64,000 bases of DNA from Octopus sinensis (taxonomy: Eukaryota), in the NCBI RefSeq assembly GCF_006345805.1, contig NC_042997.1, positions 206,584,001 through 206,648,000 of the forward strand, read 5' to 3'. Position numbers and translations under genes: made by a program. The notes under the pieces are model-generated. The model worked only from the letters and a program-made list of their open reading frames with translations, made no database searches and was not told where the DNA came from. Positions 1-64,000 of the stretch are shown in pieces; positions within the stretch are counted from its first letter, which is position 1, and the number at the start of each line of letters is the position of its first letter.

Positions 1-498
1 AAACACTGGGTGTCTTTAGCTTTTTGAAAGTGGGTAGGTGATGGGTGGGCAAGGTGAGAGAGGGGCATTGAATGTTTAAGATAAAAATTAAACTTTAAAA
101 AAAAAACAGATTTCCCAGATTCATAATCTCTGAATCTTTCTACATGGATAAAAAAATTAGAAATTAAAAAAGTTACAAATTAAGAAAGTGCAGTGGGGAT
201 GGATATAGGGGGGGGGGGAAATTAAAATTCTGAAAACGCGATTTCAGGGCAAAATCATATTAACCTCCTTTTATACAATGACACAATACATAGTTTGTGA
301 TCCTTCTTAAGAACAGAGAGCACTTTCATGCAAACCCATGCAGATTGTAACCTTCCCCGACCATTATTTTTAAACAAACAATAACTTTCATTACACCAGT
401 AATCCAGTTCACTATATAACAGTCCCATAAGAAAGGAACAAATAATACAATGCGGCTGTAGATCATAACACCCGGGCAACACCGGGATGCATTGCTAG
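1..498 (+). mobile_element. Non-autonomous Helitron-like 3' end
   Basis: GC-rich hairpin CCCGG-GCAACA-CCGGG (471-486) followed 8 nt later by CTAG|T (495-499), the canonical Helitron 3' terminus. The 5' end is outside the window. Confidence 0.55.
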
Positions 499-533
499 TA
501 CATATATCATAATAAATAAATATATATTTTTTA

Positions 534-574
<41 letters not shown>

Positions 575-586
575 TATCATATTATA

Positions 587-785
587 AGGCAGCAAACTGG
601 CAGCATCATTAGCATGATGGATGAAATTCTTAGCAGTAATTTGTCTGTTGTTACATTCTGAGTTTAACTTTTGCCAAGGTTCACTTTATGCTTTCAGAGT
701 CGATCAATTAAGTACCAGTGAAACACTGGGGTCGATGTCATCGACTCATTCCCTCCCCCAAATTTCAGATGTTGTGCTTGTAGTA
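587..785 (+). mobile_element. tRNA-derived SINE (family A), CpG-decayed
   Basis: Head ggcagcaaactggcagcatcattagc...ttctgagtttaa and body gtcgatcaattaagtaccagt...cactggggtcgatg. Similar copies at 10666-10850, 10903-11020 and ~54760-54830. Preceded by (ATT)n. Confidence 0.7.
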
Positions 786-789
786 GGGC

Positions 790-1205
790 TGATGCCAGTA
801 CTCCCTGACTGGCTCCCATGCCGGTGGCACATAAAAAGCACCATCCGAACATGATCAACACCAAGAGTGCTTGACTGGGCACTGTGCTGGTGGCACATAA
901 TGCACACCATCTAAACATCACTAATGCCAGTAACCACTGACTGGCTTTTGTGCTGGTGGCACATAAAAAGCACTGTCTGAACGTGATCGATGTCAGGCCT
1001 GTATGACTGGCTTCTGTGCCGGTGGCATGTAAAAAGCACCCACTACACTCTTAGAGTAGTTGGCGCTAGGAAGGACATCCAGCTGTAGAAACTCTGCCAG
1101 ATCAAGATTGGAGCCTGGTGCAGCTGCTCGCTCTCCAAATCTCAGTAAAACCATCCAACCATGCCAGTATGGAAAACAGACGTTAAACATTGATGACAAT
1201 GATGA
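790..1205 (+). mobile_element. RTE-LINE 3'UTR/SINE tail with internal short tandem repeats
   Basis: Repeated gtggcacataaaaagcacc motifs, then ggttgg..aggaagg.catccagctgtagaaa and a (GAT)n tail. The same tail ends the RTE at 11075-13430 and recurs at 29243, 37940-38110 and 48770-49085. Confidence 0.6.
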
Positions 1206-2021
1206 TATCATTTAAAATATTCATATTATATATAATACCTGTATGTATGTATGTATGTATGTATGTATGTATGTATACAGGCATATATACACACACATAC
1301 AGACATACCAACATATTCAGTTCAAAATTATAAATAACATGAAGATGAGATGAAGAAAGGAAAATAGATATAAAAGGGGAAATAGAAATAAAAGTCTTTT
1401 ACATTTCAAACATACACTCTTCTTCAAGAAGAAAAGAAAAGGAAACATAAAATGGAAAGAGAAAACAACAAATATGTCTGAATTGGATTGTCACTGCATG
1501 CTGAAATGACCAGAAGATGAAGAGGTTGCTAAAGGTATAAGTGGCAAGGGGGATAACTGTGTACCTGTTATCTGGGTGTGTGAGCATGTAAATCCTTGCA
1601 TGAGATGAATGTGTGTGTGTATATGCTGTGTATTTGCATGTCTGTATATGTGTGTGTCTGTATAACATTATGTGACATGTGTGTGTGTGTGTGTTGTGTC
1701 AAACTGGATAGAGGTGTTTGGTGGAAGATGGGTGGGGAAAGTGGTAGGTGTTGGGAAGTGTAGGTGTGTTATGACATAGTTGCTGTTATAAGCATGTGGA
1801 TGGGTAGCATGAGGGGTGGGTGGGTGCTATTGTGGGCGAAGAAGAGGAGAAGGAGTGAGTGCGTGTGGATGTGTGTACATGCTGTTTGAATGTGTTGGTG
1901 GGTGTGTGGTGTTGGGTAATGAGTTCACTGCACGGTGTAGAGTAGGTGTGTGTGTGTGGGTGGGTAGATGTTGAGGGGACACTGGGAATGTAAAAGGTGG
2001 ATGGTGTGTGTGTGGTGTGTG

Positions 2022-2145
2022 TGAAATCCACTCCCAAGGCTTTGGCCAAACACTGACCTAAAGCAGAAGACACTTGTCCAAAATGCTGTGAGTGGAATTG
2101 AACCTGAAACCACATGGTCAGGAAGCAAGCTTCTCATCCACACTT
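2022..2145 (-). mobile_element. tRNA-derived SINE (family B) 5' fragment
   Basis: Reverse complement matches the head gaagcttgcttcc..accatgtggtttcaggttcaattccac seen at 21400 and 26540. Confidence 0.6.
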
Positions 2146-2189
2146 GGATCTAAAAAGAAACATTAACTATAAAAAATGGTATTACTAAC

Positions 2190-3554
2190 CTTTCTGTACA
2201 ATGGCTGCAGCAACTCCTCCCCTGTGTTCCCGTCTGCCATTTGCAGCATCTGTGTCCAGAGTCGTGATGTCACCTTCCCTCAACACTATTTCACAGTTCT
2301 TATAATCAACATTAACTATTTCTTCTATAAATATTTCCATTTTCCTAATTTGCTCTTGTGTTCCTTCCAGGTGTAACTTATTATCTTTGAGACACACATT
2401 CTTAATTTTATTTTTCGCACCAAAGTCATTGATTTCTTGTTCTTTGAACTCTTTAAGAAAGAGGAAATGTTCAAGAGGCATCGATATATAAGATTCATAA
2501 GTTAAAGATTGCTCAAAGTTATCAATTTTGCTTTTTATATCATTAACTACAAAATCAACAGCAACAATAGAATTTTCTCCAATAAAATGGGAATCTGGAA
2601 ACTCTTCTTTTAGACTTTCAACAAATGTCAGCCACTTTCCATGATTTGGAGTATCCTTAATTTTGTCCACAAAATCCAGTGTATTGGCAACAAAAGTTTC
2701 TTTCATGATTTCTTCCAGAAGTGAAAGATGTGTTTTATCACTTGCATAAAGTATTACTGAATCACCATCACCCGTTTCCCATGAACCGATACATTTCTTG
2801 TTTCTCAGTTTTACATCAAGATATTCTTTCACTGTTTTTTTATTTATGATCATTCCAGTATTTAAAGGCAAAGGCAATTCAGATTTAACCATTGATTGAA
2901 GAATTTTATACATATACTTGTGACAAGTAGCTACTTCAGAATACTGGCCTTCAAAAATAACTTTGTTACCATGAATCCTGACTTGTAGACCTTCAAATTG
3001 TCCTTCTGCCAGCTCAAAAAATCTGTGACCAGATAGAATACGTCTTTCATGAATATTTAAATTAAACTCACATTTCCTTCTAAGATTATCCAAAAGTCTG
3101 TTTTTCATTTTAATCACATTACTTTTATCAAATCCCAAAATATTAGCTTGGAAATTCCGGTTATCAAAAAAAAAATACATCTTATCCTCTTCACTTTTAA
3201 ATGTTCTAGCAACATCTTCAAATATATCGGTTGGAACATCAATAATTTCAACAATAATGGAATATAATAACTCTTCCAAACATTGTTCAATTTGCTCAGA
3301 ATTTTCTTCAGAATATTTTAATTTCAGTGTATTATTCTTGGAATCTTTCCATATTACTTCAGCCCATTTCTTTAATTTGTCACAAACTATGATTTTATGT
3401 TTCTTTAAAAAGGTCAGATAGAACTTGGAAGGTAGTGAATAGTCATGGACTTGCTGTCTTGAAATGGTATTTTCTTCAGGTGGTTCCCAGAATGGTTGAA
3501 CATCTAACTTCACACCTTCCAGTCGATGTTGCATTCTACAAACGTCCAGCACAA
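2190..3554 (-). CDS. PARP14: PARP14-like large exon (end of RRM3, KH-like region, start of macrodomain 1); gene continues beyond the left edge
   Basis: 1365-nt open frame bounded by atttag|tt (3555-3556) and aaag|gttag (2188-2189), phase 1-1. Ends with macrodomain signature EIVLREGDITTLDTDAANGRREHRGGVAAAIVQK. RRM x3 - KH-like - macro order matches PARP14. A PARP9/15-type paralog is not excluded because the C-terminus is outside the window. Confidence 0.85.
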
Positions 3555-3763
3555 CTAAATTATGCAAAAAATAAAAAGATAAAATAATGTCGTTAGTGAG
3601 GGATTAGGGGTGAGCTGGGGAGTTCAGTGGGTAAAGACAGAAAATTATTCGAAGACAAAGTTATATGTTATTATTATAATAAATTAGCAAAAACAAAAAA
3701 ATATAACCAACATTTAACACATACTAAATAAACACTATCTCTATTAATTATAATAAATACTAG

Positions 3764-6700
3764 AAACATCACAGGAATGGTTTCAAATTTTGGCACAAGG
3801 CCAGCAATTTCAGGGGAGTGGCTAAGTCAATTACGTCAACCCCAGTGCTCAACTGGTACTTATTGTATTGACCATAAACATCACTGGAATATTGGTTTCA
3901 AATTTTGGCACAAGGCCAGCAATTTCAGGAGGGTGACTAAGTCAATTACATCAACCCCAGTGCTCAACTGGTACTTATTGTATTGACCATAAACATCACT
4001 GGAATGTTGGTTTCAAATTTTGGCACAAGGCCAGCAATTTCAGGAGAGTGACTAAGTCAATTACATCAACCCCAGTGCTCAACTGGTACTTATTTTATTA
4101 ACCATAAACATCACTGGAATTTTGCTTTCAAATTTTGGCACAAGGCCAGCAATTTCAGGAGGGTGACTAAGTCAATTACATCAACCCCAGTGCTCAACTG
4201 GTACTTATTTTATTTACCATAAACATCACTGGAGTTTTGGTTTCAAATTTTGGCACAAGACCAGCAATTTCAGGAGAATGGCTAAGTCAATTCCATCAAC
4301 CCCAGTGCTCAACTGGTACTTATTTTATTGACCATAAACATCACTGGAGTTTTGGTTTCAAATTTTGGCACAAGGCCAGCAATTTCAGGAAAGTGTCTAA
4401 GTCAATTACATCAACCCCAGTGCTCAACTGCTACTTATTTTATTGACCATAAACATCACTGGAATTTTGGTTTCAAATTTTGGCACAAGGCCAGCGTTTT
4501 CAGGGGAGTGGCAAAGTCAATTACATCAACCCCAGTGCTCAACTGGTACTTATTTTATTGACCATAAACATCACTGGAATTTTGCTTTCAAATTTTGGCA
4601 CAAGACCAGCAATTTCAGGAGAGTGGCTAAGTCAATTACATCAACCCCAGTGCTCAACTGGTACTTATTGTATTGACCATAAACATCACTGGAATATTCG
4701 TTTCAAATTTTGGCACAAGACCAGCAAATTCAGGAGAGTGGCTAAGTCAATTACATCAACCCCAGTGCTCAACTGGTACTTATTTTATTGACCATAAACA
4801 TCACTGGAATATTGGTTTCAAATTTTGGCACAAGGCCAGCAATTTCAGGAGTGTGTCTAAGTCAATTACATCAACCCCAGTGCTCAACTGGTACTTATTT
4901 TATTGACCATAAACATCACTGGAATATTGGTTTCAAATTTTGGCACAAGGCCAGCAATTTCAGGAGAGTGGCTAAGTCAATTACATCAACCCCAGTGCTC
5001 AACTGGTACTTATTTTATTGACCATAAACATCACTGGAATATTGGTTTCAAATTTTGGCACAAGACCAGCAAATTCAGGAGAGTGGCTAAGTCAATTACA
5101 TCAACCCCAGTGCTCAACTGGTACTTATTGTATTGACCATAAACATCACTGGAATATTGGTTTCAAATTTTGGCACAAGGCCAGCAATTTCAGGAGAGTG
5201 TCTAAGTCAATTACATCAACACCAGTGCTCAACTGCTACTTATTTTATTGACCATAAACATCACTGGAATATTGGTTTCAAATTTTGGCACAAGACCAGC
5301 AAATTCAGGAGAGTGGCTAAGTCAATTACATCAACCCCAGTGCTCAACTGGTACTTATTTTATTGACCATAAACATCACTGGAATATTGGTTTCAAATTT
5401 TGGCACAAGGCCTGCAATTTCAGGAGAGTGTCTAAGTCAATTACATCAACACCAGTGCTCAACTGGTACTTATTGTATTGACCATAAACATCACTGGAAT
5501 ATTGGTTTCAAATTTTGGCACAAGGCCAGCAATTTCAGGAGAGTGTCTAAGTCAATTACATCAACACCAGTGCTCAACTGGTACTTATTTTATTGACCAT
5601 AAACATCACTGGAATATTGGTTTCAAATTTTGGCACAAGACCAGCAAATTCAGGAGAGTGGCTAAGTCATTACATCAACCCCAGTGCTCAACTGGTACTT
5701 ATTTTATTGACCATAACATCACTGGAATATTGGTTTCAAATTTTGGCACAAGGCCAGCAATTTCAGGAGTGTGTCTAAGTCAATTACATCAACCCCAGTG
5801 CTCAACTGGTACTTATTTTATTGACCATAAACATCACTGGAATATTGGTTTCAAATTTTGGCACAAGGCCAGCAATTTCAGGAGAGTGGCTAAGTCAATT
5901 ACATCAACCCCAGTGCTCAACTGGTACTTATTTTATTGACCATAAACATCACTGGAATATTGGTTTCAAATTTTGGCACAAGACCAGCAAATTCAGGAGA
6001 GTGGCTAAGTCAATTACATCAACCCCAGTGCTCAACTGGTACTTATTGTATTGACCATAACATCACTGGAATATTGGTTTCAAATTTTGGCACAAGGCCT
6101 GCAATTTCAGGAGAGTGTCTAAGTCAATTACATCAACACCAGTGCTCAACTGCTACTTATTTTATTGACCATAAACATCACTGGAATATTGGTTTCAAAT
6201 TTTGGCACAAGACCAGCAAATTCAGGAGAGTGGCTAAGTCAATTACATCAACCCCAGTGCTCAACTGGTACTTATTTTATTGACCATAAACATCACTGGA
6301 ATATTGGTTTCAAATTTTGGCACAAGGCCTGCAATTTCAGGAGAGTGTCTAAGTCAATTACATCAACACCAGTGCTCAACTGGTACTTATTGTATTGACC
6401 ATAAACATCACTGGAATATTGGTTTCAAATTTTGGCACAAGGCCAGCAATTTCAGGAGAGTGTCTAAGTCAATTACATCAACACCAGTGCTCAACTGGTA
6501 CTTATTTTATTGACCATAAACATCACTGGAATATTGGTTTCAAATTTTGGCACAAGACCAGCAAATTCAGGAGAGTGGCTAAGTCAATTACATCAACCCC
6601 AGTGCTCAACTGCTACTTATATTATTGACCATAAACATCACTGGAATTTTGCTTTCAAATTTTGGCACAAGACCAGCAATTTCAGGAGAGTGGCTAAGTC

Positions 6701-8488
6701 AATTACATCAACCCCAGTGCTCAACTGCTACTTATTTTATTGACCATAAACATCACTGGAATTTTGCTTTCAAATTTTGGCACAAGACCAGCAATTTCAG
6801 GAGAGTGGCTAAGTCAATTACATCAACCCCAGTGCTCAACTGGTACTTATTTTATTGACCATAAACATCACTGGAATTTTGCTTTCAAATTTTGGCACAA
6901 GACCAGCAATTTCAGGAGAGTGGCTAAGTCAATTACATCAACCCCAGTGCTCAACTGCTACTTATTTTATTGACCATAAACATCACTGGAATATTGGTTT
7001 CAAATTTTGGCACAAGGCCAGCAATTTCAGGAGAGTGGCTAAGTCAATTACATCAACCCCAGTGCTCAACTGGTACTTATTTTATTAACCATAAACATCA
7101 CTGGAATTTTGGTTTCAAATTTTGGCACAAGGCCAGCAATTTCAGGAGAGTGTCTAAGTCAATTACATCAACCCCAGTACTCAACTGGTATTTATTTTAT
7201 TGACCACTAACATCACTGGAATTTTGCTTTCAAATATTGGCAGAAGGCCAGCAATTTCAGGAGAGTGTCTAAGTCAATTACATCAACACCAGTGCTCAAC
7301 TGGTACTTATTGTATTGACCATAAACATCACTGGAATATTGGTTTCAAATTTTGGCACAAGGCCAGCAATTTCAGGAGAGTGTCTAAGTCAATTACATCA
7401 ACACCAGTGCTCAACTGGTACTTATTTTATTGACCATAAACATCACTGGAATATTGGTTTCAAATTTTGGCACAAGACCAGCAAATTCAGGAGAGTGGCT
7501 AAGTCAATTACATCAACCCCAGTGCTCAACTGCTACTTATTTTATTGACCATAAACATCACTGGAATTTTGCTTTCAAATTTTGGCACAAGACCAGCAAT
7601 TTCAGGAGAGTGGCTAAGTCAATTACATCAACCCCAGTGCTCAACTGGTACTTATTTTATTGACCATAAACCTCACTGGAATTTTGCTTTCAAATTTTGG
7701 CACAAGACCAGCAATTTCAGGAGAGTGGCTAAGTCAATTACATCAACCCCAGTGCTCAACTGCTACTTATTTTATTGACCATAAACATCACTGGAATTTT
7801 GCTTTCAAATTTTGGCACAAGACCAGCAATTTCAGGAGAGTGGCTAAGTCAATTACATCAACCCCAGTGCTCAACTGCTACTTATTTTATTGACCATAAA
7901 CATCACTGGAATTTTGCTTTCAAATTTTGGCACAAGACCAGCAATTTCAGGAGAGTGGCTAAGTCAATTACATCAACCCCAGTGCTCAACTGCTACTTAT
8001 TTTATTGACCATAAACATCACTGGAATATTGGTTTCAAATTTTGGCACAAGGCCAGCAATTTCAGGAGAGTGGCTAAGTCAATTACATCAACCCCAGTGC
8101 TCAACTTGTACTTATTTTATTAACCATAAACATCACTGGAATTTTGGTTTCAAATTTTGGCACAAGGCCAGCAATTTCAGGAGAGTGTCTAAGTCAATTA
8201 CATCAACCCCAGTACTCAACTGGTATTTATTTTATTGACCACTAACATCACTGGAATTTTGCTTTCAAATATTGGCACAAGGCCAGCAATTTCAGGAGAG
8301 TGTCTAAGTCAATTACATCAACCCCAGAGCCCAATTGGTATTTATTTTATTGACCATAAACATCACTGGAATATTAGTTTCAAATTTTGGCACAAGGCCA
8401 GCAATTTCAGGAGAGAGTCTAAGTCAATTGCATCAACCCCAGTGCTCAACTGGTACTTATTTTATTGACCATAAACATGACTGGAATT
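3764..8488. repeat. 115-bp tandem satellite, about 41 copies, SINE-derived
   Basis: Unit aaacatcactggaatattggtttcaaattttggcacaaggccagcaatttcaggagagtggctaagtcaattacatcaaccccagtgctcaactggtacttattttattgaccat recurs every 115 bp. This explains the staggered 77-aa ORFs. Confidence 0.97.
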
Positions 8489-8814
8489 TCTGATATCAAG
8501 ATTAACTGCACATGACCTTGTAGTTTTCCAGAGGTTATTCATTCAGAGATGCACATATCATCTGCCAACAAGGAATATGGTAAACTGGTTGAGGTCAAAC
8601 AACTGACAAATAAATGTGTGATAATAAGCAGAATATTTGCTGAAGCTCATCTTTTATATCAAAAGAAAACAACGCACTTGTTAACACTTCCAATCAAATA
8701 AGATCAAATGCCACAATAAACATTACCTTATTATTAACGTTATTATCATTATTATTTTTGTTGTTTTTGTTATTGTTGTTGTCCTTATTGCTGTTGTTGT
8801 TGTTATAATTATCA

Positions 8815-9365
8815 TTAGAGCAGTGCATGCCATCAAAGTGATACTGGGGTAAAATATATGAAGCCCAGTATACCCATCATGACTACCCGTCTGATAAGAG
8901 TACACCAGGCACATGCATCACAACCATATGTGCATGACATGGTGATCTCATATGAAGATAAACAGCACATGACCTTGCAGGTGGGGCCCAGTTAGAATTT
9001 TCTTCAGGTCGAGTAACCCATCCCGTTCAAAAGGTCCCTGAATAAGGATTGTTTATGGATGTGGAGTGAACCACCCATGTTTCCAAAAGTGAATTATCCA
9101 AACCCCAAAGAATCCCTCTCAACACATGGCTATGATGCTCCCCAACTACTTCTGCTTGTGATCAGAGATGCACATATCGTCAGCCACTAAGGGACATGGT
9201 CAACTGGTTAAGGTCAAACAATTGACAAGCAAATCTGTGGTATTGAGCAGAATATTTGCTGTAGTCCATCTTTTATACCAAGACAAAACAATGTACATGA
9301 TAACACTTCCAATCAGTTAAGATCAGAAGCCATGAGAGCCACTGCCTGGGACTGCATCAGGGCAT
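8815..9365. repeat. Interspersed repeat of unclassified type, flanked by (ATT)n tracts
   Basis: A partial diverged copy lies at ~8505-8715 and an inverted partial copy at ~20185-20283 (cccagtatacccatcatgactaccc.tctgataag). Confidence 0.6.
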
Positions 9366-9630
9366 TTATTATTATTATTATTGTTATTATTATTATTATT
9401 ATTATTATCATCATTATTATTTCCATCATCATCTTTCAGTTCTGCCAAGTGCCTTCCTGACACCTAGGGCAGAGAAACACACAGTATACATCAGTAGGCA
9501 ATTAAAATAAACACGCTAACTCATTCATTTACAAAGTCATGTGATAGAGAAAAAGGAGAAAAAAGACAGAGAAAAAATAAAAAAATAAAAAAGTAAACAG
9601 GGAAAATAAAGGGGAAAAAAGAAAGAAAAT

Positions 9631-10620
9631 TCACAGCAACGATGCTCTTCTTAATACGTGTGACCAGTTACCAGTTAAGACAATCTTTTGCACTTCCTGC
9701 ATGGATGGTAAGCCAGGGATCATTCTTAAATAATTTTCAGTTCCTGTTTTGATCATTCCAACTGCTCCTACAATCACTGGTATTGTAGCCATCTTGAGAT
9801 GCGACATCTTTTTGATTTCAATCAGCAGATCTTTATATTTTCTGAGTTTATCAAATTCTTTTGCTGAGACATCATAGTCACAAAGTACGCTCACATCAAT
9901 CAGTAAACAGACTTTATTGTTTTGGTCTTTCACAACAATTTCTGGTTTATTAGCTTTGATGGTCACATCTGTACATACTGGGAAGTCCCAAAGAATCGTT
10001 ACATTTTCTCCCTCTCTAACAGCCTCAGGGTGGTGCCTGTACCATTTGTCAGCAATTTTGATTTTATGATACTGATACATTATCCAAAGTAGATACTGGT
10101 CGACACTGTCATTTCTTGATTTATACTCTACTGGTGCTAAATCCTTACACCCAGAGATTAGGTGGTCCACTGTTTCAATCCCATCCTTACAGTATAGGCA
10201 CTTTTAGTCTAAACAATTTTTCATCACATTGGCTTGATAGTTCTGCGTCAATAAGTTCTGCTCTTGGACAGCCAAGATAAAGCCTTCACTCTCTGCCGTT
10301 AGCCCTGAGCTCCCTAGCCACTGATGGGTGTGCTTCTGGTCTATATCAGCTTGTTTGCTATGGGCCACATATTTGCCATGCTGAGCATTTTGTTCTGACC
10401 TAGCATCCAATTGTTCAAGCGCGTTTTGCTTTGCTCTTCATTTCACCTTCTTTGCAACTACAGTTGCTGCACATCCCTCATGCAGTTCAACCAGGGTATT
10501 ATGTATAAACTCGCTTGAAACATTTTTTACTCTCCTTCATAATAGAATATAGCTTCTTTTGTCTTTCATGGTTTCAACCAGCTTCAGCATCTAGTTGTTA
10601 GATGTTTCAAGATGTTTCAC
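9631..10620 (-). mobile_element. R4/Dong-like non-LTR retrotransposon 3' fragment (CCHC and restriction-like endonuclease), decayed
   Basis: SEGFILAVQEQNLLTQNY, DHLISGC..LA..EY, ILWDFPVCTD..IKANKPEIVV...LIDVSV, IPVIVGAVG motifs of RLE-type LINEs, broken by stops. Confidence 0.8.
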
Positions 10621-10623
10621 CAA

Positions 10624-10665
<42 letters not shown>

Positions 10666-10666
<1 letters not shown>

Positions 10667-11020
10667 GGTGGTGAGCTAGCAGAATCATTAGCACACTGGG
10701 CAGAATGCTTAGCAGTATTTCATATGTCACTAAGTTCTGAGTTTAAATTCCACTGAGGTTGACTTTGCCTTTCATCCTTTTGGGGTTGATAAATTAAGTA
10801 ACAGTGAAACACTGGGATAAATGTAAGTGACTAGTAATCCCTCCCTTCCAAACGTGATCTCCCTTCTAGCAAAATTCTAAATTATTTTTCTTATTATTAT
10901 TAAGTGGGCGAGCTACAACTGTTAACATGCTGAGTGAAATGGTTGGTGGCATTTCATCCATTTTTATGTTCTGGGTTCAAATGTCCACTGTGGTTGAATT
11001 TGTCTTTCATCATTTCAGGG
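10666..11020 (+). mobile_element. Two adjacent family A SINE copies
   Basis: ggtggtgagctagcagaatcattagcac and gtgggcgagctacaactgttaacatgctg heads, each with gttctg.gtt.aaat B-box-like motifs and each preceded by (ATT)n. Confidence 0.65.
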
Positions 11021-11074
11021 TTCATTTTGTACACCATTATGACAAATGTGGTTACAGTCGTCATCGTCATCATC

Positions 11075-13430
11075 GTTCAACATCCACTTTCCATGCTAGC
11101 ATGAGTTGGATGATTTGACTGAGGGCTGGCGAACCAGATGGCTGAGCCAGGCTTCAATCTGATCTGGCAGTGTTTCAACAGCTGGATGCCCTTCCTAACA
11201 CCAACCATTCTGAGAGTGTAGTGGGTGCTTTTATGTGCCACCAGCACGAGGGCCAGTCAGGTGGTACTGGCATCAGCCATGCTCAAATGGTGTTTTATGT
11301 CCAATGAAAGAATGGTACGCATAAGTGGGCTGGTTACACCCCTGGCATAGGCCATGAGGTTATGGTCTCACATGGCTTGCCAGGTCTTCTCAAGCACATC
11401 ATATTTCCAAAGTTCTTGGACACTAGTCATTGCCTAGGTGAGGCCTAATGTTCGAAGGTCGTGCTTCACCACCTCATTCCAGGTCTTCCTGGGTCTACCT
11501 CTTCCACAGGTTCCCTCAACCGCTTGGGTGTGGCACTTTTTCACCCAGCTATCTTCATCCATTCTCACCACATGACCATACCAGTGTAATTGTCTCTCTT
11601 GTACATCACAACTGATGCTTCTTATGTCCAATGTTTCTCTCAAGGTACTTACAATCTGTCGAGTATGCACACTGACATTACACATCCATCGGAGCATACT
11701 GGCTTCATTCCTTGTGAGCTTATGCATGTCCTCAGCAGTCATGGCCCATGTTTCACTGCCATGTAGGATGGCTGTTTGTACACATGCATCATACAGTCTA
11801 ACTTTTACTCTGAGCGAGAGGCCCTTTGTCACCAGCAGAGGTAAGAGCTCTCTGAACTTTGCCCAGGCTACACTTTCAGCACATCCTCCCCTGCTACTGA
11901 CTTGGTCGCCTAGGTAATGGAAGCTATCAACTACTTCTAGTTTTTCTCCCTAGAAGTTGTTCTCTGCACAATTTCAGTGTTATTTATAGCTCCCGAGCAT
12001 CTGTCACATACAAAAGCTATCCTCCCAATTAGCCTTCCTTTGATATTGCTGCACCTCTTATGGGTCCATAGCTTACACTGGGTACATCTTATAGAGTTTC
12101 TACCTATGCCTTTTCTACAGATTGAGCAGGGCCATCTACATGAAGGGATTTGTGGTTTGCCTGCCTTCCTACTAATTCAAGACAGGATACCTCTGGGAGC
12201 TCCTCTATGCTGACGACCTTGCTCTAATTGCTGAGTCACTATCAGAACTAGAGGAGAAGTTTCAGGTGTGGAAACAAGGATTAGAATTGAGCTAAAACCA
12301 AAGTCCTACGTAGGAAGGCAGGCAAACCACAAATCCCTTCATGTAGATGGCCCTGCTCAATCTGTAGAAAAGGCGTAGGTAGAAACTCTATAGCTGACAC
12401 TGCCAGATATTTTGAGCATCTCTGCAGTAATTCCTGATGGGCCAAGGGCTTTCCCTGTCTTCATACTTTTAATTTCTTTATCTACCAAGATACTCTCAAC
12501 TTGGATAGCTGGTCCCTCTGTTGGGTCAACATTTGGCAGATTCTCTTTCTCCCATTCATTCTCTTTATTCAGCAACCTTTGTTAGTGGCATCTCCAAACC
12601 TCTCTCTTTGCGCCTCATTTAGTGCAAGTAAACCACCATTCATGCGAACACATTTCTCTCCTAAAACATCACGATTCTCTCTCACACACTGTCTTGCAAC
12701 ACAAAATACCTCAAGTCTTTGATCCTCATGGTGCAGAACATTGGCAAATTTTTTCTTACCTGCTTCTTATCTGAAGTTAGTATTGCAAACCATAAGATCA
12801 TTTGCATCATAGAACTCCAGCAGCCTGGTTCCCTCCTCATTGCAGGAAACAAAACCATAGCCTCCATGAATGCCATGGAAGCCCCCGACATGTTGTCCAA
12901 CATGTCCATTGAAGTCACCAGCCACAAAGAGAAGGTCTCTGTCATTCGTCAACGAGGTAGTCTGCAGTAGCGCGTCATAGAATCGGTCTTTCTGTCCATC
13001 GGGTAGCCCCCGGCTGAGGAGCATAGGCCGATATAATTGTTGCTAATCCATGATGAAGCACTAATCTAATCTTAAGAATTCTGTCACATACTCTGACTAC
13101 CTCAATTACCTTATCTACCCATTTCTCCGCAAGAAGTAAACCCACGTCCCCGACCCTGACAGTGTTCCCTACCCACTTGTACTTGTGTTCTTTGCCTGTG
13201 AGGAACCTTGCAGAACCTCCTCTCCACCTTACTTCTTGGATGCAGCACATATCGACACATCTCCGTTCAAGCATTTCAACAATCTCATCAGACCTACCTT
13301 TCAGTGTGCCAACGTTGAAAGTGTCAACTCTAAGGGTATGAGGGATATGGGCCCGTGAGACCCTGGGATGGGGGACAGCAGCATCATGTACGTGGAAATA
13401 AAGCTCACATTTGGCAGAATTCATAAACAA
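11075..13430 (-). mobile_element. RTE-clade LINE, decayed, with internal deletion and inversion
   Basis: APE endonuclease motifs (TFNVGTLKG, CCIQEVRW, SAYAPQ, VAGDFNGHVG), KALGPSGITAEMLK and C-terminal HGSETW...WYGHV.RM...GRGRPRKTW. The YADD segment lies on the opposite strand at 12175-12391. Confidence 0.85.
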
Positions 13431-13784
13431 ACAATAGCCTTCAATTCAACCTGCATGACACTACCTTTTCATATTTTCCACTATATGATCCCTACCTTAT
13501 ATATGAGATAACCCTAAGTAATGGTGGGGATGGTGTAAAGCCTTTAGAAGTGTTCATGGGAGACAACAAAAAGGATAGGAACGATAGGAACTTCCGGTAG
13601 TGGTGGAGGGGTGGAATCTTGGTTGTACCGCGAACTAGCAAATTTAGACGAGAGCATCATCTGGATACGCATTCCTTCAGAGGAGGTAAAAAAAAAATAT
13701 TTAGTATGGGAATCCAAGCACATGCACTAGTTTATCTAGGGTGGCGGTGGTGGAAGAAGTCTTGGAAAAGAGAGTGGTAATCGA

Positions 13785-16700
13785 AAGAGAGACAGAGACA
13801 GAGTGAGGCTGAGAGAGAGACACAGTGAAGTCGAGAGTGAGACAGAGTGAAGCCGAGAGGGGGACAGATTGAGGTTGAGAGAGAGACAAATTGTGGGGGA
13901 GGCTGAGACAGAGTGAAGCCAAGAGAGAGACAGAGTGAGGTTGAGACAGAGACAAAGTGAGGCCGAGCGAGAGACAGAGTGAGGCCGAGAGTGAGAAAGC
14001 CGATAGAGAGACAGAGACAGAGTGAAGTCGAGACAGAGAGAAGCCGAGAGTGAAAAAGAGTGAGGTTGAGCGAGAGACAGAGGGAGGCCGAGAGAGAGAC
14101 AGAATGAAGCCGAGAGGGGGACAGAGTGAGGTTGAGAGAGAGACAGAGTGAAGTCGAGACTGAGACAGAGTGAAGCTGAGAGAGAGAGACAGAGTGAAGT
14201 CGAGAGTGAGACAGTGTGAAGCCGAGTGAGAGACAAAGTGAAGCCGAGAGTGAGAAAGAGGTTGAGAGAGAGACAAAGTGAGGCCAAGAGTGAGAAAGCC
14301 GATAGAGAGACAGAAACAGAGTGATGTTGAGACAGAGACAAAGTGAGGCTGAGAGAGAGAGACAGAGTGAAGTCGAGAGTGAGACAGAGTGAAGTCGAGA
14401 CTGAGACAGAGTGAAGCCGAGAGAGAGAGACAGAGTGAAGTCGAGAGTGAGACAGTGTGAAGCCGAGTGAGAGACAAAGTGAAGCCGAGAGTGAGAAAGA
14501 GGTTGAGAGAGAGACAAAGTGAGGCCAAGAGTGAGAAAGCCGATAGAGAGACAGAAACAGAGTGATGTTGAGACAGAGACAAAGTGAGGCTGAGAGAGAG
14601 AGACAGAGTGAAGTCGAGAGTGAGACAGAGTGAAGCCAAGAGTGTGACAGAGTGAAGTTGAGACAGAGACAGAGTGAGGCCGAGAGAGAGACAGAGTGAG
14701 GCCGAGAGAGAGACAGAGTGAAGCCTAGAGCGAGACAGAGTGAGGTTGAGAGAGACAGAGTGATGCCAAAAGAGAGACAGTGTGAAGCCGAGAGAGAGAC
14801 AGAGTGAAGCCGAGAGTGAGACAGAGTGAAGCCAAGAGTGTGACAGAGTGAAGTCGAGACAGAGACAGAGTGAAGCCGAGAGAGAGACAGAGTGAGGCCG
14901 AGAGTGAGAAAGCCGATAGAGAGACAGAGACAGAGTGAAGTCGAGACAGAGAGAAGCCGAGAGTGAAAAAGAGTGAGGTTGACGAGAGACAGAGAGGCGA
15001 GAGGAGAGGAGAGAGAGAGACAGAGTGATGCCGATAGGGAAATAGATTGAGGCTGAGAGAGAGACAGAGTGAAGCCGAAAGAGAGACAGAGTGAAGCCGA
15101 GAGAGAGAGACAGATGAGGCCAAGAGAGAGACAGGTGAGGGCCGAGAGAGAGACAGAGTGAAGCTGAAAGAGAGACAGAGTGAAGCCGAGAGTGAGAGAG
15201 TGAGGTTGAGAGAGAGAGACAGAGTGAGACAGAGACAGTGATGCCAAGAGAGACCGTGTGAAGCCGAGAGAGACAGAGTGAGCCGAGAGTGAGAAAGAGT
15301 GAGGTTGAGAGAGAGACAGAGTGAGACAGAGACAGTGATGCCAAGAGAGAAACAGTGTGAAGCCGAGAGAGAGACAAAGTGAAGCCGAGAGTGAGAAAGA
15401 GGTTGAGAGAGAGACAAAGTGAGGCCAAGAGTGAGAAAGCCGATAGAGAGACAGAAACAGAGTGATGTTGAGACAGAGACAAAGTGAGGCTGAGAGAGAG
15501 AGACAGAGTGAAGTCGAGAGTGTGAGACAGAGTGAAGCCAAGAGTGGACAGAGTGAAGTTGAGACAGAGACAGAGTGAGGCCGAGAGAGAGAGACAGAGT
15601 GAGGCCGAGAGAGAGACAGAGTGAAGCCTAGAGCGAGACAGAGTGAGGTGAGAGAGAGACAGAGTGATGCCCAAAAGAGAGACAGTGTGAAGCCGAGAAG
15701 AGAGACAGAGTGAAGCCGAGAGTGAGACAGAGTGAGGTGAGAGAGAGACAAAGTGTGGGGAGAGGTGAGAGACAGAGTGAGGCCGAGACAGAGACAGCGT
15801 GATGCCAAGAGGGAGTCAGAGTGAAGCCGAGAGAGAGAGGACAGAATGAGGCCAAGCGATAGACAGAGTGAAGCTGAGAGTGAGACAGAGTGAAGCCAAT
15901 AGGGAGACAGAGTGAGGTTGAGAGAGAGACACAGATGAGGCTGAGAGAGAGACACAGTGAAGTCGAGAGTGAGACAGAGTGAAGCCGAGAGGGGGACAGA
16001 TTGAGGTTGAGAGAGAGACAAATTGTGGGGGAGGCTGAAGTGAAGCCAAGAGAGAGACAGAGTGAGGTTGAGACAGAGACAAAGTGAGCCGAGACGATGA
16101 GTGAAAAGAGATAAGAGACGAGAGAGTCAAAGGAAGAAGCGACGAGAGTTGAGAAAGCGAGAGTGAGAGCCGAGTGAGAAAGCCGGTTAGAGATAGACAG
16201 AGACAGAGTGAAGTCGAGACAGAGAGAAGCCGAGCCGTGAAAAAGATGAGTTTGAGTGAGGAGCAGAGAGAGACAGAGCCGATGAGAGGGAAAGAATAGA
16301 GCCGGAGAGAGTGGGGGAAGAGTGTTGGGGACAGAGATGAGGTTGAGAGTGACAGAGAGACAGAGTGAGAGTCGAGACTGACAGAGGTGAAGTCTGAGAG
16401 AGAGAGACAGAGTGAAGTCGAGAGTGAGACAGTGTGAACCGATGAGAGACACAGTGAGCCGAGAGTGAGAAAGAGGTTGAGAGAGAGACAAAGTAGGTGA
16501 GAGAGAGACAAGACGAGTGAAAAGCCGATAGAGAGACAAACAGAGTGATTTTGAGACAGAGACAAAGTGAGGCTGAGAGAGAGAAGAGACGAGTGAGTCG
16601 AGAGAGTGAGACAGATGAAGTCGAGACTGAGACAGAGTGAAGCCGAGAGAGAGACAGAGTGAAGTCGAGAGTGAGACAGTGTGAAGCCGAGTGAGAGACA

Positions 16701-18970
16701 AAGTGAAGCCGAGAGTGAGAAAGAGGTTGAGAGAGAGACAAAGTGAGGCCAAGAGTGAGAAATCCAGTATAGAGAGAGACAGAAACAGAGTGATGTTGAG
16801 ACAGAGACAAAGTGAGGCTGAGAGAGAGACAGAGTGAAGTCGAGAGTGAGACAGAGTGAAGCCAAGAGTGTGACAGAGTGAAGTTGAGAGAGACAGTTGA
16901 GGCCGAGAGAGAGACAGAGTGAGGCCGAGAGAGAGACAGAGTGAAGCCTAGAGCGAGACAGAGTGAGGTTGAGAGAGACAGAGTGATGCCAAAAGAGAGA
17001 CAGTGTGAAGCCGAGAGAGAGACAGAGTGAAGCCGAGAGTGAGACAGAGTGAAGCCAAGAGTGTGACAGAGTGAAGTCGAGACAGAGACAGAGTGAAGCC
17101 GAGAGAGAGACAGAGTGAGGCCGAGAGTGAGAAAGCCGATAGAGAGACAGAGACAGAGTGAAGTCGAGACAGAGAGAAGCCGAGAGTGAAAAAGAGTGAG
17201 GTTGAGCGAGAGACAGAGGGAGGCCGAGAGAGAGACAGAATGAAGCCGAGAGGGGGACAGAGTGAGGTTGAGAGAGAGACAGAGTGAAGTCGAGAGTGAG
17301 ACAGAGTGAAGTCGAGACTGAGACAGAGTGAAGCCGAGAGAGAGAGACAGAGTGAAGTCGAGAGTGAGACAGTGTGAAGCCGAGTGAGAGACAAAGTGAA
17401 GCCGAGAGTGAGAAAGAGGTTGAGAGAAGAGCAAAGTGAGGCCAAGAGTGAGAAAGCCGATAGGAGACAACACAGAAAGAGTGATGTTGAGACAGAGACA
17501 AATGGAGGCTAGAGAGAGAGACAGAGTGAAGTCGAGAGTGAGACAGAGTGAAGCCAAGAGTGTGACAGAGTGAAGTTGAGACAGAGACAGAGTGAGGCCG
17601 AGAGAGAGACAGAGTGAGGCCGAGAGAGAGACAGAGTGAAGCCTAGAGCGAGACAGAGTGAGGTTGAGAGAGAGACAGAGTGATGCCAAAAGAGAGACAG
17701 TGTGAAGCCGAGAGAGAGACAGAGTGAAGCCGAGAGTGAGACAGAGTGAGGTTGAGAGAGAGACAAAGTGTGGGGGAGTGAGAGACAGAGTGAGGCCGAG
17801 ACAGAGACAGAGTGATGCCAAGAGGGAGTCAGAGTGAAGCCGAGAGAGAGACAGAATGAGGCCAAGCGATAGACAGAGTGAAGCTGAGAGTGAGACAGAG
17901 TGAAGCCGATAGGGAGACAGAGTGAGGTTGAGAGAGAGACAGAGTGAGGCCGAGAGAGAGACAGAGTGAACCCGAAAGAGAGACAGAGTGGAGCCAAGAG
18001 AGAGACAGAGTGAGGCCGAGAGAGAGACAGAGTGATGCCGATAGGGAGTCAGAGTGAAGTCGAGAGAGAGATAGAATGAGGCCAAGCGATAGACAGAGTG
18101 AAGCCGAGAGTGAGACAGAGTGATGCCGAGAGAGAGAGACAGAGTGATGCCGATAGGGAAATAGATTGAGGCTGAGAGAGAGACAGAGTGAAGCCGAAAG
18201 AGAGACAGAGTGAAGCCGAGAGAGAGACAGACTGAGGCCAAGAGAGAGACAGGGTGAGGCCGAGAGAGAGACAGAGTGAAGCTGAAAGAGAGACAGAGTG
18301 AAGCCGAGAGTGAGAGAGTGAGGTTGAGAGAGAGACAGAGTGAGACAGAGACAGTGATGCCAAGAGAGAGACCGTGTGAAGCCGAGAGAGACAGAGTGAA
18401 GCCGAGAGTGAGAAAGAGTGAGGTTGAGAGAGAGACAGAGTGAGACAGAGACAGTGATGCCAAGAGAGAAACAGTGTGAAGCCGAGAGAGAGACAGAGTG
18501 AAGCCGAGAGTGAGAAAGAGTGAGGTTGAGAGAGAGACAGAGTGAGACAGAGACAGTGATGCCAAGAGAGAAACAGTGTGAAGCCGAGAGAGAGACAGAG
18601 TGAAGCCGAGAGCGAGAAAGAGTGAGGTTGAGAGAGAGACAAAGTGTGGGTGAGTGAGAGACAGAGTGAGGCCGAGAGAGAAACAGGGTGAGGCCGAGAG
18701 AGAAACAGAGTGAGGCACAGAGAGAGACAGAGTGAGGCCGAGAGTGAGAAAGAGTGTGGTTGAGAGAGAGAAAGAGTGAGGTTGAGAGAGAGACAAAGTG
18801 TGGGTGAGTGAGAGACAGAGTGAGGCCGAGAGAGAAACAGAGTGAGGCACAGAGAGAGACAGAGTGAGGCTGAGAGTGAGAAAGAGTGTGGTTGAGAGAG
18901 AGAAAGAGTGTGGTTGAGAGAGAGACAGAGTGAGGCCGAGAGAGAAACAGAGTGAGACAGAGACAGAGTG
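13785..18970. repeat. GA-rich degenerate minisatellite (~20-22 bp units), about 5.2 kb
   Basis: Repeating gagacagagtga(a/g)g(c/t)(c/t)gaga units with a strongly purine-rich plus strand. Source of all the S/L/C/H-rich minus-strand ORFs. Confidence 0.95.
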
Positions 18971-19019
18971 AAACCTTGCTAGTGGCAGTTAGGAACAAGG
19001 GAGTATCGAAAGCAGAGAA

Positions 19020-20830
19020 AAAAAGGGGAAAAAAAAAGAAAAACATTATGCAACAAGGGATTACACAATCAATTTGATAAAACCATAACAGAAGACACTG
19101 GAAAAAGTAGGTGGGATGGGCAGAAGAAAGGAACATAAAGAAAGAGACTGAGAGCAGCACCATACTGGCAATGCAAGACCAAGCTTTGGCCACGAACTGC
19201 AGGGTCAATCTTTAGGAATGAGCAAGTGTCTCTGCTGTGCTACATCTGTAAAAGAGTGGATGAAACCATTACCCATATTATGAATGAATGCCCTAAACTT
19301 ACCCATAATCACTACAAGATGTGACAACATGATCAGTACCGAAAGAGCTATCTTAGAAACTGTGCGAAAAGTGGAATCTAGAGAGAATGTGGTATGAACA
19401 CAAACTGGCAGAGTTGGAAACTTGAAAAATCCTCTAGGATTTCCCAATCCAAACAGAATAGGTGCTAGGGTATAACACACTGGACCTAATGGTGGTCAAC
19501 AACATCCACACCACAAGTGCTACATAGACTAACAGATAAGGTTGCTTTTATGTGTGGCAGATGTGCAAGAACAATAAGCACTAAGAACACGAGGGACCTA
19601 GACTCTCTCAATGCTAAGGTGGATCTCTTAAGGTAGTAGATAGTTTCTGCTGTTCAGGGGACCAAATTAGTAACGATGGTGAATGCTCTGAAAATATTGT
19701 TTCTAGAGTAAGAATAGGCTGGAGGAAGTTCAGGGAGCCATTACCTCTGTTGGTAACAAAAGGACTCTCTCTCAGAGTGAAAGGTAGACTGTGTGATGGA
19801 TGTGTGCCAACGGCTGTATTCCATGGTAGTGAAACATTGGCTCTGAATACAGGAGACATGTGCAGACTAGAGAGAAATGAAGGCAATATGCTTTGCTGGA
19901 TGTGCAACATCAGAGCGCACGACCAACAAAGCGTGACTGTACTGAGAAAAAGATTAGGCATAAGAAAGATTAAATGTGGCATGCAGGAGAGAAGACTGCA
20001 TTGGTTTGGACATGTGATGTGTATGAATGGAGACAGATGTATGAAGAAATGCTTGTCGTTGAAACATAAATGGCTTCTGTGGAAGAAGGATGCCCAGGAG
20101 AACATGAGATGAAGTAATGAGGACCGATTTCAGGATGTTGGGACTCATGGAGTAAATGACACTGGACTGAGATGGTTGTGATACATGTGCCTGGTGTATC
20201 CTTATCAGATGGGTAGTCATGATGGGTATACTGGGCTTCGTATATTTTACCCCAGTGCCACTTTGATGGTATGCACTGCTCTCTTACTCAATAATAATGA
20301 TAATGATATTAATAACAGCAACAGTAACAACAGCAACAACAACAACAACAATAATAATTTAATGAAGCCATTGCCCTTACTGTGAATGAATGCTCTCAAC
20401 TTGCCCCAAACCAATATGAGTTGTGGTGACATGATGAGGTTGCAAAAGTGTTGCATTGGAAAGTATGAGGAAAGTTGGGGTTAGAGAGAAGCAAAACATG
20501 GTACAAACAGAAACCACAGAGAATCACAGAGTCAGAGACCTGTAAAATCTTGTGGGATTTTTCAATGCAGAATGGGCCAAGCGCTTGAGTACAACAAGCC
20601 AGGCCTGGTCGTTGTGGACAAGGTGAACCACATGTGCTCTATAACTGATGTTGCATACGCATTTGACCCACAATTAGTTAGGTGAACAAGTAGACAATCC
20701 TCTTAAATGTGCTTGACTGTGAAAGATGGAGATAATACTAATTATTATTGGGGCCCTGGGGACAGTATCAGAAGATATTAAGAGGAAATGAGGACAGAGC
20801 GCTGAGTAGAGCTGTCTGCCACCTTGTCAC
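19020..20830 (+). mobile_element. Decayed R4-like LINE 3' fragments interrupted by an RTE fragment (~19500-20185)
   Basis: gcaagaccaagctttggccacgaac (QDQALATN) and tgggatttt (WDF) motifs. The RTE part encodes KGLSLRVKGRL...HGSET...RRLHWFGHV, homologous to 11434-11832. Confidence 0.65.
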
Positions 20831-21000
20831 AGCCATTATCATCAAGAAAATATTACATGGCTGAACAGAACATATAGCATGGTACCGTAGGCTGTGGATA
20901 GCAAGCCTCCAGGAGTTCCAACAAAACCTGAATTAAAACAATGCTAATAACTGACTCTGATAAGTAGACTAGACAAAGAGAGGAGAAAAAAATTACTTAC

Positions 21001-21234
21001 CATATGCCTCTTTAAAACTTATAATGTAAGTATCAGAGGTTTGTTGTTGAACTGAAGAAATATCTCCACCAAAACTTTTTTTTCTGTTTCCAAAATATCT
21101 TTGAAGACTCTCAAAGCTGACATTTGAAGAAACGTTTTTCACTTGAACACTGTTTATTTCCTTAATTCTATCCACTTTCAGTTGATTTCCTTTTAAGGGG
21201 TTGTTTTGGCACATCCTCTGAACATTCTCAAAAT
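21001..21234 (-). CDS. PARP14: PARP14-like coding exon (end of RRM2, start of RRM3)
   Basis: ttgcag|at acceptor at 21235-21236, atg|gtaag donor at 20999-21000. 234 nt, phase 1-1. Reads DFENVQRMC...SVQVKNVSSNVSFESLQRYFGNRKKSFGGDI...YIISFKEAY, a second YFxNxxxSxGG RRM motif. Confidence 0.85.
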
Positions 21235-21399
21235 CTGCAATAAATACAATGAATGGAAATACATTTTGGTAAAAGAATCAAATTGAAGTCAATTTACTGA
21301 TGTTTTAACACATTTTAGATTGAAATGATTTTGAGAATTCTTCAAATTTGGAGATTTTAGCATTAAAATGCAGTTCCAATTATGTGACAACTCCATATA

Positions 21400-21812
21400 G
21401 GCACAGGTGTGGCTGTGTGGTAAGATGGTTGCTTCCCAGTCATATGGTTCTGGGTTCAGTCCCACTATGTAGCACTTGGAAAAAATGTATTCTACTATAG
21501 CCTTGGGCTCACCAAAGCCTTATGAGTGGATTTGGTGGACGAAGACTGAAAGAAGCCATCTGTCTGTCTGTCCGTCTGTATGTTACTGTCTCCGTGCTTG
21601 TTGTAAACGAGTGTCCCTGTTATACAAGCAGTGTCCTTCATTTCCAATCTTCCTTAAAACATGTCTGGTCACTGGGAAACATTACCTTACTTGGAAATAG
21701 GTGAGGGTTGGCAACAAGAAGGGCATCCAGCTGCAGAAAATCCAACTCATCATCAAATTTTGTCCAACCCATGCAAGCATGGAAAAGTGGACGTTAAAAC
21801 AGTAATGATGAT
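21400..21812 (+). mobile_element. tRNA-derived SINE (family B), near full length
   Basis: ggcacaggtgtggctgtgtggtaagatggttgcttccc...ggttctgggttcagtcccac head (A/B-box-like), RTE-type tail catgcaagcatggaaaagtggacgttaaa, then GAT repeats. Confidence 0.75.
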
Positions 21813-22847
21813 CATGGGTCCTTTAGTTAATGTTTACTGATCCTTAAATGTAAAAGGTATTTCTATTTAGGGATAAATAAAGTGTAAAATATAAGAAACA
21901 AAATTTGATTGAGCAGATTTATGATGAAAGACAATCCAGCCACGACCATTCCAACTTCTAGAATGGTAGCTTCTGTTTTGAAGAAGGCAGGGTGTAATGG
22001 GAGGGATACTTTCCTGCTATTTCTATCAGCCTGAGCAACTGTGTAAAGGTCTTCAGATCCTTAAAAGTGTGTGTTTTAAGGTAGAGATGGGAATTTCAAC
22101 ATTTCTCGTCGGGGCTCATTCTTGTATTCTATGTAACAGCAGGAGAGGAAGGACAGGATTGCAGGAGAAGAGAGGGAAAGGTAAGCTTAGTGCATGAAGA
22201 AGAGGAGCAGAGATGTAGTTTTGGTCTATTGAGGATGAATGATTTAATGTTAGATAGGGGTGGAAGACACAGCAGTGGGGTGGACAGGTCTTCTCAAGAA
22301 CCTTCTATAACCAGACATCTCAATCCATTGTCATCTTGAGATTGGCTCTCTCTTCCACACCTGCCATCCCCTTTAAGCAATCAACACTTCTATATACAGC
22401 TATTTCCATTCATACACATCACATGTCCAAACCAATGCAATCGTGTCTCTTGCATGCAGCAATTGATTCCTCTTACGACCAACTTTTCTCTCAGCACATT
22501 TCCACTTTGTCATACATGCACACTGACGTTGCATATCCATCGGAGCATACTGCTGCTGTTCCTCTCTAATCTATGCATGTCTTAAGTGACCACTTGGCAA
22601 ATAACTATAAAGAAGGGAAACTGAATCAGAGCATGTGTTTATTATTGGCACAATGACCCCCCCCCCCCCCCCCGCAAGACACACAAAATATATTTTGTTT
22701 TATAACTGGCTGAATGGCCCTGCTTTACCTGAGTTACAGCTGTTCTTATTCAGATTAGTAAACAATAAATATAAAGATATATTCAAGTAATTATTTCAAA
22801 ATATCTATATTTTATTAAAAATATCCATGTTGTAATGATAAGACTAC

Positions 22848-24638
22848 ACACCAAAAAGAATTTTTTTGTCTGGAATATTTCAACGAATTCCTAAGTGATT
22901 TTTGCCTGCTGAATTCAAAGATAATTTCAGTTTTCCCCTATCAGGCCTAGTTTTCTGACCAGACCTGATAGAGTAAGTATTTTCTTCATACAAGAGGTAT
23001 ATAATATGAATCAATAAAGTGAATGTAACACAAAACAAAAGAAAGAACAAATAAAAATTCAAAATTGAAAATGCATATTGGCAAAGACTTCTGGTGGAAA
23101 ATTCAAGGAATAAATTTACGCTTCTTTGTGCTCCGTGAATGCTGAGCAACAAGTGTATCTCATTTTAAACATCAGTAATAGTCTGCCATCATTGCACTCT
23201 CCCAACAGCCTTGTTACCAAGTTCCCATCACCTTGATGTCTTGACGGAATTGTTCACCTTGTTCATCACTAACATCTCCAAGATTTTCAAGAAAAACAAT
23301 CCAGGTGACTAAAAAGATAACGCATTTTCATGCTCACATTCGCGCCAATACCTTGAAAATTTGGTATCAAGTTGGTAACAAGGTCTTTATAGTTTTCGCT
23401 TTTGTGTTTCCCAAGGAAATTTTCTGCCACTTCTGCAAAGTCTAGCCAAGCTGATGCTTCATTTTCGCTGATTGTTTTCACGAAATTTGCGTCCTTCAAG
23501 AGCTTACAGATCTGTAGTTCATCAAAAATTCCTGCTTTAAGTTTTGCAATCGTCAAGTTTGGAAATACACTGCAAATATACTTGAAGCACTCCATTATTG
23601 TCAAGAGCTTTGACGAATTGCTTGATCAATCAGAGTTTGATGTTCAAAAGCAAGAAAATGATCTGATCTCGCTCGACTAAAGATTTTTCCAATATATTGG
23701 CAGCTCTGCATGGAGCCATATTTGTTCAATGTGGCCAGTCTTTCATAACATAGTGATTTACTCAGTCTCTACAGTTCCACATGCAAAGAAAGCATAGGTA
23801 TTTGGTATAACCAAATTGCTGTCTGATGTGAAAATTCACCATCTTTAACTCAACACAGATGACCCATTTATGGTCATGATACAGTATCTTCTCTAAAACC
23901 AACTTAATTTCTTCCTATTTTTCCTTCAGAGCTGTTGAGTGGCCGAGTGGGACAGAGCCATACATATTTCTGTAGTGCAACAAAACACATTTTAAACTAT
24001 GCTTAGAGCTGTCTATGAAAAGACGCCATTCCTCTGGTTTGTATTCCTCAATGCCAAGTTTATTAAGAAGTCCACTGACATCTCTGCGGTAAACCAGCTC
24101 TTCCACTTTTGGGAAAAAAGAAAGAAGCTCTTTATGCCAACTCTAATAAAAGGTTATATGGACACCGTTCTCTAGAAGATTCTTCTCTTTCAGTTGGGAA
24201 GCCAATAGTTCTGCAGAATTTTTGGGGTGGTTCAAGTCACGAACTAAATCATTCAGCCCTACCTGCAGGAACAGCGGAAGTAAAGTCTTAGCTGAAAAGT
24301 CTTGATCTCTAGTGTCATCTTCAGGTGATGAACCATCTTTGGTTGAGAGTGAAGTTATCTGAGCCAAGACATTGAAGACAGGAACAGGAAGCACTTCACT
24401 GTGCAGAACTGGTCTAATAGCAGAGGCAAGACTAGGATACACAAGCGTTTCTTGATTTTTCCAGTTAAAACCCTTCAAATTTAGGTTACAATAATAGCAG
24501 ACGTTCACATAATTATAGGGCTCAATAATGTAAAAACTAAATCTGATAGGTCAAAATGTTTATATCTGGATTCAGGAGATTGATTTTGCATAGGAATGAT
24601 GTCTATTTCCTAAACACCAAAAACCTTGTAAACCAGTG
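22848..24638 (-). mobile_element. Chapaev-like (CMC superfamily) DNA transposon, decayed transposase
   Basis: Fragments CYYC...YPSLASAIRPV, LNDLVRDL...AELLAS.LKEKNLL, WRLFIDSSK.SLK.VLLH, KLKAGIF, MKM.YLFSHLD. Imperfect ~100-bp terminal inverted similarity (attccta...ctgaat.ca...cctatcag...tagtttt) at 22860-22955 and 24533-24638, ending in GTG. The family call is from motif recall. Confidence 0.65.
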
Positions 24639-25249
24639 TAATAGAAATTAGAACTATAAACCTGTCAATGTTGAAGCACCTCACCAACACAGCAAAACAC
24701 ACAAAGTTCAAGCAAACTGGAAAATGTAGTCTATATAGGTGCAAAACATACTTTCTGTTGCATAGTTATGGTATGAGAATTTTTTTAGTAAATATTTTGG
24801 AAAGAAATATTCCAGCATCAGAAAGTCATCAATTCAGAAAAATTACAGTTAATGTTTAGTTTGAAGTAAACAATGACCAGATGGTTAATGTTTCCTTTAA
24901 CACCTGACCATCAAAACAAAAACAAAACAAAGATAACAAGAGTATGTAACAAAATGTGCAGCAAACGAATCTGAAAACAAAAATTTGCACCAATGGACCA
25001 GGGGGTGGGGAGAGGGCTTTTGGAAAATTCACACATTCCAGTTTTTCCTCACATAACTTTTAGGGAAATGGATATCTTTCAATGAAATTTTATATAAATA
25101 ATTTTCAAATGAAATAGATTACAATTATAAAGAAATTTGTGCTGAAAATTTTTTCCCAGGGGGTGGGGAGAGGATTTTCAAAAACAAAGAAATTCATAAA
25201 TTATTTGTTTACTTGAGTGTAATGGAAACAAATTTGAGAAAATATTTTT

Positions 25250-25475
25250 AGATTCATTCATTTTTCATTTCAGTAATAGAAACGGATTTTTTAAAAAGAT
25301 CCGAACAGTGGATATGTGCCAAAAACAATAGCTAAACCGCACTTAACTGGGGTTTTTTTTTTTTCAAAGTGGAACCATATTCAATACTATATTTATGAAT
25401 TTGTTGCTCTCATCATGATACATGGGATCTTTTTTAAAACCTTTTTCTATTACTGAAATGAAAAATAAATGAATC
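25250..25475. repeat. ~52-bp inverted repeat with ~120-bp spacer
   Basis: agattcattcatttttcatttcagtaatagaaa...aaaaagatcc (25250-25302) pairs with ggatcttttt...tttctattactgaaatgaaaaataaatgaatct (25426-25475). Confidence 0.8.
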
Positions 25476-26539
25476 TTCCAAAATTACCATACATCACCAA
25501 TGTAACAAAGTACAGAAAGTTATTTGGAACATGTCCTAAATGTTATAAAATTCAGGACTGAATGTGACAGTGAAGAAAGTCAAGCTCCAAGGAACTTCAG
25601 AAGGCAAAATTCAATTTTTCATACAAAAATAATTTATCATTTTACCATTTTTAGATGAACACCGAACAAAGTGTATACAAAGGAATATGGTGCTGTTAAA
25701 ACATTTGCAGAAGTATGTAAGCAGCATAAATTAATTTGACATCACTTACTACATATTTTAACTGTGTAAGGTTACAAGCTGTAGAATAAATACTGACTAA
25801 CAGAGTAGAAAAGTTGCATGGCGTTGAATACGCACACTGATAAAGCAACATAGCAGAAATACAATAAGAACTCTCGGACTGTTAAACAAGCATTACCTTC
25901 AAACTGGTTGTAAGGAATAACATTTCTATAATTATATTGAAGAAGTCACTAAGGCTTTCTACTTCTCTGAGTTTCTGCATTCATTATAATAACCAGAATA
26001 ACATTTTTTTTCAGATATATCTGCAAGTGTTGTGAGAGCTGTCAAATCAGCCAACACTTCATGTTGGTTATAAAGACCAGAATATTGTTTCAGCACATTA
26101 GTGATAATTGTAAATACTGTTTAAACCGCAACACTCCATAATGAAAAGGAAAATCCAAACAGTGGTACTTCAAGGTAAACACTATTGTTCATTCAACATT
26201 CAGGCGGCAATGAAAATAAACTCTTTCAAAATCAGTGTGTTTCCTCAAAAAATCACACATCCAGTCGCGCACACAGAGACTCTGACATATAGTGACATAC
26301 ATATATTAAGACATGAGTGTAAGTCATCTCAAACACATATACTTGTTAGTCATCCCTCTTTCCAATGTTTAGAAACTGAAGGAACGGTCAAATACTGGAA
26401 TCAGTTTCACTGATAAAACATTGTCTCTGATATTTCTGATTTCCTGCCTGATAACCATCATTCCTGACAAATTTCTTTCTTTCCTGATAAATGTGAGAAG
26501 CCAAAAGGCAAAATCTGGGAAGAAATAAAAGATATAAAT

Positions 26540-26920
26540 AGGTGCAGACAAGGCTGTGTGCTAAGAAGTTTGCTTCCCAACCACATGGTTCTGGGTTCAG
26601 TCCCACTGCATGGCACCTTGGGTGAGAATCTTCTACTGTAGCCTCAGTTCAACCAAGGCATTGTTAGTGGATTTGGTAGATGGAAACTGAAAGAAGCCCA
26701 GTATGTGTGTCTTTGTGTCTATTTGTTACCCGCCACTGCTTGATGACTGGTATCAGTGTGTTTATGTTCCTGTAACTTAACAGATCAGCAAAATGGAGTG
26801 ATAAAATAAGTTACCAGGCTTACAAAAGTGAGAAGCATTGGGGTCGATTCTTTTGACACAAAAAGATCTTCAAGGTGGTGCCCCAGCATGGCCTGAGTCA
26901 TTAGATTAAAACAATTAAGA
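26540..26920 (+). mobile_element. tRNA-derived SINE (family B head)
   Basis: ggtgcagacaaggctgtgtgctaagaagtttgcttcccaaccacatggttctgggttcagtcccactgc, the same head as 21400. Confidence 0.75.
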
Positions 26921-27001
26921 CACAAAAGATATACCAATCCTGTTAACAAAACAAAATTCAAGAAATCTTTTTCGTAACAGATCAAACTTGAAGAAACTTA
27001 C

Positions 27002-27238
27002 CAATTCCATTTTGGCAATACACAAGAAAAGTTCCAGGTTTTCTTCCAGGGAAGATGTGTACAATTTCTAATTTCCCGTTCTCTTCCAAAAAATCAGTTA
27101 ACATTTCTTCCGACATGTCTTTGGGACCATTTGACACAATCATTGCATCTTCTTGCCAGACTGGATTTTTATACCAGTCCACTTGAAGTTCATGTTTGCT
27201 TACATTATGGACCTTCTTTTTGACGACATTTTCTGCAT
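27002..27238 (-). CDS. PARP14: PARP14-like coding exon (end of RRM1, start of RRM2)
   Basis: ttttcag|at acceptor at 27239-27240, g|gtaag donor at 27000-27001. 237 nt, phase 1-1. Reads DAENVVKKKVHNVSKHELQVDW...MSEEMLTDFLEE...GTFLVYCQNGI in frame with the neighbouring exons. Confidence 0.85.
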
Positions 27239-27613
27239 CTGAAAATCAAAACAGTAGAAGAAATTGAGAAAATGTCATTATTTATGAGTGGAGGGCATGG
27301 TTGTGTTGGTGTAGAACCAGGTCAGAGTCATTCCGACCATAAACACCCACAAGTGTCCTTCCTTCTTTAAGATATTAGGTGGTACATGAAGAAGATTTAA
27401 CTGCCTTTTCTAGCAGATCAAGTCGTCACTTAGAGGCCTCTTTGTTTGCTTGAGAGCCGAGAGGATTATGAGGTTCCCTGTACAATTAATTGGTTCTAGT
27501 TCAATCCCACTGTCCAACAGCACCTTGAGCAAGTATCTCCTACCACAGCCTCAAGATGACCAGAACCTTGTGACTGATATTTGGAAGAGAGAAACTGTGG
27601 ACATCATAGGATT

Positions 27614-27646
<33 letters not shown>

Positions 27647-27834
27647 GTGTGTGAGGTATCGCCAAAAGGCAATACTTGGAGGAGGCAGTACTCAATGAAA
27701 AGCTTTATAACTAGCAGACCATTATGCAAATAGAGAAAGATTCTTCGGATTTGAGGTGACCTGTTGTCATTAAACATCAAGGCAACATCCCTGCTGATTA
27801 ATATAGAATGCAATAATTATGATGATGATGATGA

Positions 27835-29120
27835 TTTCTTTTATTTGCCACAAGTGAGGGGCATTACTCGGACATTTTACAATCTGTGTGTGTGTGAGGG
27901 GGTCACATAAAGGATGAAGGGAAAGAAAGCACCAATCAATGAACCCCACAGATCCAGGATCACCCTGACCATGAAGGGCACGAGTCCTCACTCCTCTGTT
28001 GCCCTCCACTCACCAGGTACATGCCTAAAGGAGCTTCATTCACCCTAATCATTCTTACCAGTCAGCCACCTTCCCTCTCCACCCTCAATTTCTTTTCCAA
28101 ATGGAACTTTAAAAAAAAAAGGGATCTGGGTTTAACTGAAGTGGAAGGTGTCTTTCCTTAATTTTTTTCAGCCTCGTCCACCACACAAGCCCTTTCTCTA
28201 GGGAGAGAAACATCATCTGCCCTGCTTTGTTAAAGGTCAGTGATGGGGCAATCCTCAGAACAGACTCAACTCATAGCCAGATCTTTCCTACATGCGCCAA
28301 CAGCTGTTCAACATGACTCTGCAGATCAGAAATGCTTGGACACTGTACGAGGTCATCTCAGCCAGTCCCATCCATAGAGTTTATGCCAGCGCTGCTCCTT
28401 GGTAGCCAGACCAAGAATTTCTGGAAACTACCTGTGTTAATTCCTGGCCTGAATGTCCTCCAAAGCAGACCAGATGCTTCATACTGGTCAACGCCTAATG
28501 TTTTCCTGAGAATGTCATTGCTCTTTCCTGCCAATAGATTTCTATATATTGCTAATATAGAACTTCCATGACCATAATACTTGATTGCCAGTGAATGCCA
28601 GATGACATTCCAGATGCCATGACTCTAATCCTGGTCTTTTTTTTCTTGATCCCAGACTGCAGCTTCCACCCATCCCCCCACTTTTTCATGCTAGCATAAG
28701 TTAGACGGAGACTTTAATTTACAAAGGATTTCACAGAACAATATTCGGAGAGAGGGAACATGTGTTTCTCTATGCATATTTCATGCCTCCATTTCCTGTA
28801 TCCTAGTTTGGTAGACTCACTTCTGCCATAACATTCCATTGTGGCCCAATTGTCATTCTGAGATCATCTTCTTCTCAACTTTGCAGAAGTATTCGAATAA
28901 ACGACCAAGCCCACCTGGATGTACAGTAGGTTGCAAAAGGCTTTTACTTGGGGATTCAGTGTTGTGATGATAATTTTTATTTGGCATTTCACTCATAAAG
29001 AGGACTGTGGTGTAACAACCAAAAGCAACCATCTCTAAGGCAAAAGAGACCTTCCTCTCGTTGTCGTAGACCTAACCCAATAAAGGGGACCTCTCTATCT
29101 TCTCTGGTCTCGGCAGGTAC
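27835..29120 (-). mobile_element. Decayed, 5'-truncated Tx1/L1-like LINE with (ATC)n tail
   Basis: The minus strand has gtgtggtggacgagg (VWWTR, as in 45443-45769) and a 3' end ccctcacttgtggcaaataaaagaaatcatcatcatc resembling the 3' ends at 40175 and 46028. Confidence 0.55.
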
Positions 29121-29187
29121 ACATTATCATTACTGCTATTATCATAGTGTACAACGATATGACAATAACAATGCTGTCTTCAGCAGC

Positions 29188-29220
<33 letters not shown>

Positions 29221-29242
29221 CATCATCATCATCATCATCATT

Positions 29243-29890
29243 TAACGTCCGCTTTCCATGCTAGCATGGGTTGGACGGTTCAACTGGGGTCTGGGGAGCC
29301 CGAAAGCTGCACCAGTCCAGTCAGATCTGGCAGTGTTTCTACAGCTGGATGCCCTTCCTAACGCCAACCACTCCGAGAGTGTAGTGGGTGATTTTATGTG
29401 CCACCGACACAGGTGCCAGACGAGGCTGGCAAACGGCCACGCTCGGATGGTGTTTTTATGTGCCACCAACACAGGTGCCAGACGAGGCTGGCAGACGGCC
29501 ACGCTCGGATGGTGTTTTTATGTGCCACCGACACAGGTGCCAGATGAGGCTGGCAAACGGCCACGATCGGATGGTGCTTGTTACGTGCCCACAGCACGGA
29601 GGCCAGTCGATGCGGTACTGGCTACGGCCACGTTCGGATGGTTTTATTGTGTGCCACGTGCCACCGGCACTGGTACCACAAAGATACAAATTCCATTGAT
29701 GTTCATCTATTTTGATTTGTTTTGATTTGATTTTCACTTGCCTCAACAGGTCTTCACAAGTGTCACAAGAAGGAAGGTATGCACAGGTGGACTGACTACG
29801 TCCCAGGTAGGGGCTATGGGTTATGGCCTGACTAGTCTTGCCGGGTCTTCGGATGGTGTTTTTATGTGCCACCGACACAGGTGCTAGATG
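29243..29890 (-). mobile_element. RTE 3'UTR-derived element with three 62-bp tandem repeats, CpG-intact
   Basis: ccaccgacacaggtgccagacgaggctggcaaacggccacgctcggatggtgtttttatgtg starts at 29401, 29463 and 29525. Tail aacgtccgctttccatgctagcatgggttgg abuts (ATC)n/(AAT)n. Confidence 0.7.
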
Positions 29891-30419
29891 ATATAATAAT
29901 AATAATAATAATAATAATAAAGAAATACTGTCTGGATGGTCATTGATTCAAACTGAGACCCTCCACCATTTGCCTGGTTTCGGTTTTTGTCCTGCAGGGT
30001 GATCAAATACAAAGAAAAACATTCATCTCACAAAGTATCCACTGTGAGGTTGCTGGGTTTGACCCTGATGGCCTGTCCTTCATGGATATTGACCAATTTC
30101 TGGCCTGCCACCATGGCTGCACTGGTGGTGGTGGTGGTGGTGGAGACACAAATGAACAATGCTGAGAGCAATGAGGGGAAGAACAAAAAAAATATGTTTA
30201 AGGAAAAAAGCAGGGGGTTCATAAGGTGACCCGAGTACTGCTGACACTGATGAAGTGGAGGGGACTGGATGATTATATTGGGGGTCAGGGTCAAGTGGTG
30301 AACTCTGATACATCCACCATACAGAGGGCATGCCAAGAAATTTCAATACTGTTATCATCATTATTATTATTATTATTACTATTAAGACAAGACAAAGAGC
30401 ACGATGCAATAGCCATAGA

Positions 30420-32823
30420 TATTTTATTGGTTGAATGATATTTCGACAGTAAGTCTATACTTGTTGAGTTCAAAATATTAAATTTGAAGTATGAACGAGA
30501 GCAACCAGCATCCACACATTGATGGAATGACATCATCAGTTTTTAAGCTCTAATTTTATAACAGGCAAAAAGAAAGAGACAGAAAAAAAGAGGTAAGGAA
30601 AAAAGGAAAGGAAAAAGAAGAATATTTAATCAAACAGTTTTGTATAAATTTGATGATATTCTCCTGTCATCTTATTCATTCCTTAAGGGCATGATGTTAA
30701 TAACCAGCAAACATATTTCTCCTCATGCAGGAATTTTAACCGTGTTTAATGGTCTGCTACCACAACAGCTCCTTTACAGAATCTAGTTAACTCAAGACAT
30801 CATCATGAAGAACCACATCCGGTTTTGGCCCCTACTCCTCTACTGTTTTGACGTGGCGGGGCATCCCCTTTCGGAGGCGTCTTCAGCTCTGGTGTTGGGT
30901 GTATGTCTTCTTTCTTCTGTTCCCTGGCCTCTTCGATGTAGCGTCAACGAGTATCAGCAGGCGGCTGCCTGTCTTGTCAAATTTCCCTTTAAATACCTGC
31001 TGCTAGGCTCCAGCAGGCAGCCCCAGCAAGTTGTCATGTGACACTGTCTCAACTTTAACTGACCAATGGAGGGCGCGTAGTCTTAGCCCATGCATTCTCT
31101 AAACGAGACCATCACCTGTCAATCAGAGAAGCTAATTCAGTATCAGCCTATCTCACCTAGTGATGTTATTTTCCTGCCAGCATGTTATGATTTTCAAGCC
31201 ATTTTTGGTCTTCCCGTTTCAGCCATATATAGAAGCTGACTTTTTCGACCTCCTCCTGTATTCTCCTTATTAGCTTTCTCAGTTCCGAGCTAGAAAATGC
31301 AAATCTTCTTTTTAATAGCATTGTCATTTTTCTTTCAATGAAGCCCCTAGCCCCCACTGCCAGGTGGTAATACTTGACATTCAATCCCTGTTCTCTGCAC
31401 TCTCCAATTAGTTTTTCGTACCTCTTCTCCTTTTGTTCCTCTGCATTGTCGATGTTCTCTTCCCATGACACTGTCAGTTCTAGCAAAATTCCTATTCTCC
31501 ATTCTCTGTCCCATAGGACTAAATCTGGTCTTTTTGTCGTTTTTATGAGTAAAAATATTACTAGTCTTTCCAAATCTGTGGCCACCTCCCAGTATCCCTT
31601 CCATCTTTCGTCTATCTTGTATATTTTACTTGTAGGCCTGGTTTTATATCCTTTTCCCTCCTTCTGGAAGTATACTTTCCTGCGCTTTTCTACTTTTGGG
31701 TACTCTCCCCTATTGTATCCCTCGATCTTCTCCTTGAGTGCTGCACTTATGACGCCGAGGACTTGATTATGATGCCATGTATACCTTTCTAGTGCTAGTC
31801 TGCAGTTTGACAAAACATGTCTAAACATTGCTTTCTCTCTGCATCTACACTCATCGGTTGTTTTTATGACTAAGTTTGTCGGTGAGGGTAGAAAGTCAAA
31901 GGTAGACTTGATCAGGAACAATGTTCTTGCTTGTTCCCCAAGCCCAAAGTTCCTTCCATGATATTCTGTGACTGATCACATATTCCTCCCATCTCAGGCA
32001 CTGTCCCTGTTGACTACATCACACCAAATGTACATTTCGCCTTTCTTCTTCCTCCTTTCTCACTTCGTGCACCACTGCCTCTTTCATCTCTTTTATACTG
32101 AGAAGTGAAAGTGAAGCAGATTCAGAATATTTTCTGAGAATATGCACTTTCAAGTCTTCTTCAAAAGCTAAATGTTCAGCAAGTTCTGTTGAACTACTGT
32201 TATTGTGCCCGATGTCATATCTGAGCCCATTAAGTCTTTTGTTTAATTGTTCTGTTGTGCAACCAACATAAACCAAGTTGTGTTTCATGCATTCTGCCAC
32301 ATACACCAAATGGGAATCTCCACATGTCCCACCGTCTGTAAAAATCATAACATTTCTGATATGATTCCTGACAGAATTCACTTGACCCATATTGTTGCAC
32401 AATGAACAGGGATTACCTCTCTTGTGGCTGTTTTTCAAGGTACAGCATGCACATATTCCAATGTACATTTTCTTGGAGTCAGAAGTAGCGGTCAATAATT
32501 CTCATATATTCTTATTCCGTCTAAAGGTTACAATAGGAGGCTGAGGATGTATCTGTTTGAAACGAAGACATTTGTTCACCACACACTGGTGACTTCTATG
32601 CATCACTTTTGAAAGGCCAGCAAAATTTCGGTGCCGGTCAATCACTAGAGGAATTCAATTGTAATGTGTTTGTTAAAATTAGGCATAAAGGTTTGACTAT
32701 CTTTGCTAAGCTTAGCTATTTCATTTACCATTTCCTTTAATCGTGATTCTCTATAGCCACAGTCGACATAATGATGTACAAAAGCATTTGCATGTTTCCA
32801 GTAATCCCCTATGTCAGTACAAA
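30420..32823 (-). mobile_element. Penelope-like element 3' part (GIY-YIG), split by a nested LINE
   Basis: LVYVAECMKHNLVYVGCTTEQLNKRLNG...ELAEH (GIY-YIG) at 32100-32500 continues at ~30730 with HEEKYVCWLLT..P.GMN, colinear with the uninterrupted copy at 35575-35860. Confidence 0.75.
30732..32098 (-). mobile_element. HERO/NeSL-like RLE-type LINE 3' fragment
   Basis: ORF 31166-31921: HVLSNC..AL.RYTWHHNQVL, RPDLVLW...LELTVSWEE...K.KRY..L, VGARGF (PD-(D/E)xK endonuclease), followed by a probable 3'UTR. Confidence 0.75.
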
Positions 32824-32969
32824 TGCTTAAAGACTGATGATGTCATTCCATCAATGTGTGGATGCTGGTTGTTCTCGTTCATACTTTAAACTTAAATTTC
32901 TATAATTTTGAATTTTTATCACTTTTATTTGAACTTGACAAAGACAGCATTACTGTATTGAAAGTGTTT

Positions 32970-34000
32970 TACGTAGGATGTGTGCAGTGCCTAGTTGTGC
33001 TATTTCCTCTACGTTATATATACTTGTAAGCCCTGGTGTTTTTGTTATGTACTTGTCTGAATTTTTTTTTTATCATACCTAATGCACCTACTTTGATGGG
33101 AATTGTTTCTGTTTTTAGACTCCGTATTCCAGAGCTTTGTATTTTGAAAGTTTCTCCCTTTCTGTTAGAGAAACATTGTCATCTGCTGGTATTGATACAG
33201 CAATTAGAAAGCATTTTTTTTTCTTCATGATCTCTGACAAATATATCCAGCTTATAGGCTTTAATTTCTTTATTTGTGTGTATCGGCATATCCCAGAGTA
33301 TGGTTGCTTTCTTGTTTTCTGTGACCTTTTCTGGTGTGTGCCTATACCATCTTTTTTCTGTTGGTATTCCATAGTGTTAGCAGAGCTTCCAGTATATGTA
33401 GGTCCCAACTCTGTCGTGTCTGTGAATATATTCCTTCTCAGCCAGGACTGGGCAGCCAGAGATAATATGATTTATTGTTTCTTGTCCATCTCCACATATT
33501 CTGCAGTTACTTGTTATGTTTCTCTTCATTATATGTTTTTGGTAATTTCTGGCAAGGAGGCTTTGGTCTTGTGCTGCAATTAAAAATCCCTCTGTCTCTG
33601 CTTTGAGTTCTGAGCTTCTCAACCATTGCTGGGATTTTTCTCTGTCTATTTCTTTTGCATTTAGTTTAGCCCAGTATTTGTCATGAAGGGGCTTTTTTTG
33701 CCATCGTTTTATCATGGTTCGTTGCTGTTCTAGTTCTAGTTTGGATTTCAGTTGTTTCTTCTTCTTCTTTATAGTTGTCAGGTACTTTGACTTCTTGTTT
33801 GTATTTGTCAGCTTTCTTTAAGACTGAAAACAGTTTTTAGTTTTGTTCATGCTTTGTGGCTATTTGTGTTAGTTTTCCTTGCCTCTGATGTAGACATTTC
33901 TATAGTCCTATGGTGGTTATTTTGTAATAGTTTTCTAGCTGTATAAGGCCTTTACCACCTTCGATACATTGTATATATATATAGCCTATCTATGTCAGAT
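32970..34000 (-). mobile_element. R4/Dong-like LINE 3' fragment
   Basis: WQKKPLH..Y, LKAETEGFLIAAQDQSL..RNY, CRICGDGQETINHIISGCPVLA.KEY.HRHD.V. Confidence 0.8.
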
Positions 34001-34064
34001 TTTATTATTATTATTATTATTATTATATTATATTATCCTCATCATTATTATTATATCATTTTGA

Positions 34065-35970
34065 AAAGATTGATATAACTTCACAGACAGTCACAGAAAT
34101 GCAAGAAGTCAATTAAACTACCCTGTGATCCTTACCAAACAAAAAAGACTTCATCAGTGAACCGTGACCAGAGTATTGGTTGATGACCATGTAGGAATTT
34201 GAATGTCTTCAGTGACTGTGTCTCGAATTTCCTCACAGAGAGATTAGCAAAATTAACTGCCATAGGAGTACCCATGGCATAAACTTTTATTGGGTGGTAA
34301 AATGTTTGTCCAAACTTCATTGTGTTACTTTGTAACACAAGCTTTAACAGCCTACAGAGAAAATTTGATGAAATACTTTTGTTTGGCTATTTTTCAAAGG
34401 CATCCATGCATAATTCTACCTCTGTATTGTGGTTAATATTGGGATATAAGAAAGAAACATCCATGATTACCAAAAAACAGCTTTCAACATTGCTTCAGTA
34501 CCTAAAAAGGTTGTTTATTTCAGATGTAAAATCAAGTATCCTGAATATAGGAACTTGATCTTTTTGCAACAGGGAGTAGAAAGCCATCTAGCCACTTCGA
34601 CATTTTGGTTGTACAATAGACATGTGTGCAGCAAATTGGGTGCATTGGAGGAAATTTTTTGAACTTTTTGTGTATTTTAGGGAGACCATAAAATACAGGT
34701 TTTCCACTTTCTGACTGTAAAATCCTGGATTTGGCCTTATCAATAAAATTATCTTCTTCCATTTACAGAATTATTTTGTTTGGAAAAGATCACAGAATAG
34801 TTTAATTAAATTCTTGCATTTCTGTGACTGTTATGCCAAAATCTATGGCTTTAGGTCCAACATAAAAATTTATGTCTAGTTTTTCAAAAACTAGCATTGA
34901 TTATTTAGACACAAAAGTTAAGTTTTCTGGAGGTAGAATAGTGACAGAGTTACTTGGGAAGCCCATATCATCCTACATTTACCTCCACCACCGTTCCAAT
35001 CATTCACATCATATTATTCAGTCAAATCCTAAATCCCAGTTTTTGAGGATAAAACAGATTTGTACTGACAGAGAGGATTACTAGAAACGTGCAAATGCTT
35101 TTGTGCACCATAATGTCAAACGCAGTTACAGTGAATCATGATTAAAGGAAATAGAAAATGCCATAGCTAAGATTAGCCAAGAAAGTTAAACCAAATTCAC
35201 ACATAATTTTAGCAAACACAATACAATTCATGACAGAATTCCTTTAATGATTAACTGGAACTGAAATTTCACTGGCATTTCAAAAGTGTTGAATGAAAGT
35301 TACCAGCTTGTTGCAGTAAAATATCCTTGTTTCAAAACAAATATTTCCTCAGTCGCCCATTGTAGCTGTTAGACAGAATAAAAATACAAGAGAATTATTA
35401 ACCTCTACTTCTGACTCCAAGGAAACTAACATTGGAGTTTTCTGCATGCTGTCACTTGAAAAACAGCCACAGGAGAGGTAAGCCCTGTTCCTTGTACGAC
35501 AACATGAGTCAAGTGAATTCCATCCGGAATCATATCAGATTTATACAGAAAGTGGGACATGTAGAGATTCCCATTTGGTGTATGCAGCAGAATGCATGAA
35601 ACACAACTTGGTTTATGTTGGTTGCACAAAAGAACAATTAAACAAAAGACTTAATGGGCACAGATATGAAGTCAGGCACAATAACGGTAATTGGACGGAA
35701 CTTGCTGAACATTTTGCATCAAATGGCTGCAATTTTGAAACAGACTTGAGAAAGTGCTTATTCTCAGAAAATATTCTAAATCTGCTACACTTTCAATACT
35801 CAAAATGCATGAGGAGAAATATGTTTGTGGGTAACAGGCATGTAGCCACGGGTGGGATGGAGTGGAGGCTATGGGATGTTTTGCGCCCAAAACTAGAATT
35901 TCAGCCCCTTCAGTTTGAGAATTTGTTTTATTTAATCTTGGAGGAATGCATTATCTCAGCCTGGAAGTGT
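34065..35970. mobile_element. Penelope-like element: RT N-half on minus (34065-34765), RT C-half and GIY-YIG on plus (34770-35970)
   Basis: FYGLPKIHK, AMGTPMAVNFANL, SRFTDEVFFVW (minus); IDYLDTKV, YLHHRSNHSHH, VYAAECMKHNLVYVGCT (plus). Confidence 0.8.
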
Positions 35971-36289
35971 TTGTAGACAGTTGAAAATAATACTTTTAAC
36001 AAAAACACTTCCTCACATACCTTTTGTGGACAATTTTATCAAATTTTAGACACTTTAGTGACAACAGGTTGCTTTCAACACCTTCAAAAGATCTGAGGTC
36101 GCTAAAGCGGCAATAAATTTAATTTCCTTTGATTTTAGTGGTAGGTGAAAACATGTGGGTGATTACAAACGCATATGTTGCGTGTGCACATGTGTGCACA
36201 TGTGTGCACATGTGTGCATGCACATGTACTGCAGAATGGTCAGTAAAGTGGTTGTTGTCACTGTAATCGTTATTGTTGTGGTGATTCTT

Positions 36290-37785
36290 GTTGTCACTTC
36301 TCAGTATTTTGTCCAGCTGTCTCACAATTCTCCTGTGCAGAGCTGTCAAGTTTTTAAGCCCAAAGCCCTGAACCCCCTCTGGGCCAGGCACTTTTCAGTC
36401 AGCAATTTTCCTGTACTGATCTCTAATCATCTCCTCAGATATTCTAAAATCCTCCTGCTTATACTCTCCACTCTCCTCTTTCAGTGTCTTTAGTTTCATG
36501 TCGTTTCTCCTGAGACCATATGTTTAACCAGAATCTTCTGATTTCCTCAGCATCCGGCATGGCTTTTTCACCTTTTTCTTTTTCCCATCCAGTTCCTAAT
36601 AGGGTCGTTTCTGATTTTGTTCAAAGAAAAGTCTGTTTAATCTGTATTGCTCAATTCTCTGTTCATATCTTTTAAATTTATGTGCTTTAGCTTTCGACCC
36701 CTGTTTTAATTCCTCAATCACAACATAGATTCCTTTTCTCTTCACCCTATACTTCCTCTCTAGCTCAACATATTTCTCTCACTGAACTTCATTTCTCTTT
36801 TTGCAGTAGTCTGTCCAAAACAGGCAGAACTAGTCATTTCAGTTAGGGAAGAGAAGGAAATCAGCAAAAAAAGGGGCAACTGCTTAACAACAATGTATAA
36901 AATGCTAACGTCTGTCCTGACTGAATATACCTATAGTTTTTTAATAGAAAGTGGCATATTCCCTAATGAGCAAAAAGGATGTAAACATGGGTCTTATGGT
37001 TGTAAAGATCAGATGCTCGTCAATAAGATGATCTCAGAAGATTGTCACGAACAACACAAAAACTTGTCAATAGCCTGGATAGACTATATAAAAAGGTTTT
37101 TATAGCCTACCACATAGCTGGATTAAGAAATGTCTGGAAATGTATAAAATAGCACCTACTCTGCAAAACTTTTTGTCTGCTAGTATGAGATCATGGAGAA
37201 CCACACTAACTTTGAACAGTAACGATAAATCTCTTAATGTTGGAGATGTCAGAATTTCATGTGTCATTTTCCAAGGTGACTCTCTATCACCACTCCTCTT
37301 TCGTCTGGCCTTACTCTCTTGAAATTGCTCAATGATGTACAGTACAGTTATAAAATGTTTGATAAAAATATAAATCATCTCTTTTACATGGATGATTTAA
37401 AGCTCTTTTCAAAAAATGACTACAGGGCTTACAAGCGATTATTAAACAATTCCAGTGATGACATCAGAATACAATTTGGCCTCCATAGATGTGCAAAAGC
37501 TACTTTTATCAAAGGAAAAATGACAGAAACATCCAACGTTAACCACGACCAGCAGAATGTCATAAAGGAGTTAGAACCAATGGAGAGCTGCAGATTCCTA
37601 GGGGCATCAAACATTCAATGATGAGGGAAAACATCAGAAAAGATGCCATCACAAGGTAAGGGCAATACTCAAGACAGAGTTGAATACAAGAAACAGGATT
37701 GAAGCGATCAATGCTTTAGCCATACTAATCATGACTTACAGTTTCAATATCGTTAACTGGTCAATTACTGAAATACGTAATATGT
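36290..37785. mobile_element. R4-like LINE RT fragment with inverted 5' part
   Basis: Minus 36290-36810: PGPEGVQGF.LKNL. Plus from ~36815: TGRT...CLTTMYKMLT, EQKGC...GCKDQ, AWIDY, FQGDSLSPLLF, NHLFYMDDLKLF. Confidence 0.75.
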
Positions 37786-38265
37786 GCTCTACAATTTCTC
37801 TATTGTACCTCCTTGATCACACTTTAGCCTTTCAACACCTAGCATAACCCCTACATAACCCTTTTGGTTCCTCACTCCATTTAGTAGGAGTGTTTTTCCT
37901 TTTTTTTTTGTCTTGGACATTACTTGGCAACCTCACTAGTAATGACGGCAGGAAAATTGCCCCCAGTCCACTCTGTAAAGTGGTTGGCATTAGGAAGGGC
38001 AATAGAAACCTTGCCAAAGCTGACCCTAGAGGTCAATGCTGCTCACCAGATCCTGTCAAACTATTCAATGCAAGCAAATATGGAAAATGAATGTTAAATG
38101 ACGATGATGATGATGGTTTTTAACATTGCTTTATATTAATCTAATGTGTTCACAGTAATTACATACAAATTGTCCAACCTATGCAAGCATGGACAACAGA
38201 TATTAAATGATGACAATGATGATGTCTTTAAATGATTTCATGAAATAAAGAATATTTCTTCTAAC

Positions 38266-38446
38266 CTTTTTCCGATTCAAAAGTGATAATAACTTCCTCA
38301 GAATATTGGATCCGTTCTGGGATTCCTTTAATAGGTCCTCCACTTGATCTCTTCTTGTTCTCAAAATAAGACTGAATGGCTTCCAAACGGAAATCAGTTG
38401 GGACTCCTGACACCAATATCGTTCTGCCCTCTTCATCTCCTCCCAT
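38266..38446 (-). CDS. PARP14: PARP14-like macro-PARP, first coding exon (RRM1); exon spans 38266-38463 including 17 nt of 5'UTR
   Basis: Acceptor ttttacag|gaa at 38464-38465, donor aaag|gttag at 38264-38265. ATG at 38446 in good context (agtATGg). Translation MGGDEEGRTILVSGVPTDFRLEAIQSYFENKKRSSGGPI...IITFESEK contains the YFENxxRSxGG motif typical of PARP14/PARP10 RRMs. 181 coding nt, phase 1. Confidence 0.85.
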
Positions 38447-38787
38447 ACTCGTGGCAGATATTCCTGTAAAATAAAACCAAGATTTAATGCTAGACAAATA
38501 CAAGTTACTCACCATCAATGTAACAATACTGTGCTATCCACATCATAAACATCCACTTTACATGCCTGATGTAAACCTGAAATACATGTAGCCTTCAAAC
38601 AGTCCAGATATGCTAGAAGTAACAGCCAAAGTTTTTCAAAAGTTCACCCAACTATTTTTAAAATAGACAGCTTACCACATGGAGTAAAGGCTGCAAAGAC
38701 GTTCAGATAAGCAATCTCTTGATTCAACTTAGCAAAACCTAATTCCCCATTTTACATCATTCATATTTCACTCCTATAGCTCATTTA

Positions 38788-38833
<46 letters not shown>

Positions 38834-38919
38834 GCCTATCTATCTATCTATCTGCCTATCTATCTATCTATCTATCTGCCTATCTATCTATCTATCTATC
38901 TGCCTATCTATCTTTCTGC

Positions 38920-38973
<54 letters not shown>

Positions 38974-38975
38974 GC

Positions 38976-39038
<63 letters not shown>

Positions 39039-39152
39039 CCTACTTACCTGTCTGTCTGTCTGTCTGTCCGTCCGTCCGTCCGTCCGTCCGTCCGTCCGTC
39101 CGTCCGTTCTTCCGTCCATCCGTCCATCCATCCATCCATCCATCCATCCATC
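38788..39152. repeat. Compound tetranucleotide microsatellite (TATC)n-(CTGT)n-(CCGT)n-(CCAT)n
   Basis: Read directly from the sequence. Confidence 0.95.
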
Positions 39153-40196
39153 AGCTCTCAAGCAACTCTGCCGTCCTGGGTCAACCTTGAGTGACTCCAT
39201 CACAACCAAACCATTCTATAGGGGATTAGTGGAGGGGAGGTACGACGACGAGCTCGGGGCGAACCTGGACGTCGACGAGGAATACCTGACCCACCTGTTC
39301 GGGACGACTTTCAGGCCAGGGCCCATGGACAACTTCCAGAGATCCCTGGCCTGGCAGTGCTACCGAGAAGCGCTACCTGTTCGGGATAAGCTCAACAGAC
39401 ACGGCTCGAGAAACACGGGCCGACCTGCCCAAGATGCGGTCAGAACGACGAAACCGTTCTGCACGCACTCATGCAGTGTCCAACAATTTCCGACCTGTGG
39501 GCTTATGTCAAACAACTACTGTCACGTGTGGGACGAGTCGGTTTATCAGCTGAGTCTATCGTCAATATTGTCACGCCTCCTTCCTTCAAACGGGAAGGAA
39601 GAGCTATTTTCATCATCCTTGTGGCTATGGCAAAAGAATGTATCTGGTGGACGCGTCTGAAAGGATTGGAGACAAACACTTTCCTCTCTGGTCAACCTCT
39701 CATCAACTTCTTCAAGTACCACTTGAAAAGGAAAGTGAGAGTAGAGAGGCAAGTTTTGTCTAGCGAACATTTTAAAAAAAGATGGGTGAATGTAGCAAGG
39801 ATGGCATGTATGAATGACGAAGCCACCTTGAGCATAATCCTATGAACCCAGAAATTGAAAACAGAGGGTTACCCACTTGCAAACAAATGTGGTAACATAT
39901 AACAATATTGACCAAGGTTACCGTGGTCTTTTTCGTAGGCTTTTCTTCCCACGGATAAACCTTACTTGCTTTCCCCTTTACGCCATATATCATGACACTG
40001 TGATACACGATCCCTATTGATCGTTGTTTTTTTCCTTTTTTCTGCTTTACCTTTTTTTTCTTTTTTTCTTTTTTCCCTTTTATGATCCCTTTTGATCGAA
40101 AACCTACGCCACCTTTTTTTTTTCTCCCCAAAAGAAAAGCTCTACCTTGTAACTTGTCCCATCTGTATGCAGCCCTGTGTGGCCAATAAAGAAACT
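39153..40196 (+). mobile_element. 5'-truncated Tx1-like LINE (ORF2 C-terminus and 3'UTR)
   Basis: Homologous to 45073-46050 ([28 protein letters not shown]). Ends aataaagaaact followed by (TATC)n. Confidence 0.85.
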
Positions 40197-40223
40197 TATC
40201 TATCTATCTATCTATCTATCTAT

Positions 40224-43200
40224 GGACGTGCTGTCACTTCGGCTCCGAAGGTAATCGTTTATTTTGACTATTTATAGCCCATATTTTGTGTACATTTTTG
40301 TAAATAAGGTGTGTAAGGCACCCAACTTTCGTTTGAGTGCTTTTCCAAGGGAGGAATTCGCCCCTAGGGGCAGTTTCAACCCTATTTAATTTGTGTAATT
40401 TTCTTCTTGACATTGAAAATGTCGAGAAATTTTATTGTAGAATGCTGGTCGCGTTCTTTTATGGATCAGCATTTCCTAGTCTGGAAACGCTAGGAGAAAA
40501 AAAGAACGTATGCACGCAAAGTGCAAACCTGAATGACGTGGTAGTGAACGCTGCAACCACTTGCAGTAACAGCCCTGTCACCACCACCACCACCACTAAC
40601 AACAACAACAACAAGACTACTACTGCTACCACCTCCACCTCCACCACCACCACCACGACCAACATAAATGATTAAAATGAAACTCACGCGAATACTATTA
40701 AGAAAAACAACAACAAGAACAACAATAAAAATGAACTATCTAATAGTGAAGATGTTAATATTAAAACAACACCACTATTAAATTTCGCTGACACTCTGCG
40801 TCAGAAGAAAGAAATAGTAACATTTACAAATGAAGAGCTAATAGAAACGAGAGCTCTCTTTACAACCCGTGGGCAAGATTTAGTGCTGCATACACCTCAA
40901 CACATAAAGGAACAAATAGAAAATAAGACAATTATATATAAAATTATAAGAAAAAACAAAAAACAAAATGAACAGATTACAAAAACGGATATAGAAAAAT
41001 GTTTAAAAAACATAATGAAAAATAAAGAATATATAAACTGGGGTCCCCAGTTTAACACAGTAGTGGTCCGCTTCCCTAACCAGGAAGTGGCAAAAGCTCA
41101 CTCTACCGAGTCTTTCGAAAATGATGATATCAAAATGGTACCTTATTTCAAAGGCCAGAGAGTGAGTAGAATTACTATTAAAAATGTACCCCTGAGATCC
41201 CGAACAAATGGATAACAGGGGCAATCTGTTACCATTTGAAAAAGATCAATATTTTAGAAACCGCCGTGTACCTAAACGACAATTGGGGTGGAAAAACAAT
41301 AGTAGTGACCATCCAGATTGAGGGGCCTCTATCGAAAACCTACCCGATAGGATCCACCTAGAAAATGGGCAAAGCCTATATGTTGTGGCAGAAGGCAAAA
41401 AGCCTAGATGCTACAACTGTGGCAGCCCAGAGCATTTAATTGCCAAGTGCGCTCTGCCACAGAAAAAACAAGAAAGAACAAATCAGTAAACAAATAAAAA
41501 ACCCTTGTTGCCAACACCAACACCAACACACTCAATTGTGGAACAATGCCAAGAAGAAAAACAACAAACCAGCAAACAAACCCCAACAACATCACCAAGA
41601 AAAGAAACAGTACCAACAAAATCACCGTTGACGACGCAACCAATTCATCATGCTGAACCAAAAGATAGACCCACACCAACACCCAGGACGACAATTAAAA
41701 AGACAGAAAACAGTGACGAGAAGACAAATTCTACCCCTAACACCATAACAACACAAACACCGCACAAAACATCAACAATTTCTACAAGTATACATATTAA
41801 CACAAATGCTTTGCCTTTACCCCCTTCTGATACGTCGGACGCCGAAAGTTCGACGGAATGGCAAATAGCCACAGGGGGTAAAAGGAAAAGATCAAAAAAG
41901 CCCACCAAACAAGGAAGTAAAGCAGGGAGATATTTAACTCCGGATAGAATCCCCTTAGACAATCAAAAAATCAATGAACCCGCAAAACCACACACACAAC
42001 TAACTGCAATAGACACGGACAATAAAAAATTAATGGATTACATTGTATCCAACACGGACATCTGTGAAGATGACTTTTAGACAAACAATCATCCGCGCAC
42101 CACACCACCGAAGCACATAAAAATTGTACACATAACGCAAACACAACACCATACACTGAAAACAATATTTCCAAATGCGGTAGGCGGGTTTCAATGATAC
42201 CTCTCCAAAAAACTATACAAACACCTCCTCAAAGACACTAAAAAAGAAGAAGAAAAAACTGAAACTTTCGAAATGAGTAAGCGACCTTCCCTCTTGCCTC
42301 TTGTCTCTTCCAATGTTTGTGTGTGAAACACAATTTTCGTAAACGTCAATTATGCTTAAATTAGGTTGTGTGAATGCGCGTGGCTTGGCGTCAGCTTGGA
42401 AGCAAGGTTACCTTCTAAACGACATCAAGTCACTGAACGTGGATATAGTAGCTATCAGTGAAACCAGACTCAGCAAGCCGCGGGCCCTCGCATCCATGTT
42501 TGGCAATCAATTTGACATTTATTTTTCTCCCTGTCTACCGAACATGGGTGGTGGAGGTACCACAGTGCTTTTTCGAATGAGTCTAAATGTAAAAGTAAGA
42601 GCAATATTCCTAGACCCGGAGGGTAGGCTGGTTGTCTTGGACGTGGATGGCAGAAATGGTTGTGCATTCCATCTGATGGCAGTTTATGCACCGTCCTTAA
42701 CGGGTCGGGCGGATTTCTTCAGACGTTTAGAGGTTTTCCTGGGTATATCTAGACCTTTACTGTTAGTAGGGGATTGGAACACTACCTTGGACACGCATCT
42801 AGATTATGTGGGAATGGATAAGAATAGAAGGGGGTGTAAGTGCCTCAAAGACCTACTCAGACGTTTCCATTTGTCTGACAGGTTCCGACTCGACCATCCA
42901 AACGTGCCAATGTGGACTTGGACAAACCGCATCGGATCGTCGAGATCTTATCTAGATAGAATTCTATGCAGGACAGCGGATAGGGATAGTGTAGGATGTC
43001 CACAATTTAAAATAGTCAGCTACACAGATCACAAATTTGTGACGTGTACGCTCGACTTAGATAAAACACATAGGCAGGGTCCCGGTTACTGGAAACTGAA
43101 CACGTCGCTCTTAGCGCGACAGGTTTACAGGAACCGGATTAGCGAGTTAATTAAGAGGGCGCTGACAGGGGCCGTCGTTAACGACCGCTGGTGGTAGGCC

Positions 43201-46050
43201 CTGAAAATGGCAATAAAATCGGAATCAATTAGGTTTAGCAAAGAATTAGCAATAGATCAAAATAGAGTAGACGGAGACCTGGTTAAGAAACTATAAGAGG
43301 CACTAACCACTGGCGGCGCAACCAACGTGCTGGCTGCGAGGATGGCCCTCGACCAACACCTCAACGCCAAGCACGAAGATTGCGTCGTCAGAGCTAAAAT
43401 GCATGCCTTAAGGAACGAAGGGATTGAAGCTGCGCGAGAGGCCCGGGTAGTGGAGGCGCAGCGTGGCAACAGAGCCACCATTCAGTCTCTAATAGATCAA
43501 CAGGGATGCAGTTTACTCGAACCCGAAAGGATGTGTGAGGCCTTTCAACAGCACCTTGCTCGACTGTTTGGTGCGAGTGGTGGGTCGGAACGCGGGATGG
43601 ATTTCAGTGCCTACCTGACTGACCTGCCATGGCTCTCGGCAAGAGAAGCGAAGTGTTGTGAAAGTCCCATCACAGCCGCTGACGTGCAGGATGCGATGGC
43701 GGGCTGTGTGAGGGATAAGTCGCCTGCATTGGATTGTCAAATGCCAGACTTGTTTGGCGACCTCTTGGCATCAGTCTACTGCAACTGGCAACAAAACGGG
43801 AGAATCCCCGGTTTCGTGAGCCGAGGTTCAGTGACGTTGCTGAAGAAAGACCCAAACAAGGGGAATTTTATAGATAATTTCAGGCCCATCACTCTGCTCA
43901 ACGCAGATTTGAAAATTTTGGCCAAAGTAATAGCTGAGAGGTTGGCATTTGTCGTTGGTAAGCTGGTCGACAGGGCGCAAACATGCGCCATGCCGGGTTT
44001 ACCATACATGACAACCTCCATCTGATGCGCTACATTGTGGACAGGGTAGTTAAGGATCCTGGCATGGGTGGGGCGCTGATCAATTTGGATCAGTCTAAAG
44101 CCTTAATAGGGTCGACCATCGGTACTTGGCGGCCGTCTTCAGGGCGGCTGGCTTCGGTCCCGTCTTCCGCGGTTGGATCGTTGCCTTGTATAGCGGCATC
44201 CGATCGGTGATTTGGGTGAACGGTCACCTGTCGAAACCGTTTGACATCACGCGTTCGGTCCGTCAGGGGTGTCCCCTGTCGGCGCTTCTGTATGTATTGA
44301 CTCTCGAGCCGCTACTGCGGAAGCTGGCGACACTGAGGGGCATCCCATGGGAACTGGGTTACGGGACGAGTGTGTCAGCATATGCGGACGATGTCACCGT
44401 CATAGTGTCGAGCGAAAAAGACATCCAGATGATAGGCGAGACACTAAAAAAATACGAAACGTTGACAGGAGCGAAAATTAACCTGGAAAAGTCAGTGGGT
44501 TTGCTACTCGGCACCTGGAGAAGCAAGCCCATGCCGTCCGACTGCAGCTTAATAGTGGGACGCTGGATGGACGGACCGGTTATATTGCTCGGGGTCTGGT
44601 TCAGTCCGGACCTCCAAATGGATAAGAACTGGGACGAGATCACGAGTAGAGTGGTCGTTCTCAGCCAAACGTGGGCCAAGAGAAAGCTGTCTCTAAAAGG
44701 TCGGGCGGAGGTGGCGAACGCGTACATCGCATCCGTCATCGATTACCGCCTGACCGTCGTGCCTTGTCCCGACGTCACCATCACCAAACTGGAGTGCACA
44801 CTCTTCCGCTTCCTGTGGAAGGGTGGGGTTCCGATGGTGAGGAGGTCCATTTGCTGTCAACATCTGTTAAATGGAGGACTGGGAATGCCGTGGTTGATGA
44901 TGCGCAGGCATGCGCTGAGACTGCGACATCTCTGGAACTTCATCGATGATGGTGAACAGGTGTGGGCGCCGTTTGTGAGGGGCACCTTCCCGCAGCTCGT
45001 CTCACTGACCGAACTGCAAACGTGAATCAAAAAGAGACCGAAACTGGGCGATTGACACCGAGAGTGTCGCCAAGCTCTACAGCAGCTCTGCCGTCCGGGG
45101 TCAAACTTGTGCAACTTACAAACGACTAAAGCGTTTTATAGAGGACTAGTGGAGGGGAGGTCCGACAACACACTCGGGGCAAACGTGGGTGTCGACGAGA
45201 AATTCCTGACCCGCCTTTTCAGGACTACATTCGGGCCACGGCCTATGGATAACTTCCAGAAATCCCTGGCTTGGCAATGCTATCGGGATGCACTACTTGT
45301 TCGAGAGAAGAGCTACAGGCACGGTTCGAAAACCATCACCGGACCGACCTGCCCAAGATGCGGTCAGAACGACGAAACCGTTCTGCACACACTCGTGTAG
45401 TGTCCAGATATTTCAGAGCTGTGGACCTTCGTCGAACAGCTGTTGTCGCGTGTAGGACGGACCCGCTTATCGGCCGAGTCTATCGTGAATATTGTTCCAC
45501 CACCTTCCTTTAAACGGGAAGGGAAAATGGTTTTCGTTACACTGATGGCTATGGCGAAAGAATGTGTGTGGTGGACGCGTTTGAAAGGACTAAAAACAAA
45601 CACCTTCCTCTCTGGTCAGTCTCTCGTCAACTTTTTCAAGTACCACATGAAAAGGAGGATGAGAATAGAGAGGAAGGCTTTGTCGAACGAATGTTTTAAT
45701 AAAAAGTGGGTAAAAGTGGCAAAAATGGTCAGTATGAAAGACGACACCATTTTAAGCGTAAATCTGTAACCTAAATAGACAACGAGAGGTAAGGTGACTT
45801 ACTCATGTGTTCATTTTCGAACTGTCTGAGGTGACCTTGGTCTTTTTTGTAGGTTTTTCTTTCCAAGGCTACACCTAAACTGTGAACTTTATATATATTG
45901 CTTTTTTTATACACCACACAACCCACAGATTCCTATTGATCGAACGTTTTTTCTTTGTGTCCCACCCATCCCACCTTGAAAAGAAAAAACTCTACATTGT
46001 ATTTCGTCCAATTTTTCTGTGTTTAGCCCTGTGTGGCTACAATAAAAAGT
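40224..46050 (+). mobile_element. Near full-length Tx1/L1-clade LINE (ORF1 and ORF2), inactivated by stops and frameshifts
   Basis: ORF1 remnants with zinc knuckle CYNCGSPEHLIAKC (41409-41450). ORF2 from ATG 42352: NARGL, ISET, VYAP, GDWN, SYLDRI, TDH, PGYWKLN (APE); RPITLLNAD.KI, RQGCPLS, AYADDV (RT); CPRC...ETV.H (C-terminal). (TATC)n on both flanks. Confidence 0.9.
42352..45769 (+). pseudogene. Tx1-like ORF2 (APE endonuclease and reverse transcriptase), disrupted
   Basis: Consecutive ORF pieces 42352-43197, 43327-44025, 44126-45025, 45107-45400 and 45443-45769 are colinear parts of one ORF2. Confidence 0.85.
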
Positions 46051-46073
46051 TATCTATCTATCTATCTATCTGC

Positions 46074-46107
<34 letters not shown>

Positions 46108-46385
46108 GCCTATCTATCTATCTATCTGCCTATCTATCTATCTATCTATTATTATTATATTCATTATTGTTATTATTTATTATTATTATTATCATCATCA
46201 TCTATATATATGTTTGTATGTATTCATTTGGGTGTGTGTTTTTATGTATATAAATACATGTGTATTTGTGTATATAAGTGCATGTGCATTTATATATATA
46301 TTGTTCTTGATTCCCAAAATTTATGTATATATTTGTAAGTATATATCTATATTTCTCTCCTTCTCTCTCTCTCTCTGTCTCTCTC

Positions 46386-46434
<49 letters not shown>

Positions 46435-46438
<4 letters not shown>

Positions 46439-46710
46439 GAAATTTACAGGGAAACAAAAGCAAAGACAGGTGTATGAACAACAAGCAGGTGTAATAGTTT
46501 GATGCTCAGGAAAATGAGAAGGTCTTTTATGTTTTGAGCCTATGCTCTTCAGCATAAAGAAGTAAGAGAAAATAAACAGAGAGAGAATAAAAAAACTTTT
46601 GGGTTTAGCTATCAAGCATGGTGACTGGTTGGGAGAAAAAGGTTTGACAGGAGAGGTTGAAAGAACGGGAGATAATAAAGTATTGGTGATCCCAAAACGA
46701 AGGTGTGCAT
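46435..46710 (-). mobile_element. Short interspersed element resembling a Penelope terminal repeat, with degenerate hammerhead-like core
   Basis: The minus strand reads ctttatgCTGAAGAgcataggctcAAAAcataaaag (46524-46559), embedded between (TA)n and TG-rich tracts. Confidence 0.35.
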
Positions 46711-47009
46711 ACATGTGTGTGAGAATGTATAAGTATGTGTGTTTGGATAGGGGCTAGTAGCTTTGACATGTGAATGTGTGCATGTGTGAGTGCGTCTGTA
46801 ATATGTGGGTGTGCAGATGATGGGTGTGATGTGGATGCTGGGAAGTGTTCAGTGCTAGTGTGTGGGGACATATATACAGGGGTATATATGCCAACATATA
46901 TACGCCAACCACTCCGAGAGTGTAGTGTGTGCTTTTATGTGCCACCGGCACAAGGGCCGGTCAAGCAGTTCTGGCAACAACCATGCTCAAATGGTATTTT
47001 AATATATAT

Positions 47010-48261
47010 ATTAAGTCATCCCATAATTAATGCGATTTTTATACTTCTTTTGTTTTTCAAAATTGAGATAAACAAAGTTCTTTTTTAATCTAAAATATAC
47101 TCTCCTTCATTTTGTACAATGCTCATCAATCTCTCTAGTAGACTTGCAAAGCCCCACTTCCAAAATTCACTCGTCTGTGATGAAAAATACTCCTCCAGTA
47201 CTGTTCTGACCTTGTCTATAGAATTCATATTTTTTCTGTCCAAATGATTTTGAAGACTGTGGAATGAATGATAACTAGATGGGCAATATACAATGAATAT
47301 AGTGGGTAGGGCATCGTTTCCCATTCAAACTGCCCCAGCCCTTGGAATGTTATCCTTCTGGCGAAGTATTATCCTGATGGAATAACACCTTTCTTCTTGA
47401 AACCAAGGATGGCCATTTGTCTTCTAACGCTGACTTAAGCTGCTCAAAGTAGATCCCTTTTGTTATCATTTAGTTTGGGTTTAAAAGTTCAGTGGACTAA
47501 ACTTTTCGTATCCCACCAAACAGATAACAACGTCTTACATGGGTGAAAACTTTCTTTAGCCTGGGGTGCTAGTGTTTCTCTTTTCCCTAACCAGTCTGGT
47601 ACTTATTTTTATAGAGAACCCATTTCTCATCACCAGTCACTATTCAGTCCATAGAAGGTTCATTTGTGACACATGACAGCAAAGAAGAGTGCACATTCAC
47701 TCTCTGCATGTGATTAGACTCAGAAAGTTTGTGAGGAACCCATTGACCCAATTTGCTGACTTTTCTGAAGGCACACAGGTATCAATGAAAGGTTGAATGA
47801 CCTAATCCAAGCTTTTCTGTTAATTCCTCAGCAGTTACTATGGGATTTTGTTCCACCAGGGTGTGCAGGATGTCCTCATCAAGCTCTATAAATCTACCAG
47901 GATGAGGTGCATTTTCAAGGCTGTTGCTTCCAGCTTAGGATTTCTGGAACCACAGTTGACACTGGCTTATACTTATTGTTTGATCCCCATATACTACCTT
48001 AATATTCCTTGCACTTTCCATTGTGGTGTTGCCTTTATTGAACTCATAAAGCACAATATGCCGAATATGCTCCTTTGCCATTTATATTGTAGCTTTGAAA
48101 AAATAACTGTTAAAATTGAACTGCACTCTTCAAAGCTTGCACTAAGAATAAGGACAAGGTAGTATTACTAGCTGCTTTTATAGAAAGTTGATGCAGGTAA
48201 TTTACCATCCCTGTGACTTTAAGTTCATGCAATTGAAAAAAACTGCATTATTTATGGGATT
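47010..48261 (-). mobile_element. Mariner (Tc1/mariner) transposon, decayed
   Basis: TIRs taagtcatcccataattaatgcgattttt (47012-47040) and aaaaaactgcattatttatgggat (48237-48260). C-terminal transposase PSSYHSFHSLQNHL...FW..G...L.ER...IV..EGEY. Confidence 0.8.
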
Positions 48262-48264
48262 AGG

Positions 48265-48770
48265 AGAGCGGTATCAAATTGTTGGATCAGATGATAAAAA
48301 TTATGGAGAGAGTCATAGGCCAACTAATTATGGAGGGAATTAGCCTAGGTGAGATGCAGTTTCGTTTCGTGCCAGGGAGAAGCACCACTGATGCTATATT
48401 TCTGGTAAGAAAGCTGCAGGAGAAATACCCAGCCAAAGATAAACCTCTGTACCTGGCTTTTCTTGACTTTGAGAAAACCTTTGTCAGGGTCCCCAATCTC
48501 TTAACTGGTGCTCAATGTGGAAACTAGTGATAGACGAGTGATTGGTGAGTGCTATACAAGCTATGTACAAGAATGCTACCAGTAAGATGAAAGTTAGCAA
48601 TGAGTATGGCAAAGAATTCAGGTTACAAGTAGGGGTTCACCAAGGATCATTCCTCTGCCCATTCTTGTTCATCATAGTCCTCCAGGCAATAACAGAGGAA
48701 ATCAAGACAGGCTGCCCCTCGGAGCTCCTCTATACTGATAACTTTGCATTTATAGCTGAATCACTACCTG
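48265..48770 (+). mobile_element. RTE LINE RT-core fragment
   Basis: KIMERV, QF.FVPGRSTTDAIFLVRKLQEKY, AFLDFEK.F.RVP, VGVHQGS.L.P.LF, ELLY.D. Confidence 0.8.
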
Positions 48771-49699
48771 CCTCACAGAGGCAAAGTGGCCAAGTTCCTT
48801 TTGAGCGTTGGGCCTCACAGAGGCAAAGTGGCCGAGTTCATTTTAAGCATTGGATTTCACGGAGGTAAAGTGGCTGAGTTCCTTTTGAGTGTTGGGCCTC
48901 ATGGAAGCAATGACCAAGACCAATTCCGTTATGTGGTGCTTGAGAAGAAGGTCCATTAAGCCAAGCCAAATTGCAGTTGTGACAGATACCAGTGTCACAC
49001 AAATGGTACCTGTGTCGGTGGCCCATAAAGGTACCCATTACACTCTCAGAGTGGTTGGCATTAAGAAGGGTATCCAGCTGTAGAAAGTTCAAATACATTT
49101 GATGAAAATTTTAGTAAATTCTAACTTCGGGTGCAACATTTAAAATTTTCTTTCTTCTTGTCCCATATTTTTCCAGATTCAATACTTAAGAATATTCTAG
49201 CAACCTACACCTGCATTTTTCATTCTAATATACACACATACAATCTCTCCATCCTGAAGACACAGTTCAGATTTATCCACTGTTTATTTGCTTCCATTTT
49301 TGGTTGCATATTTAGTTGAACTACATCTGCTAACATTATGAAGTAACTCTGAACCCTCAGAAACAGATATCAGACTTGTAACACTATATCTTAGCCTCTT
49401 TAATTTTCTGTGTCAGTGTAAGTTTCTTCTATTAATATATAAATATCTATATATTTATCACCTGAAAATTTTCAGTCTTTGCTTTCTCTTTCTTATCATG
49501 TATACATGTATATATCAATAGAATATCAAACCCAAGGAGTTTAATTTGTGTATCTGCCTCATCCCCCCTCTCTCTCTCTCTTCCCCTCTCTTGTTCTCAC
49601 ATTCTTTCTCTTTCTTACAAACACATAATTACAGTTAACCCTTTACCATTTGGGTCAGGGGCACCTACATAACCACACACAAACTCTTTCTTGCTGGTT

Positions 49700-52600
49700 C
49701 TGGTGCTGCCTGCAGTATTTTGCCAGTTAAATTTACCAAAAATATAACTCCTCTTTCTGCAGTCACCCTGCAAGCTGTGAGCCACTGGCCTATACAGACA
49801 TATGGTCAAATCTCTCTTTCCTTGGATTTGGCCATGCGAAAAGATTTTCAATGAATTTTCATCATCACCGACCTGCCTTACCCTATTCTCAGTGCAGATT
49901 TTCTCCATCACTACTTCCTTCTTGTTGATGTAAGCAGTGACAGTACTACAGATCTTGCTATTTTAGGACAAAAGTTGAGTACTCTGTTGGCTAGTCTGGT
50001 ATTCTTTATGACAGCAACTGGAAACCCAGATCGATCAATTTTGGACTCTTTTCCAGAGCTCACCAACTTGGATTTTCTAGTGAGTGTAGCTGCTCTCACT
50101 ACAAAACATTATAGTGCAGCTCAGAATTATTTACACTTTCGCAAGCCAATGGGCCTTCTCAAGGGATCCAGATTTTAGACATCTCAATGCTATCGCTATT
50201 CCTGAGAGTTATCCAATTCTTTATCTCCAAGAGTTTGCTTCCTCATTGTTTGGATGTACTTTATTTTCCAAGCTTGATCTCATGAGAGCTTATCACCAAA
50301 TTCCTGTTCACCCAGAGGACATTCCAAAGACCACAATAACAACCCCACTGAGGACCTTCTTTTTCCTACTTTCCTTTGCCAGTTGTGCCTTTTCCTTGGC
50401 TTGCTGAACTTTTATTGCCACTCCATTCCTCACTGCATTGGTCTCCTGTCTCCATTTACTGAGCTTTTAAGGAACTGTCGTAAGAAGTATGAAGTCATTG
50501 TATTGACTCCAGCCCAGAAGGAAGCTTTTGATGCTGTGAAACATGAACTTGCTAAAGCATCTCTCCTCATGCATTCTATCTCTGATGCAAAGCTTTTGCT
50601 TGTGATTGATGCCTTGGACACAACAATTGGTGTGATGTTACAACAGTTTCACCAACAACACCTACAATCACTTGCATTTTTCTCTCAGCAGCTAAAACCT
50701 GCTGAGACGTGTTGCAGTACCTTTGGTCACAAATTGTTGGTGATCTACTTTTCAGTGAAGTATTTCTAGCACATCCTTGAAGGGAGGAACTTTACCATCC
50801 AAAGTGATCATAAGCCCCTTACCCTTGCCTTGTGGTCCAAACCTGAGAATATTCACCAAGGGAGACTAGACACTTGGACTTTGTATCACAATTTACCAGT
50901 GATCTCCAGCACATCTAAGGAGCTCAAAACACTGCCAGTGAATTCTTTATCATCAACTCTGGAAATTGACCTGACTGTTTTGTCCTCTGACCAACCTCCT
51001 CCTCTCAACTTACTTGACACTTCTTCTGAGTATGTGACATGCAAATTCAAGTACCTGCCTCTTCCAACTACTGATCAGCTGATCTTGAGTGATGTATTGA
51101 TGGATTCGCCTCATCCTTTCATCCCAATGACCCATCAACGAGCTGTATTTGGAGCTTTGCAGTCTTTCACATCCTGGAGCTTCGGCTTCAGTAAAGCTCA
51201 ACACAGCTAAATTCTTCTGGCCAAATTATGAGATGCGACATTACTGAATGGACCAAACTTGTCTCCAATGCCAGAAGTCGAAGGTGCATGAGGACATCTG
51301 GGCACCACTTGGTACCTTTAGTACACTGATGCATGTTTCTGCCACATTCATATTGATCTTGTAGGACCCTGACCTGACTGGTTCACTCACTGGCCTGAAG
51401 CCATTCCTTTAATTATTATCTCTGCTGAATCTGTAGTGAGAGCCCTGGTATCAGGCTGGATATCACATTATGCTGTCCATACCACTATTATGACAGACCA
51501 TGGTAGACAATTGGAATCTCACCTTTTCTCAGAACTCCCAAAAATCATTGGTGCTCAACAGATCTGGATTACCAGTTATCATTCTGCATCTAATGGAATA
51601 CTAGAGCACTTCCATTGTCAGTTGAAATCTATGTTTCATGCCTACCCTGATACTCAATGCTGGAGTGAGTACCTCCCCATAGTGCTCCTTAGCATTTAGC
51701 CTGTGCTCAAGGAGGATCTCAGATACTCCACAGCTACGCTGCTGTATGGTGCTTCCTTATCTTTACCAGGGTTGATGCACACCCCAGTCAACCTTTCTAT
51801 TCAAGATCCTGCACTCAATGTGAACCACCTTCATTCATATTTTCAGGACTTATCACCAATGAACACTTGACATCAAATTGTAAAACCTGCAATCCTCATG
51901 GACCCACATTTTTGTTAGAAATGATGCCATGAGAAGTCCCACTGAAAAGCATTTCCCTATTGACTATAATGGTTCTAGAGACACTGTCTCTATTGTCAGA
52001 ATGAAGAGGATTTACGCGGATGCTAATACCCCAGAGCCACATACATCCCTCACACACACCTTGCCACAAACATATACACTCCCTACACATACAGTTCCAC
52101 AAACACCTCCCCCACCTTCACCAAGATATGTCACAACAACTTGCAGTGGTTATGTCCATTGGCCTGAAAGACTTGGAGAAAATCTTTATAAATGAACTGG
52201 TCCTGACTGCCTTTAACTGTCTTTTAGCACGCTTACTTGTTGCTTGATATATTAATATTTCTTTTTGTCACTTGTGTGTGCTTTTTTTTTTACATTTGTG
52301 TGAATATTTTGCTTTTTTTGCATTTATTCTTTCTTTATATTATTTGTATCAACTCACAGTCTGAAGTGTTGTGGGGATGTCATGTAGTGTGTCAAAGAAA
52401 CCATATTTAGCTGGAGATGGTTGCACAGTTATAAATATGGTGTTACTTGACCAGAAAGGGATGCTGTTCCAGTCAGTCAAACAACAGCTAGCAGAAGACT
52501 TCGACAAGAATACAGCTATTTTCAGTGGGACTTCAGAAGGGCACTACCTCTGACGGCATTACTTCGACATGAACAGCTGTGTTATTTCACCGACTTAATG

Positions 52601-52890
52601 CCATAAACTTTGGGATTACATAAAGCACACACAGAGAATCCCATTATTCTCTATGGACGGAACTTGCCTGTTTAAACTTCTTACAACCTTTATTGCAGTA
52701 TGCTTCCACCTATGTATGTAGTAGTGAGTCCAATAGGCTTCTTGAATTCTACATAAAACTGTCTACTCCCATTGCTACCCAAATAAATTAAGGTGTTTGT
52801 TATAATATAGCTTTCTGATGTATTTTGTCAATGCCTCACAGATGCAACTCTTTCATTGATTCCCACATTGTGTATTTATTGGTAACACAC
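49700..52890 (+). mobile_element. Ty3/Gypsy LTR retrotransposon remnant (RT-RNaseH-integrase) with probable 3' LTR from ~52383
   Basis: FSKLDLMRAYHQIPVHPEDIPKT.ITTP (RT); FLGLLNFY, DA.DT.IG..LQQ (RNase H); TDHGRQ.ES, TSYH.ASNG..E.FH.QLK (integrase) in Gypsy order. A G-rich PPT-like gtgggga precedes tgtagtg. Confidence 0.8.
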
Positions 52891-52959
52891 TAAAACTGGT
52901 GAAAATTAACTCAAGTTACATTCTTACATAGTTATATTTGGACACAGAAACAACTCTGC

Positions 52960-54230
52960 CACAAATGTTATCGCAGGGTAAGGACAATACTCAAGACAGA
53001 GCTAAACGCAAGAAACACAACCAAAGTGATCAATACTTTAGCCATACCGGTCGTGACTTATAGTTTCAATATCGTTAACTGGTCAATTACTGAAATATGT
53101 AATCTTGACAGAAAATATGAAAACTGTTGACAATGCATAGATTGCACTACCCAAAGGCAGATATAGAATGACTTTATCTGCCAAGAAAAAAAGGATGGCC
53201 ATGGACTTTTACAACTTGAATTAACAATGAAGATTGCTACAATTGGCCTAGACACCTACCTGAAAAATACTGATGACTGGATGTTAAAATTTGTCTTAAA
53301 GCATGGAAATAGGAAAACATCATATTCAGTAACAAAACAGGCAAAGGAATATCTAAGTGAATTCCAAATACAACAAATTCTAAAATTAGATGTACAGGAA
53401 ACAAGCACAGAAAAAGCTAAGTGTATGAAAACCCATGGTAAAACTGCTACCTTAGATATTCTTGCTGATAAATGGCATGAAAAGCCTTTTAATGGCAAAT
53501 ACCCAAAAAGAGCTATAATGTGGATGTTGACAAAGCCCTTACCCATCAATGGTTAGTGTCTTCTAGTTTAAAATCAGAGACAGAAGGTTTTATCATAGAA
53601 GCCCAAGGAGCTACCTACAAGGAGCTACCAGGTCACCATAGTAAAGAACGGCAGTAGCCCAACATGTCGTGTATGGGAGCAACAAAATGAGACCATCAAT
53701 CATGCTGTCTCCATGTGCAGTTTTCATGCGCCTACAGAGTATCTCAACAGGTATGATACGACAGCACAGTATATTCACTGGATAATTTGCAAAAATTTGA
53801 ACCTGCTCCATGATAAAAACTTGTGGGAACACAAACCATCTCCGGTGCTTGAAAATCACCACATCTCACTCCTTTGGAACTTTACTGTTCAAACTGACAG
53901 AAAGATAGATGCAAATAGGCCAGACTTTATATTAAAGGGCTTCAGACGAAAATCTTGCCTCCTCATTTATATGGCTGTCCCAATCAACATAAATCTATCT
54001 CTCAAGACCCTCCAAAAACTGAATAACTATAAAGATCTTGATATAGAAATTGGCAAAATGTGGAACCTCAAGACTAAGCCAATAATTGTTGTCACAGGTG
54101 CCCTAGGATTGAGCACAAAAGGAGCCGATTGCTACTTTGCTCAGATACAAGGAAATCCCAAACTGGAAGAAATTCAAATAATAGTGCTCATACTGCCCAT
54201 ACCCTACATAAAATAGTGTCTATGTAATCC
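52960..54230 (+). mobile_element. R4/Dong-like LINE 3' fragment
   Basis: WHEKPFNGKYP, LKSETEGFII.AQ, LLWNF.VQTDRKIDANRPD.I, VTGALG. Overlaps the sequence at 37645-37785, so it is the same family. Confidence 0.8.
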
Positions 54231-54288
54231 TCAAAACATTTTAATCGGCAAAAAGTCAAAATATTTTTAAATGTACATAATACCAAAA

Positions 54289-55358
54289 GGATCTTTTCTT
54301 TTTGATGGACGGAATTTTCTAGTTAACTAAAAAATTTGAAACTTCGTATACTGGTAGAATGTGTCAAAAGAAAACATTATTGTAAACAAAATTGAAAACA
54401 AAATTGTAATTTGTAACTTTAACGTAGTTTAATTCTTCAAATTTTAACCAATGAAATCCCATCATCTTCGAATTTTAACCAATGAAATCGCAGCATTTGA
54501 GCTCAAATCATTTGCTGCGTTATCGATATTGATAAACAAACATAGCTGACGCATGACACACATGCACACACACACACTCTCTCTCTCTCAAACACATGCA
54601 TATACATTTGCACAAGCACATAGTAATTAATATATAAGCGTACACACACATACAAATGGACATATACATACACACACATACGCACACAAGCATACATACA
54701 TGTTTGTGAGTTGCCCTTGCTGCAACAAATTTGCACAAAAGGTAAATAAACCAGAAGGGGTGGGGGTCAATGTTTCATCGTTTCGGGGTCGATAAATTAA
54801 GTACCAATTACGCACTGGTGTCGAGGATTTTTTTCCCAATTTATATCACAGCTTCCGACAAGCTGGGGCATCCTTTTATGAAAAAATACGACTCACACTC
54901 CACACGCAAACTCTCGACCGCTTTAGACATATTATTGCTTTGTTTTTGTTGTTTCTGGCCCTTCAAAACCATGGGAGAAGCCTTTTCGGTAAAAAAAAAA
55001 TAAAGAAAATATTCAAAAAATATCGTTAATATTTTTATTGGGCGACGAAATTCATCGATTTAAGAGATATAGCTATTATTTCTAGCACATGCAGAAGACA
55101 GAAGAGAGAGAAGGATGAATAAGACGTGTGTGTGTGTGTGTGTGTGTGAGTTTTTAGACGCAGCAAATGATTTCAGCTCAAATGCTAGGATTTCATTGGT
55201 TAAAATTCGAAGAATTAAACTACATTAAAGTTACAAATTACAATTTTGTTTTCAATTTTGTTTACAATAATGTTTTCTTTTGACACATTCTACAAGGATA
55301 CGAAGTTTCAAATTGTTTAGTTAACTAGAAAATTCCGTCCATCAAAAAGAAAAGATCC
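54289..55358. mobile_element. Non-autonomous DNA transposon (MITE-like) with ~170-bp near-perfect TIRs
   Basis: ggatcttttctttttgatggacggaattttctagttaac...aaccaatgaaatcc (54289-~54460) is the reverse complement of ~55188-55358. The interior holds CA repeats and a SINE fragment, with no transposase. Confidence 0.85.
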
Positions 55359-56784
55359 TAACAAACACCTTTTCCCGCCATCTTCATGTCAGACTATCAT
55401 CTTATAATGAAATTACTTTTGAAGCCATCTTTTAATTTACTTATGTTTTCAGGGAGCTGGAGGGGAGGTGGAGGAGCAATAAAGAGAAAAGTGGAGAAAG
55501 AAGGAAAGAAAGAAAGAGAGAGAGAAGGAAAGGTAGAAAGAGAGAAAGAAAACATGTAAACAAAAACCCATGTGTCATGTTACGGCCTTTTAACGCCACA
55601 CCCAAGAAATCAAAATGAAAGCAATAAAATTAAGACTGAAAATGAATCGCAGTAAAAAAAGGTGAGGTAACGTGTAAATATATTTCCGTGATCAACAAAC
55701 ATTACAGAGTAACCTTTTACTAAAGCGGCTTCAATTAATAGAAAACCTGTTGGGAAATCTTGGATAAATAATTCCCACGTTTTCGATGATAACAAATTAT
55801 TCTGATTTCGCTAAAAACCACACGGCATTTCCAACTCTGAATCTGTCCCTCCCAACCCGCATTTATCAATGTATACAGGTTTTGTATATGTGTGTGTATA
55901 TGTATGAAATGTATACTATATCCGTATGTATGTATGTATGTATGTATGGTGTATTACATCAATTAATAAAGAACCGAAAGAAAAAGAAAATCTGTTTATT
56001 CAGAGATTCTCTCAAACCAAATCCAAACAAGTTTCCACATACCTCTTCGGTTGCTTCTCACTACAACTCCTGTTTCAATCCTAGCCCACATTTGCTATAT
56101 TTTCATTCTACTGGGGCGGCGATCATTTGCCAGAAATGCCCCCATCGTCTTAAATATCAACATGAAACTGACGTGTTAGTATCCCTGATAATGAAACAAT
56201 TGTCTTCTTCTAGGGTGTGGCCTATATGAGGAGACTTGGCTGCCATTTCTAGCTTCACGTACGTTAAAACTTTCAACATAATTTTATGGAATCCAGGTAA
56301 CAAAAAAAATTAACAGGAAAACTATGGGAGTTTTATCCAGAGGTGGGGGCGATTGTCCGAGGGGGTTTTGTCCTAGGTGAGGGACATAAATTATTTGTGA
56401 CTTTATTACAGGTCTTCCTTTTATGACCAGGAAAACATGGCATACCTTACACAGGTGCCCCCTCCATCGATTTTGTTTGTTCGTAACTTTCAGAAAAGTT
56501 GATGTTCTTGAATGAAATTTACTAGAAATAGCTTCAAGAGGTTCCAATGATGGGGGAAAATATCGATGGCTTTGCAAACATACATAATGACACACATCAC
56601 ATATACCCACAAAACTTGGAAATACTTACACACACACACATTCTGAAAACGGAGAGGAAACAACAAATCCACGTAGTTATAATGTAAGGAAAAGTATTGA
56701 AATCGATTTTGTGAAATATTTGTAAAGCAATGGAGAGACGGGATTAAAGAAATTAAATTAGGAAGATGTAAAACGAAGACTTAC

Positions 56785-56890
56785 CTCGTAACAACTCTGA
56801 GTAAAACTGAAACTTGAATCTTTATTTAATCGTTTTTAAGCTGTTGATTGGTTTAACAACAACTTTGGATGACATCAATGGTTTTCCCAG
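56785..56890 (-). other. Putative non-coding first exon of the PARP14-like gene (5' boundary uncertain)
   Basis: Strong donor cgag|gtaagt at 56783-56784 in unique, CpG-retaining sequence. Splicing to 38463 puts an in-frame TAA upstream of the ATG at 38446. Candidate TSS signals: TATAAAA (minus, 56916-56922) or Inr-like TCAGTT (minus, 56805-56810). Confidence 0.5.
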
Positions 56891-57111
56891 AAAAAAACGC
56901 TTCCCCTCCGCCCTCTTTTATACAATTTATTTTCCAAGAAAACTTTGTGATAAAAGTTTATTATTATTATTTACAACAGACGACATAAAGGAAACTTTTC
57001 AAAAGAAGAAAAACCTGAAATAGTTTTTTTATAGGAAATGAAGGTGAATGTAGGTTAGAGAAGATTTCACTTTCATTTTTGACACATCCAGAGACTTCAC
57101 TTTCATTTTTG
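56803..57111 (-). promoter_or_regulatory. Putative promoter with clustered IRF/ISRE and STAT(GAS) motifs
   Basis: ISRE-like AGTTTCAGTTTT (minus, 56803-56814); CCAAT (minus, ~56847-56851); GAS TTCCCAGAA (56884-56892) and TTCCAAGAA (56932-56940); GC box CCGCCC (56908-56913); TATAAAA (minus, 56916-56922); TTC-N4-GAA (56998-57007); two IRF-E-like AAAATGAAAGTGAA(A) copies 30 bp apart (57065-57079, 57096-57110). Confidence 0.55.
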
Positions 57112-57792
57112 TCAGTCAACACAGAATTTATCTGGTTTTTTCCAATGTTAGCCATAAGTTGGCGCATTCTTCCACAAACCTTCAGTTGGTGTGTCCAAGT
57201 CCACGCACACATGTATATTAAACCAAGGTTTTACCTTTAAATTATCTGCTACCGTATACCTTATAGCTAGGATTATACGTAGTAAGGTATTGGCACCAGG
57301 AGTGCCAATGGAAACGGCTATCCCTTAGATGGTTGCATAACCACTTATTTATATCTTCATTAACACACACACACACATATATATACCTACACGCACACAC
57401 ACATACATATATATATTTGTATATATATATATATGTGTGTGTATGTATATATATATATATATGTATACTATTACACACACATACATACAAACATACATCC
57501 ATACATATATACATACGTACGTACATACATACATACATACGTACGTACATACAGACATATGAGGGGATTTAGCTTGACCCTGCCTGAGATTTCAAATCAA
57601 ATTCACCGGCTTGTTGCTCGTCAAAACGTGCAGGAAATCCGCCACACTAGATTGGTGAGGAAACACTCCACCCCCTAGGACCTGTGCTGGTCAAGGAAAG
57701 GTCAGTGTTTTGTTTAAGGTTTGACATACATTACAGACCATAGCCAATATAGCACAGGCAATTTTCTATCTCTTCCACTGATGTGTCAGCTA

Positions 57793-59754
57793 TGACCAAG
57801 GAGCAACACCGACTCTTAGATGTCAGCCAGACCAAGGAGCAACACCGGCTCCTTTGAGTCAGCCAGACCAAGGAGCAACACTGACTCTTAGATGTCAGCC
57901 AGACCAAGGAGCAACACCGCCTCCTTTGAGTCAGCCAGACCAAGGAGAAACACCGACTCTTAGATGTCAGCCAGAGCAAGTAGCAACACCGACTCTTAGA
58001 TGTCAGCCAGACCAAGGAGCAACACCAGTTCCTTTGAGTCAACCAGAGCAAGGAGCAAGACCGACTCTTAGATGTCAGCCAGACCAAGGAGCAACACCGG
58101 CTCCTTTGAGTCAGCCATAGCAAGGAGCAACACCAACTCTTAGATGTCAGCCAGACCAAGGAGCAAGACCGACTCTTAGATGTCAGCCAGACCAAGGAGT
58201 AGCACCAACACTTAGATGTCAGCCAGACCAAGGAGCAACACCGGCTCCTTTGAGTCAGCCAGACCAAGGAGCAACACCGACTCTTAGATGTCAGCCAGAC
58301 CAAGGAGTAGTACCAACACTTAGATGTCAGCCAGACCAAGGAGCAACACCGGCTCCTTTGAGTCAGCCAGACCAAGGAGCAACACCGACTCTTAGATGAC
58401 AGCCAGGGCAAGGAGCAACATCGACTCTTAGATGTCAGCCAGACCAAGGAGCAACACCGGCTCCTTTGAGTCAGCCAGACCAAGGAGCAACACCGGATCC
58501 TTTGAGTCAGCAAGACCAAGGAGCAACACCGACTCTTAGATGTCAGCCAGATCAAGGAGCAACACCAGCTCGTTTGAGTCAGCCAGACCAAGGAGCAACA
58601 CCGACTCTTAGGTGTCAGCCAGACCAAGGAGCAACACCGACTGTTAGATATCAGCCAGACCAAGGAGCAACACCGGCTCCTTTGAGTCAGCCAGATCAAG
58701 AAGCAACACCGACTCTTAGATGGCAGCCAGACCAAAGTGCAACACCAGCTCCTTTGAGTCAGCCAGACCAAGGAGCAACACCGACTCTTAGATATCAGCC
58801 AGACCAAGGAGCAACACCGGCTCCTTTGAGTCAGCCAGATCAAGGAGCAACACAGACTCTTAGATGTCAGCCAGACCAAGAAGCAACACCGGCTCATTTG
58901 AGTCAGCCAGACCAAGGAGCAACACCGGCTCCTTTGAGTCAGCCAGACCAAGGAGCAACACCGACTCTTAGATGTCAGCCAGACCAAGGAGCAACACCGA
59001 CTCTTAGATGTAAGCCAGACCAAGGAGCAACACCGGCTCCTTTGAGTCAGCCAGATCAAAGAGCAACACCGACTCTTAGATGGCAGCCAGACCAAGGAGC
59101 AACACCGGCTCCTTTGAGTCAGCCAGACCAAAGAGCAAGACCAGCTCCTTTGAGTCAGCCAGACCAAGGAGCAACACAGACTCTTAGATTTCAGCCAGAC
59201 CAAGAAGCAACACCGACTCCTTTGAGTCAGCCAGACCAAGGAGCAACACCGACTCTTAGATGTCAGCCAGACCAAGGAGCAACACCGACTCTTAGATGTA
59301 AGCCAGACCAAGGAGCAACACCGGCTCCTTTGAGTCAGCCAGATCAAAGAGCAACACCGACACTTAGATGGCAGCCAGACCAAGGAGCAACACCGGCTCC
59401 TTTGAGTCAGCCAGACCAAAGAGCAACACCAGCTCCTTTGAGTCAGCCAGACCAAGGAGCAACACAGACTCTTAGATTTCAGCCAGACCAAGAAGCAACA
59501 CCGACTCCTTTGAGTCAGCCAGACCAAGGAGCAACACCGACTCTTAGATGACAGCCAGGGCAAGGAGCAACACCGACTCTTAGATGTCAGCCAGACCAAG
59601 GAGCAACACCGGCTCCTTTGAGTCAGCCAGACCAAGGAGCAACACCGACTCCTTTGAGTCAGCCAGACCAAGGATCAACACCGACTCTTAGATGTCAGCC
59701 AGACCAAGGAGCAACACCAACTCTTAGATGTCAGCCAGACCAAGGAGCAACACC
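57793..59754. repeat. 36-bp two-variant minisatellite, about 54 copies
   Basis: Units tcagccagaccaaggagcaacacc-gactcttagatg (A) and tcagccagaccaaggagcaacacc-ggctcctttgag (B) are interspersed with no indels. Confidence 0.97.
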
Positions 59755-60239
59755 CACATTTGCGTCGGCCTTAACCAAGAGCAGCACTTCCCTTCACTCG
59801 ACATGCGAAGAGAGCCTTTTGGCTGCAAGAAAGGTGATGCCGCCTTTATCCTTTCTTCCTTTCTAGTCAGCACCATGACTACCTTACTCTTTCCCTCTCT
59901 ACTAACAGACAACCTTTTTCTATAGAGCAACTGCTAACCAGCGTGTCATCCTTGTCGCCACTGTCACTAGAATTGCTACTGTCTCTGTAACAACCTGTCG
60001 GGTAAACGAATAAATATATGTAAACAACATTTCTTCCTTCTTGGAGTTAATTCTTCAAAGTTCACTGGTTACTCCAACAGAGAACCTTCAAGCGTTACAT
60101 CTACACGCTACATTTAGTAGTGCGCTACATCATATCGAATTGATATGGCACACCACATCCAGCCCACTACACATACAAACATATATACATCTATGCATGC
60201 ATGCATACATACATACATACATAATGGCTGCCCCTCATT

Positions 60240-63200
60240 ATCAAGTATGGCCATCGCACAAGACTTAACTGTTAATGGTGTTGTGATTGAACGTGACTTT
60301 TTAGCCCAGCCAAAGATCTACAATGTCTTGGACAGAATTAGCAGCTAAAACCTTTACTGGCAATAGCCAGCTGTAGTTATAATTGGGCTTCATGTACCTT
60401 TGCATGTCATTTAAGTCCTCCCGCAGAATTACACTCTCTTCCTGACAGATATGATTAGTATGGTGTGTAGCACCACCACCAGTGGCCTGGTTTTCAATCA
60501 TCGGTCTCACTTTATGACTACAAAGATGACTCTTGAGTCCAGTTTTACTGAGGCAGGGTCTTGCACAGACACTGCATGTCAGTGTCATAGGAAAACCCTT
60601 ACTGTCTGGAAGTGCAACAGCGATGCCTTTCCTGACATCCCTCCTTACTTTCTCATGTGCAACTTGAGATTTCTCAAAAGTAGCTGTCCCCTCCTACACA
60701 ATCCTTCTAGGGCATAGCTATTGACCTACTATGGTCAATATCTATGCCCTCCCATTTGTCAGGAGAAATGCTAGCGTCTCCTAAGGAAGCCTTCAGCAAG
60801 TCCTTATACCTCTTTTTTTGTTCATGTGGAGGTCGTTCTCCTTTAGCTAACTCTCCATAAAAGAGTTGTTTTGGCATCCTTGAATCCTTCATCCTGACCA
60901 CTCCATTTGAGCCTTTGCTTCAACACAAGAGCTTCTATACTTTCACACTGACAGCCTTCCAATATTTCAAGATCACTGATGTGGTCCTCCTCCTTAATGC
61001 CATAGATCCGTCTGAGGCACATCTGATGGAAACGTTCCAGTTGTTTAAGGTGGTATTGATATGTGACCCATGTCTCACCGGCATAGAGAAGAGATAGGAG
61101 CACACATGCCTTGTACACCTTTATCTTTGTCTTTCTGCATATGTCTCCCTGACTCCAGAGGCGCTTTTCTAGCCTTTCGAAAGCAACACTTGCTTTCCTA
61201 ATTCTATATGGAATTTCATCATCCAAATTGCTATATCTTTTAATAATGCTTCCCACGTAGACAAACTGATCAAGTACACCAAGTCGTTTACCATACACAT
61301 AGATATTTGGTACACTATACTGCTTACCAGGTACAGGTTGGTACATGACAACTGTTTTCTTGAGATTGACTGTCAATCCTAAGGCACTACAAGCATCAGA
61401 GAATGCATTCAAAATGTATTGCATATCAATCTCTGTGTGCACTACTAGATCACAATCATCTGCATACAAAGGGTCTCTTATGATAGAGGTAAATCCTTTG
61501 TTTTTGCAGCAAAGCGCCTGATATTAAATATGCTGCCAGAGGTTTGATAATGGATGTAAACACCATATCTGCAATTTCCGAAAGCCATACAGAAAAACTA
61601 TTGCAAAATATATAGCAAATAGGGTCGGTGCCAGAATATTTCCCTGTTTGACTCCATTTTGTATTGAGATAGTCTCCAATATTTTACCTCTAACATAAAC
61701 CCTACCCTTCTTGTCTTCATGAAAAGACCTAACCAAAGCAAGGAACTTTTCAGGATACCCAAGTTTCTGGAGGACTCTCCACAATGCTTTTCTATTGACG
61801 GTATCAAAGGCTTTTGTCAGATCGACAAAAACCTGATACAAATCCACACACTTATCTTGAAGCTGTCTAGCTGAAAAGATCATATCAGCACTGCCACGTC
61901 CCACACGAAAGCCAGATTGACTTTCTGGAAGAACACAATGTGCAATGTGTTTCAGCAGACGATCCAGAAGTACCCTGCATAAAACCTTTCCTATGACAGA
62001 AAGCAATGATATTCCCCTATAGTTACCACAATCATTCCTGTTGCTCTTTCCCTTATAGAAGACCATCATTACTGTATCTCTCCAGTCCTCAGGTACAGAT
62101 TCATTAGCCCATATCCTGCCAAACAAAGAGTGAAGTTGCTGCAGAATTTTCTCACCAACATGCTGTATCAACTCCGCGTGTATTCCATCCATACCTGGAG
62201 ATCTCCCATTATTCATCCTTGAGACAGCTACCGCAACTTCTTCCAACTTTGGTGGTTCTGCAAGAGCCGCCTTCACAGGTAATCCAGGGATGAGATTGAG
62301 AACATCATCACTAACTATGGACTGCTGATTCAAAAGTTCATCAAAGTGTTCTCGCCACTTTCACAGAATTCCTTGTGAATCACGAAGAAGTTCTTTACCA
62401 TTCCTGCTTCGAAGTGGTGTCATTAGAGAAGTTGGTCCATAAACTTCTTGCAAAAGACCATACAACAGCTTTGTGTTATTGGAATCCGACGACGCCTGTA
62501 TCTCATCAGCCTTCTTACTCCACCACGTATCCCTCATCTGAGAGAACCTCTGCCTCACACGTGATTTCACATCCTTGAGTTCCCTATGCAACACTTCCTT
62601 TTCCTGTGGCTTTGCTGACAAATAGCATAACAAAGTATGTATTTTATCAGCCAATAAATCATCTATATGTTCGTCATTTTCTTTAAACCAATCTTGATGC
62701 TTTCTTTGTATCAATCCCAGAACTTTCGTGCCTATATCATAAACTGACTTTTTAAGCTGTCGATCAATCCTTCCCAATATCTGCAGCATTCATTTCCTCT
62801 CATAAAGTTCTCTTCACACTATTACACCTAAGACAATCAACATTCAGTTTTTTGGGTAGGGTAATACCTGCAGCCTGGGTTTTATGTTTTGTGACTAATT
62901 TCACCTTTGCACGTACTAGGCAGTGGTCAGTTCAACACTCGGCTCTACGAAGAACATGAACACACTGCACGTCTCGTCTGTCACGCACCCTAATAAGGAT
63001 GTAATCCAGAATATGCCATTCTTTAGATGCAGGGAGCATCCATGTGGTCTTAAGCTTATTCTTTTGCTGAAACATGGTATTGGTAACACACAGACTCAGT
63101 TCCTCACACATCTGCAGCAAAAGCATGCCATTACTATTACATTTCCCCACCCCATGCTTTCCAATTACAGTTCATGTGTTAAAATCCCCTCCCACTCTAG

Positions 63201-63960
63201 CATTAAAGTCACCCAGTACATTGACTTCGTCTGCCCGAGGGATATTTCTTATAATACCCTTCAAAGCATGGTAGAAAGAAACATTTTCGTCATCAGTATA
63301 GCATATAGTTGGCACATACACACTCACCAAGGTCACATAATTTCCTTTAACCAAAGAAGTGGCATTTGCTGTTAAGGCTACTCTTGTGGACAAGTTAGAA
63401 GATTCCCAGTCGGGATTAACAAGTGTTTTAGGTCCATAACCAGTGTAAGCTATGGACCTAAGACGCTCGTTAATCCCGACTGGGAATTCTTTCAACTTGT
63501 CCACAAGAGTAGCCTTAACAGCAAATGCCACTCCAGCCTCTCTTCTAAACTCTTCATTCATCCCCTTCCAAAAGAATGTATATTTTCCATAAGATTCTGT
63601 AAGATGACCATCTCCAGCTAATCTCATCTCAGATAAAGCAACGATGTCAAGATCATAGCATTGAAGCTCCTTCGCAACAAGAGCAGTCCTTCATTCAGGA
63701 CATTATGAGGACTTGTGGTCAAGCAGTGTCCGTACATTCCAACAGCCAATATTCAATATTTTATTTGGTTCTATCATAGTAGCACGATGATGGCTGGGTT
63801 CAGACTGTGATGCTCTGGAGCCCCTGCCGGGCCAGACTCTTTCATCTGATGTGTTTCCAGAGTCCTTACTGCCATTTATTTTTATATTGTTTTGGCACAT
63901 CATTGATTGTTTGCTTTTTAAGGCTACAGCCAGCCATTCAGCTGAGACTCGCAGCACTCT
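60240..63960 (-). mobile_element. RTE-BovB-like LINE, near full length, decayed
   Basis: [42 protein letters not shown] (APE); SPGMDGIHAE, NYRGISLLS, ESQSGFR, FVDLTKAFDTV, GVKQG..LAP, YADDC (RT); RMPKQLFYGEL and terminal C2H2 CSVCARPC.SKTGLKSH. Confidence 0.9.
63358..63532. repeat. Near-perfect palindrome (~81-bp arms, 12-nt loop) inside the RTE endonuclease
   Basis: agtggcatttgctgttaaggctactcttgtggacaagtt...ttaggtccata (63358-63438), loop accagtgtaagc, tatggacctaa...aacttgtccacaagagtagccttaacagcaaatgccact (63451-63532). Confidence 0.9.
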
Positions 63961-64000
63961 CAACAATCATCAATGTTGTTATCATGCAATGCTTGTGCAA

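What the first reader, a model, noticed from the sequence alone, without database searches (positions are those of the whole stretch)
56785..57111. Interferon-stimulated-gene-like promoter (ISRE/IRF-E plus GAS cluster) on an invertebrate PARP14-like gene
Seen: within ~310 bp around a strong minus-strand splice donor there are two IRF-E-like elements (AAAATGAAAGTGAA, 57065-57079 and 57096-57110), an ISRE-like AGTTTCAGTTTT (56803-56814), two perfect GAS sites TTCCCAGAA and TTCCAAGAA (56884, 56932), a TTC-N4-GAA site, and TATA, CCAAT and GC-box elements. Known: vertebrate PARP14, PARP9 and DTX3L are interferon-induced via IRF/STAT elements, and molluscs have IRF and STAT factors but no recognised interferon ligand. 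Inference: this is the PARP14-like promoter, wired into an IRF/STAT antiviral regulon that predates or parallels interferon. AT-rich DNA does yield such motifs by chance, so the clustering at the predicted TSS is the argument.
Basis: partly seen in the sequence, partly recalled or inferred. Interest (0 to 1): 0.75.

Follow-up and report, generated by a model that had tools for sequence, protein, structure and literature searches.

The report
Interferon-style switch on octopus PARP14 genes
An octopus carries a large cluster of PARP14-like genes whose shared first exon holds the same pair of DNA signals (an IRF site next to a STAT site) that interferon uses on human PARP14, which likely makes these genes immune-inducible in an animal with no recognised interferon; binding and induction are untested.

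Summary
The motifs are present and far above background (0 of 20,000 shuffles reach 2 IRF + 2 GAS sites). The stretch is the promoter/non-coding first exon of a PARP14-like gene (RRM, macro, PARP). It was co-duplicated with an octopus gene cluster: 38 copies anchored, 26 on chromosome C1. Spliced contigs from a probable RNA run break exactly at the 56785 donor, but they come from paralogs. They go through a 35-nt ATG microexon that this copy lacks, so the direct 56785→38463 junction is not shown. Across copies the ISRE (36 of 38) and proximal GAS (34 of 38) persist and change mostly at spacer bases (joint p 0.003-0.04). An unlisted CRE-like site also persists. The GC box (2 of 38) and TATA (8 of 38) do not, and the second IRF-E is a 30-bp duplication. 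ISRE and GAS probably lie in the 5'UTR. The genome has three IRF genes and one STAT gene. Human PARP14 is a proven ISRE+GAS composite gene. No binding or induction data exist. A genome-wide composite search showed no excess. Verdict: likely a real IRF/STAT module, a new member of a known kind. The scan had noted the gene cluster before, not this promoter.

The parts
57055..57114 (-). 30-bp tandem duplication, each unit carrying the IRF-E
   Evidence: one unit in most copies that keep this stretch, two here and in L003/L004 (second decayed there), three in L002
57096..57109 (-). Distal IRF-E, duplicated copy
57065..57079 (-). IRF-E, three GAAA-type half-sites (AAAATGAAAGTGAAA)
   Evidence: 14-mer present in 19 of 38 copies; 2 changes over 15 sites vs 0.49 per background site, p 0.05; decayed in outgroup L097, 8 of 11 core bases
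56998..57007 (.). TTC-N4-GAA site, probably incidental
   Evidence: 10 of 38 copies; absent from the deep lineages aligned
56932..56940 (.). Distal GAS, poorly conserved
   Evidence: a GAS sits at the matching place in outgroup L097 but aligned only 3 of 6 core bases
56916..56922 (-). TATAAAA, weak candidate TATA box
   Evidence: 8 of 38 copies; kept 7 of 7 in outgroup L097
56908..56913 (-). GGGCGG, private to this copy and L009; not a conserved GC box
   Evidence: 2 of 38 copies
56884..56892 (.). Proximal GAS (TTC-N3-GAA), 69 nt from the ISRE
   Evidence: 34 of 38 copies; central base changes 8-9 times on the tree, core 1 time once one out-of-register row is dropped, 4 times with it
56870..56877 (-).
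   Evidence: 32 of 38 copies; altered in L097
56847..56851 (-). CCAAT
   Evidence: 33 of 38 copies; conservation not tested for significance
56803..56814 (-). ISRE (AGTTTCAGTTTT); overlaps an Inr-like TCAGTT at 56810-56805
   Evidence: TTTC-NN-TTT in 36 of 38, strict ASTTTCRSTTT in 31 of 38; 1 core change over 8 sites vs 0.92 per background site, p 0.011-0.058
56785..56989 (-). Non-coding exon 1; 5' end not fixed (a spliced paralog contig reaches 56858, overlapping contigs reach 56989)
   Evidence: run X1, contigs none of which is 99%+ identical to this copy
56779..56784 (-). Splice donor GTAAGT
   Evidence: GTAAG in 35 of 38 copies; 2 contigs of X1 break at 56785
38266..38463 (-). First coding exon in this copy (RRM); ATG at 38446 in AGTATGG context
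   Evidence: both exon edges seen as contig breaks
27002..27238 (-). Coding exon (RRM region)
   Evidence: tblastn, splice sites
21001..21234 (-). Coding exon (RRM region)
2190..3554 (-). Large coding exon ending in the start of a macrodomain; macro and PARP catalytic exons follow outside the window, to about 52.5 kb before window base 1

Best explanation
This is the promoter and non-coding first exon of an octopus PARP14-like gene, copied with a tandem cluster of such genes, and its paired ISRE and GAS sites likely let IRF and STAT factors switch the genes on in immune challenge. Shown: the motifs, their excess over background, the gene downstream, use of the donor in paralog transcripts, co-duplication of the module, and the presence of IRF and STAT genes. 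Inferred: an IRF1/2-like factor would bind the ISRE (and the distal IRF-E where kept); the STAT would bind the proximal GAS 69 nt away; a bZIP factor (ATF/Jun type) may bind the CRE-like site; transcription likely starts at spread positions around 56990-56860, which would put ISRE and GAS in the 5'UTR. The product is predicted to be a macrodomain mono-ADP-ribosyltransferase. The upstream signal would be RLR/TBK1-to-IRF and an unknown cytokine-to-JAK/STAT, as proposed for oysters.
For: Enrichment: 0 of 20,000 shuffles, 0 of 35,203 background windows. Position: the cluster sits on one of only two AG|GTAAGT donors between 38463 and 64000 on the minus strand. A 184-nt, depth-41 contig in X1 appears in both read layings, covering exon 1 (56785-56858) and exon A (38389-38465) with the microexon between (taken as one contig from equal length, depth and complementary record positions). 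Footprint: ISRE 36 of 38, GAS 34 of 38; ISRE+GAS core changes 5 (p 0.024/0.043) or 2 (p 0.003/0.006) over 14 sites; the variable bases are the ISRE spacer (G12/C11/A3 of 26 rows) and the GAS centre. Outgroup L097 (68% identical) keeps 14 of 14 core bases vs 58 of 80 neighbours, p 0.017. Paralog variants equal functional human sites: TTTC-TCG-GAAA (IRF2; TTC-TCG-GAA also in MYD88, SP110) and, in L030, AG-TTT-CAG-TTT-CG (DTX3L/PARP9); the 69-nt spacing lies in the human 0-415 nt range. Human PARP14 is a mutationally proven composite gene (PMC10287828). Three IRF genes, the C9 one closest to IRF1/2 structures with the FRCALNS helix intact, and one STAT. Strict IRF sites are enriched in 120 kb upstream of the three IRF genes, 7 vs 1.65, P 0.0016. 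In Aplysia a PARP14 co-expresses with JAK2, SOCS2 and DDX58 (PMC8195618).
Against: No binding, chromatin or induction data. Copies are young, found by similarity and probably gene-converted, so the footprint is modest: GAS alone p 0.08-0.41, ISRE alone p 0.011-0.058. CpG decay may explain part of the GAS-centre changes. The ISRE overlaps an Inr-like word and lies 19-30 nt from the donor. This copy's exon 1 had 0 of 9 X1 contigs at 99%+ identity and lacks the microexon. No strict IRF site in 80 kb before the RLR C-terminal exon or in 20 kb of the STAT locus. Genome-wide GAS+ISRE composites number 124 vs ~115 expected, and the genes recognised near 19 sampled sites were not immune genes. ISRE+donor outside the family: 14 vs 15 in the reversed control. 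In Nematostella, IRF and STAT knockdowns did not reduce cGAMP-induced genes while NF-kB knockdown did (PMC8713801).
Confidence: 0.6

Rival explanations
1. Ordinary promoter/5'UTR: the ISRE-like word is an initiator (TCAGTT, YYANWYY) or splice-adjacent sequence, the GAS and IRF-E are chance words in A/T-run-rich DNA, and duplication spread them.
For: The Inr pattern also allows change at 56807; 46% of background sites never change either; the GAS test alone is not significant; CCAAT lies about 40 nt upstream of the Inr-like A.
Against: Enrichment far beyond shuffles and genome background. The three ISRE core bases outside the Inr never change. The spliced contig includes 50 nt upstream of the Inr-like A, so at least some transcripts do not start there.
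Confidence: 0.2
2. The sites are real IRF/STAT sites but drive haemocyte-lineage, basal or general stress/cytokine expression rather than an antiviral, interferon-like response.
For: Oyster IRF1/IRF8 also control haemocyte proliferation after LPS (PMC13524488). The single STAT hit and the conserved CRE-like site fit broader signalling. Contigs cover the family's exons in the runs laid, with treatment unknown.
Against: The ISRE+GAS pairing matches the human IFN-composite class that includes PARP14. Mollusc PARP14 co-expresses with RLR/JAK genes.
Confidence: 0.17
3. The module is a transposon-derived enhancer that carried ISRE/GAS sites in, as endogenous retroviral LTRs did in mammals (recalled).
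For: It is multi-copy (47 matches) with varied upstream breakpoints.
Against: All placed copies lie in three PARP14-like clusters on C1. 22 of 26 are upstream, on the same strand, of a family exon within 60 kb or a PARP catalytic exon within 250 kb. None is dispersed on other chromosomes. No Rfam match in the region.
Confidence: 0.03

Closest known systems
Human ISRE+GAS composite promoters: PARP14, PARP9/DTX3L, IRF2, SP110, CASP4 (PMC10287828; passages and supplementary file 2 read)
   Same: ISRE and GAS within 0-415 nt in promoter/5'UTR; same gene family for PARP14; octopus variants equal the DTX3L/PARP9 ISRE and the IRF2 GAS
   Different: Human PARP14 has GAS abutting the ISRE (0 nt), here 69 nt; this copy's ISRE ends TTT-T, not TTT-C; STAT1/STAT2/IRF9 binding and IFN response are proven in human and nothing is tested here; no sequence homology between the promoters was tested
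Shrimp Vago4 ISRE bound by LvIRF (PMC4602278, passages)
   Same: Invertebrate endogenous ISRE in a 5'UTR, IRF-dependent and poly(I:C)/virus responsive
   Different: Target is a cytokine, a single ISRE with no GAS described in the passages read; experimentally tested
Oyster IFN-like system: CgIRF1/CgIRF8, CgIFNLP, poly(I:C)-induced ISG homologues (PMC8218723, PMC5869526, PMC13524488; passages)
   Same: Molluscan IRFs bind ISRE; JAK/STAT and RLR are present; no true interferon
   Different: Mostly mammalian reporters; no PARP14 promoter or paralog footprint in the passages read
Nematostella poly(I:C)-induced promoters enriched for IRF/STAT/NF-kB motifs (PMC8476169, passages)
   Same: IRF/STAT motif enrichment at invertebrate immune genes without interferon
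   Different: Set-level enrichment with induction data; the term PARP does not occur in its main text

Membership tests
ISRE+GAS composite interferon-stimulated-gene promoter | ISRE matching AG-TTT-CNN-TTT-CN | tested here: met
   AG-TTT-CAG-TTT-TA, one mismatch at the final C as in functional SP110, CASP4, STX17 sites; L030 is a full match
ISRE+GAS composite interferon-stimulated-gene promoter | GAS (TTC-N3-GAA) within about 0-415 nt of the ISRE | tested here: met
   69 nt; 34 of 38 copies
ISRE+GAS composite interferon-stimulated-gene promoter | Located in promoter/5'UTR of the gene | tested here: met
   Paralog contigs cover 56785-56989 and splice at 56785; exact TSS not obtainable from contigs
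ISRE+GAS composite interferon-stimulated-gene promoter | Sites under selective constraint | tested here: inconclusive
   Joint p 0.003-0.04; GAS alone not significant
ISRE+GAS composite interferon-stimulated-gene promoter | Bound by IRF and STAT factors | not testable with these tools
   Factors present; no ChIP/EMSA
ISRE+GAS composite interferon-stimulated-gene promoter | Induced by interferon or dsRNA/virus through these sites | not testable with these tools
   Only contigs of runs with no library record; interferon not identified in oyster (PMC5869526); not searched for in this genome
PARP14-like macro-PARP gene | N-terminal RRMs, macrodomains, PARP catalytic domain | tested here: met
   P0012, whose macro and PARP exons match this locus at 82-100%, has RRM_PARP14, Macro and PARP domains
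PARP14-like macro-PARP gene | WWE domain and three intact macrodomains as in human PARP14 (recalled) | tested here: not met
   No WWE hit in P0012; first macrodomain looks truncated at this locus
TATA/GC-box core promoter | Conserved TATA and GC box upstream of the start | tested here: not met
   GGGCGG 2 of 38, TATAAAA 8 of 38
Transposon-derived immune enhancer | Dispersed copies independent of the host gene | tested here: not met
   Copies confined to PARP14-like clusters

The most novel reading that the evidence does not exclude
IRF+STAT composite control of PARP14 is an ancestral bilaterian link older than interferon. Octopus has amplified it into a 20-30 gene ADP-ribosylation arsenal under one switch, tuned by local duplication of IRF and GAS sites, with IRF genes feeding back on themselves through GAS-ISRE elements.
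Probability: 0.25. Interest if true: 0.75.

Novelty: new member of a known kind. Interest (0 to 1): 0.5.

Why it matters
Whether invertebrates have an interferon-like regulon, and what cytokine drives it, is an open question. Most mollusc evidence uses mammalian reporter elements. This is an endogenous ISRE+GAS module on the homologue of a proven human composite gene, present in dozens of natural variants (sites lost, improved or multiplied). It offers a ready reporter to screen for the unknown cephalopod cytokine and a natural series to test which sites matter.

Tried and rejected
Microexon in this copy: best match 12 mismatches of 35 on the window's minus strand, so absent (first try timed out). 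Shared C-terminal exons between neighbouring copies: rejected, the upstream copy has its own PARP exon at C1:206671454. ISRE+donor pattern outside the family: 14 vs 15 control, no excess; none of the 14 had a second strict site nearby. Genome-wide GAS+ISRE composite: 124 vs 61 reversed control looked enriched, but component rates predict ~115 and ~87, so rejected as support. 19 sites or site clusters chosen from the first 100 listed of 124 were fetched; 15 proteins (14 ORFs from these loci plus P0012) were scanned and showed intermediate filament, VWA, protocadherin and Pif1 matches, no immune family (part was cut and partly reprinted). RLR, STAT and one of three Deltex loci: 0, 0 and 1 strict IRF sites, TSS unknown. 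Deltex genes lie on C14 and C25, not in the PARP clusters. No RNA holder on record was listed; runs are guessed RNA. X3 laid nothing on the promoter and X5/X6 only short pieces: no evidence either way. Rfam: only a microsatellite-level mir-297 hit outside the region. Pfam found nothing in the two window ORFs alone. The octopus poly(I:C) paper PMC11252417 has no PARP mention in its main text and its supplements could not be read; they may bear on induction. Rows dropped: one spurious anchor (L033 second hit), one partial hit (C11628:1-221) not fetched, identical rows collapsed (38 to 26), L033 dropped in one of two runs. Promoters of other species could not be reached.

Full report
Observation. 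Using recalled strict consensus words, the 327-nt region holds 3 IRF and 2 GAS sites. In 353,310 nt of other DNA from this genome there were 12 and 31, and 0 of 35,203 overlapping windows had two IRF sites. Dinucleotide shuffles reached 2 IRF + 2 GAS in 0 of 20,000 and 2 IRF + 1 GAS in 4 of 20,000. The two upstream IRF-Es are one 30-bp tandem duplication, so I count them once. The cluster is still unlikely by chance (3.5e-4 over ~200 windows).

The gene. The best relatives of the large exon are proteins named PARP14-like from Octopus. Four exons in the window (38463-38266, 27238-27002, 21234-21001, 3554-2190) join in one frame by their splice sites. Macro and PARP catalytic exons follow to about 52.5 kb outside the window. 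P0012, which matches those outer exons, carries RRM_PARP14, Macro and PARP domains and no WWE hit. The last catalytic exon has 31 matches in the genome, so this is an expanded family; earlier scan notes e1-9503992 and e1-9573272 describe the cluster but not the promoter.

Transcription evidence. No run was on record as RNA. In run X1 (guessed RNA), 9 contigs covered 56785-56989, none 99% identical to this copy, and 2 broke exactly at 56785. Their loose end is a 35-nt exon with an ATG that occurs in 9 places in the family but not in this window. A 184-nt, depth-41 contig appears in both layings and spans exon 1, that microexon and exon A; I take these as one contig from length, depth and record positions. 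So the donor is real for the family, while the direct 56785→38463 junction is unshown. This copy could start at the ATG at 38446. Exon A contigs with no differences from the window exist in X1 and X2. The spliced contig contains ISRE and CCAAT, and overlapping contigs extend past both GAS sites, so these elements probably lie in the 5'UTR of at least some transcripts; contigs cannot fix a start.

Natural footprint. The module has 47 matches. I anchored 37 copies and added a 68% identical outgroup, L097: 38 in all, 26 on C1 and 12 on unplaced contigs that may be assembly duplicates. 22 of the 26 lie upstream of family exons. Retention among 38: ISRE half-sites 36, donor 35, proximal GAS 34, CCAAT 33, TGATGTCA 32, distal IRF-E 19, N4 site 10, TATA 8, GC box 2. 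On a tree of 26 distinct rows built from non-motif sites, background sites changed 0.92 times each. The ISRE core changed once over 8 sites (p 0.011, base-matched 0.027) and its spacer base 3 times. The GAS core changed 4 times over 6 sites (p 0.41), of which 3 come from one row aligned one base out of register; without that row it changed once (p 0.085), the ISRE p becomes 0.027/0.058 and the joint p 0.003/0.006, against 0.024/0.043 with it. The GAS centre changed 8-9 times, perhaps partly by CpG decay. L097 keeps 14 of 14 proximal core bases against 58 of 80 neighbours (p 0.017); L024 gives p 0.048 and L020 p 0.15; the distal IRF-E has decayed in L097. This is moderate evidence: copies were found by similarity and gene conversion is likely.

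Trans factors and regulon. The genome has three IRF genes and one STAT hit, and one RLR. The C9 IRF is closest to IRF1/2-type structures and keeps the FRCALNS helix; the C1 IRF is more diverged. The strict IRF word, fixed earlier, occurs 37,437 times genome-wide and 7 times in 120 kb upstream of the IRF genes (1.65 expected, P 0.0016), but 0 times in the RLR and STAT stretches; start sites are unknown. A GAS-ISRE composite lies upstream of the C1 IRF. Against a broad regulon: no excess of ISRE+donor sites or of composites (124 vs ~115), and no immune family recognised near 19 sampled sites.

Mechanism. Most likely (0.6) an IRF1/2-like factor binds the ISRE and the STAT binds the proximal GAS, with a bZIP factor at the CRE-like site, giving immune induction of a family of predicted mono-ADP-ribosyltransferases. 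Binding, induction and the upstream signal are inferred. Rivals: chance or initiator sequence spread by duplication (0.2), real sites for haemocyte or general signalling (0.17), transposon origin (0.03).

Comparison with known systems. Human PARP14 is a functional ISRE+GAS composite gene (PMC10287828, passages). Its supplementary table of 43 composites, read whole, includes ISREs ending TTT-T, spacings of 66 and 77 nt, and sites equal to octopus variants. Invertebrate precedents: shrimp IRF binds an ISRE in the Vago4 5'UTR (PMC4602278, passages); oyster and scallop IRFs bind ISRE (PMC13524488, passages); oysters induce ISG homologues without a known interferon (PMC5869526, PMC8218723, passages); Nematostella poly(I:C) promoters are enriched for IRF/STAT motifs (PMC8476169, passages), though IRF/STAT knockdown did not cut the cGAMP response (PMC8713801, passages). 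Aplysia PARP14 co-expresses with JAK2, SOCS2 and DDX58 (PMC8195618, passages); PMC9334734 (passages) lists 17 Aplysia PARPs, 7 IRFs and one STAT. No paper describing ISRE/GAS at an invertebrate PARP14 promoter appeared in ten searches of the open library; subscription journals were not searched.

Verdict. It works like an ISRE+GAS composite promoter by sequence, position and conservation. Membership is unproven because binding and induction could not be tested. The concept is known; this endogenous, family-wide instance seems new. Novelty: new member of a known kind. Interest 0.5.

Noticed in passing
G000:C1:56307275-56307303 (L107), 18.8 kb upstream of an IRF DNA-binding exon: GAS (TTCGGGGAA) 8 nt from a full ISRE (GAAACTGAAACT), about 150 nt before a GTAAGT donor-like site. 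It is one of 124 such composites genome-wide; chance within the 120 kb scanned is 0.005, but the pattern was written after seeing it. Possible IRF autoregulation.
   Followed up: partly
G000:C9:33483240 and 33494793 (L099, L103): Full ISRE and a triple half-site upstream of the IRF1/2-like gene on C9.
   Followed up: partly
G000:C25:20751400-20753400 (L130/L131): Dense GAS/IRF cluster, repeated about 1.1 kb later, upstream of a small uncharacterised ORF (L131:1534-1920). Its only non-octopus hit carries a PT-HINT domain, so it may be of bacterial polymorphic-toxin-domain origin. Candidate second ISG-like gene.
   Followed up: partly
L014, L016, L017; L002: Local tandem duplications multiply sites: an ~84-bp unit gives 4-6 GAS sites; the 30-bp unit gives 3 IRF-Es.
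   Followed up: partly
L047-L055: 35-nt microexon carrying the start codon (MAEK-G, phase 1) in 9 places in the family; absent from this window's gene.
   Followed up: yes
window 56875-56822, minus strand: ATG inside the CRE-like site opens a 17-codon upstream ORF if transcription starts above it; no ATG there in L097 or the L015 clade.
   Followed up: partly
window 2190-2260 and downstream loci L037-L042: First macrodomain appears shortened and its second half was not found by tblastn.
   Followed up: no
L027-L029: Three promoter copies keep ISRE, GAS and CRE but have lost the splice donor.
   Followed up: no
G000:C1:161724994-161744133: Five tandem GAS+ISRE composites 4-6 kb apart, no gene recognised.
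   Followed up: partly
window 57731-59866 and 13700-19200: Long tandem repeat arrays; LINE and other transposon fragments fill the introns.
   Followed up: no
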